Source of the DNA: an uncultured bacterium
GTDB taxonomy: Bacteria > Fidelibacterota > Marinisomatia > Marinisomatales > Marinisomataceae
Reading direction: 5' to 3'
DNA length: 64,000 nucleotides
Assembly (NCBI GenBank): GCA_905182795.1
Contig: CAJJCZ010000012.1
Coordinates: 437 to 64,436 of the forward strand
Shown: positions 1 to 64,000 of the stretch, piece by piece
Position numbering within the stretch: position 1 is the first letter of the stretch
Layout: each line of letters starts with the position of its first letter
The notes under the pieces: generated by a model
The model's input: only the letters and a program-made list of their open reading frames with translations
What the model was told of the DNA's origin: nothing
The model's database searches: none
Made by a program: the position numbers and the translations under genes

Positions 1-147
1 ACCATGGAGGGTGGTAATGATTATCCATTAGCAAAAATAATGAATGAGGCGCCCAATTGCTCTGTATATCAAGCTGGCCAACCTTCAGCTGAAGATGGCT
101 ACAAAGACACACGAAAAATATTAGAAAAATTAAGTGATAAACAATAA
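1..147 (+). CDS. 3' end of an unidentified CDS running off the left edge
   Basis: Frame 1 is open from base 1 to TAA at 145-147 (...YPLAKIMNEAPNCSVYQAGQPSAEDGYKDTRKILEKLSDKQ*). It is absent from the ORF track because no start lies in the window. Product not recognised. Confidence 0.4.
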   Translation, partial: TMEGGNDYPLAKIMNEAPNCSVYQAGQPSAEDGYKDTRKILEKLSDKQ

Positions 148-1090
148 CCAAGATTACAAAAATCTTTTTTTAAAAGAATTAAATAAGCTTCAAGATATGG
201 AGGGTCCGTCATACCTTTATGATCCGATCAAATATATCATAAAATCTGAAGGCAAGAGATTGAGACCATTGATTGTCCAATTTTTAGGTGATGTATTTAA
301 TAATAACCCAAAAGATACAATGAACGCTGCTATGGGAGTAGAATTGCTACATAATTTTACATTAGTACATGATGATATTATGGATGGGGACGATTTGAGG
401 CATAACGTTGCTACTATTCATAAAAAATGGGATAATGCTCATGCTGTACTATCTGGAGACGGCTTAGGAGCTCTTGGACCAATCTTTATTGGAAAGATAA
501 AAAAGAATACTTTAGATATTTTGATAAGATATAACGAAGTAATATTAGAAATATGTGAAGGGCAAGCATATGATATGGAGTTTGAAACAAGAAACGCCTC
601 TGTTGATGAATATATTTTGATGAGCGAGAAAAAAACAGGCTCTTTATTTGAATTATGTTTTGAGATACCATCTTTAATCAGTGATGACTATTTACAGTTC
701 AAACCCCAGTTAAAACAATTGGGAAGAAACCTTGGTGTGATTTTTCAGATGCAAGATGATATACTTGAAATGTCAACTTCTTCAGAAAATATGGGCAAGG
801 GGACAAGCTCTGATATTGAAAGAAGTAAAAAAACAATTTTATCTAGTATGGCATTAGACTGCGATAGAGATAATTGGAACAATCTTCAAAAAAAAATAAG
901 TAACGCTTCTTTAGAAGAAAAAAAATTAATGCTTAGAAATTATTATAAAGATACAGGTATTATTAAAAAATCAGAAAAATTATTATTAAATTTTGAAGAT
1001 AAGTGTAAAGATATAATTAAATCTTTACCTAGTACAATCCATAGTGATATGACAGTATTGTTAAATATGATTTTAAAACGAAAGAAATAA
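134..1090 (+). CDS. Short-chain polyprenyl diphosphate synthase (FPP/GGPP synthase family)
   Basis: GKRLRP motif, first Asp-rich motif LVHDDIMD, second Asp-rich region FQMQDDILE. GTG start at 134 overlaps the upstream CDS. Start is uncertain: an in-frame ATG lies about 60 nt downstream. Confidence 0.85.
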   Translation: MINNNQDYKNLFLKELNKLQDMEGPSYLYDPIKYIIKSEGKRLRPLIVQFLGDVFNNNPKDTMNAAMGVELLHNFTLVHDDIMDGDDLRHNVATIHKKWDNAHAVLSGDGLGALGPIFIGKIKKNTLDILIRYNEVILEICEGQAYDMEFETRNASVDEYILMSEKKTGSLFELCFEIPSLISDDYLQFKPQLKQLGRNLGVIFQMQDDILEMSTSSENMGKGTSSDIERSKKTILSSMALDCDRDNWNNLQKKISNASLEEKKLMLRNYYKDTGIIKKSEKLLLNFEDKCKDIIKSLPSTIHSDMTVLLNMILKRKK

Positions 1091-1091
1091 G

Positions 1092-2051
1092 ATGCATAAA
1101 AAAATTAAAGATTTTCCAGCTCAAATATCCAATGCAATCAACGACACTAAAGACCTATCTATCAATTTAGATAATATTCACAGAGTGATAATTATGGGCA
1201 TGGGAGGTTCTGCTATTGCTGGACTAATAATGAAGGATATATCTCCACATTTAGAGATCATAGTAGAAAGAAATTATTTTCCAAATGCCGTTATTGATGA
1301 AAAGACCTTATTAATTATTTGTTCTTATTCTGGAAACACAGAAGAATCTCTTTCATATTATAATCATGCATCGAATCTTACAAAAAATATTTTTGGAATA
1401 ACATCGGGAGGTAAGCTACTAAAATTATTAAAAAATGATAATCATGATTATTGTATAGTCCCCGAAGGGTACCCTCCAAGATCTATTCTTGGATATACCT
1501 TAACAGTTTTAATAAAGTTATTAGATGAAGATGAATTGCTTGAATTGTTGAATATTGAATTACTTCAAGACTATTCTAATAAATTTTCTTTAGAAGATAG
1601 TGAAATTTTTTCTCTAGCTAAAAAAATTCATTCTACTTTTCCAGTTATTGTAACTGAGGAAGATTTATCTTCTATCGGATATCGTTTGAAGTGTCAATTA
1701 AATGAGAATAGCAAGATGCTATCATATAATGTTACTTTACCTGAGATGAATCATAATGAAATTGTAGGATGGGACAGTAAAATGATTGATAAAGATCTTT
1801 TTTCTTTAATTTGGATTGATATTACTTTTCCTGCTAATATTAAACGAATGGATATTACAAATAAGATATTAAGTAATAGAAATTCTTATAGTCATCATAT
1901 TCAGATTCCCTCTGATTTTCAGAATGATTTAAGCGGATTATTTTACTTAATTAATTATCTTGATTGGTTAAGCTATTGGTGTGGATATTTAAATAAAGTC
2001 GATATTAATGCAGTTGAATCAATTGATATTCTTAAAAAGGAATTAGCTTAG
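1092..2051 (+). CDS. SIS-domain bifunctional phosphoglucose/phosphomannose isomerase family protein
   Basis: MGMGGSAIAG and CSYSGNTEE SIS motifs. The ~320 aa length and C-terminal half resemble the PGI/PMI family. Confidence 0.7.
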   Translation: MHKKIKDFPAQISNAINDTKDLSINLDNIHRVIIMGMGGSAIAGLIMKDISPHLEIIVERNYFPNAVIDEKTLLIICSYSGNTEESLSYYNHASNLTKNIFGITSGGKLLKLLKNDNHDYCIVPEGYPPRSILGYTLTVLIKLLDEDELLELLNIELLQDYSNKFSLEDSEIFSLAKKIHSTFPVIVTEEDLSSIGYRLKCQLNENSKMLSYNVTLPEMNHNEIVGWDSKMIDKDLFSLIWIDITFPANIKRMDITNKILSNRNSYSHHIQIPSDFQNDLSGLFYLINYLDWLSYWCGYLNKVDINAVESIDILKKELA

Positions 2052-3271
2052 AATTTTTTTAAAGCTAGAACCGAATTGTGTCCACCAAATCCAAAGGAAT
2101 TACTAATAGTAATATTTAGGTCTGATTCAATGCTTTTATTTGGAACATAATTTAAGTCACATTCAGGATCGGGAGTTTCGTAATTGATAGTAGGAGGGAT
2201 TATTCCATTATTCATGGCATAGATACAGGTAATTGCTTCAATCGCGCCTGTAGCACCTAACATATGACCTGTCATGGACTTTGTAGAGCTTACTAATAAG
2301 TTTTTTGCAATATCTCCACCAAAGACTTGTTTAATAGCTTTAGTTTCTATCATATCATTATAATAGGTAGATGTTCCATGCGCATTGATATAGCTCACTT
2401 CATCTTTATTAATGCCTCCGTCTTTTAAGGCTAGATTAATAGCACTTGTAGCACCTACACCTTCATTGTGAGGTTGAGTGATATGGTAAGCATCATTTGT
2501 AATTCCATAGCCTATAATTTCTGCTAAAATATTAGCACCTCTTTTTTGGGCGCTATCTAACGATTCTAATATTAGCATAGCTGATCCTTCAGACATAATA
2601 AATCCATCTCTATTTTTATCAAAAGGCTTGCATGCATTCTGAGGATTTTCATTGTTTTTTGATAAAGCTTTCATATTTGAGAATCCAGATAAAGTCAGAG
2701 GAGTTATTCCGCCTTCAGCACCTCCACATACCATTGCATGTATTTGATTAGATTGAATTAATCTATAAGCCATTCCTATAGCATCACTAGCAGAAGAACA
2801 TGCACTAGAAAGAGAAAAATTTGGACCATGAAATCCATGTTTGATAGCAATTTGACCACCTGCAATATTTGGAATCATTTTTGGTATAAAATGAGGAGAT
2901 ACACCTCTTTGGCCTTTCTTTAGTAGTTTGCTTTGTTCTTCCTCTAAAGTGTTCATACCACCTACACCGGTACCTAAAATTACACCTACATTTGAAGAGT
3001 CAAGACCTGAGCTTTTGATAGCTTGATTTGCAGCTATCATAGCAAACATAGTATAGCGATCAAGTTTTCTAGATTCTTTATGTTCAAAAAAAGTCAGAGG
3101 ATCGAAATCAGTGATTTCTCCAGCAATCTTAACATTAAAGTTTTCAGTATCAAAATTTTCAATGAGTTTAATACCAGATTTACCATGAATTAAATTATTC
3201 CAAAGATCTTTGGACGATACTCCCAGAGGAGAAATACTACCTTCTCCAGTAATAACAACTCTATTTGACAA
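2048..3271 (-). CDS. fabF: 3-oxoacyl-ACP synthase II
   Basis: Active-site Cys in SSACSSASDA, His motifs NAHGTST and GHMLGATG. Sits next to acpP. Confidence 0.95.
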   Translation of the reverse strand: MSNRVVITGEGSISPLGVSSKDLWNNLIHGKSGIKLIENFDTENFNVKIAGEITDFDPLTFFEHKESRKLDRYTMFAMIAANQAIKSSGLDSSNVGVILGTGVGGMNTLEEEQSKLLKKGQRGVSPHFIPKMIPNIAGGQIAIKHGFHGPNFSLSSACSSASDAIGMAYRLIQSNQIHAMVCGGAEGGITPLTLSGFSNMKALSKNNENPQNACKPFDKNRDGFIMSEGSAMLILESLDSAQKRGANILAEIIGYGITNDAYHITQPHNEGVGATSAINLALKDGGINKDEVSYINAHGTSTYYNDMIETKAIKQVFGGDIAKNLLVSSTKSMTGHMLGATGAIEAITCIYAMNNGIIPPTINYETPDPECDLNYVPNKSIESDLNITISNSFGFGGHNSVLALKKF

Positions 3272-3273
3272 AA

Positions 3274-3507
3274 TTATTTAGCGTGTTTGTTAACATATTC
3301 AAATGCAGCACCAACAGTGGTAATTTTTTCTGCATCTTCATCTGGAATTTCTAAATCAAATTCTTCTTCAAACTCCATAATCAATTCTACGGTATCTAAT
3401 GAATCTGCACCTAAATCATCAAGAAAACTTGCTTCAGGGACTACTCTTGATTCATCAACACCCAATTTATCAATAATAATATTTTTTACTTTATCATTTG
3501 ATGACAT
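3274..3507 (-). CDS. acpP: Acyl carrier protein
   Basis: 77 aa with [19 protein letters not shown], which contains the phosphopantetheine Ser (DSLD). Confidence 0.95.
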
Positions 3508-3523
3508 AATTTTTTTCTCCTAT

Positions 3524-4255
3524 TTAATTTAATGATATTCCACCATCTATATAAAATGTTTGTCCAGTAATATAGCTGGCTTCGTCCGAAGATAAAAACA
3601 AAATCATTTTTGCAATATCTTCTGGTTTTCCAAATTTTTTCAATGGGATTCTATCTAAATAATTATTTTTTACTGTATCTGTTAAATGTGAAATCATATC
3701 TGTTTCGATTACTCCTGGAGCAATACAATTAACTGTAATATTTCTTCGGCCTACTTCTTTAGCAAGTGACTTCGTAAATGCTAATAATCCTCCTTTAGAT
3801 GCAGAGTAATTGCTCTGTCCCTTGTTTCCATCAGTACCTGAAATAGAAGAAATATTAATAATTCTACCATTTTTACTTTTAATCATATCTTTCAGTAAAA
3901 TTCTTGTTAAATAGAAGGGTCCATTTAGATTAACATCCAAAACTCTCTGCCATTCATCTGTTTTCATTCTCAATAAAATATTATCCATATGTATACCAGC
4001 ATTATTTACCAAGATATCAATAGAATCAGCATGTTCTTTTGAAAACTTATATAATTTTTCTATAGATTTTTCATCTGAAATATCACAACAAAATGGAATA
4101 ATGTTATCAATATTTTGGATTGATTTAAGAGATTCTTCTGAGGTAGCTACTCCAATAACTTTTATTCCATTGGCGGCAAGCATCATAGAAATTGTTTTCC
4201 CAATACCCCTTGATGCTCCTGTAACTAACGCTGTTTTACTTGAATAATTAAACAT
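3524..4255 (-). CDS. fabG: 3-oxoacyl-ACP reductase
   Basis: SDR motifs TGASRGIGK and YSASKGG; located in the fab cluster. Confidence 0.9.
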   Translation of the reverse strand: MFNYSSKTALVTGASRGIGKTISMMLAANGIKVIGVATSEESLKSIQNIDNIIPFCCDISDEKSIEKLYKFSKEHADSIDILVNNAGIHMDNILLRMKTDEWQRVLDVNLNGPFYLTRILLKDMIKSKNGRIINISSISGTDGNKGQSNYSASKGGLLAFTKSLAKEVGRRNITVNCIAPGVIETDMISHLTDTVKNNYLDRIPLKKFGKPEDIAKMILFLSSDEASYITGQTFYIDGGISLN

Positions 4256-5156
4256 GTAAATATTCCTCTACATCATTATAACTATTAAAACTAGAAATAT
4301 GAAACAATTCATCTATTTTTTTGATGATTCCTGATAATACTTTCTTAGGACCTATCTCTATAAAATTATTATTTATTTCACCTAATTTTTTAATGCTATC
4401 AAGCCATAAAACAGGATTATCGATTTGCTCAATTAAGGCTTTTTTAATTTCATCTGGATTAGATCGTAGCGTTGCATCATAATTTGATACAATAGGAATA
4501 TTTGGCTCATTAAATGTCGCATTTGAAATAACTTTTTTTAGTTCAGGCTTTGCATCTGACATTAGTTTTGAATGAAATGCACCGCTGACAGGAAGGGCAA
4601 TAATACGTTTTGCTCCGCTAACTTTTAATTTCTCAGATATAGATTGAATAGATTTTGCTGATCCTGATATAACAATTTGTTGATCTGAATTAATATTAGC
4701 TACTTGAGTATCTGTACCTTTGCAAATATCTGAAATTTTTTCTTTACTCATTCCTATTACAGCACTCATTTTGCCCTCAGTATTTTTTTCACATTTATGC
4801 ATTGCTTTTGCGCGAATATCTACAATTTGAAGGCCTGTTTCAAATGTATAGGTGCTATTAGCATATAAAGCAGAAAATTCACCAAGACTGTGTCCTGCAA
4901 CTACTGCAGGTGCATGATTAGTATCTTTGATAATATCAAAAATAATACAGGAATAAATATAAATTGCTACTTGGGCATAGTTTGTCTGCCTGAGAATAGC
5001 TTCATTGTGGTCAAACATAATATCAGATATATTATATCCAAGAATTTGATTAGATAAATGAATTTTATCTTTAGCTAATGTAGAGTGTTGATAAAGTTTT
5101 AATCCCATTCCAGGACGATGAGAACCTTGTCCTGAAAAAATAAAGCAATCACCCAT
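4248..5156 (-). CDS. fabD: Malonyl-CoA:ACP transacylase
   Basis: FSGQGSH and GHSLGEFSA active-site motifs. Confidence 0.9.
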   Translation of the reverse strand: MGDCFIFSGQGSHRPGMGLKLYQHSTLAKDKIHLSNQILGYNISDIMFDHNEAILRQTNYAQVAIYIYSCIIFDIIKDTNHAPAVVAGHSLGEFSALYANSTYTFETGLQIVDIRAKAMHKCEKNTEGKMSAVIGMSKEKISDICKGTDTQVANINSDQQIVISGSAKSIQSISEKLKVSGAKRIIALPVSGAFHSKLMSDAKPELKKVISNATFNEPNIPIVSNYDATLRSNPDEIKKALIEQIDNPVLWLDSIKKLGEINNNFIEIGPKKVLSGIIKKIDELFHISSFNSYNDVEEYLHV

Positions 5157-5332
5157 TAGTTCTGATCGACTGGTTTTCCTTTATGGTACAGGATTCCATC
5201 ATGATAGTATGCATGATGCGGTAGATGCTGCTCTCCAGTGTTTTTACAGGTAACTGTATGCACTAGAGTAGAAGTATAATGAGTTCTTCTCTTTTTTGAT
5301 CTTGTTTTGGACTGTCTTTTTTTAGGTAACAT
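5156..5332 (-). CDS. rpmF: 50S ribosomal protein L32
   Basis: My own translation of the minus strand gives 58 aa: MLPKKRQSKTRSKKRRTHYTSTLVHTVTCKNTGEQHLPHHAYYHDGILYHKGKPVDQN. It is too short for the ORF track. Its stop overlaps the fabD start (TAATG). rpmF conventionally sits upstream of fab genes. Confidence 0.85.
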   Translation of the reverse strand: MLPKKRQSKTRSKKRRTHYTSTLVHTVTCKNTGEQHLPHHAYYHDGILYHKGKPVDQN

Positions 5333-5389
5333 TTTCTTTCCTTAACTAGGGTCAATATAAACAAATAAATCTTTGAAATAAAATAATTT

Positions 5390-5767
5390 TTATAATTCTA
5401 TTTTAGCTACCCAGCAATCATATCCCAGGTCATTTTTGATATCATTTGCAGTCATAGAAGCGTCTTCTTTAGATAAAAAATTTCCATACCTAACTCGATA
5501 TTTTAATTTTTCATTTGAATCATTTTTTATTATAAAAGCTTCAAAATTATAATTACTCAATACTTTTACTACTTCTTCCGCATCTGCAAAAGTAGCTTTA
5601 GCTGCTACTTGTATCGTAAAATATATATTATTCGTTTGTTGATATACTACTTTTGATTGCTCTATAGTTATATTTTTTTCTAAAACAGTATCTAGCCATT
5701 CATCATTTAGTTCTTGGGAATAAATTGTAGAAAAAAGGAATAAGAATAATAAAAAGTATTTAATCAT
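5390..5767 (-). CDS. Secreted SPOR-domain (peptidoglycan-binding) protein
   Basis: N-terminal signal-like segment MIKYFLLFLFLFSTIYSQ. C-terminal SPOR-like pattern FTIQVAA...YRVRYGNFLSKEDA. Confidence 0.6.
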   Translation of the reverse strand: MIKYFLLFLFLFSTIYSQELNDEWLDTVLEKNITIEQSKVVYQQTNNIYFTIQVAAKATFADAEEVVKVLSNYNFEAFIIKNDSNEKLKYRVRYGNFLSKEDASMTANDIKNDLGYDCWVAKIEL

Positions 5768-6161
5768 TGAAAAAAAACTTTATTTCTTTATCTGCATTTT
5801 CATTGCTATCAGATCCATGTGTAGCATTCATAGATATGTCAGTGCCATATTTTTGTCTAATAGTTCCAAGGTCAGCTTTCTGAGAATCTGTTGCACCCAT
5901 TAGATTTCTCCATTCAACAACAGCATTTTCTTTTTCTAGTTTCATTACATGGCATTGATATGATGTCATAAATTCAACTAATTCATCAAAGAAAGGCTTA
6001 TCTTGATGAATGTCATAGAAAGCACAAGCTTGTTCATTAGAAAGATCTAGAGTTTTTTCTTCAATAATAGAAAATCCATTATCTAAAATATCTTTTCTAA
6101 TATCGTCAAGGTGACCTTTTTTCATTGCATCTGGTTTAATAATTGCAAGTGTATTTTTCAT
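5760..6161 (-). CDS. ndk: Nucleoside diphosphate kinase
   Basis: LAIIKPDA and NATHGSDS (active-site His) motifs. Confidence 0.9.
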   Translation of the reverse strand: MKNTLAIIKPDAMKKGHLDDIRKDILDNGFSIIEEKTLDLSNEQACAFYDIHQDKPFFDELVEFMTSYQCHVMKLEKENAVVEWRNLMGATDSQKADLGTIRQKYGTDISMNATHGSDSNENADKEIKFFFND

Positions 6162-6164
6162 GTT

Positions 6165-7040
6165 TTATCCTATTAATGATTTCATTGTAATGCCAATTTC
6201 AGACACTGTATTTGCTACTGAAATTCCACATTCTTTTAGTATTTTAATTTTAGCTTCAGCTGTTTCAGATCCTTCTGATATTATTGCTCCAGCGTGACCC
6301 ATTCTTTTTCCTTTTGGAGCAGTCTGACCTGCTATAAATGAAACTACAGGTTTATCTAAATTTTCTTTTACCCATCTGGCAGCATCATTCTCCATATTTC
6401 CACCTATTTCACCGATCATAACAATACCTTTTGTATCATCATCATCTTTAAAGTGTTTTAGTATGTCTATCATACTTGATCCGATAACTGGATCTCCTCC
6501 AATGCCTACTGCAGTCGTAATTCCTAGTCCAACATTAACTACTTGATCAATAGCTTCATATGTTAGTGTTCCAGATCTCGATAATATTCCAACAGAACCT
6601 TTCTTGCATATAAATCCTGGTGTAATCCCAATTTTCGATTCCTCTGCTGTAATTAATCCGGGACAGTTTGGTCCGATTAGAGTGCTGAAAGATTTATCTA
6701 GCATATTTTTAACCGTAACCATATCTCTAGTAGGAATACCTTCAGATATACACACTATCAACTCAATATTTTGTTCAATAGCCTCTATGATTGCTGTTGC
6801 TGCAAATCTTGGAGGTACAAAGATAACAGTAGCATCAATTTGAAATTCTTTTTTTGCATCACGAATAGAATTAAATACAGGTAGCTTGTTTACTGTGGCT
6901 GTTTGCCCACCTTTTCCTGGAGTAACACCACAGACAACTTTTGAACCATATTCCATCATTTGTTCTGCATGAAATGATCCTTCTGATCCAGTAATCCCTT
7001 GAACTATTATATTTGTATTTTTATTTAATAGAATTGACAT
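6165..7040 (-). CDS. sucD: Succinyl-CoA synthetase alpha subunit
   Basis: VQGITGSEG, SRSGTLTYE and MGHAGAII (phosphohistidine) motifs. Confidence 0.95.
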   Translation of the reverse strand: MSILLNKNTNIIVQGITGSEGSFHAEQMMEYGSKVVCGVTPGKGGQTATVNKLPVFNSIRDAKKEFQIDATVIFVPPRFAATAIIEAIEQNIELIVCISEGIPTRDMVTVKNMLDKSFSTLIGPNCPGLITAEESKIGITPGFICKKGSVGILSRSGTLTYEAIDQVVNVGLGITTAVGIGGDPVIGSSMIDILKHFKDDDDTKGIVMIGEIGGNMENDAARWVKENLDKPVVSFIAGQTAPKGKRMGHAGAIISEGSETAEAKIKILKECGISVANTVSEIGITMKSLIG

Positions 7041-7041
7041 A

Positions 7042-8208
7042 TTATTTTATCATCTCCACAGCTTTTGTTGCAGCTTCATTAATTGTTTCTGCACTTATTA
7101 GTTCAATATCAGATTCATCAAGTATTTTTTTAGCCAACTTAGCATTGGTTCCTTGTAATCTTACAACAACTACAACATCTAATTCTAATTCTTTTACAGC
7201 CTGTATAACACCGTTAGCTACTCTGTCGCATCGGACAATCCCACCAAATATATTGATTAAAATAGACTTCACATTTTTATCAGATAGGATAATTTTAAAA
7301 CCATTTTTAATAGTTTCTACGTTGGCAGCTCCTCCTACATCTAAGAAATTTGCGGGTTCACCTCCACAATGTTTGACTATATCCATTGTAGCCATCGCTA
7401 ATCCTGCGCCATTAACCATACATCCTACATTGCCATCTAGTTTAATATAGTTTAATCCATATTCAGCAGCTTTCAGTTCCAGCGGATCTTCTTCTGACTT
7501 GTCATGATAAGCTGCAATTTCAGGGTGTCTAAATAGAGAGTTAGAATCAATGTCTACTTTTGCATCAAGAGCTATAATTTCTTCGTTAGTTGTTGATACT
7601 AGAGGATTGATTTCTAGAAGGGAACAGTCTGATTCGATATAACATTTATATAAATCTTTGAACATCTGTTCTACATTTTCAAATTTTTCAAGTGATAATG
7701 ATGTAATTATTTCTTTGACTGCACCATCTAGAGCATTAGGTGAATCATCAATCCATGCTTTAATAATTTTTTCAGGATTGTTTTCTGCTACTTCCTCAAT
7801 GTCAACACCGCCTTCAGTAGAAACTATAAATACATCAGAATTTTTAGATCTATCAAATGTGATAGCAAAATAATATTCTTTTTTAATATCTAAGGCTTCA
7901 GTAATGAGAATTTTATTAACCATCTTACCTTCTGGGCCTGTTTGGTGAGTGATTAAGTTCATACCTAAAATTGTATTAGCAGCATCTTGAGCATCTTCAA
8001 AAGTAGAACAATATTTTACTCCACCACCTTTTCCTCGACCTCCAGCATGAATTTGAGCTTTAACAATTACAGCTTCACTATTAAAGTCAGTTTGCACTTT
8101 TTTAATAGTGCGGTCAATGTCGGTACTATTATCAATAGCATAACCTTCCTGAATAGGAACATTAAACTTTTTAAGAATTTCTTTGGCTTGGTATTCGTGA
8201 ATTTTCAT
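7042..8208 (-). CDS. sucC: Succinyl-CoA synthetase beta subunit
   Basis: Canonical N-terminus MKIHEYQAKEILKKF. I trimmed the 14-codon extension in the ORF track, which overlaps the upstream gene. Confidence 0.95.
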   Translation of the reverse strand: MKIHEYQAKEILKKFNVPIQEGYAIDNSTDIDRTIKKVQTDFNSEAVIVKAQIHAGGRGKGGGVKYCSTFEDAQDAANTILGMNLITHQTGPEGKMVNKILITEALDIKKEYYFAITFDRSKNSDVFIVSTEGGVDIEEVAENNPEKIIKAWIDDSPNALDGAVKEIITSLSLEKFENVEQMFKDLYKCYIESDCSLLEINPLVSTTNEEIIALDAKVDIDSNSLFRHPEIAAYHDKSEEDPLELKAAEYGLNYIKLDGNVGCMVNGAGLAMATMDIVKHCGGEPANFLDVGGAANVETIKNGFKIILSDKNVKSILINIFGGIVRCDRVANGVIQAVKELELDVVVVVRLQGTNAKLAKKILDESDIELISAETINEAATKAVEMIK

Positions 8209-8209
8209 A

Positions 8210-9826
8210 TTAATCCATGTAAGGATAGCGATAATCCTTAGGGGGTTCAAAGGTTTCTTTAATTGTTCTCGGTGAAGTCCATCTTAAAAGATTAAGCATA
8301 GATCCGCCTTTATCATTAGTACCAGAAGCTCGACTGCCACCAAAAGGTTGTTGTCCTACAACAGCACCAGTTGGTTTGTCGTTAATATAGAAATTTCCTG
8401 CTGAAAATCTTAATGTAGAGCGTACTTCTTCTACAATATCTCTATCTTCAGAGAAAACACAGCCAGTTAATGCATAAGGAGATGTTGAATCGATTAGCGT
8501 TAAAGTTTCTGACCACTGAGCTGTATCATAAACATAAATTGTCAATACAGGACCAAAAATTTCTTCTTCTAATGTTTTAAAATGAGAATCACTAGTCACT
8601 ATTACAGTTGGTTGAACAAAATAGCCTTTTGACTTATCATATGTTCCACCACATAGAACTTCACAATCACTTGATTCATTTGCATAATCTATATATGAAG
8701 ATATTTTATCAAATGCTGTTTCATCAATGACTGCATTAACGAAGTTTTTAAAATCTTCTGGCGGTCCTACTTCTATGGTAGCAATTTGTGTTACAAGTTT
8801 TTCTTTAATGATATCCCATTTAGTAGAAGGGAGGTAAGCTCTAGACATAGCAGAACATTTCTGTCCTTGATATTCAAATGCCCCTCTTATCATTGCAGTC
8901 ACAAGACCATCAATATTAGCAGATTCATGAGCAATACAGAAGTCTTTTCCTCCAGTTTCACCAACTAACTTAGGATAACTTTTGTATGTATCTAGATTTT
9001 TAGATACACCTTTCCATAAATGTTTAAATGTTTTGGTAGATCCAGTAAAGTGTACTCCAGCTAAATCTCTATGAGCAAGTACCTGGTCACCAATTTTAGG
9101 ACCGTTACCTGGAATGAAATTGATTACTCCGTCAGGAAGACCTGCTTCTTTGTAAAGTTCCATAATCACATGAGATGAATAGACTGCGCTTGGTGCTGGT
9201 TTCCATAATACTGTATTGCCTACAATAGCAGGGGCAATAGCTAAGTTTCCTCCAATACTGAAGAAGTTAAATGGAGCAATAGCAAAAACAAAACCTTCGA
9301 GAGGTCTGAATTCTAAAGCATTGTGCATTCCTTCTGGAGAGATAGGGGTGAATGTTTCTTGCATTTTATAAGAAAATTCAATACTAAAATTTAAAAAGTC
9401 TATGAGTTCACATGATGCATCAACTTCAGCCTGAAAAACACTTTTTCCAATATCGAGCATTGCTGCAGCATTAATTTTATATCTATATGGTCCATCGATT
9501 AAGTCGGCAACTTTCTTAAAAATTGAAGCTCTATACTCAAGAGATGTATTTGACCAAGATTTCCACGCCTCAAGAGAAGACTCTATTGCCATTTCAATTT
9601 CTTTTTCTCCAGCTTCATGATATATACCTAGAATATGTTGATGATCATGAGGTTTTGTACATGTCTGCGTATTACCTGTATAATATTCTTTTCCATGAAT
9701 AATGACTGGAACTTCTTTTTGTCTATTTGATTGTCTTTCAATCTCTATTAATAATGCTTCTCGATGTTTTGAACCTGGTTCAAAATCTAGTATTGGTGCA
9801 TTCACTGCTTTAAAATTTTTGTCCAT
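8210..9826 (-). CDS. pruA: 1-pyrroline-5-carboxylate dehydrogenase (ALDH4-type)
   Basis: 538 aa aldehyde dehydrogenase with VGETGGKDF and the catalytic Cys in GQKCSA. N-terminus resembles the long P5CDH type. Confidence 0.85.
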   Translation of the reverse strand: MDKNFKAVNAPILDFEPGSKHREALLIEIERQSNRQKEVPVIIHGKEYYTGNTQTCTKPHDHQHILGIYHEAGEKEIEMAIESSLEAWKSWSNTSLEYRASIFKKVADLIDGPYRYKINAAAMLDIGKSVFQAEVDASCELIDFLNFSIEFSYKMQETFTPISPEGMHNALEFRPLEGFVFAIAPFNFFSIGGNLAIAPAIVGNTVLWKPAPSAVYSSHVIMELYKEAGLPDGVINFIPGNGPKIGDQVLAHRDLAGVHFTGSTKTFKHLWKGVSKNLDTYKSYPKLVGETGGKDFCIAHESANIDGLVTAMIRGAFEYQGQKCSAMSRAYLPSTKWDIIKEKLVTQIATIEVGPPEDFKNFVNAVIDETAFDKISSYIDYANESSDCEVLCGGTYDKSKGYFVQPTVIVTSDSHFKTLEEEIFGPVLTIYVYDTAQWSETLTLIDSTSPYALTGCVFSEDRDIVEEVRSTLRFSAGNFYINDKPTGAVVGQQPFGGSRASGTNDKGGSMLNLLRWTSPRTIKETFEPPKDYRYPYMD

Positions 9827-9838
9827 AATTTCCTCTTT

Positions 9839-9982
9839 TTATTTGTAATCCTTTTCGATAATCCCTTTTTCTTTTAGAATTTTCGTGAGTTTCTCTACTT
9901 TTACTGTCAATCCAATGACCATCCCCAATGCTGCCACTCCCATTACACTTAAGCTAAATGCAGTAACTGTTAATCCTTCCAT
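9839..9982 (-). CDS. Possible 47-aa small membrane protein
   Basis: My own translation: MEGLTVTAFSLSVMGVAALGMVIGLTVKVEKLTKILKEKGIIEKDYK, one hydrophobic helix plus a charged tail. It fills the gap between dusB and pruA. No homology recognised. Confidence 0.3.
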   Translation of the reverse strand: MEGLTVTAFSLSVMGVAALGMVIGLTVKVEKLTKILKEKGIIEKDYK

Positions 9983-9999
9983 AATTTTTCTTTTCTTTT

Positions 10000-11004
10000 T
10001 TAGTGCCTAATATTAGATAAAATATCCTTCATTTCAGAATAATTCTTTACTAAAACTAATTTTTTTCGCAATGCTGACGCATCTGCAAAGCCTTTGAAGT
10101 ACCAACTGAAGTGTTTTCTCATATTATTTGTACCTACAACCTCTCCATGTGTTTGAACAAGTAAGTCTAAATGCTTATCACAAACATCTAATCTTTCATT
10201 CAAGCTTATCTCATTAAAATCTTCATTTTTCATATATTTTTTAATTTGAGTAAAAAACCAAGGATTCCCAAGTGCGGCTCTACCAATCATAATTCCATCA
10301 CAGTTTGTCAATGAGAACATTCTTTCAATATCTTCTATAGTTTGTATATCACCATTTCCTATTACTGGAATTTTTACATTTTCTTTTAATTCTTTAATAA
10401 GAGACCAATCAGCCTTTCCTTTATAGAGCTGAACAGTTGTTCTTGGGTGTAATGTGATAGCTTTGATACCAATTTTTTCTAATTTTATACCCGCCTCTGT
10501 ACTCACAATGGTTTCAGAATTCCAACCTGCTCTCATTTTGACAGTTACTGGAACTTCTTTGACAGATTCAACAACTGCAGCAGTGATATCTTCCATTAAG
10601 CATAAATCTTTTAACGCTGCGGATCCAGCGCCTTTTTTAGTTACTTTTGGAACAGGGCATCCATAGTTAATATCAATCAAATCAGGCTTAAATTGCTCAT
10701 AAACTAATCGAGCAGCTTTTTCCATAACTTCAGGAGTGTCTCCAAATATTTGAATACCAATTGGCCTCTCAAATTCTGAAAATTCAATCATTTTTAGAGT
10801 TTTTTCATTTTTTCTTATAATTCCATGTGCTGAAACGAATTCTGAATAAACAATACCTGCACCAAATTCTTTCGCAATGACTCTGTATGCATAGTCAGTG
10901 ACTCCTGCCATAGGAGCTAGAAAGAAAGGGAAGTCTAGCTTTAAAGATCCAATCTCTATTTTTTTATTTAAATCAAACATATTCTTTTTGTTTGTTAGGT
11001 TCAA
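10000..11004 (-). CDS. dusB: tRNA-dihydrouridine synthase
   Basis: FLAPMAGVTDYAYR, INYGCP and the overall Dus TIM-barrel pattern. Confidence 0.85.
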   Translation of the reverse strand: MNLTNKKNMFDLNKKIEIGSLKLDFPFFLAPMAGVTDYAYRVIAKEFGAGIVYSEFVSAHGIIRKNEKTLKMIEFSEFERPIGIQIFGDTPEVMEKAARLVYEQFKPDLIDINYGCPVPKVTKKGAGSAALKDLCLMEDITAAVVESVKEVPVTVKMRAGWNSETIVSTEAGIKLEKIGIKAITLHPRTTVQLYKGKADWSLIKELKENVKIPVIGNGDIQTIEDIERMFSLTNCDGIMIGRAALGNPWFFTQIKKYMKNEDFNEISLNERLDVCDKHLDLLVQTHGEVVGTNNMRKHFSWYFKGFADASALRKKLVLVKNYSEMKDILSNIRH

Positions 11005-11060
11005 TTATTGGTTTAAATTTGCCCGAGTTTAATTAAACTTCAAAGATAAAAGGTTAAAAA

Positions 11061-11297
11061 ATGTCAAGAGTTTGTGAAGTAACAGGTAAAAAAGTAATGC
11101 ATGGAAACAATGTAAGTCATGCAAACAATAAAACTAGAAGAAGATTCGATGTAAATCTACAGAAAAAAACTTTCTGGGTAGCTAGTTTAAAAAAATCTAT
11201 TACTCTTAAAGTATCAGCAAAAGGCATTAAAACTATTGATAAAAAAGGTATTGATTCTGTGATTAGAGAATTAACTGCTAAAGGAAGAAAATTTTAA
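11061..11297 (+). CDS. rpmB: 50S ribosomal protein L28
   Basis: [29 protein letters not shown] is a canonical L28 N-terminus. Confidence 0.95.
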
Positions 11298-12748
11298 GAA
11301 TTTCTAAGTTTTTTACTCAATTCTTGAGTAATTATTTTATGATTTATTTTACCCTTTGATTCCTTCATCACTTTACCTATAAAGTAACTCAAGAGCTTGT
11401 CTTCGCCGTTTTGAAATCTTATAACTTCGTCTGAATTTTCTTTCAATACTTTATCAATAATCTCTTCTACGTTATTACTTTTATCGTCCATATAGTTACC
11501 TTCGTTCATTACAGTTTCTAATGAATTATTAGAGTCAAATAATTTTCTTAAGATTTCTTTCGCAGAATTGGTAGTTATTTTCTCTGAATCGCTTAAGGAG
11601 ATAATTTTTGCTAAATCTTTAGCTAGAATCTTGCTGTGATCAAAAGGAATATTTATTCCATTAAATAATCGAAATAATTCACCTGTAATCCATTTATTAG
11701 CATTTTTAGGGCTAACATCGTATTTGAGCATTTCTTCAAAATAAGAAGCAATATATCTTGTACTAGCAAGAGTGATAGCTTCTTCTGGCTTAAAATCATA
11801 TTTATCTATCCATTTATTTTCAAACTCAAATGGTAAAGTAGGTAAAATTTCTCTTATAGATTCTATCTTTGAATTTTCAATCGTAACTGGGGGTAGGTCT
11901 GGATCTGGAAAGTATCTATAGTCATTAGCATTCTCTTTTACTCGCATAATTTCTGCAGTATTTTTCTCATTATTCCAAGTTAAACTTGCTTGCTTTACTT
12001 GCTGTCCATCTTCTAATAGTTGATGCTGTCTTTTAATCTCAGATTCAATTGCTTTTTGTACATTTCTAAAAGAATTAATATTTTTAATTTCTGTTTTAGT
12101 GCCAAATTTTTTAACACCTTTTTTCTTAATAGATATATTAGCATCACATCTTAATTTTCCTTGTTCCATCTCAGCATTAGAAATCATTATATAATTAACA
12201 ATTTGTTTTATTCGTTGAATAAATATTTTTGCTTGTACGGGATGTGTTAATACAGGTTCAGTAACAATTTCTATTAGCGGAGCACCGCTTCTATTAAAAT
12301 CTACCTGACTGCTATTGCTTGATAGATGATGAGTTGATTTACCTGCATCTTCTTCTAGATGAGCTCTTGTTAATTCAATGTCGTATTGTTTGTCGTTCCA
12401 CCAAATAGGTACAACTCCGCCTGTGACAATAGGTTTATCAAATTGAGATATTTGATATCCTTTTGGAAGATCGGGATAAAAATAATGTTTTCTGGCAAAA
12501 GAAAAAGAGGAATGTATATTAGCATTTACTGCACTACCAAATTGAATAGCAAAATCTATAGCTTTTTCATTTATTGAAGGAAGTGCTCCCGGCAATCCAA
12601 GAGAGGTAGGGCATGTAAGCGTGTTTGGATCTTTATCATAGGTATATTCACATGTGCTAAACATTTTTGATTTGGTCTCTAGCTGTACATGTACTTCTAT
12701 ACCAATAACAAAATCCCAATCTTTATTAATTGTTTCTATTGTATTCAA
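11294..12748 (-). CDS. gatB: Asp/Glu-tRNA amidotransferase subunit B
   Basis: [16 protein letters not shown] and the C-terminal GatB/YqeY-like tail. Confidence 0.95.
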
Positions 12749-15003
12749 TTTAGTTGATCTGCGATTAGATTTAGAGCAGATCCGGCCTTAAACCATGAGA
12801 TTTGATTTTTTGAAAATGTATGAATTGTTTTAATAATATAAGTAGAGCCATCTGGCTTATTTAAGCTTAGATCAATATTATTTGTTGGACTAAATCTATT
12901 TATATCGATAGTTGATATAGTATCAAAAGCTTCAATCTTATCATAGTCTGACTTGTTTTGGAATATTAAAGGTAAGATACCTTGTTTTTTTAGGTTGGTT
13001 TGAGCGATTCTTGCAAAGCTTTTTGCTAAAACAATTTTACATCCCATAAATCTTGGTTCCATAGCTGCATGTTCTCTACTAGATCCTTCTCCATAATTTT
13101 CATCAGCGACTGCTATCCAATCAATAGAATTTGAGCTATAATATTTTGCAACTTCATAGATATTGCCTTTTTCTTTGGTATCAGTATTTATTGCTTCTCC
13201 AGTAGATTGCGTATATGCATTTAATGCACCAGAGTACATGTTTTGAGATATGTTTTCAAGATGTCCTCTATATTTTAGCCAAGGTCCAGCTGGAGATACA
13301 TGATCGGTAGTACACTGTCCTTCAGCTTTTAATAAAACGCGTAAATTTTTAAAATCTTTATTGTCCCACTCTTTGAATGGTTCTAATTTTTGTAATCGTT
13401 TACTACTCTTGTCTATAATAATTTCTGCAGATGGATTTAAGGCTCCACTTAAGAAGTCACTACTATCTACATCCTCAAAGCCGTCAATGGGTAATTCTGA
13501 CCCAATAGGAGGGTTAAACATAAATTTATTACCATCTTCCATTAAAATAGAATCTTTTGAAGGATTAAAACTAAGCTTGCCTGCTATAGCTAATGCGGTT
13601 ACAATTTCTGGACTCGCTACAAAAGATTCAGTAGCTGCATTTCCATCATTTCTTTTCGCAAAATTTCTATTAAATGATGTAATGATAGTATTTTTCTCTC
13701 CATCTTTAACGCCAGATCTCTTCCATTGTCCAATACATGGTCCGCAAGCATTAGCAAGTACTTTACCACCAAGTTTCTGAAAAATTTCTGTATATCCATC
13801 ACGTTCCATAGTAGCCTTTATTTGATTAGACCCTGGAGTAATATAAAACTCTGATTTAGCTGTTAAGCCTTGATCTAGTGCTTGTTTTGCAACATGAGCA
13901 GCTTTTTCAATATCTTCATAAGATGAGTTTGTACAGCTACCAATTAGTCCAACTTTTAGATCATCATCGTAATTATTATTTTTAATAGCTAGTGGCATAT
14001 CTGATACTTTTCTAGAAAGGTCAGGACTGTATGGACCAACAATATGAGGTTCAAGTTCAGATAAATTTATTTCAATTACTTCATCATAATATTTTTCTGG
14101 ATTATTTGCTATTTCATCGTCTGCTTTCAAATGATCTTTTAATTCTTCTGCCAATGATGCAATATCAGATCTTGAGGTTGCAACTAGATAGTCAAACATT
14201 TTTTTGTCATAAGGAAATAGAGAAGTTGTTGCTCCTACTTCAGCACCCATATTAGTTATAGTTGCTTTTCCCGTACAACTTATTGTTTTTGTTCCTTCTC
14301 CAAAATATTCAATAATTTTTCCAGTACCACCTTTAACTGTCAAGATTCCAGCTAGTTTAAGTATGATATCTTTCGGAGAAGCCCAATTCTTTAATTCTCC
14401 AACTAACTTAACTCCAATAATACCAGGCCAATTGACTTCCCATGGAGAATCTGTCATTACATCTACAGCGTCAGCTCCACCTACACCAATTGCAATCATT
14501 CCTAAACCTCCTGCATTCGGAGTATGTGAGTCAGTTCCAATCATCAGAGACCCAGGAAATGCATAATTTTCTAATATAGTTTGATGAATAATTCCTGCAC
14601 CAGGTTTCCAGAAACCAATACCATATTTTTCACAAACAGATATTAGAAAGTTATAAACTTCTTTATTTGTAATAAGTGCATTATTTAAATCATCTTTTGC
14701 GCCATTAATAGCAGTGATTAAGTGATCACAATGTACAGTACTAGGAACGGCAGTTGTTTTCATACCTGAATTAATAAATTGAAGCAATGCCATTTGTGCC
14801 GTTGCATCTTGCATAGCTACTCGATCAGGTTTTATACAACAAAATGTTTTTGTTCTTTCTGGAATAGATTCTAATGGCTGACTTAAATGTGAAAAAAGTA
14901 TTTTTTCTGTATAGGTTAATGGTCGATTAAAAAAATCTCTAGCAACAGAAAGAGACTCCATATATTTTGAGTATGTCTTTTTAACTATTTTAGTTTGGTC
15001 CAT
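12745..15003 (-). CDS. acnA: Aconitate hydratase, ~750 aa mitochondrial-type
   Basis: IGTDSHTPN, GSCTNSS and ACGPCIGQW Fe-S ligand motifs. The 752 aa length fits the short (mitochondrial-like) class. Confidence 0.9.
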   Translation of the reverse strand: MDQTKIVKKTYSKYMESLSVARDFFNRPLTYTEKILFSHLSQPLESIPERTKTFCCIKPDRVAMQDATAQMALLQFINSGMKTTAVPSTVHCDHLITAINGAKDDLNNALITNKEVYNFLISVCEKYGIGFWKPGAGIIHQTILENYAFPGSLMIGTDSHTPNAGGLGMIAIGVGGADAVDVMTDSPWEVNWPGIIGVKLVGELKNWASPKDIILKLAGILTVKGGTGKIIEYFGEGTKTISCTGKATITNMGAEVGATTSLFPYDKKMFDYLVATSRSDIASLAEELKDHLKADDEIANNPEKYYDEVIEINLSELEPHIVGPYSPDLSRKVSDMPLAIKNNNYDDDLKVGLIGSCTNSSYEDIEKAAHVAKQALDQGLTAKSEFYITPGSNQIKATMERDGYTEIFQKLGGKVLANACGPCIGQWKRSGVKDGEKNTIITSFNRNFAKRNDGNAATESFVASPEIVTALAIAGKLSFNPSKDSILMEDGNKFMFNPPIGSELPIDGFEDVDSSDFLSGALNPSAEIIIDKSSKRLQKLEPFKEWDNKDFKNLRVLLKAEGQCTTDHVSPAGPWLKYRGHLENISQNMYSGALNAYTQSTGEAINTDTKEKGNIYEVAKYYSSNSIDWIAVADENYGEGSSREHAAMEPRFMGCKIVLAKSFARIAQTNLKKQGILPLIFQNKSDYDKIEAFDTISTIDINRFSPTNNIDLSLNKPDGSTYIIKTIHTFSKNQISWFKAGSALNLIADQLN

Positions 15004-15058
15004 TATTTTATCCTTCCTAAATTATTTAAATTTAATTACAAAAAAAATAACTAAAACA

Positions 15059-15625
15059 ATGGACCTAATATTAGCATCAAGTTCTCCAAGACGAAAGAGA
15101 ATTCTAACAGAGTTAGGTTATAATTTTAAATGTATATCGCCAGATATAGACGAGTCAAATATTGATAATCTAAAACCAATTAATTATGTTTTGAATATAT
15201 CTGAGAATAAAGCCTCTTATATATGGAATAGAAATAAAAAAAATTGTGTGTTAGCAGGTGATACTATCGTTGATTTTAATAATGAAATTATAGGAAAGCC
15301 ATCTTCCCAAAGTGAGGCCTTTAAAATTATTAAAAAACTATCCAATCAGACTCATTCTGTTATTAGTGGATTAAGTCTTTTTCTTGATGGAGAAGCTATC
15401 AATATTTTTGACAAAACTGATGTTACATTTAAAAAATTATCAGAACCTGTCATAGAAAACTATATTGAATCTTTTGATGTTTTAGATAAAGCTGGTGCCT
15501 ATAATATTGAAGATGCTGAAAATATTTTAATTAAACATATTGACGGATGTTACAATAATATCGTAGGTTTTCCCTTAAAGAAATTTGAAATGAGTAAAAT
15601 AAAAAAAATACTAGACAACCTATGA
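15059..15625 (+). CDS. maf: Maf-like nucleoside triphosphate pyrophosphatase
   Basis: LILASSSPRRKRIL N-terminus and DKAGAYNIED motif. Confidence 0.85.
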   Translation: MDLILASSSPRRKRILTELGYNFKCISPDIDESNIDNLKPINYVLNISENKASYIWNRNKKNCVLAGDTIVDFNNEIIGKPSSQSEAFKIIKKLSNQTHSVISGLSLFLDGEAINIFDKTDVTFKKLSEPVIENYIESFDVLDKAGAYNIEDAENILIKHIDGCYNNIVGFPLKKFEMSKIKKILDNL

Positions 15626-16443
15626 TCTTCTATTCAAAATATAAAAGATTTAGACTAGATAATAAAATTTCTCTTGAAGATATTCAACGTAGAACCAAAA
15701 TAGATCTTGTCAGTCTGAAAGCTATTGAATTAGGTAAATTTTCTCAAATTTCTAACGTTTATATAAGGCTATTTTTTAAAGCCTATCTTAAAGAAATTGG
15801 TGTAGACATTGATGAAGGTATTGAAGAGTTAGATAGCTTTCTTAATCAAAAAAAAATTAATCATAACCCCACAGTTAGAAAGAAGAAAGTAAAAGAAGAT
15901 GATAAAAGTTTAAAGTTTGTTGATATCATCAATACAGACAATATGTTTAATTCGAATACCTTGATTGGATTAGCTATATTTTTTATCCTAGTTCTATTAA
16001 GTTTTGCACTCAATAATTTATCAGATGTTTCTAATGTTGATAAAGAAAATGAGCTTAGACTATCTGATTCTAGTTTAGACAAAATATATACCATAAGAAG
16101 TCAGGAGATTTTAAGCAAAGAAACTTTTTCCTTTCCAATAACTATTCGATTTCAATCAAATAACGAAAATTATATTGAATATTCAGACAGTATTTCTGCA
16201 AAAGAATATTTTATATTTGACGATAAAAGTGCTAATCAATCTAATTCTTTCTCTGAAATCTGGAATGGAGAAGAAAAAACCTTCTTAATAGCGAATGCAG
16301 TTAACTTTGAATTGGTATTTTTTTCTGAAGATGCGTTCACAGATTTATCTAAAAGTATAGTTAATGATTTTCCAATAAAAATAGATCTTATAGCAGATCC
16401 TTTATCGGTATCTATAACGAAGTATATACCAAAAAGTAGATAG
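15622..16443 (+). CDS. RodZ-like HTH membrane protein
   Basis: N-terminal HTH (ISLEDIQRRTKIDLVSLKAIELG), a basic linker, one TM helix (LIGLAIFFILVLLSFAL) and a C-terminal domain. Confidence 0.55.
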   Translation: MIFYSKYKRFRLDNKISLEDIQRRTKIDLVSLKAIELGKFSQISNVYIRLFFKAYLKEIGVDIDEGIEELDSFLNQKKINHNPTVRKKKVKEDDKSLKFVDIINTDNMFNSNTLIGLAIFFILVLLSFALNNLSDVSNVDKENELRLSDSSLDKIYTIRSQEILSKETFSFPITIRFQSNNENYIEYSDSISAKEYFIFDDKSANQSNSFSEIWNGEEKTFLIANAVNFELVFFSEDAFTDLSKSIVNDFPIKIDLIADPLSVSITKYIPKSR

Positions 16444-16511
16444 TTTTAATTTATATAATTATCATTTAATCATTTTTTAATCATTTTTTTATCTAATTTA
16501 TAACAAATTTA

Positions 16512-16541
16512 TTGACATAGATGATGCATGTATAGTAAGAT
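16512..16541 (+). promoter_or_regulatory. Candidate sigma70-type promoter of the mraZ/dcw operon
   Basis: TTGACA (16512-16517), 18-nt spacer, TAAGAT (16536-16541). Preceded by A/T-rich AATCATTTT direct repeats at about 16470-16500, which look like an UP element. Confidence 0.4.
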
Positions 16542-16543
16542 AA

Positions 16544-16558
16544 GTGGTGAATTGTGGG
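16544..16558 (+). promoter_or_regulatory. Candidate MraZ operator (GTGGN direct repeats with 10-bp period)
   Basis: GTGGT-GAATT-GTGGG lies just downstream of the candidate -10 box and 27 nt upstream of the mraZ ATG. Confidence 0.4.
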
Positions 16559-16584
16559 TTAAATTCCCTTAATTCCCGTTTATT

Positions 16585-17043
16585 ATGCGTAGCCAATATA
16601 CATTCACAGGACAGTATGATTTTGTTATTGATTCAAAAAATCGAATCAATATTCCATCAATATTTCGTAAACAGCTTCATAAATCAGATAAAAATAGATT
16701 TGTTATAACAAGAGGTATTGATTCTTGTATCTGGATATATCCTTTAGGTGAATGGGAAAAAATTGAAAAAGAATTAAGTCAATTATCTTCTCTATCTAAG
16801 ATAAATCGTACTTTCCTAAGAAATCATTTAAGACATGCTAAAATAGTATCATCAGACGATCAAGGTAGACTTATACTAACAAAAAATTTAATTGAATATG
16901 CGAATATTCTAAAAGATATCACCATTATAGGTGTTTTAAATAAAATTGAGATATGGGATAATGCTACATTAGCAGTATCAGATTCTGAACAAAGTATTGA
17001 TGAAGAATCCTACGAAGATCTTTCCAAGAGGGTCAATATCTGA
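16585..17043 (+). CDS. mraZ: Transcriptional regulator MraZ
   Basis: Two MraZ repeats (DSKNRINIPSIFRK and DDQGRLILTKNL); first gene of the dcw cluster. Confidence 0.9.
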   Translation: MRSQYTFTGQYDFVIDSKNRINIPSIFRKQLHKSDKNRFVITRGIDSCIWIYPLGEWEKIEKELSQLSSLSKINRTFLRNHLRHAKIVSSDDQGRLILTKNLIEYANILKDITIIGVLNKIEIWDNATLAVSDSEQSIDEESYEDLSKRVNI

Positions 17044-17933
17044 TGACCTCAATTCTTTCGGAAAGCTATAGCCATTACCCAGTTATGCTGACGGAATCAA
17101 TTGATAATTTAAATATTAAAGAGAATGGATTTTATGTAGATGGCACAGTAGGGCTTGGAGGTCATTCAGTTAAAATTCTTGAATATATCAAAAAAGGATT
17201 TCTTATAGGTTTTGATAGAGATTCAAATTCAATCAAGATTGCAAAAAAAAGATTAGATTCTTTTGATAATTTTGAGTTAATCCACTCTAGCTATACAAAT
17301 TTACAAGAAACTTGCGATAAGCTTGATATCGATGGAGTAGATGGAATTTTTTTAGATCTAGGCCTTTCTTCTTTTCAGCTAGAAGATAATCAAAGAGGAT
17401 TTTCTCATCGATATAATTCATCTCTAGATATGAGATTTGATGATAAAGATGATGGATTGACAGCTGAAGAAATTATTGAAAATTCATCAATTAGAGATCT
17501 TACTAATATCTTTAATGAATTTGGAGAAGAAAGAAATTCTTTTAGAATTGCTAGAGCTATAAAAGAATCAAGCGAAGAGATAAATGCTGAGATGTTAGTT
17601 AATCTTATCAGTCGAATGACAGCTTATAAATATCGCATCAAAACATATTCACGTATTTTTCAAGCACTTAGAATTAAAACAAACAATGAGTTAGATCATT
17701 TAGAATCATTTTTAAATGATTTCATGGATTTTCTTAAGCCTGGAGGTAGGATTGTAATTATAAGTTATCATTCTATGGAAGATCGAATGGTCAAACATAA
17801 ATTCAAAGAGTTAAAATTAAATAAAGAACTAAAAGTTCTATCAAAAAAACCTTTTATACCTACAGATGAAGAGATATTTGACAATAAGAGATCTCGAAGT
17901 GCAAAAATGAGAGTAGGAGAAAAAATTGACTAG
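17043..17933 (+). CDS. rsmH: 16S rRNA m4C1402 methyltransferase
   Basis: HYPVML, DGTVGLGGHS and SYHSMEDRMVK motifs. Confidence 0.95.
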   Translation: MTSILSESYSHYPVMLTESIDNLNIKENGFYVDGTVGLGGHSVKILEYIKKGFLIGFDRDSNSIKIAKKRLDSFDNFELIHSSYTNLQETCDKLDIDGVDGIFLDLGLSSFQLEDNQRGFSHRYNSSLDMRFDDKDDGLTAEEIIENSSIRDLTNIFNEFGEERNSFRIARAIKESSEEINAEMLVNLISRMTAYKYRIKTYSRIFQALRIKTNNELDHLESFLNDFMDFLKPGGRIVIISYHSMEDRMVKHKFKELKLNKELKVLSKKPFIPTDEEIFDNKRSRSAKMRVGEKID

Positions 17934-18234
17934 AAAGAAGAGGTTAACAAAAGTACAGATTCAAAAAAGAGAAAATATAAAATGGACTCTAATGTTTGTG
18001 CTAACCGTAGGAACAATTTCTTTGTATTTAGCCGCCTTTATAGAGATAGATAAAACTCAAACTAGTATTGATTTTAATCAACAAACATTATCTCAGTTGA
18101 ATGAAAATCTTACATTGAAAATTAATTCTGTCGAAAAGATGAAAAGAGCTGACGTTATTTCAAAAAAAGCAAAAAAAATTGGATTAATAGCAAGTAAACC
18201 AGAGACACTTATCGTGAAAATAAGCAATGACTAA
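17926..18234 (+). CDS. ftsL: FtsL-like cell division protein
   Basis: Position between rsmH and ftsI, a single TM helix plus coiled coil. TTG start preceded by AGGAGA. Confidence 0.6.
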   Translation: MTRKKRLTKVQIQKRENIKWTLMFVLTVGTISLYLAAFIEIDKTQTSIDFNQQTLSQLNENLTLKINSVEKMKRADVISKKAKKIGLIASKPETLIVKISND

Positions 18235-20155
18235 AAACTATCTAAAATTTAAAAATAGGATAAGATTCGTAAGTACTGTTCTTGTGTTCGTTTGGGCTGT
18301 CTTTGTGTACAGATTATTTACAATTCAAATCATAGATAGGGTTGATAATCCACAAGGAATGAAAGTGGAAGTGATTAAAGGCAAGAGAGGAAATATCTTT
18401 GATGTAGAAGGTAATAATGTTACTCAAAATTTAACTTTTTACACTATTGGAATACATCCAAAAAAAATAAGCAATAAAGATATTTTTTTAAGAGAACTAT
18501 CTGATTGCACAGGTACTGATATAGGTATTTATTTTTCTAAGTTCAATGAGGAAAAATCTTATATACAATTAGAAAAAAAGACAATAGAAAATTGTCAAAA
18601 ATTGAAGTCAAGATATGGTGATGCATTGGTCATAAATCAAGATTATAAAAGATATTACCCTGAGGAAAATTTATTTGGTCAAATTGTTGGATTTACTAAT
18701 GTAGATGATGTAGGAATTTCTGGATTAGAGTTTCAATACAATAAGTATTTAGAGCCTAAAACAGGATCAAGAGTTTTTAAAAGGAATGGATTGGGTAAGC
18801 GTATTTCCGATCCCACCTTACCATATGAAGCTCCTGAAGATGGATCAGATATCTATTTAACTATCAATAAAGAATATCAAGCAATATTAAGGGAAGAATT
18901 GATTGATCAGGTAGAAAAAACTGAAGCATCTTCTGCTATGGGAATAATATTAAATCCTCAAACAGGAGAAATAGTATCCATGGTTAGCGTTCCAGATTTT
19001 AACCCTAATAATCCAGAAGATTTCCAATTAGAGTATCAAAAAAATAGATTAATTCTAGATACGGTCGAACCCGGATCAACTTTTAAGATTGTTACTATTG
19101 CAGCAGCTCTTAAGAGCGACATAGATCCAATGGATGAATACAACGTTGAAGGTCCATATAATTTTCATGATATAAAAATGATTGAAGACTCTGAGCCACA
19201 TTCAGTACTTACTGTGAAAGAAATTTTAGCTTATTCAAGTAATATAGGTACAATAAAAATTGCCGAATCTTTGGGTCAAAATAAAATTTATAATCAAGCC
19301 AAAGAATTTGGTTTTGGATCTAAGACCGGACTGAATCCGATGGGCGAAGCAAGTGGTATAGTTTATGAAACTAAAAAATGGAGCAAATCTTCGATGCATA
19401 GTATTCCTTTAGGATATGAAGTTTCTGCTACTCCAATACAGATTGCTATGGCATATGCTTCAATCGCAAATGGAGGTTTTTTATTGAAACCATACATGAT
19501 TAATGAAGTTAAAAAAAGTGACAACACAATTTTAAAAAATGAGAAAAGATCTAAAAAAAGAATCCTTTCTCAATCAGATGCAGAAATATTAAAAGACATG
19601 TTATTACATACAGTTGAAAGTGGAAGTGGAAAAAAAGCTCGATTACCTGGGTGGGATGTAGCTGGAAAAACAGGAACATCTAAAAAAATTGTAGATGGCC
19701 AATATTCAGAATCAGAATTTCTATCTAGTTTTGTAGGATTTTTTCCAAAAGAAAATCCTCAGTTATTAGCATTAATTATGATTGATGGAGCATCAGTTTC
19801 GAGAAATTATCATTGGGGCTCTATGTCAGCAGCACCCGTATTTAAGTCTGTGATGAAAAGAATTATCAACATTGATTCAGATATAACTAACAATAAGTCT
19901 AAAAAGACTACTAAGGCTAAAAAATCTAATCCCATTTTAATTCAAAAGAATGTTAGAAAATCGGAAGATATTCAGATGGTAGAGATGCCAAATTTATACG
20001 GTAAAAGCGTCATGGAGGCATACTCAATTTTAAATAAAACAGGTATTAAGCCTCAATTAACAGGTAATGGAGTAATAATTTTTCAATCTGTACCAGTTGG
20101 AAAAGAAATACCTAGAAATTCTATATGCATATTAAAGGCCGAAATAGAATCATGA
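18227..20155 (+). CDS. ftsI: Penicillin-binding protein 3 (division transpeptidase) with C-terminal PASTA domain
   Basis: STFK (EPGSTFK), SSN (AYSSNIG) and KTGT (AGKTGTS) motifs. PASTA-like C-terminus: PNLYGKSVMEAYSILNKTGIKPQLTGNGVIIFQSVPVGKEI. Confidence 0.9.
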   Translation: MTKNYLKFKNRIRFVSTVLVFVWAVFVYRLFTIQIIDRVDNPQGMKVEVIKGKRGNIFDVEGNNVTQNLTFYTIGIHPKKISNKDIFLRELSDCTGTDIGIYFSKFNEEKSYIQLEKKTIENCQKLKSRYGDALVINQDYKRYYPEENLFGQIVGFTNVDDVGISGLEFQYNKYLEPKTGSRVFKRNGLGKRISDPTLPYEAPEDGSDIYLTINKEYQAILREELIDQVEKTEASSAMGIILNPQTGEIVSMVSVPDFNPNNPEDFQLEYQKNRLILDTVEPGSTFKIVTIAAALKSDIDPMDEYNVEGPYNFHDIKMIEDSEPHSVLTVKEILAYSSNIGTIKIAESLGQNKIYNQAKEFGFGSKTGLNPMGEASGIVYETKKWSKSSMHSIPLGYEVSATPIQIAMAYASIANGGFLLKPYMINEVKKSDNTILKNEKRSKKRILSQSDAEILKDMLLHTVESGSGKKARLPGWDVAGKTGTSKKIVDGQYSESEFLSSFVGFFPKENPQLLALIMIDGASVSRNYHWGSMSAAPVFKSVMKRIINIDSDITNNKSKKTTKAKKSNPILIQKNVRKSEDIQMVEMPNLYGKSVMEAYSILNKTGIKPQLTGNGVIIFQSVPVGKEIPRNSICILKAEIES

Positions 20156-21495
20156 ATTTAGATAATAAGAATATTGGCATTTTAGGGTTAGGGGTTAGTG
20201 GCTATTCAGCTGCAAAGCTGGCTAGCTCGCTTGGCGCAAATGTTTTTGTATCAGATAGCAAGTCTGATGTTAATGATTCATATATGAAGGAATTAACAAA
20301 TATGGGAGTTGATATTGAATTAGGTCTTCATTCTGAAAAAATTCTTAATTCAGATTTAATTATAAAATCTCCCGGAATACCAAATGATATTGAAATAATT
20401 CAAAGCATATTGGACAGCAAAACAGAAGTTATAAGCGAAATTGAGTTTGCTTACAGAATGTCAGATTTAAAAATTATTGCTATTACAGGCACAAATGGAA
20501 AAACTACAACGGTGACATGCTTATATGAGGTTTTAAAGAAAAAATTTAACGTTGTAAAAAGTGGAAATATTGGTACTCCATTTTCAGAAATTATTTATAA
20601 AGAAAATAAATATAAAACACTAGATACTGATTTCTGCATATTAGAATTATCAAGTTTTCAAATTGATGATATTGATACGTTTAAGCCTGATATAGCAATG
20701 ATTTTAAATATTTCACCAGATCATTTAGATAGATATGCAGATTTTTCCGATTATTCTAAATCAAAGATGAATCTTTTTAAAAATATGAAGGATAGCGACT
20801 TAATAATTTATAATCATGACGATAATGTCTTATGTGATGAAGTAGAGAAAAGAGATAAAATATTTACAGCTTACTCTTTAAATAAAAATTTTAGCATATT
20901 TTATCTAAAAGATAAAAAAATAGAATCAGTTCATAGCAAAAAAAATCTACATATAGATGAATGTGAGTTATCGGGAATCCATAATATATCTAATTTTATA
21001 GGTGTCGCTACTATTGCTTCACATCTAGGTTTAGATGATAAAGATATCTTTCAATCGTTAAAAATGTTTAAAGGGTTGCATCATAGATTTGAAATATTCA
21101 AACAAGTTGATGGTATCAAGTTTATCAATGATTCTAAAGCAACAAATATTGCTTCAGTTAAAGTTGCGATTGACTCTATAGATAGAAATATTGTATTAAT
21201 AATGGGAGGACTCCCTAAAGAATCTGATTTTTCAGAGATTATAAAATATTCTGAATCTATAAAATCTATAATTGCTTATGGGGTAGCATCCGATGATATC
21301 TATAATTCATTATCTGATTCATGTAAAGTGTTAAAGATTAAAAAATTTGAACAAGCTATCAATTCTGCAATTGATTTAGCAGAAAGAGGAGATTCTGTAT
21401 TAATGTCTCCTGGATGTTCTAGTTATGATCAGTTTAAAAATTTTGAAGAAAGAGGCAATTTTTTTAAAAGTATAGTAGAAAGGCACTATTCATGA
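20152..21495 (+). CDS. murD: UDP-N-acetylmuramoylalanine--D-glutamate ligase
   Basis: GLGVSGYS N-terminus and GTNGKTT P-loop. Start set at the ATGA overlap with the ftsI stop. Confidence 0.9.
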   Translation: MNLDNKNIGILGLGVSGYSAAKLASSLGANVFVSDSKSDVNDSYMKELTNMGVDIELGLHSEKILNSDLIIKSPGIPNDIEIIQSILDSKTEVISEIEFAYRMSDLKIIAITGTNGKTTTVTCLYEVLKKKFNVVKSGNIGTPFSEIIYKENKYKTLDTDFCILELSSFQIDDIDTFKPDIAMILNISPDHLDRYADFSDYSKSKMNLFKNMKDSDLIIYNHDDNVLCDEVEKRDKIFTAYSLNKNFSIFYLKDKKIESVHSKKNLHIDECELSGIHNISNFIGVATIASHLGLDDKDIFQSLKMFKGLHHRFEIFKQVDGIKFINDSKATNIASVKVAIDSIDRNIVLIMGGLPKESDFSEIIKYSESIKSIIAYGVASDDIYNSLSDSCKVLKIKKFEQAINSAIDLAERGDSVLMSPGCSSYDQFKNFEERGNFFKSIVERHYS

Positions 21496-22625
21496 ATATT
21501 AAAGAAAGAAAGCAAGATAGATGGTTGTTAGGAACCGTAATAGTATTAGTTATTTTTGGTTTATCAGTTCTATTCAGTGCTAGTTGGATAAAATCTCTTG
21601 AAGTAACTGATGGAGCTTCACGTATGTATTTTTTAAATAATCAATTATTAAAATTTATTCCAGGCTTACTTGTATTCTTAGTTGCATCTCATTTTAATTA
21701 TAGAAAACTACAATACTTATCTCCAGTATTAATGATAGGTTCATTTTTATTATTAATATATACACAAGTACAAGGATGTAATGGAGACTCTTGTAGATGG
21801 CTGTCTGTTGGACCAATCTCTTTTCAGACATCTGACTTAGCCAGATTCTCAGTAATTTTATTTTTAGCTGATTATATAGATAGAAATTATAAATATATGC
21901 ATGAATTTGTTAAGGGAATTCTAATACCATTATGTTGGATTCTACCTATTTGTTTAATGATTATTATTCAGCCTGATAACTCTACCACTTTAATTCTGAT
22001 GACTATTGTATTTACCTTACTATTTATTGGAGGCGTATCATTACCTCAGATAGGAACTGTAGGCGTATTGTCTGTGGGAGCAATTTTAATTGCTATAGTA
22101 AATAGTAAAAATTATGCATTAAGTAGAATAGTATCATTTCTTGACCCTAGTTCTTCGGGTAGTGTAGGATATCAGTCTAGTCAGGCATTGATTGGATTGA
22201 GACAAGGAGGTATTTCAGGAATGGGTATTGGAGACAGTATACAAAAACATTCTTACCTACCAGAGACTCATACTGATTTTATTTTTGCTATTATCGGAGA
22301 AGAATTAGGTTTTATAGTAGGATTTATAGTAATGCTGGCTTATGGAATAATTCTATTTAGGGCTATTCAAATTTCTAAAAAATCAAATGATATTTTTGGT
22401 ATTATTCTCTCTATTGGCTTTGGACTAAGTATTACATTTTATGCATTAATAAATATTGGTGTAGTCATAGGTATTATACCAGTTACGGGTGTTCCGCTAC
22501 CATTTATTAGCTATGGAGGCTCTTCATTAATTATCAATCTATTAATGGTAGCAATTCTACTAAATATCAGTAAAGCACAGAGAAAATTTAAAGTTAAAAA
22601 ATGGAGACTCCGAGTTGATGGATAA
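21492..22625 (+). CDS. ftsW: SEDS-family peptidoglycan glycosyltransferase FtsW
   Basis: Polytopic membrane protein with PETHTDFIF and a conserved SEDS C-terminus; dcw context. Confidence 0.9.
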   Translation: MNIKERKQDRWLLGTVIVLVIFGLSVLFSASWIKSLEVTDGASRMYFLNNQLLKFIPGLLVFLVASHFNYRKLQYLSPVLMIGSFLLLIYTQVQGCNGDSCRWLSVGPISFQTSDLARFSVILFLADYIDRNYKYMHEFVKGILIPLCWILPICLMIIIQPDNSTTLILMTIVFTLLFIGGVSLPQIGTVGVLSVGAILIAIVNSKNYALSRIVSFLDPSSSGSVGYQSSQALIGLRQGGISGMGIGDSIQKHSYLPETHTDFIFAIIGEELGFIVGFIVMLAYGIILFRAIQISKKSNDIFGIILSIGFGLSITFYALINIGVVIGIIPVTGVPLPFISYGGSSLIINLLMVAILLNISKAQRKFKVKKWRLRVDG

Positions 22626-23703
22626 ACATAGAATTATCTTTTGTGGGGGAGGAACTGGAGGACATTATTATCCATTAATGGCTATTAAGAATGAGCTTAG
22701 AAAAAAAACAGAAAACCAAAATCTATACTATATTGGTTCAAAATATGGAATTGAATCCAAAAAGATTTATTCAGAAGATATTAAGAGTTTGCTCATTCCG
22801 ATTAGAGGTTTTAATAGATCTCTTTCATTCTATGCAATAGCAAGAAATTTCTTCTTATTATTTGAATTATTTTTTGGTTTAATTAGAGTGAGTTTTTTCT
22901 TTATAAAAAATAGACCAAATTTAGTAATTGCAACAGGTGGATATGCCTCATTTATACCTCTTCAGATAGCCAAAATATTTAAAGTGCCATATTTTCTTCA
23001 TGAACAAAATTCATTTCCAGGATTAGTAACTAGAATATTTGGATCGAGTGCAAAAAAAGTATTTCTTGGTTTTGAGAATGCGAAGATCTATTTAAAAAAT
23101 AGCGATACTATAGTTACAGGAAATCCAATTTATAACCATAATCGTAAAGACATGTCTCTATCTTTAAATAAAGATAAAAAAACTTTATTGGTATTGGGCG
23201 GCAGTCAAGGTTCAGTATTTTTAAACAAAATTATTTCAGAATCTATTGATAGTAATATGTTAGATAAGATTAACATTCTTTGGATTGTAGGTGTTAATAA
23301 TTATAAAAAGTATAAACATTATAATACTGAATCAATTAAGGTCCTTTCTTTCGTTGATAATATGCCCTATCTATACAGTTTATGCGATTTGATAGTTTCA
23401 AGATCTGGGGCTATGACAGTATCTGAAATATTAGAGTTTAAGAAACCTTCAATTCTTATTCCCTTCAAGTTTTCAGCAGAGAATCATCAAGTCTTTAATG
23501 CTAAATATTTAGAAGAAAATTTTGCAGCATTATTAATTCAAGAAAAAGATATATCCACATCTTTATTGTCAAAAAAAATCAATGAAATATGTGAAAATGA
23601 TAGAATATATCAGTCAATGAAAGAAAATGTTGAAAAAATAAATAATCCCGATTCAATCAATATTATAAGTACTACGATTCTGGAGCATGTATATGCTATC
23701 TAG
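22615..23703 (+). CDS. murG: Lipid II synthase (UDP-GlcNAc transferase)
   Basis: GGGTGGHYYP N-terminus and GGSQGS motif. Confidence 0.9.
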   Translation: MMDKHRIIFCGGGTGGHYYPLMAIKNELRKKTENQNLYYIGSKYGIESKKIYSEDIKSLLIPIRGFNRSLSFYAIARNFFLLFELFFGLIRVSFFFIKNRPNLVIATGGYASFIPLQIAKIFKVPYFLHEQNSFPGLVTRIFGSSAKKVFLGFENAKIYLKNSDTIVTGNPIYNHNRKDMSLSLNKDKKTLLVLGGSQGSVFLNKIISESIDSNMLDKINILWIVGVNNYKKYKHYNTESIKVLSFVDNMPYLYSLCDLIVSRSGAMTVSEILEFKKPSILIPFKFSAENHQVFNAKYLEENFAALLIQEKDISTSLLSKKINEICENDRIYQSMKENVEKINNPDSINIISTTILEHVYAI

Positions 23704-25060
23704 TATAAAAAGAATTCATTTTATTGGCATAGGCGGCATTGGGATGAGTGGAATTGCAGAACTACTACATAATCAAGATTTTACAATTACTGGTTCAGAT
23801 TTATCTGAATCACCTAATGTTGATAGGCTTAGAGAATTAGATATTTTTATATCAATTGGGCATGATAAAAAAAATATAGCAACAACTGAAATTGTAGTCT
23901 ATTCAGATGCTATTCCTGATAACAATGTTGAATTGATTGAAGCAAAAGATAGAAATATTAAGTGTTATTCTAGGGCAAAAATGATATCACAACTTGCAAA
24001 GTTGAAAAGTTCTACAGTAGGCATTTCTGGAACACATGGAAAGACGACCACAACCTCTATGATTGGTTCAATATTAAAGGACTCTAATTTAGATCCCACT
24101 ATCATTGTAGGTGGTGTAGTTAAATCAATAAATACTAATTCTATCTTAGGTTCTGGAGATACATTTGTAGTAGAAGCAGATGAATTTAATAGAAGCTTTC
24201 TGGAGCTTTCTCCTACTATAGCAGTGATTAATAATATTGATCTTGAACATATTGATTGTTATGATAGTTTAGAGGATTTAAAAGACGCCTTTATTCAATT
24301 TGCTAACTCAGTACCTTTTTATGGAATGGTTAGTATTTGTAGAGATTCCGAGAATGCTGCATCTATTATACCATTAATTGACAAGCCGATTGTTACTTAT
24401 GGCATAGAATCTGATAATGTTGATTTTAAAGCTATAAATATTATTCATGATAATGGAACCGTTGCATTTGACGTCATTCATCAAAACAAGAATTATTCAT
24501 TCTCAATGATCATCCCAGGTTCATATAATATTTTAAATGCTTTAGCAGCTATATCTGTTTGTAAAACTATGGGTTTATCAATAGAAAAAATTAGTAAAAG
24601 TTTGAAAAATTTTTCAGGCGTAAAGAGAAGATTTGATATTAAGATTCATAACAAAAACTTAACTATTATTGATGATTATGCTCATCATCCAGTAGAAGTA
24701 CTGAGTGTTATTAAAGCAGTTAAAAGTAATTGGGATAGAAGATTACTTGTTGTTTTTCAGCCGCATCTTTACTCTAGAACTAAAGAATTTTATAAAGATT
24801 TTGCAGAATCTCTTTTAAGTGCTGATATTGTTTTTATTACTGAAATTTTTGCCTCAAGAGAGAAGCTAGATACTTCTATCAGTTCTAAACATATTAGTAA
24901 TCATCTTAAAAAATTGAAGCATAAAAATGTGCTTGATACTACTACAGATTCTTTAATTGAAGATATCAAAAGTCATTATAATGAAGGTGACATCATTTTG
25001 ACTGTTGGAGCTGGTAATATTTGGAGATATGCAGATAAATTAACTGAGAATATGCAATGA
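23687..25060 (+). CDS. murC: UDP-N-acetylmuramate--L-alanine ligase
   Basis: IHFIGIGGIGMSG and GTHGKTTT motifs. Confidence 0.9.
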   Translation: MYMLSSIKRIHFIGIGGIGMSGIAELLHNQDFTITGSDLSESPNVDRLRELDIFISIGHDKKNIATTEIVVYSDAIPDNNVELIEAKDRNIKCYSRAKMISQLAKLKSSTVGISGTHGKTTTTSMIGSILKDSNLDPTIIVGGVVKSINTNSILGSGDTFVVEADEFNRSFLELSPTIAVINNIDLEHIDCYDSLEDLKDAFIQFANSVPFYGMVSICRDSENAASIIPLIDKPIVTYGIESDNVDFKAINIIHDNGTVAFDVIHQNKNYSFSMIIPGSYNILNALAAISVCKTMGLSIEKISKSLKNFSGVKRRFDIKIHNKNLTIIDDYAHHPVEVLSVIKAVKSNWDRRLLVVFQPHLYSRTKEFYKDFAESLLSADIVFITEIFASREKLDTSISSKHISNHLKKLKHKNVLDTTTDSLIEDIKSHYNEGDIILTVGAGNIWRYADKLTENMQ

Positions 25061-25986
25061 TTGATATACTAAGAAAAGAGATTCTAGATACAACGAATGC
25101 AACTATTTCTGTTGATGAGCCAATGAAGAAGCATACCACATATGGTATTGGAGGTCCAGCAGAATTATTTATTTTGCCATCAGATAAGAAAGATCTCATC
25201 AATATTGTTCGACTAAGCAAAAAGCATAATCAGTCAGTGACTATTATAGGCTCAGGATCAAATTTATTAATAAGTGACAATGGTATTAAGGGTGTTGTTA
25301 TATCTATTAAGCATTGCTTGAGAACAATTGATATTGATATAGATAAGATTTATGTAGAATGTGGGATTATGTTGGGTAAGATAGTAAAAGAGTCCATGAA
25401 ACATGATTTGAAAGGACTAGAGAACCTTATTGGAGTTCCAGGAACGCTTGGTGGTGCATTAATGATGAACGCAGGTGCTTGGGGCGGAGAAATTTCTGAA
25501 AATTTAGAAAGTGTAGAATTATTAAATAATAAAAATGAAATTGAAATATTATCTAAGTCAGATATAGATTTTTCCTATAGATCATCATCTTTTGACAATG
25601 ATACAATTTTATTATCAGCAATATTTAAGCTAAAGAAATCAGAGAAAAAAATAATTCAAGATAATTTTGATCTAGCAAAATCAGGAAGAAAAAATACGCA
25701 GCCATTAAATTATCGCTCTGCTGGTAGTGTATTTAAAAATCCTTCTAGCGAACATTCTGCTGGTATGTTAATAGATCAATCAGGATTAAAAGGATCTTCA
25801 ATAGGGGATGCTAAAATTTCTAATAAACATGCTAACTTTTTTGTCAATGAAGGAAATGCAAAAGCTGATGACATGATATCTCTTATTAAAAAAGCAAAGA
25901 ATACTGTAAAAGATAAATTTAATATCCAATTAGATTTAGAAGTCAGATTATTAGGTTTTAACTCTGAAGAGATTAATGAATTATGA
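25057..25986 (+). CDS. murB: UDP-N-acetylenolpyruvoylglucosamine reductase
   Basis: FAD-binding GSGSNLL and AGSVFKNP motifs. Confidence 0.9.
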   Translation: MIDILRKEILDTTNATISVDEPMKKHTTYGIGGPAELFILPSDKKDLINIVRLSKKHNQSVTIIGSGSNLLISDNGIKGVVISIKHCLRTIDIDIDKIYVECGIMLGKIVKESMKHDLKGLENLIGVPGTLGGALMMNAGAWGGEISENLESVELLNNKNEIEILSKSDIDFSYRSSSFDNDTILLSAIFKLKKSEKKIIQDNFDLAKSGRKNTQPLNYRSAGSVFKNPSSEHSAGMLIDQSGLKGSSIGDAKISNKHANFFVNEGNAKADDMISLIKKAKNTVKDKFNIQLDLEVRLLGFNSEEINEL

Positions 25987-26735
25987 ATAAAAATTTCATA
26001 AAGATTTTTGATTCTATTAGTCAACCATTGTTATGTCTATTTCTTGTAGCGTTATCTATTTTTGGTTCTATTAAATGGGCCCAATTCAATGAGATGTTTA
26101 TTGTAAAAAATGTAAGAATTGAAGGCATAAATTATTTTGATGATACTATGTTAGTAGAGTATAAGGCAAGTATAAAAAATCAAAATATTTTCTTTTCAGA
26201 TTTAAGAGATTATAAAAAGAACATAGAGTCATTAGATCATATAAAAGGTTGTAAAATATCACGAGTATTTCCTAAAACTGTAAAAATAGAAGTTTATGAA
26301 AGAGAGCCATTAGCTATGATTAGCTCTAATGATTTAATTATTCTTGATGCTGAGGGAATATGTTTGCCTGTTGAGTATTGTGAGATTTCATTACCTATAT
26401 TATCAAATTTTAAGAATAATCAAGAGCTATACGAAAAAGGCAAGAAAACTAAATCGTCTAACGTTTTGAAGTCTATTGAAGTTATTAAATACTCAAAAGA
26501 TACCTTCGATTCATTATATAATAATATTTCAGAATTTGTTTTTAATGAAGATAGTGAATATGAGATTATTTTAAAAAACGGAAGAACAAAAATTTTATTG
26601 GGCTCTAGTAATATTTTTGCAAAAATAGATTATTTAAATGCATTTGCAAATATATTGCCAGAAGAAAAAACATTAGAGAGTTATAGATATATAGATTTAA
26701 GGTATAAGAGACAAATAGTGGTGGATGAAATATAA
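25983..26735 (+). CDS. ftsQ: Cell division protein FtsQ
   Basis: N-terminal TM helix and POTRA-like segment; position between murB and ftsA. Confidence 0.75.
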   Translation: MNKNFIKIFDSISQPLLCLFLVALSIFGSIKWAQFNEMFIVKNVRIEGINYFDDTMLVEYKASIKNQNIFFSDLRDYKKNIESLDHIKGCKISRVFPKTVKIEVYEREPLAMISSNDLIILDAEGICLPVEYCEISLPILSNFKNNQELYEKGKKTKSSNVLKSIEVIKYSKDTFDSLYNNISEFVFNEDSEYEIILKNGRTKILLGSSNIFAKIDYLNAFANILPEEKTLESYRYIDLRYKRQIVVDEI

Positions 26736-27976
26736 TGAAGAATAGAATACAGGTAGCTTTTGACTTAGGATCTTTTAGTATTAAAGGAGCTGTTGGAAGA
26801 ATTATAAACGACGATCAAATAGAGATTTTATCTATTCAATCTATACAAACAGATAGTATCAATAATGGAGATATTGTAGATAAAGAAGTATTACTTCGTG
26901 GTTTAGAATATTTAATCGAAAAAATGGAAAAAGATGCAAAAATTAATATCGATGATGATGCATGGGTTTCAGTATCTGGAAAAAATATAAAATCAATCAA
27001 TTCATCGACTCGTATTAGATCAAAAGATAATTCTGAATTTGAAATTAATAATGGTACAAAACAAAAATTACTAACACAATGTTCTGATATTCAAGTTTCT
27101 TCCGATAGATATGTTTTACATAATCTTGAAAGAGGATTTTTTATAGACGGTTCATCTCTCATACGTAATCCTTTGGGAATGATAGGTAGGTCTATCGATG
27201 CAAAATCACACGTCATTCATATTAAAAATTTTAATCTATCACAAATCAATCATTGCTTTAGCGATGATTTGAGCATCGAAGTTAATCCTGTATTTGATGG
27301 GTTGGCAGCATCCCTAGCAAATCTGAATAAGGATGACCAAAATTTAGGTGTTATGTTCATAGATGTAGGTGCAGATAAGACAAATATGTTGCTGTATAAA
27401 GATAATTATCTAATTCACTCTAAAGTAATTCCGCTAGGTTCAAAATCTGTTACAAAAGATATAGCTGCTTATCTTCAAACATCTATAAAGCAGGCAGAAA
27501 AAATTAAACATGAACATGTTTCTGCACTATCAGATTTTGCAGACGCTGAATCCAATTTTGAATTATCTATAGAAAACGATGATTTAACAAAGAGTATAAA
27601 CAAGCAAGAAATATCAAAAATTGCTGAATTGAGATATGAAGATATTATAGATGAAATAAAATCTGAAATGAAATTATTACGTATTGATATTGATGATATA
27701 AGGTCAGGTATCAAGATTACAGGTGGTGGGTCTAATGTCAAAAATTTAGATTTATTATTTAAAAAACATTTTGAAAATACAAAATGTGAATATTTACCAA
27801 TAAGCAATACTGTATTTAAAGAGAATCTAGAAGACAGGAGAGAGCTTTCTACTTTAATTGGTCTTTTATCATGGCCAATATTTAATGTTGAAGATAGTAG
27901 TCCAACTGTTGGAATTAAAAATTTTGAATCAATTACAAAGAGCATTTCCAGTGTATGGAAAGGGTTTTTTGAGTAA
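26735..27976 (+). CDS. ftsA: Cell division protein FtsA
   Basis: Actin-like ATPase pattern (FDLGSFSIKG, IDVGADKTN, ITGGGSN), immediately upstream of ftsZ. Confidence 0.85.
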   Translation: MKNRIQVAFDLGSFSIKGAVGRIINDDQIEILSIQSIQTDSINNGDIVDKEVLLRGLEYLIEKMEKDAKINIDDDAWVSVSGKNIKSINSSTRIRSKDNSEFEINNGTKQKLLTQCSDIQVSSDRYVLHNLERGFFIDGSSLIRNPLGMIGRSIDAKSHVIHIKNFNLSQINHCFSDDLSIEVNPVFDGLAASLANLNKDDQNLGVMFIDVGADKTNMLLYKDNYLIHSKVIPLGSKSVTKDIAAYLQTSIKQAEKIKHEHVSALSDFADAESNFELSIENDDLTKSINKQEISKIAELRYEDIIDEIKSEMKLLRIDIDDIRSGIKITGGGSNVKNLDLLFKKHFENTKCEYLPISNTVFKENLEDRRELSTLIGLLSWPIFNVEDSSPTVGIKNFESITKSISSVWKGFFE

Positions 27977-27999
27977 AAAAATATAAAAAGGAGATTAAT

Positions 28000-29202
28000 A
28001 TGTTATTTGAATTTGATGAGTTAGCAAGCCAAAGGGCGAGGATTAAGGTTTTAGGAGTTGGAGGCGCTGGAGGTAATGCAATAAACAGAATGATCACTTC
28101 GGGTATGGATGGAGTAGAATTTATTGCTATCAATACTGATGCTCAAGACTTAGGAAGTAATCCAGCAGAAACTAAGCTGCAGATTGGTAAAGACTTAACT
28201 AAAGGATTAGGTGCGGGAGCAAAGCCAGATATTGGACGTAAAGCAATTATGCACGATAAAGACGCATTAAAATCGTTAGTAGCTGGATCTGATTTGGTTT
28301 TTGTTACAGCTGGAATGGGCGGTGGTACAGGTACCGGTGCAGCTCCAGTAGTAGCTAAAGTTTGTAAAGATCTAGGCATATTGACAGTTTGCATTGTTAC
28401 TCTGCCATTTGAATTTGAGGGTTCGAAGAAAATGGACTCAGCGCTTAAAGGTGTCGCTTCAATGAGAAATTTTTGTGATACTTTAATTGTAGTGCCAAAT
28501 GAGAAGTTAATATCTGTAGTTGACAATGCTACAACGTTTGAAGATGGATTTAAAGAATCTGATGCTATCTTGCTGCAAGCTGCTAAGAGTATATCTGATT
28601 TAATTAATAAAAAAGGAAATGTAAATATTGATTTTGCTGATGTTAAGTCAGTTATGAGTGGTATGGGAGATGCAGTTATAGGCACAGGAACTGCAAGAGG
28701 AGAAGAAAGAGCTGTTTTAGCTGCTCAACAAGCTATTTGTAGTCCTTTGTTAGATTCACATTCGATTAGTGGAGCTCAAGCAGTTTTAGTTAATATAACT
28801 GGAAATAAAAAAATGACTTTAATGGAAGTCAATGTTGCTATGAAACTTATTCATGAAGAGGCTGGTAAAAATGTAGATGTGATTTTTGGAGCTCGTGTTG
28901 ATGAAAATATGGAAGATGAACTCCAAGTTACTGTTATTGCAACCGGTTTTAATCGTCAGCCTATTGAACAAAAAGAAATGTTCAAAGAAAGAGTATCGCA
29001 TAGCTCCGATAGAAAAAGTGAAGAGCTTATGGATACTCGAAATACAACATTATATCAAAAAAATAATCCACAAGAAGGATTTGAATTTGATGATTCTATA
29101 AAAGATGAAGATAATGGAAATGATGGACCTACTCTAGTATTTGATGATTTTGATCAAAGTCAAGATTTAGAGGTCCCTGCTTATATAAGAAAACAAAGAT
29201 AA
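28000..29202 (+). CDS. ftsZ: Cell division GTPase FtsZ
   Basis: GVGGAGGNA, NTDAQDL and the GGGTGTGAAP tubulin signature. Conserved C-terminal peptide DLEVPAYIRK. GGAG Shine-Dalgarno upstream. Confidence 0.97.
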   Translation: MLFEFDELASQRARIKVLGVGGAGGNAINRMITSGMDGVEFIAINTDAQDLGSNPAETKLQIGKDLTKGLGAGAKPDIGRKAIMHDKDALKSLVAGSDLVFVTAGMGGGTGTGAAPVVAKVCKDLGILTVCIVTLPFEFEGSKKMDSALKGVASMRNFCDTLIVVPNEKLISVVDNATTFEDGFKESDAILLQAAKSISDLINKKGNVNIDFADVKSVMSGMGDAVIGTGTARGEERAVLAAQQAICSPLLDSHSISGAQAVLVNITGNKKMTLMEVNVAMKLIHEEAGKNVDVIFGARVDENMEDELQVTVIATGFNRQPIEQKEMFKERVSHSSDRKSEELMDTRNTTLYQKNNPQEGFEFDDSIKDEDNGNDGPTLVFDDFDQSQDLEVPAYIRKQR

Positions 29203-29229
29203 TTTTGGTTGGCTACCAATAAACGAGAT

Positions 29230-29259
29230 GGCTCCCAACTAATCCTTAGTTTGGGAGCC
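29230..29259 (+). terminator. Hairpin downstream of ftsZ (weak terminator candidate)
   Basis: GGCTCCCAA (29230-29238) pairs with TTGGGAGCC (29251-29259). No clear T-tract follows. Confidence 0.35.
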
Positions 29260-29305
29260 TCTTAAACTCTTTGCTATATTTGTTTTCATCTATAAATTGT
29301 AGGCT

Positions 29306-29623
29306 ATGAATAAATTTTGGAAAGATTTAAAAAATAATGTTTCTGAATGGAGTGTAGTTGCTTCAGAAAAAGCAGAAGAGTTTACTCACAACAGTAAGTT
29401 GCGTATAGATATCCTCCAGTTAGAAAGAAAACTATCCAGCCTATATGTGAAGCTAGGATTGTATGTCTTTGTTAAAACTCAAGAAAAAAATGTACTTAAT
29501 TTCGTTGGAGATAAACGTTATTTGGGCTTAATTGAAGATATTGTAAAGATAAAAAAAAGAATTTCAGACAAAAAAGAATCTATGCATCATGACAGCAAAG
29601 AAGAAAAGAAGGAAAGTGAATAG
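29306..29623 (+). CDS. Hypothetical 105-aa coiled-coil protein
   Basis: ORF with a heptad-like central region and a Lys/Glu-rich tail, 3 nt upstream of the M23 peptidase gene. No family recognised. Confidence 0.5.
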   Translation: MNKFWKDLKNNVSEWSVVASEKAEEFTHNSKLRIDILQLERKLSSLYVKLGLYVFVKTQEKNVLNFVGDKRYLGLIEDIVKIKKRISDKKESMHHDSKEEKKESE

Positions 29624-29626
29624 ACT

Positions 29627-30523
29627 ATGATAAAGAAAAAGTTTTTTTCATTTCAATACTTATCATCTGAAAGATTACATCAAATCAATTTTTCAGTATT
29701 TAATATTTTTGCTAGCGTTGCATTTATTTTAGTATTCTTTATCGGTATTAATTATTACTTATCAGTAGAATTTTCTAATCAATACTATCAAGATAGATTG
29801 CAAGAAACGGATGAAAAATATGCAAATGTATCTGAAGAACTTCTAAATAAGATAACTGAACTTGAAAAAGAATTATTGTTGATAGAGGAGAGAGATAAAG
29901 AGCTTAGAACTTATGCTGCAATTCCACCTCTTAGTGAAGATGTTAAGATTCAAGGTACGGGAGGTTCAGTAGAAGAAGTTTCTGTAGAAGATAAAACCCC
30001 TACCAGTATTTTATTTCAGCTTAAAGATAAAATTGATTCCTTATCATATACTGTAAATCTTCAAAAGGATAGCTATAACACTATTTTTAATAAAATTAAA
30101 TCAAATGAAAAGATGTATTCACATGTTCCATCTATCAGTCCCGTAAATGCATATCTGGGATCTGGATATGGCTATAGAACAGATCCAATAGATGGAAAAA
30201 GAAGGATGCATCGTGGATTAGACTTTGCTGTCAATCTAAATACGGATGTAGTAGCAACAGGAGATGGTGTTGTTAAAAAAGCTCAATATGATTCTGGTTG
30301 GGGTAGATATGTTAAAATTGATCATGGCTATGGCTATGAAACAATTTATGCCCATTTATATAAGATAAAAGTAAAGAAGGGTCAAAAAATTAAAAGAGGA
30401 GAGCTAGTTGGAAAGTCTGGTAATAGCGGAAGAGCAGCTGGTTTTCATTTACATTATGAAGTTCATAAAAATAAAAAAGTAGAAGATCCTGCGAAGTATT
30501 TTTTTACAGGATATATAAAGTAG
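29627..30523 (+). CDS. M23/LytM-family peptidase with N-terminal TM helix and coiled coil (EnvC/NlpD-like architecture)
   Basis: Catalytic motifs HRGLDFAV and FHLHYEV. Confidence 0.85.
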   Translation: MIKKKFFSFQYLSSERLHQINFSVFNIFASVAFILVFFIGINYYLSVEFSNQYYQDRLQETDEKYANVSEELLNKITELEKELLLIEERDKELRTYAAIPPLSEDVKIQGTGGSVEEVSVEDKTPTSILFQLKDKIDSLSYTVNLQKDSYNTIFNKIKSNEKMYSHVPSISPVNAYLGSGYGYRTDPIDGKRRMHRGLDFAVNLNTDVVATGDGVVKKAQYDSGWGRYVKIDHGYGYETIYAHLYKIKVKKGQKIKRGELVGKSGNSGRAAGFHLHYEVHKNKKVEDPAKYFFTGYIK

Positions 30524-31849
30524 ATGCAAACTCTTCCTATTAAAAAATTTGTCCTTGAAACTTATGGATGTCAAATGAATACAGCTGATTCTGAGCTTGT
30601 TGAAGGTATATTATTAGACTTAGGCTTAGAAAAAACACAAGATTTGCATGAGGCAGATGCAATCTTTCTTAATACATGTGCTATAAGAGAAAATGCAGAA
30701 GTCAAGGTTCATTCACGCTTAGGCAATCTCCGTAAAATAAAGCAAGTGAAGCCAGAATTAATCATTGGAGTTCTTGGTTGTATGGCTCAAAACCTTAAAG
30801 ATGATTTATTGAAAAATAAACCATATGTAGATATTATTTTAGGCCCTGATTCTTATAGGAATATTCCAAAACTAATGAATAGACATCTTATAGAGAAAAA
30901 GAGTATTGTTGATACAAAATTATCAAAATACGAAGTATATGAAGATATGTTTCCAAGTAGAGGAGATACTTTCAATGCATGGGTTTCTATTATGAGAGGT
31001 TGTGATAAATTTTGTTCTTTTTGTATAGTGCCTTTTACTAGAGGAAGAGAAAGAAGTAGAAGTGTTGATAGCGTTATTACTGAAGTAAAGAAAGCAGTAG
31101 ATGAAGGCTATGTCGAAATCACTTTATTGGGACAAAATGTAAACTCCTACAAGCATGAAAAGAAATCATTCGCTGATTTATTGTTGGCAGTATCTGATAT
31201 TCCCGGTGTTAAAAGAATTAGATATACCTCACCTCATCCGCAAGATATCAATATAGAATTACTAGAAGTGATGGCTTCTAGAGATAATATTTGTAACTAT
31301 GTACACTTTCCAATGCAATCAGGATCAAATGAAGTATTAAAGCGTATGAATAGAACCTATACAAGAGAACACTTTTATTATATGGCTAAAAAAATTAGAG
31401 AGATTATGCCTAATTGCGGTTTATCTACAGATATTATTGTAGGGTTTCCAGGAGAAACTGATGAACAATTTAGAGAGACCTTAGACTTGATGGAGAAAAT
31501 CAAATTTAATTCTGCTTACACTTTTAAATATTCTTCAAGACCCTATACAAGAGCAGCTCAATTTTCTGACCAAATTCCAAAACAAATCAAAAAAGATAGA
31601 TTGGATGAGATGCTTAAGCTGCAACGAAAACATACGCTTGAACTAAATATGAAAAAAGTTGGAAATTTTGAACAAGTTTTAATAGAAAAAGAAAGTAAAA
31701 AATCTACAAATCATTGGGCAGGAAGAACTGATTCGAATGAATGGGTGATTTTAGAAAAAAATCATAGTAAAATTAAAGATATTATTCCGGTAGAAATTAT
31801 AGAGGCTAGTGGAGTAATTTTACGTGGAAAAGAAATAACAGGAGCATAA
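30524..31849 (+). CDS. miaB: tRNA-i6A37 methylthiotransferase
   Basis: ETYGCQMN N-terminal cluster, radical-SAM CDKFCSFCIVP and a TRAM-like C-terminus. Confidence 0.9.
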   Translation: MQTLPIKKFVLETYGCQMNTADSELVEGILLDLGLEKTQDLHEADAIFLNTCAIRENAEVKVHSRLGNLRKIKQVKPELIIGVLGCMAQNLKDDLLKNKPYVDIILGPDSYRNIPKLMNRHLIEKKSIVDTKLSKYEVYEDMFPSRGDTFNAWVSIMRGCDKFCSFCIVPFTRGRERSRSVDSVITEVKKAVDEGYVEITLLGQNVNSYKHEKKSFADLLLAVSDIPGVKRIRYTSPHPQDINIELLEVMASRDNICNYVHFPMQSGSNEVLKRMNRTYTREHFYYMAKKIREIMPNCGLSTDIIVGFPGETDEQFRETLDLMEKIKFNSAYTFKYSSRPYTRAAQFSDQIPKQIKKDRLDEMLKLQRKHTLELNMKKVGNFEQVLIEKESKKSTNHWAGRTDSNEWVILEKNHSKIKDIIPVEIIEASGVILRGKEITGA

Positions 31850-32163
31850 TGTTTAGAATATTAAGAGTATTATTTTTCTTAGGTTTTTTAGCAGGAGCTT
31901 TTTTGCTATTTGATAAAAATAGTGAGCCAATTGTGATCTACTTTTTTAAAGATAACGGCTATTCTATTCCTGGATATTTAGCTTTTATATTATTTACAAT
32001 GATAGGTGTAATTGTAGGATATATCATATCACTCAAATCTGTCTTTTCTTATCGATCAGAAATATCAAAACTTGTTAAAACAAACAAAGATACTTCAGAA
32101 GAGCTTGATAGTCTAAGAAATGTAGCGGTTGGCGAAGAGTTTAGCTTTACTGAAAAGGAGTAA
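31849..32163 (+). CDS. LapA-domain small inner-membrane protein
   Basis: Two TM helices plus a charged tail, directly upstream of a TM+TPR protein (LapA/LapB-like pairing). Confidence 0.5.
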   Translation: MFRILRVLFFLGFLAGAFLLFDKNSEPIVIYFFKDNGYSIPGYLAFILFTMIGVIVGYIISLKSVFSYRSEISKLVKTNKDTSEELDSLRNVAVGEEFSFTEKE

Positions 32164-32169
32164 ATACCC

Positions 32170-33216
32170 TTGAATATTATCTATTTTTTTATTGTATCTA
32201 CTCTACTCATTATTATTTATTTCGTAAGGAAGAGACCATCACAACAACCAAGCGATATTGAAGTATATAATCAGGCGTTAAAAGCCATCATCGATAACAA
32301 TCATGAGAAAGCATTTAAAATCTTAAAAAATATCATTGCCAAAGATTCAAACAATACAGAAGCATATTTATTATTAGGGAATCTTTTAAGAGATAGAGAT
32401 ATCAATAAAGCTACTAAGATTCATCAAACCATTATTGTTAGACCAAAATTATCAAAAGAGTTAAAGGTTCAGATTCATCAAGCTTTGGGTCTAGATTACT
32501 TAGAGCTTGGAAATACAGTCAGAGCAGAAGATGAATTTAAAAAAATGCTAGATATAGATTCTAAAAATAAATGGTCTTTAGGAATGTTAAAAAATATCGC
32601 TACTGAAAATAAATCATGGAATGATGCACTTGAGTATGAAAAAAAGCTAATAAAATACTATCCTGAGATTAAGAAGAGAGATGAATCAAAACTGAATTAT
32701 TTCGTTGCTATGGATTATAAAGATAAGAATAATGAAAAAAATTATCTGTACTACTTAAAAAAGAGTATTAAGTCAGATCATGTTTATAGTGAATCTTATC
32801 TAGAATTATCTTCGCATTATATTGATAATACAGATTTAGCTATGGAGCACCTTATTCTATTCTCTAAAGCAAATCCAAGTGGTAGTGTTACAGCATTCAA
32901 GAAAATTGAAAACCTTTTGTTTGATGAAAAAAGATTTGATGATGTAGAGAGTTTATATAGAAAAATTTTAGAAGATGATTTCAATAGCTATGCTTTCAAT
33001 CGATTGGTTGATATTTACCTTGAAAAAAATGAAAAAGATGAAGCTGTAGAATTGATAGAAAAATTTATGCCAAAATTTGACTACCACTCAAAAAGTTCTA
33101 ATAAATCATATGTAATACGATTAAATCGAATGAAGGTAGATTCAGATAATTTTGATATGAGAAAAGCTTTATCGAGCTTTTGTAACGATATAATTGAGAA
33201 TGAGAATATTAATTAG
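32170..33216 (+). CDS. TM-anchored TPR protein (LapB/YciM-like, no rubredoxin C-terminus)
   Basis: N-terminal TM helix and TPR-like repeats (AYLLLGNLL..., LGLDYLELGN...). TTG start. I found no CxxC pairs at the C-terminus. Confidence 0.55.
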   Translation: MNIIYFFIVSTLLIIIYFVRKRPSQQPSDIEVYNQALKAIIDNNHEKAFKILKNIIAKDSNNTEAYLLLGNLLRDRDINKATKIHQTIIVRPKLSKELKVQIHQALGLDYLELGNTVRAEDEFKKMLDIDSKNKWSLGMLKNIATENKSWNDALEYEKKLIKYYPEIKKRDESKLNYFVAMDYKDKNNEKNYLYYLKKSIKSDHVYSESYLELSSHYIDNTDLAMEHLILFSKANPSGSVTAFKKIENLLFDEKRFDDVESLYRKILEDDFNSYAFNRLVDIYLEKNEKDEAVELIEKFMPKFDYHSKSSNKSYVIRLNRMKVDSDNFDMRKALSSFCNDIIENENIN

Positions 33217-33844
33217 AGCAATCCTTATATTAGTTTGTGTAGTAAATATACTATTTAGTCAAACTACAGATTCAGGAGTCCTTTATCAGCAAGCTACTAA
33301 TACCGTTGATGCAGATAAGGCATCTAAAATCTATGATAAAATTATCCAGTTAAATAGTAAGTCTGATTATTATTGGTTATCAATATTGAAAAAAGCTGAA
33401 ATTAACTATGCTATAGGTTCATACATCTCTGCTTCTAACCTATTTAAAGAGTTCAATATCGAAGCCCCAACACATTTAGTGACAGATGATTCAAAAGATC
33501 TTTTTTTTAAGTCATTAACTGCTGCAGGACAGATAGATTCTTTAAAGGTTTATCAGAAAAAATTAAATAGCTCAGGGTTTTCAAAAAAAACAAAAACTAT
33601 TGCAAAGAAAAATAATGTATGGTTTGTACAGTTCGGCGTTTATAGTAAAAAAGAGAGTGCAAATATTTTAAAAGAATCTTTAATAGAGGATGGTTTGTCA
33701 GGCATTCAAGTAAGTCAAGTTATGAACAGAGGAAAAATGATTTATTATGTTAGGGGTATTAATGTTAAATCATATGCTTTAGTACAAAAACAAGCAAACA
33801 AACTTAAAAAGAAGGATATTGATTTTATTATATCTGGATATTAA
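33200..33844 (+). CDS. Secreted SPOR-domain protein
   Basis: Signal-like ILIRAILILVCVVNILFSQ. C-terminal SPOR pattern VWFVQFGVYSKKESA...MIYYVRGINV. ATG at 33200 preferred over the TTG at 33194. Confidence 0.6.
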   Translation: MRILIRAILILVCVVNILFSQTTDSGVLYQQATNTVDADKASKIYDKIIQLNSKSDYYWLSILKKAEINYAIGSYISASNLFKEFNIEAPTHLVTDDSKDLFFKSLTAAGQIDSLKVYQKKLNSSGFSKKTKTIAKKNNVWFVQFGVYSKKESANILKESLIEDGLSGIQVSQVMNRGKMIYYVRGINVKSYALVQKQANKLKKKDIDFIISGY

Positions 33845-33848
33845 GAGT

Positions 33849-35690
33849 TTATTTCTTTGCTACTTTATATAATCCAATAATAATAGCTGATATCAGAGCT
33901 AATGCTACTATATCATTATAGGGAGAAGGTAAAGCATACTCAGGCCAGTAATTTTTATTAAAGAATAAAGGTATAGCAATAAATATAGCCATCAACGCTT
34001 CTCCAGTAATTAAGCCTGAAGCCAGCAGTAAACCATTATTCTTACCTGATTCAGAAGCAGTTTTTCCAGCAAAATGATTAAGCATTCCACCAACAAAAAT
34101 AGGAAAAGTTAATTCAATAGGAAGATAGATTCCAATCGCAACTGCCAATATAGGTACTCTAAATTCTGCGCCTCTACGTAATTGATATTGATCAAGCATA
34201 ATAATTAAGATGCCTAATACTCCACCAGCATAAATCATTCCCCATTCTAGATTGCCAGAGAATACGCCATTTGCTACACTAGTCATGAGTACTGCCTGAG
34301 GTGCAGGTAAGTCTGAGCTTCCAATACCATACGCTTCATGTAAGAGTGTTAAAACGATTCCAAGTGTTAATGCAGAGCTAATAACACCTACTAGCTGCAT
34401 AAGTTGTTGCTTCCATGGAGTAGCACCAACAATATTACCAGTTTTAAGATCTTGTAGATTATCTCCACCAATTGCAGCTGCACAACATACTACTGCACCA
34501 ATAAGAATAGCAGCAGCAGCCCCTTTAGATGAATCCACATCAAAGAAAGTAATAATTAATAATGAACTGAATAATATTGTGGCGATAGTCACACCTGATA
34601 TAGGATTATTTGAAGATCCTACTACCCCTGCCATATAAGCAGCAACAGCAGAGAATAGGAATCCAAAGATACACATAATAATAGATAGTATAATTGCAGA
34701 AGTCCAAGATGGAATAATATCAAAATATGTAAAGGATATAGGTATAAGCATTAATAAGATAGCTATAAACACATAGTTAATAGGAAGATCCCTCTCTTCC
34801 AATGGAACATCGCTAGCATTATCTCCTAAGGTTTTTAGACTAAGCTGGATACTTTCAATGAGAGGTTTTGCTAGTTGAATAACAGACCAGATTCCACCAA
34901 CTACCATTGCTCCAACACCTAAATAACGTATTTTTGCATTCCAAATAATATTTGCACCCTCAAATAAAGAATCGCCTTCATGTCCATATAAATAAGAATA
35001 AATAGGAATTGCTACCGCCCATGAGATTAATCCACCAGAGAAAGCAAGGATACCAATATTTCTACCTACAATATATCCTACACTAATAAGTGAAGGAGAT
35101 AAGCTGGCGCCCATTCCAAAAATAGCACCTCTAATAGCTATTGCTCCACCTACAGCACTAGACCAAATTCCAAACGCTAATTCTCCGAGTTTAACTACTC
35201 CTCCTACAAGAGCTGATAGCCCAATTAGTTTTAAACTTTCACTCGATTTTTTAGCATCAGATTCATGCCCTGTTTTTAATACAGCGGCAGTTGCAACACC
35301 TTCAGGAAATTTTAAATTTGCTTTCAAGATTAATGCGCGTCTTAATGGTACAGTAAATAATGCTCCTAATATTCCACCTACCATAGCAATCTTGGTTACT
35401 TCCCAGTAATTAATAGTATCCCAATAGCCTATCAATACAAGAGCAGGAATAGTAAAAATAACTCCAGCCGCTAATGATTCTCCAGCTGATGCAGCGGTTT
35501 GTACAATATTATTTTCTAGAATATTTGATTCACGAAATAGTTTTAAGATTCCCATGGACATAATTGCAGCAGGAATAGAAGCAGAGATTGTCATACCTGC
35601 ATACAAGCCTAAGTAGGCCATTGCAGAAGAAAGAACTATTGACAGAAAAATACTTAAAAAAAATGCTTTTACTGTTATCTCTTGTTTCAT
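33849..35690 (-). CDS. OPT-family oligopeptide transporter
   Basis: 613 aa polytopic membrane protein with an OPT-like N-terminus (GLYAGMTISASIPAA) and C-terminal GEALM motif. Confidence 0.85.
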   Translation of the reverse strand: MKQEITVKAFFLSIFLSIVLSSAMAYLGLYAGMTISASIPAAIMSMGILKLFRESNILENNIVQTAASAGESLAAGVIFTIPALVLIGYWDTINYWEVTKIAMVGGILGALFTVPLRRALILKANLKFPEGVATAAVLKTGHESDAKKSSESLKLIGLSALVGGVVKLGELAFGIWSSAVGGAIAIRGAIFGMGASLSPSLISVGYIVGRNIGILAFSGGLISWAVAIPIYSYLYGHEGDSLFEGANIIWNAKIRYLGVGAMVVGGIWSVIQLAKPLIESIQLSLKTLGDNASDVPLEERDLPINYVFIAILLMLIPISFTYFDIIPSWTSAIILSIIMCIFGFLFSAVAAYMAGVVGSSNNPISGVTIATILFSSLLIITFFDVDSSKGAAAAILIGAVVCCAAAIGGDNLQDLKTGNIVGATPWKQQLMQLVGVISSALTLGIVLTLLHEAYGIGSSDLPAPQAVLMTSVANGVFSGNLEWGMIYAGGVLGILIIMLDQYQLRRGAEFRVPILAVAIGIYLPIELTFPIFVGGMLNHFAGKTASESGKNNGLLLASGLITGEALMAIFIAIPLFFNKNYWPEYALPSPYNDIVALALISAIIIGLYKVAKK

Positions 35691-35711
35691 AATTTCAACT
35701 TACAAATTATT

Positions 35712-35778
35712 TAACAGGGGTGCAATTGCTGAGAACATACCCTACGACTTGATCTAGATAATGCTAGCGTAAGGAAAA
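35712..35778 (+). promoter_or_regulatory. TPP (THI-box) riboswitch aptamer
   Basis: Conserved blocks in the expected order: GGGGTGC (35717-35723), GCTGAGA (35728-35734), ACCCT (35739-35743), TGATCTAGATAATGCTAGCGTAAGGAA (35750-35776). The AGGA at 35772-35775 lies inside the aptamer 3' end, 11 nt before the ATG at 35787. Confidence 0.8.
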
Positions 35779-35786
35779 ATAAAAAA

Positions 35787-36092
35787 ATGAAAAATAAATA
35801 TATATCATACTTAACACTGATTGCGATGTTCTTTGTGAGCATCCAAGTATTTCATCATCACGATTTAGACTTATCGAATGAAAATGTACTTAATCGTAAT
35901 ATTGAATCAATAATAAATGAAGATATACATAAGTGTGATCTTTGTAAGCTAGGTTATACCAAATTTTTTCTTACAGAAGATACTTTTTTATTTAATGAAG
36001 TTTTTTCTAGTAGTTGTGGTATAGTTCAGCCTAAGGCATATTTTTATAAAGAAATTTATAAAATATCAAATAAATCTCCACCTCTAGTTTAA
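35787..36092 (+). CDS. Small membrane-anchored protein with His cluster, CxxC and C-terminal PP motif
   Basis: TM helix (YLTLIAMFFVSIQVF) followed by HHHD, then CDLC, ending KSPPLV. First ORF after the riboswitch, upstream of the receptor. Confidence 0.5.
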   Translation: MKNKYISYLTLIAMFFVSIQVFHHHDLDLSNENVLNRNIESIINEDIHKCDLCKLGYTKFFLTEDTFLFNEVFSSSCGIVQPKAYFYKEIYKISNKSPPLV

Positions 36093-36167
36093 TAATTATA
36101 CAATTATAATATTAATCGATATCTATAAAAGGTATCTAATTTATTAAACTCATTTAAGGAGAAAAAA

Positions 36168-38588
36168 ATGAAACGATTTATTTTAACACTATTTTTCATG
36201 AGCATTATTTTTGCTCAATCAACAATCACGGGACTTGTCATTGATCAAGATACAGGTCTTCCATTAAAGGATGCAAATGTATCTGTCGTCGATGACAGTG
36301 GAGCAAGCATTGCTGGAACTAGTACAGATGATGATGGAAAATTTGAACTTAGTCTTTCTGAAGGCAGAAAAGTTCAAGTCTCTGTTATTGGATATGAGAA
36401 TGCAACTGCTGATGTAGTATTTAATCAGTCTATGATTTTCAATCTTGTAAGCGAAGCCATATCTTTTGAAGGTGTAAGAGTCTTCTCGTCACTTCGCAAA
36501 GTTAATGAAGGTGACCTAGCTACTTCAGCAATCATTTTTAATGATGAGCTACAAGTTAAGCAAGGACAGCACTTCAGTGACTTAATACAAAAAGTTCCAA
36601 ATCTAAATTATGCAGGTGGAACTTCCAGACCGAAATATTTTCAAATTAGAGGAGAGGGTTCTGTAAGTCGATATGCTGACCAAGGACCTCCAAGTACTTA
36701 TGTTGGATTGGTTTTAGATGGGATGGATCTGTCTGAACTTGGTATGATTACACCTCTTTTTGATATGCAGCAAGTAGAAGTACTAATGGGTGTCCAAACT
36801 AGTTTATTTGGTGCATCAGCATCTTCTGGTTTGATTAATTTTAAAACTAACGATCCAACGGATAAACAAGAAGGATATGTTATGACCCAATTTGGTTCAT
36901 ACAATACTCTTACAAATGGAATTGTCTATAATACTCCATTATCAAATGGTTGGAAGTTAAGATTAGTAGGTCACTCGAATGTTTCAGATGGATATAAAGA
37001 TAATGTTGCTTCAGGCATAGATTATGCATCAGCAAATAGAGATGAGACATCATTTAGAGCTAAATTATTAAAGACTGGCGATAATAATATTACGCAAAAG
37101 TATACAATGATTTACTCTGATTTTGATAATGGATATGATAACTGGGCTCCAGATAATAATACTGATAATATTACCTATTCAGATAATCCAGGTAAAGACA
37201 GTCAAAAATCACAGATTTTTATAGCTGACTATAGTTATGATCTTGATGAAGGTTTTGCTGATCTGAATGTCGGTGTATCAAACAATGAAACATTACATAG
37301 TTATGATTCAGATTGGGGAAATTATCAATTTTGGATTCAAGATCCTTACAACTTTGATCCAGCAGTAGAAGGATATCAATATGACTTTTTTGATTCATTC
37401 GATAGAGACATTGATACAAGAACTGTTGATTTTAGATTAAGATCAAATACTGCCAATGATAATAAAGTAGACTATGTAATGGGATTATATCAGTCTAATT
37501 ATGAAGAAAAAACTAATGCAGATGGATACATTTTTGGAGGCTCTTCCACAGGTTTAGCTTCTGCTTATGATATTATCACAAAGTCTGCATATGGTGAATT
37601 AGCATTTAATTTTAAAAATGATTCATCAGTTTCTTTAGCCTTTAGATCCGAAGCTAGAGATCTTACATATAATGATTTTAATGATAAAAGTGCAAGCTTT
37701 GATATGATGGGTGATTTTGAAAACTCATATAAAATTGCTTATGAATTTCATCCAACTCCAACCCTACATTGGTTTGCTTATTACGCTGAAGGATATCATC
37801 CTGCAGGTATAAATCAAAATCCATATTTAGACGCGGATGAAAAAACATATGATGCAGAAACTTATTTTGATATAACTACTGGAATAAGATGGTATACTGA
37901 TAATATAAAATTATCAAGTTCTCTATTTTACTTAGAGCATGATGGTCATATTTATGAAACAAGTGAGCAATTGGATCCAATGAATCCTAATGCATTTGCT
38001 TTTTTTAAGACAAATGCTGAATCAGGCTATGAGTATGGTTCTGAATCAACTGGTGAATTTAGAATAAGTGATAAATTTACTATTAATGCTACTTTAGGAT
38101 TATTGAGTTCTGAAATTGAGTTGGGTGGTCATGATGAACATGGCGATGATGACCATGATGAAGACCACGGCGATGATGACCATGATGAAGACCACGGCGA
38201 TGATGACCATGATGAACATGGCGATGAACATGAAGGTCATGAGCATGGTAAAAAAGCACATTCACCAAACTGGAATTACAGCTTATCATTTAACTATGAT
38301 TTCACTGTAAACAATTCTTTAATGATTGAAATTTCAGGAAAAGATGGATTTGTATTTGATTCTGCGCATGATGAGTATGAATCAGAACCATATCATCTAT
38401 TGAATGCATATTATAATCATTCAATCAATCAATTTGATCTAGGATTCTATGCAAAGAATATCCTTGATGAAAGTTACACAGATAGAGGATTTATTATTGG
38501 TCTAGAACCTCCAATATATCAAGAGAAGCTATACAAGTCTTTTGGACCTCCAAGAGAAATTGGAATGTCATTAACATATAGTTTCTAA
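36168..38588 (+). CDS. TonB-dependent outer-membrane receptor with CarboxypepD_reg-like N-terminal domain
   Basis: Signal peptide, STITGLVIDQDTGLPLKDANVSV... domain, plug region, long beta-barrel ending in ...GMSLTYSF. GGAG Shine-Dalgarno upstream. Confidence 0.9.
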   Translation: MKRFILTLFFMSIIFAQSTITGLVIDQDTGLPLKDANVSVVDDSGASIAGTSTDDDGKFELSLSEGRKVQVSVIGYENATADVVFNQSMIFNLVSEAISFEGVRVFSSLRKVNEGDLATSAIIFNDELQVKQGQHFSDLIQKVPNLNYAGGTSRPKYFQIRGEGSVSRYADQGPPSTYVGLVLDGMDLSELGMITPLFDMQQVEVLMGVQTSLFGASASSGLINFKTNDPTDKQEGYVMTQFGSYNTLTNGIVYNTPLSNGWKLRLVGHSNVSDGYKDNVASGIDYASANRDETSFRAKLLKTGDNNITQKYTMIYSDFDNGYDNWAPDNNTDNITYSDNPGKDSQKSQIFIADYSYDLDEGFADLNVGVSNNETLHSYDSDWGNYQFWIQDPYNFDPAVEGYQYDFFDSFDRDIDTRTVDFRLRSNTANDNKVDYVMGLYQSNYEEKTNADGYIFGGSSTGLASAYDIITKSAYGELAFNFKNDSSVSLAFRSEARDLTYNDFNDKSASFDMMGDFENSYKIAYEFHPTPTLHWFAYYAEGYHPAGINQNPYLDADEKTYDAETYFDITTGIRWYTDNIKLSSSLFYLEHDGHIYETSEQLDPMNPNAFAFFKTNAESGYEYGSESTGEFRISDKFTINATLGLLSSEIELGGHDEHGDDDHDEDHGDDDHDEDHGDDDHDEHGDEHEGHEHGKKAHSPNWNYSLSFNYDFTVNNSLMIEISGKDGFVFDSAHDEYESEPYHLLNAYYNHSINQFDLGFYAKNILDESYTDRGFIIGLEPPIYQEKLYKSFGPPREIGMSLTYSF
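38142..38216 (+). repeat. In-frame 27-bp perfect tandem repeat (2 full copies plus 21 nt) encoding GDDDHDEDH units
   Basis: GGCGATGATGACCATGATGAAGACCAC at 38142-38168 and 38169-38195, then the first 21 nt again at 38196-38216. Confidence 0.95.
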
Positions 38589-38601
38589 TGTCTTATTTTC
38601 A

Positions 38602-38635
38602 TAATTTAGCGGGTATTGTATTACCCGCTAAATTA
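38602..38635 (+). terminator. Perfect 14-bp stem, 6-nt loop hairpin between the receptor gene and polA
   Basis: TAATTTAGCGGGTA (38602-38615), loop TTGTAT, TACCCGCTAAATTA (38622-38635). No T-tract follows, and the last stem base is the A of the polA ATG. Function (terminator or translational element) is uncertain. Confidence 0.4.
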
Positions 38636-41349
38636 TGAGCTCTAAACAACAAAAAAGATTATTCATTATTGATGGCTATGCCACTTTATATCGATCACAT
38701 TATGCTTTAATCAGAAATCCATTAACAAATATTGCTGGTACACCTACCAGCGCTATATTTGGATTTGCGAATCAAGTATTTCAATTAATTGAAGATGAAA
38801 AGCCAGATTATCTTGTTGCAGCTTTTGATTCAAAAGGTAAAAACTTTAGACATGAACTCTACACAGACTATAAGGCAAATCGATCTGCAATGCCCGATGA
38901 GATACAAACACAACTTCCATATTTATGGGAACTTCTAGAGGCAATGAATATCCCAATGTTAAGAGTGGGAGGTGTAGAAGCAGATGATATTATTGGAACG
39001 GTTGCTAAGATGTGTGATAAAGAAAATCTGCAGTGCAATATTGTAAGTGGAGATAAAGACTTTATGCAATTAATTAATGATAAGACGTTCTTATATGCCC
39101 CTCAAGCAAGAAAGCGTGCAAAAGAAATATTTGATAATAAAAAAGTATTAGAAAAATGGGGAGTTGGGCCAGAGCATATCATTGATTTACTAGGTCTGAT
39201 GGGAGATAGCTCAGATAATGTACCAGGCGTACAGGGAGTTGGTCCCAAGACAGCAATGAAATTGATACAAGATTTCGGTTCTATTGAAAATATATATGAA
39301 GAAATTGATAATATTAGTAATGAAAAAATGAGAGAAAAGTTGTTAAATAGCAAAGACAACGCTTTCTTAAGCAAGCAATTAGTTACTATTTTGACTGATG
39401 TAGATATTGAGGCTACTATCAGTGATTTTAAAAAGAAGGAAATGGATTCAAAAAAATTAGAAGATATTTTTAAGGAATTGGAGTTTTCTGGTCTACTTAA
39501 AAAAATTGGTTCAAAGGAGTCTGTTGAAATCAAAACAGTAAAACGAGAAAAGAAATACGAAAATCTTACCAGTATAAATCAATTAAAATCATTTGTTAGT
39601 TCAGTGAAAGAAAATGAATGGCTATCTGTTGATTTAGAAACTACTTCTATCAATCCTATGATGGCTGAGATTGTAGGATTTAGTTTTTCTGTCAAGAAAG
39701 ATACAGGAGTATATATTCCAATACGCTTTAAAGATAAGACAGACAATTTATTTGGAGATGACGACCTTCAGGTTGTCATTGATATTTTAAAGCCAGTATT
39801 AGAGAATCAAAATATTCCAAAAACAGGACAAAATATTAAATATGATGCATTAATAATGAAACGATACGGAATTGATTTGAATGGTATTGCTTTTGATACA
39901 ATGATTGCTGCACATTTGATTAGTCCTAATGTTAGATCGTACAAATTAGACAATTTGTCTCTAACACATCTTGGTTATAAGATGGTTCCTATACAAGACT
40001 TAATTGGATCAGGAAAAAATCAGATAACCATGGATCAAGTTACCTTAGAGGATGTATCTTTTTATGCAGCAGAAGATGCTGATGTTGTGATTGAGTTGAC
40101 TGATATTTTTCTGAAAGAACTGAAAAATCAAAAATTATATAACTATTTCAAAACAATTGAAATTGATTTATTACCTGTTTTAATTGATATGCAATTTAAC
40201 GGGATTTTTGTTGATAAAGATTACCTTGCAATACGTTCCAGCGAAATTGGTATAAAAATTGATGTTCTCCATAATCAAATTACAAAATTAGCAGATCAAG
40301 ATTTTAATGTGAATTCTTCGCAACAGCTTGCGGAGATTTTATTTGATAAATTAAACCTACCGATGATTAAAAAGCGATCTACAGCAGAAGCTGTTTTATC
40401 AGAATTGAAAAATAAGCATGAGCTTCCAAAGTTAGTATTGCAGTATAGGAAATTATTTAAACTAAAGAATACCTATCTTGACCCAATACCAACTAATATT
40501 AATCCAGTGTCTAATAGAGTCCACTCTTCATTTAATCAAACTATGACAGCCACAGGAAGACTGTCTTCGAGTAGTCCAAATTTTCAGAATATTCCTATTC
40601 GAACAGAAGATGGAAAAGATGTAAGGAAGGCTATTAGAGCACAATCATCAGATTATCAAATTTTTTCTGCAGATTATTCTCAAGTCGAACTAAGAGTTAT
40701 GGCACACTTAAGTCAAGATGTGGCTCTTATCGACGCCCTTAATAAGGGAGAAGATATACATACATTTACTGCAAAAAATATATTTGATATAGATAAAGAT
40801 GAGAATGTGTTACCTGAGATGCGACGTACGGCAAAAATAGTCAATTTTGGAATTATGTATGGTGCAGGTCCATTTCGTTTAAGTAAAGAGTTGGATATTT
40901 CATTCGGAGAAGCTAAAAAAATAAAAGATGCTTATTTTAGTAAGTATAAAGGTATTGAAGATTATATCGCAAGGTCTAAAGTGCTTATTAAATCTGAAAA
41001 ATCTGTACAGACATTATTAGGAAGAAAGAGAGCTGTATGGGACTCAGATAGTCAAAATAAAATTAGAAGAGATGCTGCAGAGCGAATGGCTATTAATATG
41101 CCCATTCAGGGGACAGCAGCTGAAATGATTAAGCTTGCAATGATTAAAATATATAAAGACCTAAAAGATAAAAATCTAAAATCAAAATTGATTTTACAGG
41201 TTCATGATGAGTTGCTTTTAGAGGTTCATAAAGATGAAATAGATTATATATCAGAAATGGTAATTAAAAATATGAAGAACGCAATACAGCTAGACGTTCC
41301 AGTAGAAATTGATTGTGGTTTTGGCCCATCTTGGTTTGAGGCACACTAA
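38635..41349 (+). CDS. polA: DNA polymerase I
   Basis: 5'-nuclease N-terminus (LFIIDGYATLYRSHYA), 3'-5' exonuclease region, polymerase motifs RRTAKIVNFGIMYG and QVHDELLLE. Confidence 0.95.
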   Translation: MSSKQQKRLFIIDGYATLYRSHYALIRNPLTNIAGTPTSAIFGFANQVFQLIEDEKPDYLVAAFDSKGKNFRHELYTDYKANRSAMPDEIQTQLPYLWELLEAMNIPMLRVGGVEADDIIGTVAKMCDKENLQCNIVSGDKDFMQLINDKTFLYAPQARKRAKEIFDNKKVLEKWGVGPEHIIDLLGLMGDSSDNVPGVQGVGPKTAMKLIQDFGSIENIYEEIDNISNEKMREKLLNSKDNAFLSKQLVTILTDVDIEATISDFKKKEMDSKKLEDIFKELEFSGLLKKIGSKESVEIKTVKREKKYENLTSINQLKSFVSSVKENEWLSVDLETTSINPMMAEIVGFSFSVKKDTGVYIPIRFKDKTDNLFGDDDLQVVIDILKPVLENQNIPKTGQNIKYDALIMKRYGIDLNGIAFDTMIAAHLISPNVRSYKLDNLSLTHLGYKMVPIQDLIGSGKNQITMDQVTLEDVSFYAAEDADVVIELTDIFLKELKNQKLYNYFKTIEIDLLPVLIDMQFNGIFVDKDYLAIRSSEIGIKIDVLHNQITKLADQDFNVNSSQQLAEILFDKLNLPMIKKRSTAEAVLSELKNKHELPKLVLQYRKLFKLKNTYLDPIPTNINPVSNRVHSSFNQTMTATGRLSSSSPNFQNIPIRTEDGKDVRKAIRAQSSDYQIFSADYSQVELRVMAHLSQDVALIDALNKGEDIHTFTAKNIFDIDKDENVLPEMRRTAKIVNFGIMYGAGPFRLSKELDISFGEAKKIKDAYFSKYKGIEDYIARSKVLIKSEKSVQTLLGRKRAVWDSDSQNKIRRDAAERMAINMPIQGTAAEMIKLAMIKIYKDLKDKNLKSKLILQVHDELLLEVHKDEIDYISEMVIKNMKNAIQLDVPVEIDCGFGPSWFEAH

Positions 41350-42455
41350 TGAACTATATTGGATCAAAAGTATATATCGATTTAAAGCAATTAGTAAAAA
41401 ACTATCATCTTTTAAACAATAAAGTCGGTAATCTTCCTATTATGGCTACAGTAAAAGCTAATGGATATGGTCATGGTGCTGTCGAAGTTTCAAAAGCTTT
41501 AGAAAAAGAAGGGGTTAGGTATTTAGCAGTCTTTACAATCGAAGAAGGTATAGAATTGAGAGAAGCTGGAGTTCAATCAGACATTTTACTTTATTCAAAG
41601 CTAAATCCTCATGGTATAGATAGCGCTATAAAACATAAACTTACTTTAAACATCTCTTCTTTTGATGATCTAAAAATTTTAGAGACATATAATACACAAG
41701 AGCATACACTTAAAGTGCACTTAAAGATAGATACTGGAATGACAAGATTGGGCGTACCTCATAATCAAGCAGAAGATTTTTTCAAGCAAGCACAAGATAT
41801 TAACCATATAGAGATTGAAGGATTATATTCTCATTTTGCAACTGCAGATGAAGGAGATTTAACATATGCAAAATCTCAATTAGACAAGTTTAATGCAGTG
41901 TTAACAGTTGCAGAAAAGCTAAATATTAAACCTTCATTAATTCACTGTAGTAATAGTGGAGCAATTCTAAATTTACCAGAATCACGGTTTAATATAATTC
42001 GTACAGGGATGTTATTATATGGAGGATTTCCATCTGATGAAGTACCTCAAGATTTGCCTATTAAACCAGTAATGACTTTTACTGCTCCTGTCGTAGAAAT
42101 CAGAGATGTAAAAGCAGGAACTCATATTAGTTATGGTGGAGTATATACTACAAAAGAAGATACAAGAATTGCAGTAGTACAAGCTGGATTTGCAGATGGA
42201 GTACCACGTCCTTGGTATGTAGATGGATTTGTAAAGTTTAAAGATCAAAATTTAAAGATTACTGGAAGAATTTGCATGGATCAGTTGATGATTGATATCG
42301 GATCAGCTGATATTAAGTATGGAGATGAGGTATTAATTTTTGGTTCCAATAAACATGGAACTATTCTAGTGAATGACATTGCTCAAACTATTGATTCTAC
42401 ATCGTATGTACTAGTAACTGCGATTGGAATCCGTCCAAAAAGAATTTATTCTTAG
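41349..42455 (+). CDS. alr: Alanine racemase
   Basis: PLP-lysine motif VKANGYGHG and ICMDQLMID. Confidence 0.9.
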   Translation: MNYIGSKVYIDLKQLVKNYHLLNNKVGNLPIMATVKANGYGHGAVEVSKALEKEGVRYLAVFTIEEGIELREAGVQSDILLYSKLNPHGIDSAIKHKLTLNISSFDDLKILETYNTQEHTLKVHLKIDTGMTRLGVPHNQAEDFFKQAQDINHIEIEGLYSHFATADEGDLTYAKSQLDKFNAVLTVAEKLNIKPSLIHCSNSGAILNLPESRFNIIRTGMLLYGGFPSDEVPQDLPIKPVMTFTAPVVEIRDVKAGTHISYGGVYTTKEDTRIAVVQAGFADGVPRPWYVDGFVKFKDQNLKITGRICMDQLMIDIGSADIKYGDEVLIFGSNKHGTILVNDIAQTIDSTSYVLVTAIGIRPKRIYS

Positions 42456-42608
42456 GCCATTATTTTTTATATTATAAAGAGCAAGCAAAGAGCGGAGTAG
42501 ATGCAGTTTAAGAGCGTATTAATCGCCTAAAAGAACAAAGCAAAGATATCGTTCTTATGATAGATGATTTAAAAGATATAAGACGTAATCTAAATAGGAT
42601 TGTAGAAA

Positions 42609-44393
42609 ATGGAAAAAAATAAAACAGTTAAAATTGGTGGAGCTTCCGCATTTTGGGGAGATACCAATAATGCAGCAGCACAACTTGTACATAGTAAGCA
42701 GATTGATTATCTAGTCTTTGATTATCTAGCAGAAATAACAATGTCTATTTTGGCAGGTGCAAAAATGAAAAATTCTGAATTAGGATACGCTACAGACTTT
42801 GTAAAACAAGTTGCTCCATTATTACAAGATATAAAAATACAGGGAATTAAAGTCGTTAGCAATGCAGGAGGTATTAATCCTCAAGCATGTCGTGAAATGT
42901 TGCTGGATGCAGCTAAAAAAGCAAACGTTGAATTAAATGTTGCTGTAGTTGAAGGTGATAATCTTTTAGATCAAAAAGATACATTACAAGCACTACCTGT
43001 AAAAGAAATGGAAATAGGAAGCTCAATGCCAGAAAATGTAATGAGTATTAATGCATATCTTGGAGCTTCTGCGATTGAAAGTGCTTTAAAAGAAGGTGCA
43101 GATGTTGTTATTACAGGAAGATGTGTTGATAGTGCAGTTGTATTAGGTCCGTTAATGTATGAATTTGGTTGGAAGTCCACAGAATATGATTTACTTGCAG
43201 CAGGAAGTTTAGCTGGTCATATCATTGAATGTGGTGCTCAATGTACAGGTGGAAATTTCACTGATTGGCATTTAATAAAAGATTTTGATAATATGGGCTT
43301 TCCTATTGTAGAAGTACAAGCGAATGGAGATTTCATTGTTACAAAACCAGAAAATACTGGTGGTATTGTATCATTTGGCTCAGTTGCTGAACAATTTTTA
43401 TATGAGATTGGTAATCCAAATGCATATATCTTACCGGATGTAATATGTAATTTTACTAATGTTACTATTAAAGAAATTGGAGTCAATCGTGTATTATTTT
43501 CTGGTGCAAAAGGTATTGCTCCAACAAGTACCTATAAAGTTTCTGCTACTTATTTAAGCGGTTATCGCGTTACAGTACCAATCATTATTGGTGGTATTAA
43601 TGCTGTTAAAAAAGCACAAATCACTGCTGATGCTATTATTAAGAAAACTCAACGCATGTTTAAAGAAAACGGTTGGGCTGATTATACAGATAAAAAGATA
43701 TCTATTATTGGAACAGAGGCAATGTATGGTCATAATGCACTTCCAGTTAAACCGAGAGAAGTATTGTTAAGAATTGTGGCAACACATAATCAAAAAGAGG
43801 CATTAATTCTTTTATCTAAGGAAATTGCACAAGCATCTACCGGTATGACTCCTGGCTTTACTAACATGCTTGGTGGTAGACCTTCTGTATCTCGATCAAT
43901 AAGACTATTCTCTTTTCTGGCACCAAAAAATAGTGTAGAAACTGTAGTTGACGTATGTGATAAGAGGTTCGAAATAGATAATGGAAATGAGTTCAGTAAT
44001 ATAGAAGATTTACAGGATGTTGAAATTCCTATACAGGATCTACAACCAACAGATTCAGAAGTATCCTTACTTAAGCTAGCTTACGGTCGTAGTGGAGATA
44101 AAGGAGATCATTGTAATATTGGTATTATTGCTAGGCAGTCAGAATATCTTCCATATATTAAGAATTTTTTAACAACTGATCGGGTAGCAAAGCATTTTGC
44201 ACATGTATTGCAAGGCGATGTTCATTGTTGGGATGTTCCTGGAATACATGCATTAAATTTTCTGCTTAAAAATTCTTTAGGTGGAGGAGGAATGGCAAGT
44301 TTAAATATAGATCCACAAGGTAAGGCATATGCACAACAACTACTTGATATTAAAGTACCAGTTCCAAGTGCTATAGCTGAGGAGATAAGATAA
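42609..44393 (+). CDS. AtuA-family (DUF1446) protein, long form
   Basis: N-terminus VKIGGASAFWGDT...IDYLVFDYLAEITMSILA is characteristic of the acyclic terpene utilisation AtuA family. The 594 aa length matches the fused long form. Confidence 0.75.
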   Translation: MEKNKTVKIGGASAFWGDTNNAAAQLVHSKQIDYLVFDYLAEITMSILAGAKMKNSELGYATDFVKQVAPLLQDIKIQGIKVVSNAGGINPQACREMLLDAAKKANVELNVAVVEGDNLLDQKDTLQALPVKEMEIGSSMPENVMSINAYLGASAIESALKEGADVVITGRCVDSAVVLGPLMYEFGWKSTEYDLLAAGSLAGHIIECGAQCTGGNFTDWHLIKDFDNMGFPIVEVQANGDFIVTKPENTGGIVSFGSVAEQFLYEIGNPNAYILPDVICNFTNVTIKEIGVNRVLFSGAKGIAPTSTYKVSATYLSGYRVTVPIIIGGINAVKKAQITADAIIKKTQRMFKENGWADYTDKKISIIGTEAMYGHNALPVKPREVLLRIVATHNQKEALILLSKEIAQASTGMTPGFTNMLGGRPSVSRSIRLFSFLAPKNSVETVVDVCDKRFEIDNGNEFSNIEDLQDVEIPIQDLQPTDSEVSLLKLAYGRSGDKGDHCNIGIIARQSEYLPYIKNFLTTDRVAKHFAHVLQGDVHCWDVPGIHALNFLLKNSLGGGGMASLNIDPQGKAYAQQLLDIKVPVPSAIAEEIR

Positions 44394-44539
44394 CTATACA
44401 ATATAACAGAGTGCTTAGAAAAGAATTAGCATTCCAACCGTTACAAAAAAGTGATAAACATAAACCGTTTGATGGTTTTCATTTATCAAAACTTCCAGAA
44501 GTTTTAGAAAGAAAATTATAATTAATTATAGGAAAAAAA

Positions 44540-46165
44540 ATGGCAAAAGAATATAAATCTAAAGTAAATATTGAATCAGAATCTTATCTAAAAAATCGAG
44601 ATGGTATGCTAAAACTAATAACTAAGCTACGCAATATTGAAAAAAGAGGTGTTAATGCTTCAGAGCGTAAGCGTTCTCGCTTTGAAGAGCGTGGACAGCT
44701 AACCCCAAGAGAAAGATTAAACGCACTAATTGACCCAGGATCTGAGTTTGTAGAATTATATAATATGGCAGGATATTTAGTAGAAGACAATAATCCTGAC
44801 ACTAGCGTTCCTGGAGCAAGCGTAATTGCAGGTATTGGATTCATCAATGATATTAGATGTTTAATAATGGTTGATGATAGCGGAATTAATGCTGGCGCTG
44901 CAACAAGTATGACTGTTGATAAAGCAATTGGATGTCTAAAAATTTCTTTAGAAAAAAAGTTACCTTTCGTTCACTTAGTCGAAAGTGCAGGAATTAATCT
45001 CATGAATTATAAAGTCGAAATTTGGGCGAGAGCTGGTAAAATGTTTGCAGGTTTAGCAAGACTAAGTGCTGCTGGAGTTCCAACCATAACAGTACTGCAC
45101 GGCCTTTCTACAGCTGGAGGAGCTTATAATGTTGGAATGAGCGATTATGTTATTGGTGTCAAAAAGAATGGGATGGCTGCATTAGCAGGACCAGCACTTT
45201 TAAAAGCAGCAACGAATGAAATATCCTCTAATGAAGAATTAGGCGGTTCTGAGATGCATGCTACAGTTTCAGGTCTTGTAGAATATCTCGCTGAAGATGA
45301 TATAGATGCCATCAATATTACGAGAGATATTGTTAGCAGTCTTGATTGGAACAGTGCAGCGCTTCCATTAACAGTAAAAGAATATGAAGAACCAAAATAT
45401 GATGCTGATGAGATTGCAGGTATTGTAAATCTAGACTATAGAAGACTTTATGATGTTAGAGAGATTTTATCTCGCATTGTTGATGAATCTAAATTTATTG
45501 AATTCAAACCAAGATATGGATTTACAACGCTTTGTTTTCATGCGGAGATTTATGGTCAAAATTGTGGAATTATTGGCAATAATGGACCAATAGATACCAA
45601 TGGTGCTACTAAAGCTGCACAATTTATTCAGTTATGCGATAAATCGAATATTCCACTGATATTTATAAATAACGTTACAGGCTTTATGGTAGGAAAGCAA
45701 TATGAGCAAGCAGGAATGATCAAGCATGGATCTAAGATGATCCAAGCCGTAACAAATGTTACCGTTCCCAAAATAACATTATATGCAGGCGCAAGTTTTG
45801 GTGCTGGTAATTATGGAATGTGTGGATATGCTTATGAACCAGACTTTTTATTGTCTTGGCCTAATGCAGTTACAGGTGTTATGGGTGGAAAGCAAGCAGC
45901 ATCAACTATGAGTCAAGTTATTGCAGCATCAGCTAAAGGTCGTGGCGAAGAGATTGATCAAGAAAAACTTGATGAAAAAGAAAAAGCAATTACAGAACAT
46001 TTTGATAGTCAATCAAGTGCGTTTTATACATCAGGGCGACTACTTGATATGGGAATCATTGATCCTAGACATACAAGAAAAATTTTAGGGTTTCTTTTAG
46101 ATACATGTAAAGAAGCTCAAAATCGCACATTGAAATCAAACACTTTTGGCATTGCAAGGATGTAG
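44540..46165 (+). CDS. Acyl-CoA carboxylase carboxyltransferase (beta) subunit, MccB/AtuC-like
   Basis: ~540 aa carboxyl_trans fold: RGQLTPRERL, two CT half-domains, C-terminal GIIDPRHTR. Confidence 0.85.
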   Translation: MAKEYKSKVNIESESYLKNRDGMLKLITKLRNIEKRGVNASERKRSRFEERGQLTPRERLNALIDPGSEFVELYNMAGYLVEDNNPDTSVPGASVIAGIGFINDIRCLIMVDDSGINAGAATSMTVDKAIGCLKISLEKKLPFVHLVESAGINLMNYKVEIWARAGKMFAGLARLSAAGVPTITVLHGLSTAGGAYNVGMSDYVIGVKKNGMAALAGPALLKAATNEISSNEELGGSEMHATVSGLVEYLAEDDIDAINITRDIVSSLDWNSAALPLTVKEYEEPKYDADEIAGIVNLDYRRLYDVREILSRIVDESKFIEFKPRYGFTTLCFHAEIYGQNCGIIGNNGPIDTNGATKAAQFIQLCDKSNIPLIFINNVTGFMVGKQYEQAGMIKHGSKMIQAVTNVTVPKITLYAGASFGAGNYGMCGYAYEPDFLLSWPNAVTGVMGGKQAASTMSQVIAASAKGRGEEIDQEKLDEKEKAITEHFDSQSSAFYTSGRLLDMGIIDPRHTRKILGFLLDTCKEAQNRTLKSNTFGIARM

Positions 46166-46174
46166 GAGAGAATT

Positions 46175-46981
46175 ATGACAAAAAATCTACCAAATACAAA
46201 TAGTATTATACTAGAATTAGATAATAATTGGCTAACGATTTGGCTTAATACTCCAGAAAATCGTAATGCATTAACTGATAAAATGATCGATGATTTCAAT
46301 AGCGTATTTAAGGTATTAAATAATACTAGAGATATTAGAGGCGTTACTATTAGAGGTAAGAATAATGTTTTTTGTGCTGGCGGTGATTTAAAAGGAATGA
46401 ATAAGGTGTTTGATAGCAAAAATCCAATTGAAGATGCCATAGAATTGAGTACAAGAGTAGGACATTTTTTTAAATCAATAAATTCTCTTCCTCAAGTTAC
46501 CATTATGATTATTGAGGGTGTTGCAATGGCCGGAGGGCTAGGCCTTGCGTGTGCAGGTGATATCACAGTTGTACATTCTGATACAAAATTTGCTTTAACA
46601 GAAACTATGATTGGATTAACTCCAGCTCAAATATCACCATACCTTGTTTCAAAAATGGGCTATGCAAATGCTAGACACTTAATGTTGACTGCGGCAAGAT
46701 TTGATGGAAAAGATGCACAGAAAATTGGATTAGCAGATTTTATTTTTGATGATGAAAGCGAAGTAAAAGAAATTGAGAATAAGCTTAAATCTCAAATATT
46801 AAAATGTGCACCAGGAGCGATTGCACAAACAAAAGAATTGGTTAATTCTTTTGCAATTAAAGTAGATAAAGATTTTATCGATTTAGCAAGTAAGAATTTT
46901 GCTGATCAAATATTAGATGGAGAAGGAAAAGAAGGAATTTCTTCATTTATTGAAAAACGTAAACCAAAGTGGCAAAAATAA
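46175..46981 (+). CDS. Enoyl-CoA hydratase/isomerase (crotonase) family protein
   Basis: FCAGGDLKG oxyanion motif, GVAMAGGLGLACAGD, C-terminal FIEKRKPKW. Confidence 0.8.
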   Translation: MTKNLPNTNSIILELDNNWLTIWLNTPENRNALTDKMIDDFNSVFKVLNNTRDIRGVTIRGKNNVFCAGGDLKGMNKVFDSKNPIEDAIELSTRVGHFFKSINSLPQVTIMIIEGVAMAGGLGLACAGDITVVHSDTKFALTETMIGLTPAQISPYLVSKMGYANARHLMLTAARFDGKDAQKIGLADFIFDDESEVKEIENKLKSQILKCAPGAIAQTKELVNSFAIKVDKDFIDLASKNFADQILDGEGKEGISSFIEKRKPKWQK

Positions 46982-47000
46982 TTTTATTTAGGAGAAAAAA

Positions 47001-48152
47001 ATGAAATTTACAGATGAACATCACGCATTATATAAAACAGTTAAAGAATTTGGTGAAAATGAAATAAAACCATTTTCCGAAGAATGGGAAAAAGCGGGAA
47101 TTTATCCAGCCCATGAAATTTTTAAAAAAATGGGGGACTTAGATTTACTAGGAATAACAAAAGATCCCAAATATGGAGGAACAGGGCTTGATTATTCTTT
47201 TTCTGTTGTTTTTGCTGAAGCCCTTGGACATGCTTGTAATGCTTCGGCAATAATGAGCATAGGAGTGCAAACTGATATGGCAACTCCTGCTTTAGATAAG
47301 TATGGATCTGATCTGATTAAGAAAGAATTTCTAGCACCGTCTATATCTGGTGATTATGTTGCTGCTCTTGCAGTAAGTGAGCCAAATAGCGGATCAGATG
47401 TTGCATCAATTAAAACCTCAGCAAAAAAAGATGGTGATGACTATATCATCAATGGTCAAAAAATGTGGATTACTAATGCTACTCAAGCAGACTATTTTTG
47501 TGTGTTAGTGAATACAAGCAATGATTCAGTACATCACAATAAATCGTTAATCGTAGTTCCATCAAATACTCCAGGGCTGTCTGTTGGTGATAAAATAGAT
47601 AAAATTGGAATGAGAGCTTCAGATACAGCACCAGTTTATTTTGATAATGTAAGAGTACCTCAAGCTTATAGAATCGGAGAGGAAGGTGCAGGATTTACTA
47701 TGCAAATGAAGCAATTTCAAGAGGAGAGATTATTCCTTACAGCGTCAACTCTTATAGCAATGGAAAATTGTATAAAAGATACTATTGAATATTGTACAGA
47801 AAGAAAGGCTTTTGGAAAGTCAATTCTAGATAATCAAGTTATTCATTTTAGACTTGCTGAGCTTCAAACTGAGCTTGAAGCATTAAGAGCTTTAACTTAT
47901 AAAGCATGCGATAGATTTGTTGATGGTAAGGATGTAACAATGTTAGCATCAATGGCAAAGTTAAAAAGTGGAAGATTAATACGTGAAGTTACAGATTCAT
48001 GTTTACAATATTGGGGTGGAATGGGCTTTACTACTGAAAATCCTGTTTCTCAACAGTACAGAGATGGTAGACTTCAATCAATTGGCGGCGGAACAGATGA
48101 AATAATGCTACAGATTATTTGTAAGCATATGGATACGTTACCGAAAAAATAA
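47001..48152 (+). CDS. Acyl-CoA dehydrogenase
   Basis: ALAVSEPNSGSD, QKMWITNA and a C-terminal GGGTDEIM-type motif. AGGAG Shine-Dalgarno upstream. Confidence 0.9.
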   Translation: MKFTDEHHALYKTVKEFGENEIKPFSEEWEKAGIYPAHEIFKKMGDLDLLGITKDPKYGGTGLDYSFSVVFAEALGHACNASAIMSIGVQTDMATPALDKYGSDLIKKEFLAPSISGDYVAALAVSEPNSGSDVASIKTSAKKDGDDYIINGQKMWITNATQADYFCVLVNTSNDSVHHNKSLIVVPSNTPGLSVGDKIDKIGMRASDTAPVYFDNVRVPQAYRIGEEGAGFTMQMKQFQEERLFLTASTLIAMENCIKDTIEYCTERKAFGKSILDNQVIHFRLAELQTELEALRALTYKACDRFVDGKDVTMLASMAKLKSGRLIREVTDSCLQYWGGMGFTTENPVSQQYRDGRLQSIGGGTDEIMLQIICKHMDTLPKK

Positions 48153-48324
48153 TTTTAGGAGAAAGTTATAAAGATTCGAGGAGCAAACTAAAACCTAACC
48201 AAGGGTAAATGAAAGGAATTAAGAGGTATTTTTTAAACTTTAATCTGCTCCTCATTTTAGTATATGTTTTATATAAAATAATGTTCCCCTTTTTTCTTTT
48301 TTTTACTTATTATACAAGCATGAT

Positions 48325-48398
<74 letters not shown>

Positions 48399-48429
48399 CT
48401 AACCTCCGTTCAAAAAAGGACAATTAAAA

Positions 48430-49695
48430 ATGGAATTATCAAATAAAAAAGAATACAGTATCTTTCAAAAGATTTTGCTTAACCCTATCTTTCTTTTTCT
48501 GATTGTAGCCTCTTCAATGTGGTCAGTATGGGATATAACTAAATCGGAATCTTCTGAGGAATTATTAATGAAAAAAGCAAATGAACTAGCACAAAAATTT
48601 ATTATTACAGATGGTCATATTGATGTCCCTTGGCGTTTGCATAAGGGTGGATATGAAGATTTATCCGTAAGAACTCCAGGTGGAGATTTTGATTATGTTC
48701 GTGCAACAGAAGGCGGACTAGATGTCCCTTTTATGTCAATATATGTTCCTGCTACTTATCAAGTAACTGGCGGAGCAAAAGCAATGGCAGAAGAATTAAT
48801 TGGAATGGTAGAAAGAATTACAACCGATCATCCAGACAAATTTGAGATTGCATATAACGTTTCAGATGCCGATAGAATTGTTAGTGAAGGAAAGATAGCA
48901 CTTCCAATGGGTATGGAAAATGGAGCTCCTATAGAAGGAGATTTAAAAAATATTGAATATTTTCATAATAAAGGAATTAGTTATATTACTTTAACTCATT
49001 CTAAAGATAATGCTATTTGTGATTCTTCATATGACACAACAGGCACTCATCAAGGTTTAAGTAGTTTCGGCGCAGAAGTAGTTACAGAGATGAATAGAGT
49101 AGGAGTTATGGTGGATATATCTCATGTATCTGATAATGCTTTTTATCAAGTAATGGATATTACAAAAGTTCCTGCAATTGCTTCTCATTCTTCATGCAGG
49201 CATTTTACTCCAGGTTTTGAACGAAATATGAGTGATAATATGATTAAACGTCTTGCTGAAAATGGTGGAGTAATTCAAATTAATTTTGGTTCATCATTTG
49301 TTACTAAATCATCACAAGATAAGCGTACTGCAAATGGAGAAAAAGTAAGTCAATATGCAGAAGAAAATAATTTAGAATCTGATGATCCTAAAGTTCAAGA
49401 GTTTGCTAAACAAGTTGCTGAAGATAACCCTGTTTTTTGTGATGTAACAGATGTAGCAGACCACATTGATCGTGTAGTAGAATTAGCTGGTATTGAGCAT
49501 GTTGGTTTTGGGTCAGATTATGATGGAGTAGGAGATACTCTTCCATATGGACTTAAAGACCCTTCTGATTTTCCTAATTTAATATATCATTTATTAAAAA
49601 GAGGTTATTCTGAAGAGGATATCGAAAAAATATGTTATAAAAATGTATGGCGCGTTTGGAAAGCAACTGAAGAATTTGCTAATTCTCAAAGTTAG
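48430..49695 (+). CDS. Membrane-anchored M19-family dipeptidase
   Basis: N-terminal TM helix, TDGHIDVPWRL, ITLTHSKDN and GFGSDYDG motifs. Confidence 0.85.
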   Translation: MELSNKKEYSIFQKILLNPIFLFLIVASSMWSVWDITKSESSEELLMKKANELAQKFIITDGHIDVPWRLHKGGYEDLSVRTPGGDFDYVRATEGGLDVPFMSIYVPATYQVTGGAKAMAEELIGMVERITTDHPDKFEIAYNVSDADRIVSEGKIALPMGMENGAPIEGDLKNIEYFHNKGISYITLTHSKDNAICDSSYDTTGTHQGLSSFGAEVVTEMNRVGVMVDISHVSDNAFYQVMDITKVPAIASHSSCRHFTPGFERNMSDNMIKRLAENGGVIQINFGSSFVTKSSQDKRTANGEKVSQYAEENNLESDDPKVQEFAKQVAEDNPVFCDVTDVADHIDRVVELAGIEHVGFGSDYDGVGDTLPYGLKDPSDFPNLIYHLLKRGYSEEDIEKICYKNVWRVWKATEEFANSQS

Positions 49696-49703
49696 TATAG
49701 TTC

Positions 49704-50447
49704 CTATTCAGAAATTTGTCGTAATCGTTCAAAAACAATTGCGCTGACAGCTGAGGACACATTAAGAGAATTCATATTATTTGACATTGGAATTGTAGCA
49801 GTAAAATCAGAATTTTTTAATACCTGCTTACTCACTCCATTGCCTTCGCCACCAAAGATTAATATGGAACGACCTTTTAAATCCATTGAATACCAATCTT
49901 TTGCATCAATATTATTTTCAAAACTTGTAATCCAAAAATCATTTTTCTTAAAATGCTCAATAGTTTGATTAATATTGACTGCAGAATACAGAGGTATCTT
50001 CGCAAAACCTCCTTGACTTACTTGAGCTACCGCACTAGTCATAGACACGCTATTTCTGTCAGTAATAATAACTCCATCAACACTTCCTCCAGCACAAATA
50101 CGTAGTATCTGACCTAAATTGTGAGGATCTTGAACTTGATCAAGAATAACGTAACATGAATTTTTTTGTTCTGTTACTGGTAGAGATGAGAAGCTTGATG
50201 CTTGTGCTTTTATCAATATTCCTTGAGATCTATTACTATCAATCTTTTCCCTGAAACTATGACCATCAAGTATAGTAACTTTATCTTGAGGTATTTTTTC
50301 ACATAATGTTTTGATACCTTGATGATTATATGCAGGAGAGTTTTTTTCAATATAAATTCGATTAACCTCTATTAGGCTTGACTCAATAGCATCATGACAT
50401 CCATTGATGCCATACACTGAAATTCGATGTTTTGTAAATTTGTCCAT
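49704..50447 (-). CDS. SpoU/TrmH-family RNA 2'-O-methyltransferase (RlmB-like)
   Basis: N-terminal substrate-binding-like domain followed by SpoU motifs (LDQVQDPHNLGQILR, IFGGEGNGVS, IPMSNNMNSLNVS). Confidence 0.8.
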   Translation of the reverse strand: MDKFTKHRISVYGINGCHDAIESSLIEVNRIYIEKNSPAYNHQGIKTLCEKIPQDKVTILDGHSFREKIDSNRSQGILIKAQASSFSSLPVTEQKNSCYVILDQVQDPHNLGQILRICAGGSVDGVIITDRNSVSMTSAVAQVSQGGFAKIPLYSAVNINQTIEHFKKNDFWITSFENNIDAKDWYSMDLKGRSILIFGGEGNGVSKQVLKNSDFTATIPMSNNMNSLNVSSAVSAIVFERLRQISE

Positions 50448-50477
50448 AAATTATGCTTAAATTTAGTAAAAAAATTG

Positions 50478-50876
50478 ATGATAAAAATTAAAGAATCAGA
50501 ATTAAACTTTTCATTTATAAGATCTCGAGGTCCTGGAGGTCAGAATGTAAATAAAGTTTCTACTGCTGTCCAGTTAAGATATAATATTGTTAATGCTGAT
50601 ATTCCAGAAGATATTAAGAATAGATTTTGTGATAAGTATCATAATAAAATATCAAAAAATGGTGATGTGATTATTGTTGCACAATCCTATAGAACACAAA
50701 ATAAAAATAAAATAGATGCTATCAAGAGGTTAGAAAGTTTATTTTCAGACATAAAGATTCCTGTTAAACGAATTGCTACGAAACCTTCTTGGAGTTCTCA
50801 GGTTAAAAGAGTGAAAAGTAAAAAAAAGAGATCAGTATTGAAGAAAAATAGAAAAAAGGTAATCCTAGATGAATAA
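50478..50876 (+). CDS. arfB: Alternative ribosome-rescue factor ArfB (peptidyl-tRNA hydrolase, ICT1 family)
   Basis: RSRGPGGQNVNKVSTAV GGQ motif and a basic C-terminal tail. Start trimmed to the ATG at 50478. Confidence 0.85.
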   Translation: MIKIKESELNFSFIRSRGPGGQNVNKVSTAVQLRYNIVNADIPEDIKNRFCDKYHNKISKNGDVIIVAQSYRTQNKNKIDAIKRLESLFSDIKIPVKRIATKPSWSSQVKRVKSKKKRSVLKKNRKKVILDE

Positions 50877-51414
50877 GTATATTATTATTCTATTCATATC
50901 ATCTTTTTTGATAGCTCAAGAAGAAATTGAAAAAAAAGATCTTTCTATTCCACCTCTACTAGAAGAAGAAATGACGGATCTTGAACTAATGTTAGTTGCT
51001 GATATAAATACCAACGAAACTTTAAGTGAATTTTTAAAACTAAATGTAATTTCTAATTCTTTAAAATTGAATGCACCTCGATATGATCGTTTTGCTAAAA
51101 AAAATAATGTTGGAATGTTACTCCCAGTTAATACTTCGTCGTCACTTTATCTAGATGCGGGTATTCAAGGTTGGATTGAAGCGAATAAATATGTTCAAGA
51201 AAATAATGATAGTTATTCTGTCGGATTTTTTGGGAGTACTGGAGAAAAATTTAGTTATTATAATTCAAGAAAAGGATATATAGATACAGATAATTATTTT
51301 AAAGATTCTTGGGATAAGCGATCCACCGATGATTACATTCGCTACATGCACATATCTCCTTATATGCCTGACTCTGAACAAAATACAATATATGACCCCA
51401 ATCGAACTCAATAA
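50869..51414 (+). CDS. Hypothetical secreted protein
   Basis: Signal-like MNKYIIILFISSFLIAQ. Overlaps arfB by 8 nt and murE by 23 nt. No family recognised. Confidence 0.5.
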   Translation: MNKYIIILFISSFLIAQEEIEKKDLSIPPLLEEEMTDLELMLVADINTNETLSEFLKLNVISNSLKLNAPRYDRFAKKNNVGMLLPVNTSSSLYLDAGIQGWIEANKYVQENNDSYSVGFFGSTGEKFSYYNSRKGYIDTDNYFKDSWDKRSTDDYIRYMHISPYMPDSEQNTIYDPNRTQ

Positions 51415-52843
51415 AGCTCTAGACGGTGTCGTAGAACTCGATAATTCACTGCTTGAGAAACAAGTATTGGGAATTAGTATCAACTCGAAAGATATTAGTC
51501 CGGGATTCGTATTCGTTGCTATTAATGGAGCTAAATTTAATGGAAATGATTTTATAGATGAGGCACTGCTTAAAGGTGCAATATGTGTTATTAGTGATTC
51601 AAAAAATATAGAACAGTCTAGTAAAATTATTAAGGTGAAAAATGCTAGAGAAGCACTTGGAAAAATTGCAGCTAACTTTTATGATCATCCTGAAGATAAA
51701 ATTAAACTTATTGGCGTGACAGGAACCAATGGTAAGACTTCCACAACACTAATATTAAAAAGCATTCTTGAGTCTTATGGTAAAAAAGTGCTTCAAGTTG
51801 GAACTCTAGGGATTATTCCAAATATAGTTAATAATGATTTTGGTTTAACTACTCCCAATTCTATAGATATTTTTAAGATACTCAATACTGCAGTACAGAA
51901 AGAGTACGATTTTGCTATATTGGAAGTTTCATCGCATGCTTTGTCTCAGAATAGAGTTGATAATCTTAGATTTGATTTTGCAGGCTTTACTAATCTTACT
52001 TTAGACCATTTAGACTATCATGGCACTATACAGAACTATTTCAATGAGAAGAAAAAATTATTTGGACTGATAAAAGACAATGGATCGAGTTTGATACTTA
52101 ATGATAGCATATATGGCAAAGATATTTGTAATGAATATGATAACACCAATACTATATCCCTTACAAATAAAGATGCAGATTTTTATTGTGTAGATTTTAA
52201 TTTAAATCATAATGGCACTACTGCTATTTTTAATTTTAAAGGTACATCTATAGAGGTTACTTCAAAACTAGTAGGAAAGTATAATCTCGAAAATATTATT
52301 TTAGCTGCTACAGTTGCTTTTGAGGCAGGAGTTGATATAAAATCTATTAAAGAAGGAATTGCTTCATGTGAATTTATTCCTGGGAGATATGAATCTATAT
52401 TGAATAAAGGTCCAGCTATTATTATCAGTGACTATGGACATACTCCAGATGCATATACTAATGTTTTACAATCTATCAAGGATGTATATCATAATAAAAA
52501 TATTAAAGTTTTATTTGGAGCTGGCGGCAATAGAGATAAGTCAAAAAGAGCAGAAATGGCAAAAGCGATAGAACTTTTTGCAGTTCAATGTTATTTGGCT
52601 CCTGACAATCCAAGATTTGAAAATATTGATGATATCAATCATGAAGTTGTAAAAGGTTTTTCAAAAAATATTTATCAACTATTCAATGATAGAGAAAAAG
52701 GGTTAATAGCAGCACTAGTAGATTTAACTTCAGCTGATATCTTAATTATTTTTGGAAAAGGCAATGAAGAGTATCAAGAGATTAGTGGCAAAAAATTACA
52801 TTATTCTGATAGAAAAATTATAGAGGAATTTTATGAGAATTGA
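51392..52843 (+). CDS. murE: UDP-N-acetylmuramoyl-tripeptide synthetase
   Basis: GTNGKTST P-loop and Mur ligase middle and C-terminal domains (DYGHTPDA). Start set at MTPIELNK. Confidence 0.9.
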   Translation: MTPIELNKALDGVVELDNSLLEKQVLGISINSKDISPGFVFVAINGAKFNGNDFIDEALLKGAICVISDSKNIEQSSKIIKVKNAREALGKIAANFYDHPEDKIKLIGVTGTNGKTSTTLILKSILESYGKKVLQVGTLGIIPNIVNNDFGLTTPNSIDIFKILNTAVQKEYDFAILEVSSHALSQNRVDNLRFDFAGFTNLTLDHLDYHGTIQNYFNEKKKLFGLIKDNGSSLILNDSIYGKDICNEYDNTNTISLTNKDADFYCVDFNLNHNGTTAIFNFKGTSIEVTSKLVGKYNLENIILAATVAFEAGVDIKSIKEGIASCEFIPGRYESILNKGPAIIISDYGHTPDAYTNVLQSIKDVYHNKNIKVLFGAGGNRDKSKRAEMAKAIELFAVQCYLAPDNPRFENIDDINHEVVKGFSKNIYQLFNDREKGLIAALVDLTSADILIIFGKGNEEYQEISGKKLHYSDRKIIEEFYEN

Positions 52844-54119
52844 TATACAGCAATCTGAATTATTTACCGAATACTTCTCAAATGAAATTGATTGTAAAAT
52901 TGATTATTTAATATCCGGCATTAGTACAGATAGTAGAGATATTAAAGATGGCGATTTATTCTTGGGCCTTAAAGGAGAGCATTTTGATGGATCTAATTTT
53001 ATCAATCAAGCTATTGCAAATGGAGCGGTTTGTTCTCTTGTAGAGTCTGGCATTAAATCGGATAATATATTTATTGTTAATGATGTCACATCACTAATTG
53101 GAAAGATTTGTGCTAGATGGATGAACGATTTTAAAGGTTATACTATTGCGATAACAGGAACGAACGGTAAAACAACATCAAAAGATATGATATATCATAT
53201 CTTAAGTAAATCAGGCCATCGCGTATGTAAAACTGAGGGTAATTTTAATACATCTATTGGAGTTCCTTTGAGTATATTTTCTTTTCCAGATAATGCAGAT
53301 TATTATGTACTAGAACTTGGAGCAAATCAGGTTGGAGATATCAAAAATTTTTCATCAATGATTAAGCCAAACTGTGCTATTGTAACCAATATATCTGATG
53401 CTCATTTAGAGGGATTTGGTTCTTTGGATAATATTATCAAAGAAAAAACATCTATCTTTGATTATTCAGATATAGGATTTTATAGATCACAGATTAATAT
53501 TGATTATTCAAACTCTAAAATCAAATTATTATCAAATAGTTTAGAAAATTTTCATTATCCAGAAAAGCTGAATTTGATGTTTGATAAAAACAGAACTTTG
53601 CTGGAAAACGCTTTCACGGTATATCATGCTTGTAATGCTATCATAGATATATCTATTGATGATTTCTTTACGTTAATTGAGGACTTTTGTTTGCCAAAAG
53701 GTAGAGGACAAGTACATCTTCTAGATAATAACATAAAAATGATTGATGATACATATAATGCAAATCCCGAATCTGTTAAAGCAGCAATTGACAATCTTGT
53801 AAGGTATGACAATAAAGGAAGAAAGATATTTGTTTTTGGAGATATGAAAGAGCTTGGTATTGATGAGGCAAGGTTTCACACGCAGATTGGTGAATATTGT
53901 TCAGAAAAAATTGACATTATAATGTGTTATGGTGATTTAGCAAAAAATACTATTAATCATAGTAACAAAATTCCAATACAGCTACATTTTGATACGAAAG
54001 AAAGCCTATCCAATAAACTTTGCAGCGAGCTTCAAAAAAACGATGTAATTTTATTAAAAGGTTCTCGTAGTATGAAATTAGATTTGATAATAAAAGATAT
54101 TATAAATTATGTTAAATGA
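52833..54119 (+). CDS. murF: UDP-MurNAc-pentapeptide synthetase
   Basis: GTNGKTTS P-loop, DDTYNANP motif; position between murE and mraY. Confidence 0.85.
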   Translation: MRIDIQQSELFTEYFSNEIDCKIDYLISGISTDSRDIKDGDLFLGLKGEHFDGSNFINQAIANGAVCSLVESGIKSDNIFIVNDVTSLIGKICARWMNDFKGYTIAITGTNGKTTSKDMIYHILSKSGHRVCKTEGNFNTSIGVPLSIFSFPDNADYYVLELGANQVGDIKNFSSMIKPNCAIVTNISDAHLEGFGSLDNIIKEKTSIFDYSDIGFYRSQINIDYSNSKIKLLSNSLENFHYPEKLNLMFDKNRTLLENAFTVYHACNAIIDISIDDFFTLIEDFCLPKGRGQVHLLDNNIKMIDDTYNANPESVKAAIDNLVRYDNKGRKIFVFGDMKELGIDEARFHTQIGEYCSEKIDIIMCYGDLAKNTINHSNKIPIQLHFDTKESLSNKLCSELQKNDVILLKGSRSMKLDLIIKDIINYVK

Positions 54120-55218
54120 AATATTAGAGCCATTTAAAGATTACTTTAGTTTTTTAAATCTATTTGAGTATATCACATTTAGAGCAGGTGCAAGTGCAAT
54201 ACTTTCTCTATTAATCAGTTTTATTTTTGGCCCATTTGTTGTTAGAAAGTTAACAGAATTACAAATTGGAGAATCCATTGGAGATCATGGTCCAAAAAGT
54301 CACCACAAGAAACAGGGTACACCGACTATGGGTGGAGTACTCATTATTCTTGCAACAATTATACCCACTTTATTATTTGCAGATACGAGTAATCTATTTA
54401 TAAGGATTATTTGTTTTTCAATGGTGTGGATGGGTTGTATTGGTTTCTATGATGATTATTTAAAATCTGTTAAGAAAAGAAAGGGTGGACTAAAAGGAAG
54501 ATATAAATTAATTGCACAGTCAATGTTAGGTATAGTAATCTCTTTTCTTATTATCCAATCAAATGTATATGGAGAATATACTCTATCTACTTTTGTACCA
54601 TTCTTAAAAAACGCATCAATCAATTTCTATTATCCTTTAATTTATGCATCCTTTGTAATTCTTGTTGTCTCAGCAACATCAAATGCTGTCAATCTTACCG
54701 ATGGTCTTGATGGGCTAGCTGCAGGATTGCTTGCAATTTCTATCATTGTATTTGGAGTTATTTCATATATATCTGGTAGAGTTGATTTTTCTGATTATTT
54801 AAATATTGCCTATATCCCACTTGCAAGTGAATTAACAATATTTGCTGCTGCATTTTTTGGTGGATGCTTAGGGTTTTTATGGTTTAATGCAAAGCCAGCA
54901 TTAATTTTTATGGGAGATGTAGGATCTCTTTCAAGTGGAGCAGCCCTAGGAACATTAGCAATTCTATTGAAAAAAGAAGTACTCCTAATCATTGTTGGCG
55001 GAGTGTTCGTTATTGAGACATTATCAGTAATTTTACAAGTACTGTATCATCGATGGACAAAGAAGAAGTATGGTACTCCAAGAAAGTTATTTTTAATGGC
55101 GCCAATCCATCATCATTTCGAACTTAAAGGATGGCCTGAATCAAGAGTAGTGGTACGATTTTGGCTTATTGGAATCTTATTTGCATTACTATCTCTTACA
55201 ACGTTTAAGATTAGATAG
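54109..55218 (+). CDS. mraY: Phospho-MurNAc-pentapeptide translocase
   Basis: NAVNLTDGLDGLA, MGDVGS and APIHHHFE motifs. Confidence 0.95.
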   Translation: MLNEILEPFKDYFSFLNLFEYITFRAGASAILSLLISFIFGPFVVRKLTELQIGESIGDHGPKSHHKKQGTPTMGGVLIILATIIPTLLFADTSNLFIRIICFSMVWMGCIGFYDDYLKSVKKRKGGLKGRYKLIAQSMLGIVISFLIIQSNVYGEYTLSTFVPFLKNASINFYYPLIYASFVILVVSATSNAVNLTDGLDGLAAGLLAISIIVFGVISYISGRVDFSDYLNIAYIPLASELTIFAAAFFGGCLGFLWFNAKPALIFMGDVGSLSSGAALGTLAILLKKEVLLIIVGGVFVIETLSVILQVLYHRWTKKKYGTPRKLFLMAPIHHHFELKGWPESRVVVRFWLIGILFALLSLTTFKIR

Positions 55219-55220
55219 AA

Positions 55221-57014
55221 ATGAGAAGAAAAACTGTTACTGTAAAAGTTGGTATTGTTAATATCGGAAGTAATCATTCTATTAAAACTCAATCTATGAC
55301 TACAGCATCAACACTTGATACTAATGCTAGCGTGGAAGAGGCTATTAGAATTATTGATGCAGGAGCAGAGCTTGTACGATTTACAGCTCCAAATACCAAA
55401 GAAGCTGAAAATTTAGAAAATATTAAATCTGCCATAAGAAAAAAAGGTTATGACACGCCCTTTATTGCTGACATACACTTTGTACCTAAAGCTGCACTGA
55501 CTGCTGCAAAAATTGTTGAAAAGGTTCGAATCAATCCTGGAAATTATGTCGATACAAAAAGATTTAAGGTTATTGAGTATGATGATGAAACTTACAATAA
55601 AGAAGTAAAAAGAATCGAAGAAAAATTTGTACCCCTTATCGATATTTGTAAGGAAAATAGTACAGCAATGAGAATTGGCACTAATCACGGTTCTCTTTCT
55701 GATAGAATTATGAATCGATTCGGAGATACTCCCTTAGGTATGGTGGAGTCGGCATTAGAATTCTTAAGAATTTGTAACAAGAATGACTTTGATCAAGTAG
55801 TGTTATCTATGAAGTCTAGTAATCCGCTTATAATGATTCATGCTTATCGATTATTAGTACATAAAATGGAATTAGAAGATATGCATTTCCCTCTTCATCT
55901 TGGCGTGACAGAGGCTGGAGACGGTATTGATGGTAGAATTAAATCTGCGCTAGGTATAGGTACATTATTATCTGAAGGTATCGGAGACACTATCAGAGTT
56001 TCGCTTACGGAAGATCCTGAATTTGAAATTCCTGTTGCAGATAAGATCTTGAAAAAGATTAATAGCTTAGATTCCAAATATCCAATCGACTATGATGACC
56101 CTAGATCAGTTTCATACCTGAAAAGATCTACCAATGGCTGCGCTAATATAGGAGCAAATAATGTTCCAGTAGTAATCTCAACTTCTGGTGAAGCCTTTGA
56201 AGACTGTTTACCTGATTATGTGTATATAGAACAGATTGCTAATATCCAAAGTGGTCAAAAATGTATTCTTCCATATGATTTATGGGTTGATACTAAGCAG
56301 AGCAACCTGTTTCCTTTTTTTGATTCATTACAGTCTTATAGAAAAGCAAATGCTCTATCAGATGAATTAAATTTTGTACAATTAGATATGAGAAGATTAA
56401 CTAATACTATAGTCAGCTCAATGCCATCAAATGTTATTTTTGTATTAAATATCGATGGATATAATAGCTCTGATATGAAAAAAAGTTTTAATTTTTTTGA
56501 GAAAAATAATATACTAAATCCAGTTATCCTGAAAGGTAGATATGACTCAAATGATTTTGAAAAAATTGTGGTAGAAAGTTCTATTGATTTCGGATCACTT
56601 TTGCTCGAGGGTTATGGTAATGGTTTATGGATAGAATTTGGAAGCTATTCAGACAAGATTAATGAGTTAAGTTTTTTAATACTTCAAAATACTAGAACAA
56701 GAATTTTTAAGACCGACTATATATCATGTCCTTCATGTGGAAGAACGAAGTTTAATTTACAGGAAACTACAGCTCTCGTTAAAAAGCATACTAGCCATCT
56801 TAAGGGTCTCAAAATATCAGTAATGGGATGTATTGTAAACGGACCTGGAGAAATGGCCGACGCAGACTATGGCTATGTAGGTTCAGGTATTGGATTAATT
56901 TCTCTCTATAAAGGTCAGAATGTAGTTAAGAAAAATATTATCAGTGAAAATGCAGTAGATGAGTTAATCACTTTAATCAAAGATAATAACGATTGGATTG
57001 AACCAAAAATTTAA
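55221..57014 (+). CDS. ispG: HMBPP synthase, long form with inserted domain
   Basis: GcpE motifs RINPGN, CPSCGRT and GCIVNGPGE. At 597 aa it carries a large central insertion relative to the ~370 aa enterobacterial form. Confidence 0.9.
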   Translation: MRRKTVTVKVGIVNIGSNHSIKTQSMTTASTLDTNASVEEAIRIIDAGAELVRFTAPNTKEAENLENIKSAIRKKGYDTPFIADIHFVPKAALTAAKIVEKVRINPGNYVDTKRFKVIEYDDETYNKEVKRIEEKFVPLIDICKENSTAMRIGTNHGSLSDRIMNRFGDTPLGMVESALEFLRICNKNDFDQVVLSMKSSNPLIMIHAYRLLVHKMELEDMHFPLHLGVTEAGDGIDGRIKSALGIGTLLSEGIGDTIRVSLTEDPEFEIPVADKILKKINSLDSKYPIDYDDPRSVSYLKRSTNGCANIGANNVPVVISTSGEAFEDCLPDYVYIEQIANIQSGQKCILPYDLWVDTKQSNLFPFFDSLQSYRKANALSDELNFVQLDMRRLTNTIVSSMPSNVIFVLNIDGYNSSDMKKSFNFFEKNNILNPVILKGRYDSNDFEKIVVESSIDFGSLLLEGYGNGLWIEFGSYSDKINELSFLILQNTRTRIFKTDYISCPSCGRTKFNLQETTALVKKHTSHLKGLKISVMGCIVNGPGEMADADYGYVGSGIGLISLYKGQNVVKKNIISENAVDELITLIKDNNDWIEPKI

Positions 57015-57082
57015 ATTCGTGATTCCTTGACGAAGTTAAGTTTTATTAGTAATGTAGCCTCAGATACAAAAAACTATATAAT

Positions 57083-58126
57083 ATGGAAGATATATACAAA
57101 ATGATTTTAACTATGAATTTGATGCCACTTATCGTTGTGGTAATAGGAACATTCTTAGGTATTTTATTTAAAAAATACTTATTTAGTAAGCTAAAGAATT
57201 TGTCAGACAGTAGTTCGTGGAAAGGTGATGATGTAGTCATTAATGCAATTGATTCTGTGATTGTTTTTTGGTTTTTTCTTGGCTCTCTTTCAGTCGCTTT
57301 TAATGATATAAATTTTGGAGATCCATATAATGGGTATATATCAAAAATAATAGTTTCTTTCTTAGTAATGTCAATGACTGTTACTGCCTCTAGGGTGTCA
57401 TTAGGACTGCTTGATGTATGGTCTAAAAATAACACTTCTCTTCCATCTACTGGTATTTTTAAGGGCTTAATTAATGCTACTATTTTTTCACTAGGATTTT
57501 TATTTGTTTTACAATCATTTGGAATATCAATTACTCCACTTATCACCGCTTTAGGTGTTGGTGGTTTAGCTGTTTCTCTGGCTTTAAAAGACACTCTTTC
57601 AGACTTATTTGGTGGAATTAATATCATTTTAAGTAAGACAATGAAAGAAGGAGATTATGTGGAGCTCAGTAATGGATATCAGGGATATGTTAAGAATATT
57701 GGATGGAGATATACTACCATACAAGAAAGAGCAAATAATGTGATATCAATCCCAAATTCTGTTCTTTCTGGATCTGTATCAAAGAATTATACTTCTATGG
57801 ATGCAGCTTTCAGAGTACCAATACAGGTAGGAGTTTCTTATGATAGCGATTTAGATCACGTAGAAAAAGTAGCTCTAGAAGTAGCAGGAAAGATTTATGA
57901 AGAGCTAGACTGTGTCAGCAAGGATTATAAGCCAACAATTCGATTTAGAGAGTTTGCGGCCTCAAGTATTAACTTCTTTATTTATTTTCAAGGAAAGAAA
58001 TTTGGAGATCATAATGTTATTTTGAATGCATTTATTAAAAAACTTCATAAGCGCTTTCAAGAAGAGAGTATTGAAATTCCATATCCTATTCGCACAGTAA
58101 TACATAAAAATGAAGCTAAGAATTAA
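57083..58126 (+). CDS. MscS-family mechanosensitive channel
   Basis: N-terminal TM helices, pore-helix-like GVGGLAVSLALKDTLSDLFGG, beta-domain and C-terminal domain. Confidence 0.8.
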   Translation: MEDIYKMILTMNLMPLIVVVIGTFLGILFKKYLFSKLKNLSDSSSWKGDDVVINAIDSVIVFWFFLGSLSVAFNDINFGDPYNGYISKIIVSFLVMSMTVTASRVSLGLLDVWSKNNTSLPSTGIFKGLINATIFSLGFLFVLQSFGISITPLITALGVGGLAVSLALKDTLSDLFGGINIILSKTMKEGDYVELSNGYQGYVKNIGWRYTTIQERANNVISIPNSVLSGSVSKNYTSMDAAFRVPIQVGVSYDSDLDHVEKVALEVAGKIYEELDCVSKDYKPTIRFREFAASSINFFIYFQGKKFGDHNVILNAFIKKLHKRFQEESIEIPYPIRTVIHKNEAKN

Positions 58127-58547
58127 ACCCTTTAACGATAAAGCAAAAGCTTTATATGAAAATCATTCACATTTCCATTCAGGGGATGCTGGATTAGATT
58201 TATTTGTAGTAGATGATCAGGTTATTCCTGGAAATTCTACACAACCTATTCATTTACAAGTTGCATGTGAAAATTTAGATAATAAGGCATATTATTTATT
58301 TCCTAGATCTAGTATCTCAAAGACCCCTATTCGATTAGCTAATTCTATTGGATTAATTGATGGAGGCTATAGAGGAGAACTTGTAGGAATGGTTGATAAT
58401 ATATATAGCGAAGATTATCATGTGAAAAGCGGAGAAAGATATTTTCAGTTAGTAGCTGTTGATAGTTCACCAATTGAATTTGAACTAGTAGAAGAGTTAT
58501 CAGATTCCAGTAGAGGTGAAGGCGGTTTTGGGAGTACTGGAAAATAA
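58110..58547 (+). CDS. dut: dUTP diphosphatase
   Basis: GDAGLDL, GLIDGGYRGE and C-terminal RGEGGFGSTG motifs. Confidence 0.85.
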   Translation: MKLRIKPFNDKAKALYENHSHFHSGDAGLDLFVVDDQVIPGNSTQPIHLQVACENLDNKAYYLFPRSSISKTPIRLANSIGLIDGGYRGELVGMVDNIYSEDYHVKSGERYFQLVAVDSSPIEFELVEELSDSSRGEGGFGSTGK

Positions 58548-58582
58548 TTCCAGAGGATATTGTTTTAATAAATAAAATTAGT

Positions 58583-58611
58583 TTGATATTCCTGAGGATT
58601 TATACTAAGAT
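58583..58611 (+). promoter_or_regulatory. Candidate sigma70-type promoter of groES-groEL
   Basis: TTGATA (58583-58588), 17-nt spacer, TAAGAT (58606-58611). The -10 hexamer is the same as in the mraZ candidate. No CIRCE inverted repeat seen. Confidence 0.35.
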
Positions 58612-58659
58612 TCAACCGCAAAAATTTTTAATAAAAATAAGTTAAATAACGGAGGAAAA

Positions 58660-60640
<1,981 letters not shown>

Positions 60641-60666
60641 TGTTGTTTATCACAAAATAAATACAT

Positions 60667-60696
60667 AAAAAACCCTCATCTTTGAGGGTTTTTTGT
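60667..60696 (+). terminator. Rho-independent terminator after groEL
   Basis: AAAAAACCCTCA-TCTT-TGAGGGTTTTTTG: a GC-containing stem with an A-tract and a T-tract on either side. Confidence 0.8.
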
Positions 60697-60710
60697 TTGT
60701 AATATTGTCT

Positions 60711-61073
60711 ATGGAAAAAATTATAATAAAAGATATCAGATTAGTTGGATTTCATGGCTTATATGATTATGAGAAAAAAGATGGTGTTAATCTTGGTTTT
60801 GATATAGAATTATTTTTTCACAATCAAATAAATAATAACAGCGACGACATTAATAAAACTATTAATTATGTTGATGTTATCGATACTGTTAAGCGTATTA
60901 ATTCATCAGGTAGCTTCAATTTGATAGAAACGCTATGTCATAACCTTCTCAACGAAATACTAGAGCTTTATAAGCCCTTAAAAGCAATCGTAAGGATAAG
61001 AAAGTTTAAATTGCCAATAGATACACCACTTAGCTTTATTGAGGTCGAAATGACAAAGGAAAATAATGTCTAA
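60711..61073 (+). CDS. folB: Dihydroneopterin aldolase
   Basis: ~120 aa with IKDIRLVGFHGLYDYEK; sits upstream of and overlaps folK. ATG at 60711 preferred over the TTG, which lies inside the terminator. Confidence 0.8.
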   Translation: MEKIIIKDIRLVGFHGLYDYEKKDGVNLGFDIELFFHNQINNNSDDINKTINYVDVIDTVKRINSSGSFNLIETLCHNLLNEILELYKPLKAIVRIRKFKLPIDTPLSFIEVEMTKENNV

Positions 61074-61572
61074 TATTATTCATTTATCCCTAGGGTCAAA
61101 TTTGGGAGATAGGGAGTCCAATATTGCTTCATCCATTGCTATGCTTGGCGCTTATATAGAAAATAAAGACATAAGAACATCTTCTTTTTATGTATCAGAG
61201 CCGTTGTATAATACAAATCAACCTCCATTTATAAATATTATTGTTGAATTAAATACAGCATTTACACCATTTCAATTTTTAGATAAAATTCATGATATAG
61301 AAAAAATGTTAGGACGTAAAATAGATAGAGAAAAAAATGCTCCAAGAACAATTGATATCGACATAATTCTTTTTGGAGATGCTTTTATTCATACAGCTGA
61401 ACTTACTATTCCACATTCTCATGCTTTATTGCGTAAATTTGTATTAGTTCCATTAGCGGAACTTGTTCCGGATAAGATTTTTCCTGGAACAAAGCATAAG
61501 ATGATTGATTTATTAGAAAAATGTCCTGATACTTCAATAGTAGATAAATATTTAATCGATAAAAAAGCATGA
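61066..61572 (+). CDS. folK: Hydroxymethyldihydropterin pyrophosphokinase
   Basis: LSLGSNLGDR, PRTIDIDIILFGD, LTIPHSH and RKFVLVPL motifs. Confidence 0.9.
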   Translation: MSNIIHLSLGSNLGDRESNIASSIAMLGAYIENKDIRTSSFYVSEPLYNTNQPPFINIIVELNTAFTPFQFLDKIHDIEKMLGRKIDREKNAPRTIDIDIILFGDAFIHTAELTIPHSHALLRKFVLVPLAELVPDKIFPGTKHKMIDLLEKCPDTSIVDKYLIDKKA

Positions 61573-62210
61573 GCCAACTAGAGTCATATATCGCAATAGA
61601 AGGTCCTATAGGAGTAGGAAAAACAAGTTTAGCAAAAATGATTGCTGAGAAACTAAATGCTAGAAAAGTATTTGAAGACTTTAAAAGCAATCCATTTTTA
61701 GAAGAATTTTATGAAGACCCAGATAGTAACGCTCTTCAAACTCAAATATGGTTCCTATTACAAAGATATCAACAGCAACAAAAAAAGATTAGGCAATTGG
61801 ATGCATTTCAAAAAGGAGTAATTACAGATTATATGTTTGAAAAAGACAGATTATTTGCTGAGTTTACTCTGAGATCTCAAGCTGAATTTGAATTATATTC
61901 GAATGTTGCAGATATATTAGAGAAAGATATTATAAAGCCAGATATGGTAGTTTATTTGCAGGCAGATACTTCACGTTTAATGAAAAACATTAAACAGAGA
62001 GGTCGAAATTTTGAGAAAGGTGTTACAACTGAATATATCAATCAGGTGAATGAAAAATATCAAGAATTTTTTGTTAATTACGACGAAAGACCTCTTCTTG
62101 TTATTAATGCTAATAATATCGATTTTGTTAATAATTCAGATGATTTTGAAAATTTATTAGAAGTTATAAAGGAGCCTGCAAAGGGAAGAAGATATTTCAA
62201 CCCTTCATAA
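61569..62210 (+). CDS. Deoxynucleoside kinase family protein
   Basis: P-loop IEGPIGVGKTS, an ERS-like region and a RGR lid (IKQRGRNFE). Confidence 0.8.
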   Translation: MSQLESYIAIEGPIGVGKTSLAKMIAEKLNARKVFEDFKSNPFLEEFYEDPDSNALQTQIWFLLQRYQQQQKKIRQLDAFQKGVITDYMFEKDRLFAEFTLRSQAEFELYSNVADILEKDIIKPDMVVYLQADTSRLMKNIKQRGRNFEKGVTTEYINQVNEKYQEFFVNYDERPLLVINANNIDFVNNSDDFENLLEVIKEPAKGRRYFNPS

Positions 62211-62213
62211 ACT

Positions 62214-62357
62214 ATGTTAAAATGGATAATAGCAGCCGGCGTACTTTTTATCGTCTATAGATTTTTCAGTAAAGAAGAAAAAGTATCTACTCTAAAAAAA
62301 GATACAAAGATAGATTATAAAAAAGTTAAGGATGCGGAATTTGAAGACCATGAATAG
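62214..62357 (+). CDS. Possible 47-aa small membrane protein
   Basis: My own translation: MLKWIIAAGVLFIVYRFFSKEEKVSTLKKDTKIDYKKVKDAEFEDHE, one TM helix and an acidic C-terminus. Its end overlaps the next ORF's ATG. Confidence 0.35.
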   Translation: MLKWIIAAGVLFIVYRFFSKEEKVSTLKKDTKIDYKKVKDAEFEDHE

Positions 62358-62970
62358 ATATAGATATATACTATCAATATTTCTAGTTAAAACTGGAATA
62401 AAATTAATTATTATAATGATGATTTCTTCGTCATTGTATAGTCAAGAAAACTCTCATAATATTAATTTTATGTTTACAAACAATGGTTATGGATTTGGAT
62501 ATGAATCTGAAAAATTTCTTAAAGAAAATCTATCTATTGGTGCTGATCTAAGATTTTATGATATTAGAAGCGATGAGTATCCAGTTTATGATCCATTTGT
62601 TAATCAATATAAGATTATAGGAGAGAAAAATATTACAATGCTACCTCTTTATCTTAGATTGAACTATTATCCGTTTCAAGGTAAAATTGCAAATAATTTT
62701 GAACCATATTTATTGGTTGCTTTAGGGCCAATGCTATCAATTGATGGCGATGAAAATATAAGAAGTTTTTCAAAAAGATGGTCTAATGCAGAAACTCAAA
62801 TTAGTCCAGGAGGATCTATAGGTATTGGAATTAATTTTAATACTAGCACTTCAAACACTCTTGCATTTGGATTAGGATATGACTATTTAAAAGTAGAAGA
62901 ACCTATCCATGATAAGAAGGATTACGGTGGAGCTTTCTTATACTTAAAATATAAGATAAATCGTGAGTAA
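62350..62970 (+). CDS. Hypothetical secreted/outer-membrane beta-barrel-like protein
   Basis: Signal-like segment ending SSSLYSQ, then alternating aromatic/Gly-rich strands (GYGFGYE, GIGINF, AFGLGYDY, AFLYLKY). Start set at the ATG at 62350. Confidence 0.45.
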   Translation: MNRYRYILSIFLVKTGIKLIIIMMISSSLYSQENSHNINFMFTNNGYGFGYESEKFLKENLSIGADLRFYDIRSDEYPVYDPFVNQYKIIGEKNITMLPLYLRLNYYPFQGKIANNFEPYLLVALGPMLSIDGDENIRSFSKRWSNAETQISPGGSIGIGINFNTSTSNTLAFGLGYDYLKVEEPIHDKKDYGGAFLYLKYKINRE

Positions 62971-63691
62971 ATTTTCTTTTGTAGATAAAAAGAATATTCA
63001 AAATAATAATTTCTTTTTGGATAGAAATGAATCTCATCATCTAATCAATGTATTACGCTTTAAAATAAATTCTAATATATGGTTGACGGATGGCGAAGGC
63101 GGAACTTATTACTGTAAAGTCGATAATTTTACAAATAAAAATATAGTAGAAGGTTCAATATTAGAATTTCATACAAATCAAAATGAATTGAATTATCATA
63201 TTCATATCGGATTGCCAATTATTAAAAATTCGAGAATGAAGATTGCAGTAGAAAAATCTATAGAGTCTGGAATTAAAGAATTAACTCCATTGTATTTAGA
63301 TAGATCAATAAAATCAAATGTTTCTTTAGATAAAATGACTTCTATTATGCGTTCAGCTACAAAACAATCTATGAGAAGTATATTGCCAAATATTAATCCT
63401 GTAGCTCAATTAGAAGATTGGTATGATCCGGAAGCATTGAATATTGTTGCTTTGATTGAATCAAAAGAAACTCTAACTATTTTTAAAGAAACAGTACTCA
63501 ATGCGGTTAATGATAATAAAAAGATTTCAATTTTAATTGGACCTGAAGGCGGATTTTCTTCAAAAGAAAAAGAGTTTATTTATGATAATAAATTCCTTAA
63601 AGTTAGTATTGCTAAGGCAGTATTAAGAGCAGAGACTGCCGTAGTATCAATTTTATCGATTTTAAATGAACTGATGGCACAATATGAATAA
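62963..63691 (+). CDS. rsmE: 16S rRNA m3U1498 methyltransferase
   Basis: RsmE pattern: ESHHLINVLR, LIGPEGGFS, LRAETA. GTG start overlaps the upstream stop. Confidence 0.85.
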   Translation: MSKFSFVDKKNIQNNNFFLDRNESHHLINVLRFKINSNIWLTDGEGGTYYCKVDNFTNKNIVEGSILEFHTNQNELNYHIHIGLPIIKNSRMKIAVEKSIESGIKELTPLYLDRSIKSNVSLDKMTSIMRSATKQSMRSILPNINPVAQLEDWYDPEALNIVALIESKETLTIFKETVLNAVNDNKKISILIGPEGGFSSKEKEFIYDNKFLKVSIAKAVLRAETAVVSILSILNELMAQYE

Positions 63692-64000
63692 AACAATTTT
63701 TCAAAAAATTATAGATAGAGAGATTCCTGCTAGAATTCTTTACGAAGATGAAAGTCTGATTGCAATTGAGGATATTAATCCTGTTGCACCAGTACATGCT
63801 CTGATTATACCTAAAAAGTGTATTGAGACGCTAAACGATTTAAATCCAGCAGATGCTGACATTGTAGGTAAGATGATATTGGTAGCAAGAAATCTTGCTA
63901 AAGAACTTAAAATTGATCAGTCTGGCTATAGAACAGTATTTAACTGCAACAGCGATGGAGGTCAAACAGTTTCCCATATTCACCTTCACTTAGTTGGAGG
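63684..64000 (+). CDS. HIT-family (HinT-like) protein, 3' end beyond the window
   Basis: My own translation: MNKTIFQKIIDREIPARILYEDESLIAIEDINPVAPVHALIIPKK...GGQTVSHIHLHLVGG, with the histidine triad. Open to the window edge. Confidence 0.85.
   Translation, partial: MNKTIFQKIIDREIPARILYEDESLIAIEDINPVAPVHALIIPKKCIETLNDLNPADADIVGKMILVARNLAKELKIDQSGYRTVFNCNSDGGQTVSHIHLHLVG

Follow-up and report, generated by a model that had tools for sequence, protein, structure and literature searches.

A TPP riboswitch and a candidate metal-sensing upstream ORF ahead of a TonB-dependent receptor gene in a clade of marine Marinimicrobia

Caldithrix abyssi and BT2390 are published examples of a layout of TPP aptamer, TonB-dependent receptor (TBDR) and thiamine genes (PMC5317091, PMC5613172). 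In Bordetella pertussis, CruR (Bp2923, DUF2946) is a copper-sensing upstream ORF (uORF) with a CXXC motif and a C-terminal RAPP, and it controls the TBDT BfrG via Rho; the arrest motif RAPP lies about 3 residues from the end, the CXXC-RAPP spacing is 45 ± 1-2, and the TBDR behind it is no longer expressed if the uORF is terminated prematurely (PMC9426467). Within the CutF-like class, Cys/His variants occur beside TonB-type genes in Bacteroidota (bioRxiv 10.1101/2022.11.11.516240), and in CutF of Rhodobacter capsulatus, stalling melts a stem-loop that masks the ribosome-binding site (RBS), by which a detoxifying enzyme is turned on (bioRxiv 10.1101/2022.11.11.516240; 10.1101/2025.02.05.636593). 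The neisserial zinc TBDR ZnuD has flexible extracellular loop clusters rich in His/Asp/Glu, for which metal capture was proposed (PMC4557270). Riboswitch-controlled vitamin receptors and metal-sensing uORFs of the CruR/CutF type are each already known, and we found no published report of both sensors stacked on one leader. At the Marinimicrobia locus described here, we lean towards a riboswitch and an arrest peptide acting in series on an ancestral thiamine-type receptor, with the second regulatory layer and the metal-binding features gained within one clade.

The first-pass annotation of the window, by which we mean the whole 64,000-nt stretch of DNA analysed, had called a TPP riboswitch from THI-box blocks in the leader, and both the blocks and their positions hold: GGGGTGC (35717-35723), GCTGAGA, ACCCT (35739-35743) and CTTGATCTAGATAATGCTAGCGTAAGGA (35748-35775) are found in this order on the + strand. 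The Rfam covariance model RF00059, which the annotation had named as a check, matched over its full length (1-105) at 35706-35794 (+) with 57.1 bits (E 1.5e-8), passing the gathering score of 54.3 by 2.8 bits only. The score is low because P3 is minimal (GCAAUUGC, 35722-35729), P3a is absent and P1 consists of A/U pairs only. Within the core (35716-35776), the pairing check gave standard pairs for P2 (35716-35719/35740-35743), P4 (35748-35751/35770-35773) and P5 (35754-35757/35764-35767), with CCUG/UAGG swapped for a compensatory CUUG/UAAG, and the ligand-contact blocks are all intact (CUGAGA in J3-2, ACCCU, and GCG...GGA in the pyrophosphate helix). A covariance model of our own scored the window aptamer at 98 bits. 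Orthologous loci carry an aptamer at the same place, with RF00059 scores of 58.9 (L001), 58.7 (L016) and 57.3 bits (L003); those of L009/L010 fall slightly below the gathering score (53.4 bits), and that of L029 is degenerate (42.2 bits). When 57 aptamers located 5′ of homologous receptors were aligned, 96% of cells paired and 11 of 17 pairs showed compensatory changes, values equalled by none of 500 shuffles. The core is also conserved above the synonymous sites of the neighbouring OPT gene: 59 of 61 positions are identical between the window and L001, at a third-codon identity of 0.78 in the OPT gene, and 55 of 61 between the window and L009, at 0.69. By sequence and covariation, the TPP aptamer at this locus is genuine.

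The riboswitch most likely acts on translation, as the first-pass annotation had suggested from a purine-rich, RBS-like element in the 3′ end of the aptamer. The sole SD-like element of the leader, AAGGA (35771-35775, +), is located in the P4 3′ strand and the adjoining junction, 11 nt 5′ of the uORF ATG at 35787, and no terminator-like site was found between the aptamer and this ATG. In L016, the same aptamer abuts the ATG of the receptor itself, at the same offset. A sigma-70 promoter scan was uninformative; since the start codon of the divergent OPT gene lies 16 nt from the aptamer, the leader promoter must fall inside the OPT gene.

Downstream of the aptamer, a 101-aa ORF (35787-36092, +) is followed after 75 nt by the gene of an 806-aa TBDR (36168-38588, +), just as had been annotated. 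Sequence and AF2 model agree on a hydrophobic export helix at the N-terminus of the ORF product (residues 2-26, after MKNK), and AF2 predicted no other fold. The His motif H23-H25 (nt 35853-35861), in which H23 is invariant in alignment A5, is followed by C50xxC53 (nt 35934-35945), fully or almost fully invariant across the family alignments, and by K96-S-P-P99 (nt 36072-36083), after which only two residues and the stop remain. NKSPP is invariant in A5 and at least 90% conserved in A7. While the initial homology search returned 4 relatives, a profile search returned 136 clusters, and CxxC was present at a fixed spacing from KSPP in 134 of the 142 sequences examined. Among those 134 relatives the spacing is 42 residues in 130 and 41 in 4, and KSPP is found in 133, located 1-3 residues ahead of the stop; the other 8 sequences comprise 3 that keep KSPP without a CxxC match, the rest being truncated or divergent at the C-terminus. 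Only about 10 positions of the uORF are invariant and the remainder drifts fast. Outside the motifs the subclades are merely 24-30% identical, with motifs, length and spacing kept down to 24% identity, and the window uORF shares 73% identity with that of L001, compared with 98% for the receptor. All five NKSPP codons vary synonymously across 23 loci, which indicates that selection acts at the protein level.

These features resemble CruR in several respects. The window uORF is the first gene ahead of a TBDR (75-nt gap), begins with an export signal, keeps CxxC invariant, carries a basic-small-Pro-Pro motif near the stop and is predicted to be unstructured apart from its N-terminal helix, as reported for CruR. 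It differs in having KSPP instead of RAPP (a conservative K-for-R and S-for-A exchange), a spacing of 42 instead of 45 that is equally constant, an extra His cluster, a length of 101 instead of 145 aa, no direct Pfam hit and, uniquely, a riboswitch upstream; moreover, it occurs in Marinimicrobia, outside the phyla listed for bp2923 homologues (PMC9426467). No Pfam or NCBIfam DUF2946 match was obtained for the window uORF even at E ≤ 10, nor any Pfam PF11162 match for the window protein and 13 relatives at the same limit, and NCBIfam gave weak matches to the LIC10965 and CzcI families. One distant relative, P0252, matches the uORF profile (E 5.4e-4) and lies directly 5′ of a TBDR N-terminus, with the same architecture except for RGPP at a spacing of 44; it scored 23.3 bits against the Pfam DUF2946 gathering score of 23.7. 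The homology bridge between the uORF and DUF2946 is this one protein, with its sub-threshold score. The uORF probably works like the DUF2946/CruR ORFs and is probably a distant relative of theirs, a likeness short of demonstrated family membership. Additionally, the window ORF shows every operational feature of the CutF-like class (bioRxiv 10.1101/2022.11.11.516240; 10.1101/2025.02.05.636593): its product is shorter than 150 aa, has a signal peptide and a Cys/His metal motif and carries PP among its final 15 residues, and the next gene on the same strand follows within 100 nt, across a gap that contains a stem-loop.

This stem-loop in the gap (36093-36167) is a hairpin of GATATC, loop and GGTATC (36118-36136, +), for which RNAalifold on 13 loci predicted 7 pairs, with compensatory changes at 5 of the 7 and with G-U wobbles in addition; it is absent in the L006/L015/L021/L026/L027 sub-clade. 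It starts 26 nt past the uORF stop and ends 19 nt 5′ of the strong receptor Shine-Dalgarno AAGGAG (36156-36161, +), which is kept in all orthologous loci. Since the distance of 26 nt is too far for a ribosome stalled at KSPP to melt the hairpin, the CutF-type mechanism does not fit directly, and the downstream gene differs from that of CutF in being an uptake receptor. Candidate roles for the hairpin are an RNA polymerase pause, a transcript end or a stability element. A rut-like bias of C over G is weak in this region (11 C versus 4-6 G per 78-nt window, 36020-36137), and the A/T-rich gap could house a promoter of the receptor.

The receptor, ending in ...TYSF, is a 22-strand barrel according to Pfam, AF2 (mean pLDDT 75.4) and Foldseek, with an N-terminal CarboxypepD_reg-like domain (nt 36222-36476) and a plug (nt 36528-36830) recognised by Pfam. 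The top Foldseek matches were FyuA, FhuA and FoxA (E down to 5.5e-32), generic siderophore receptors, and among PDB sequences the matches were limited to FyuA (plug region) and a SusC fragment. Receptor homologues of 31-35% identity from five other phyla have a TPP aptamer directly 5′ in 47 of 48 loci, which strongly confirms that TPP riboswitches and this receptor family go together, as annotated. The loci belong to Gemmatimonadota, Latescibacterota, Lentisphaeria, Planctomycetota and other Marinimicrobia, and thiamin pyrophosphokinase is encoded directly 3′ in 12 of these loci and an SSF symporter in one (L078). On the basis of these aptamers and kinase genes, the family is assigned by sequence to the known TPP-regulated kind of thiamine receptor. 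Drawn from gene layout and family context, the likeness extends to OMthi/BT2390 of Bacteroides thetaiotaomicron, Cabys_3975-3977 of Caldithrix abyssi and the marine 'omr1', where, like in the window, an aptamer is located directly 5′ of a CarboxypepD_reg-type TBDR (PMC5317091; PMC5613172; PMC10881298), and to Caldithrix in particular, as relatives of the window receptor have thiamin pyrophosphokinase or the SSF symporter in the same operon. Unlike that type, the window has the 101-codon ORF between aptamer and receptor, a 44-aa His/Asp-rich loop and clade-specific invariant histidines in the receptor, and no adjacent inner-membrane thiamine transporter or kinase. The absence of adjacent thiamine genes had been annotated already, and neither PnuT, an SSF symporter nor thiamin pyrophosphokinase is encoded beside the locus, the neighbours being the divergent OPT-family transporter gene (33849-35690, −; Pfam, NCBIfam), a SPOR-domain protein, polA, alr and AtuA. 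In those other parts of the window that were surveyed, only housekeeping genes were found. The OPT gene adjoins the receptor in 29 loci including distant positional orthologues, and is a conserved neighbour throughout Fidelibacterota; other Marinimicrobia have the order OPT, TPP, TBDR, polA at the same locus.

The His/Asp-rich loop (44 aa with 11 His, LGGHDEHGDDDHDEDHG...HEGHEHGK; nt 38121-38252, +) is encoded in part by a 27-nt tandem repeat (38131-38216). AF2 models it as disordered, and its most likely location is extracellular. Its length among orthologues ranges from 22 to 71 aa, with a second loop of up to 59 aa in relatives, and it is absent from all receptor homologues of 31-35% identity. 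Nine clade-specific histidines are invariant, and His 591 and His 594 replace an Arg and a Gln that are invariant in 20 outgroup homologues (31-35% identity). Compared with ZnuD, whose clusters have about 11 residues, the loops of the window receptor and its relatives are considerably longer. No specific sequence relationship between the two receptors was detected, and the Foldseek matches listed did not include ZnuD; the latter is regulated by Zur, not by a riboswitch or uORF, and no Zur box was identified at the window locus. The comparison holds as an analogy of His/Asp loops alone. The family loop motifs NGYDxWxPDNN, YSDNPGKDSQ, SYDSDWGN, YDFFD, GYxPxGINQxP and DPxNPN are nearly unchanged in the clade, with core residues invariant in 38 of 38 receptors of the alignment, and this speaks for a related ligand. 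Taken together with the 44-aa loop and the nine histidines, the present cargo may be a metal, free or in a complex, or else a thiamine-related compound in whose capture a metal assists.

The uORF, the His/Asp loops and the nine invariant histidines are confined to one Marinimicrobia clade, in which the uORF-receptor gene pair is kept in 23 species-level loci. The complete arrangement of riboswitch, uORF and receptor, the conservation of which the first-pass annotation had proposed to compare across genomes, is present in 5 of these 23 loci, the window among them. In the other 18 the riboswitch was lost by a clean deletion of about 66 nt, with the flanking AACTTACAAATTATTT kept. From this distribution, the ancestral locus had a receptor of the thiamine type, to which the His/Asp loop and the His/CxxC uORF were added in this clade only. 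Thus, the combination that had been called unexpected for a vitamin receptor is indeed present, and what had looked anomalous is accounted for by gain within the clade, most sister species having since deleted the riboswitch. Because of this deletion, the near-threshold score, the short P3 and the weak P1, the riboswitch may contribute little.

How much of this leader is functional, and in which way, was judged against other explanations. The small ORF could be a chance frame in an A/T-rich leader, with the riboswitch controlling the receptor directly across a long 5′ UTR, as might be suspected from the 4 relatives of the first homology search, the lack of a Pfam match and the G+C content of 25%; this is hardly credible, and is effectively refuted by the 136 clusters, by motifs, length and fixed spacing kept down to 24% identity, and by synonymous changes in the motif codons. 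The annotation had interpreted the small ORF as a partner protein, that is, a stable membrane-anchored His/Cys protein which aids the receptor as periplasmic acceptor or chaperone, both genes being plain products of a TPP-controlled operon. Conservation of the gene pair in 23 species-level loci agrees with such a role, an N-in/C-out anchor would put the His and CxxC motifs on the periplasmic side, and proteins of the DUF2946 type were once suggested to be chaperones (CutF is the case in PMC9426467). However, a protein with some 10 invariant positions and no AF2 fold, diverging to 73% identity where its receptor stays at 98%, is not what this role leads us to expect; a fixed distance from CxxC to PP, with PP 1-3 residues from the stop, suits a nascent chain in the tunnel and not a folded domain, and the characterised relatives CruR and CutF are cis-acting regulatory ORFs. 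We therefore regard a partner protein as unlikely. The annotated coordinates and His/Cys motifs stand, and from the export helix, the CxxC, the fixed spacing amid free drift and the terminal KSPP the product is reread as a regulatory uORF, CruR/CutF-like (DUF2946-like), which probably senses metal via its nascent chain.

The remaining alternative concerns the riboswitch, which might be a functionless relic awaiting deletion, the receptor clade having switched to uptake of a metal (Zn, Cu, Ni or Co) with the uORF as sole control. The clean deletion in 18 of 23 loci would be explained in this way, as would the sub-threshold aptamers of L009/L010, the degenerate one of L029 and the minimal P3 and weak P1 of the window; on the receptor side, the His/Asp loops recall the clusters in ZnuD loops to which zinc capture is ascribed (PMC4557270), and clade histidines replace residues invariant in 20 outgroup homologues. 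We nevertheless give this explanation a low probability, as the aptamer core is conserved above synonymous expectation in uORF-bearing lineages (59/61 versus 0.78 and 55/61 versus 0.69), every ligand-contacting block is intact, and the almost unchanged family loop motifs point to a related ligand.

For the two sensors in series, we propose the following course of events. The transcript would start within the divergent OPT gene, carry the TPP aptamer and extend through uORF and receptor. With TPP bound, P4/P5 and the A/U-rich P1 region would bury AAGGA and the spacer, preventing initiation at the ATG at 35787, and at low TPP the uORF would be translated. Export or insertion of its N-terminal helix would then expose the His motif together with C50xxC53, and the ribosome would pause on K96-S-P-P99 ahead of the stop. 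As in Bordetella CruR, a ribosome at the arrest site may shield the transcript from Rho-type polarity, so that the receptor gene stays expressed and is translated from its own strong SD, and metal bound to the nascent chain would alter the arrest and turn the receptor off. The net logic would be a receptor made only if TPP and the sensed metal are both low.

If the arrangement in series works, it combines an RNA sensor of an intracellular cofactor with a peptide sensor of a metal, probably a periplasmic one, without any transcription factor, and a streamlined genome would profit from such factor-free gating. The CruR/CutF class would gain a further phylum and, with KSPP at a spacing of 42, a new variant of its motif, and the uORF is a concrete candidate for a non-copper metal sensor. 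More speculatively, and with less confidence than in the serial arrangement itself, the locus may be a two-input gate for TPP and a trace metal on one mRNA, in which an ancestral B1 receptor is caught converting or extending to metal-dependent uptake, as abundant ocean bacteria exchange cassettes among alleles that exist side by side (TPP only, TPP plus uORF, uORF only). These loci with riboswitch only, both sensors or uORF only constitute a natural allelic series in the uncultured, abundant marine Marinimicrobia, which could be used to probe the cargo of TPP-linked outer-membrane receptors, a question that belongs to marine vitamin-B1 cycling, and could show how receptor specificity and regulation change together.

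A TPP aptamer lies at the head of the putative transcription unit that encodes the receptor. The first-pass annotation had listed the THI-box blocks in order on the plus strand, and this was borne out by the sequence; the covariance model RF00059 matched over its whole length at 35706-35794 with 57.1 bits (gathering score 54.3, E 1.5e-8). The two downstream ORFs, a small ORF (uORF) of 101 aa at 35787-36092 (+) and a TonB-dependent receptor (TBDR) of 806 aa at 36168-38588 (+) with a 75-nt gap between them, were also found as described, and so was an RBS-like element, AAGGA at 35771-35775, in the 3′ end of the aptamer. The slim margin over the Rfam threshold is explained by P3 being reduced to GCAAUUGC, by the missing P3a, and by a P1 made solely of A/U, while P2, P4, P5 and every ligand-contact block are intact. 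The minimum free energy fold was not above shuffles (z -0.08), which is normal for an aptamer with tertiary structure. Two alternative leader pairings seen in window folds, CUUAC/GUAAG and UUUCA/UGAAA (over the start codon), were dropped because the leaders of two related loci, L009 and L010, gave no support for them. No terminator was found 3′ of the aptamer, and a sigma-70 promoter scan was uninformative, with 19 sites compared to 20.2 expected. Apart from the aptamer, Rfam matched the window once, at a tRNA gene (48325-48398 (+), 60.9 bits), probably tRNA-Met judging by the anticodon loop CUCAUAA. A weak match of our own TPP covariance model at 7063-7163 (-), with 14.6 bits and E 0.033, probably arose by chance, since it lies inside an ORF (7042-8250) and is absent from the Rfam matches.

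Receptor relatives were collected by scanning one genome per species, and our own covariance model, built on seven aptamers, was then run over all 79 loci. The closest relatives were all annotated as Marinimicrobia (SAR406/Fidelibacterota), the marine lineage from which the window derives. Among 48 distant loci with a receptor 31-35% identical, belonging to Gemmatimonadota, Latescibacterota, Lentisphaeria, Planctomycetota and other Marinimicrobia, 47 had a TPP aptamer just 5′ of the receptor gene and in its orientation, and the sole negative was a locus without any upstream DNA. A sample of these aptamers was confirmed by Rfam (58.7-68.7 bits). When 57 aptamers were aligned, 96% of cells paired and 11 of 17 pairs showed compensatory changes, a result that 0 of 500 shuffles equaled. 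Thiamin pyrophosphokinase (PF04263 and PF04265) was encoded directly 3′ of the receptor in 12 distant loci, and one locus had an SSF symporter. This is the layout of Caldithrix abyssi, which has been likened to that of B. thetaiotaomicron BT2390/OMthi (PMC5317091); OMthi is tied to thiamine uptake by genetic evidence (PMC5613172), and such receptors were entered in marine surveys as 'omr1, potential B1 transport' (PMC10881298). The order OPT transporter gene (-), TPP aptamer, TBDR and polA occupies the same syntenic position in other Marinimicrobia. Thus, based on the family-wide aptamers, the thiamin pyrophosphokinase and SSF neighbors and the published layouts, the TPP-controlled TBDR is a known kind, and the window receptor descends from it.

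The OPT gene was the divergent neighbor of the riboswitch-receptor unit across Fidelibacterota, at 33849-35690 (-) in the window and in 29 other loci, and it was kept even in species with a receptor just 31-33% identical. Intergenic space on the OPT side was 24-98 nt in most loci, and therefore each promoter must lie inside the other gene. Two Latescibacterota-type genomes, one of which carries the label Gemmatimonadetes (L063), had a second TPP aptamer (L050:1320-1429 and L063:1320-1429, about 90 bits with our own model). It was located about 2.4 kb 5′ of the receptor's own aptamer and just 5′ of genes for a LacI-family regulator and a periplasmic-binding-like protein, which a TPP riboswitch would not usually control.

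The window receptor consists of N-terminal CarboxypepD_reg-like and Plug domains in front of the barrel expected of a TBDR, and its AF2 model (mean pLDDT 75.4) matched FyuA, FhuA and FoxA in Foldseek with E down to 5.5e-32; these matches were generic for TBDRs and gave no substrate clue. Three features of the clade of close orthologues, defined by receptor identity of 52-99%, have no counterpart in distant relatives, namely His/Asp loops, clade-specific histidines and the small ORF. The His/Asp loop of the window receptor spans aa 652-695 (44 aa, 11 His), is disordered in the AF2 model, and is encoded in part by a 27-nt tandem repeat at 38131-38216 (3.2 copies, 94% matches). Across the clade such loops are 22-71 aa long, and in many relatives a further one, of 18-59 aa, is present. 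Loop lengths of 44, 40 and 66 aa among orthologues that are 95-98% identical suggest replication slippage. Both insertions are most likely extracellular, since strand order and loop lengths in the model put them in long loops. Nine histidines (269, 528, 534, 544, 591, 594, 655, 693 and 743) are invariant or nearly so, in 17 or 18 of 18 sequences, only in the clade, and H591 and H594 stand for Arg and Gln, both of which are invariant in 20 of 20 outgroup sequences. The family loop motifs NGYDxWxPDNN, YSDNPGKDSQ, SYDSDWGN, YDFFD, GYxPxGINQxP and DPxNPN are nearly unchanged in the clade, their core residues being invariant in all 38 aligned receptors.

Receptors of 718-792 aa without the CarboxypepD_reg-like domain were found in L007, L008, L013, L014, L018, L020, L023, L025 and L030; in this sub-clade the signal peptide directly precedes the plug, the riboswitch is lost and the His/Asp loops are the largest. 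One receptor (L027:4001-5578) stops at 525 aa, just over 100 residues past the first His/Asp repeat, and one OPT gene (L069:1538-3728) is split into two ORFs; these breaks may be assembly errors or pseudogenes.

A first word-based homology search with the small ORF returned only 4 relatives, but synteny revealed an ORF of 91-102 aa in the same place at 23 species-level loci. A profile search with this family gave 136 clusters, all unnamed, and when 1.84 billion representatives were searched exhaustively by HMM, just 13 clusters were returned; the family is therefore narrow. CxxC and the C-terminal NKSPP are invariant or nearly so in the family alignments, MK(N/K)K at the N-terminus leads into a hydrophobic segment, and H23 is invariant in one of the alignments (A5). 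KSPP occurs 1-3 residues ahead of the stop in 133 of 134 members, and its spacing from CxxC, in members with both motifs, is 42 residues in 130 of 134 and 41 in the other 4. Between the motifs subclades are just 24-30% identical, and 27% of uORF positions differ between the window and the closely related locus L001, whose receptors are 98% identical. All five NKSPP codons vary synonymously, indicating that selection acts on the peptide. Only an N-terminal helix was modeled by AF2 (mean pLDDT 42.6). Pfam and NCBIfam scans of the window small ORF gave no match, even at E <= 10. Other members had weak NCBIfam matches to the CzcI family, which may be driven in part by a His-rich stretch, and to the LIC10965 family, whose namesake adjoins the Leptospira TBDR LIC10964 (PMC3953431). 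These weak matches fit the class of metal-sensing upstream ORFs represented by CruR and CutF.

CruR of Bordetella pertussis, a DUF2946 (PF11162) protein, is an upstream ORF at the head of a TBDR operon; copper is sensed by CXXC in the nascent chain, the C-terminal RAPP arrests the ribosome, the spacing of 45 +/- 2 is kept in >2000 homologues, and an early stop of its translation abolishes downstream receptor expression through Rho (PMC9426467). The wider CutF-like class is set by operational features: the protein is shorter than 150 aa, begins with a signal peptide, contains Cys and/or His motifs and has PP among its 15 C-terminal residues, and another gene lies close downstream. The class includes clusters beside TonB-type genes as well as many members from Bacteroidota, and is not copper-specific throughout (bioRxiv 10.1101/2022.11.11.516240). 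The window ORF shares every operational feature of the CutF-like class, and its KSPP differs from RAPP by conservative changes. The weakest of the 13 HMM clusters, P0252, is built in the same way, with a TM segment followed by DHDHSHHSHSH and by CVVC, which is spaced 44 residues from RGPP, and is encoded directly 5′ of a TBDR N-terminus (locus L080). It scored 23.3 bits with Pfam DUF2946, below the gathering score of 23.7, and tblastn with it against plasmids, seeking DUF2946 sequences, gave no match. We read the window ORF as a candidate sensor peptide of the CruR/CutF-like type; membership in DUF2946 is not claimed as proven because the window protein itself has no PF11162 match.

Traits were placed on a tree of the neighboring OPT gene. 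In outgroup Marinimicrobia the aptamer is present and the uORF is absent. Of the ingroup loci, counted at species level, 18 carry the uORF without the aptamer and five (window, L001, L003, L009 and L010) have both, while in L016 and L029 the aptamer directly precedes the receptor, with no uORF and a short His/Glu loop only; the aptamer of L029 is degenerate (42.2 bits). In riboswitch-free loci the flank AACTTACAAATTATTT is retained and the uORF ATG comes immediately after it; the OPT-uORF gap is 24-43 nt compared to 96-98 nt with the riboswitch, with the exception of L021 (183 nt). Comparison of these sequences indicates that aptamer loss is a clean deletion of ~66 nt, on at least three branches. 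In L021 an additional membrane ORF of 49 codons, glycine-zipper-like (MKKNNKKLTLGAATGIGVGVG...), separates the OPT gene from the small ORF (L021:3455-3637), and its stop overlaps the small-ORF start (ATGA). When L016:1-9577 was compared with window 31826-41841, identity was 91% through the OPT gene and aptamer up to 35796, fell to ~70% in the initial ~2 kb of the receptor, and returned to 84% from 38195 onward. The breakpoints are thus at the start codon (35796) and in the His/Asp repeat (38161-38195), and the small ORF is missing from L016, which indicates that recombination swaps alternative cassettes among close relatives. The receptor's own ATG in L016 is at the same aptamer offset as the uORF ATG in the window.

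The aptamer core of the window is identical at 59 of 61 positions to that of L001, where third-codon identity of the OPT gene is 0.78, and at 55 of 61 to that of L009, where it is 0.69. Counting against use of the aptamer are the marginal scores, with L009 below threshold, the minimal P3 and weak P1, and the fact that most relatives dispense with it. On balance, though not securely, these sequences argue for a functional riboswitch in the window. Control would most likely be exerted at initiation of uORF translation, because no terminator follows the aptamer; TPP binding would hide AAGGA (35771-35775) and the A-rich spacer. If the CruR paradigm applies here, the receptor would be expressed only when a ribosome had translated the uORF as far as the arrest motif, and by blocking uORF translation the riboswitch would then switch off the receptor too. 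Through metal sensing, the nascent chain would supply another off-signal, independent of the first. A conserved SD, AAGGAG at 36156-36161, precedes the receptor gene itself.

The gap that separates the small ORF from the receptor gene holds a conserved hairpin with a GATAYC core (36118-36136) and compensatory changes in 5 of 7 pairs. It was also found in this gap in L001-L003, L007-L010, L013, L014, L018, L020, L023, L025 and L030, and was absent from the L006/L015/L021/L026/L027 sub-clade. A palindromic operator of the Fur/Zur type was judged less likely than an RNA hairpin, since G-U wobbles are present and the outer pairs change compensatorily. A ribosome stalled at KSPP would not open the RNA hairpin, given its distance from the stop; the hairpin may instead act as a stability, pause or 3′-end element. 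At 36020-36137 there is a weak excess of C over G, as could be expected of a rut site, but this bias is not enough to demonstrate one.

As for the cargo of the receptor, the evidence can be argued in two directions. Thiamine or a related vitamer is suggested by the conserved family loop motifs and by retention of the riboswitch in the window, yet the same riboswitch is frequently lost in the clade, which speaks for a metal or metal complex, as do the His/Asp loops, comparable to the ZnuD loop clusters (PMC4557270), the clade-specific histidines and the metal-type uORF.

The first-pass annotation had considered a His/CxxC partner and a metal-type loop unexpected for a vitamin receptor. Its sequence observation, a TPP riboswitch with a small His/Cys membrane protein and a TBDR, was confirmed, and its interpretation was supported in part only. 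The riboswitch-receptor pair and the uORF-receptor pair are each of a known kind. Literature on DUF2946 and on TPP riboswitches with TonB, within one paper collection, contained no such combination. What is new is the presence of both sensors on one leader, the allelic series, and the Marinimicrobia variant with KSPP and a spacing of 42.
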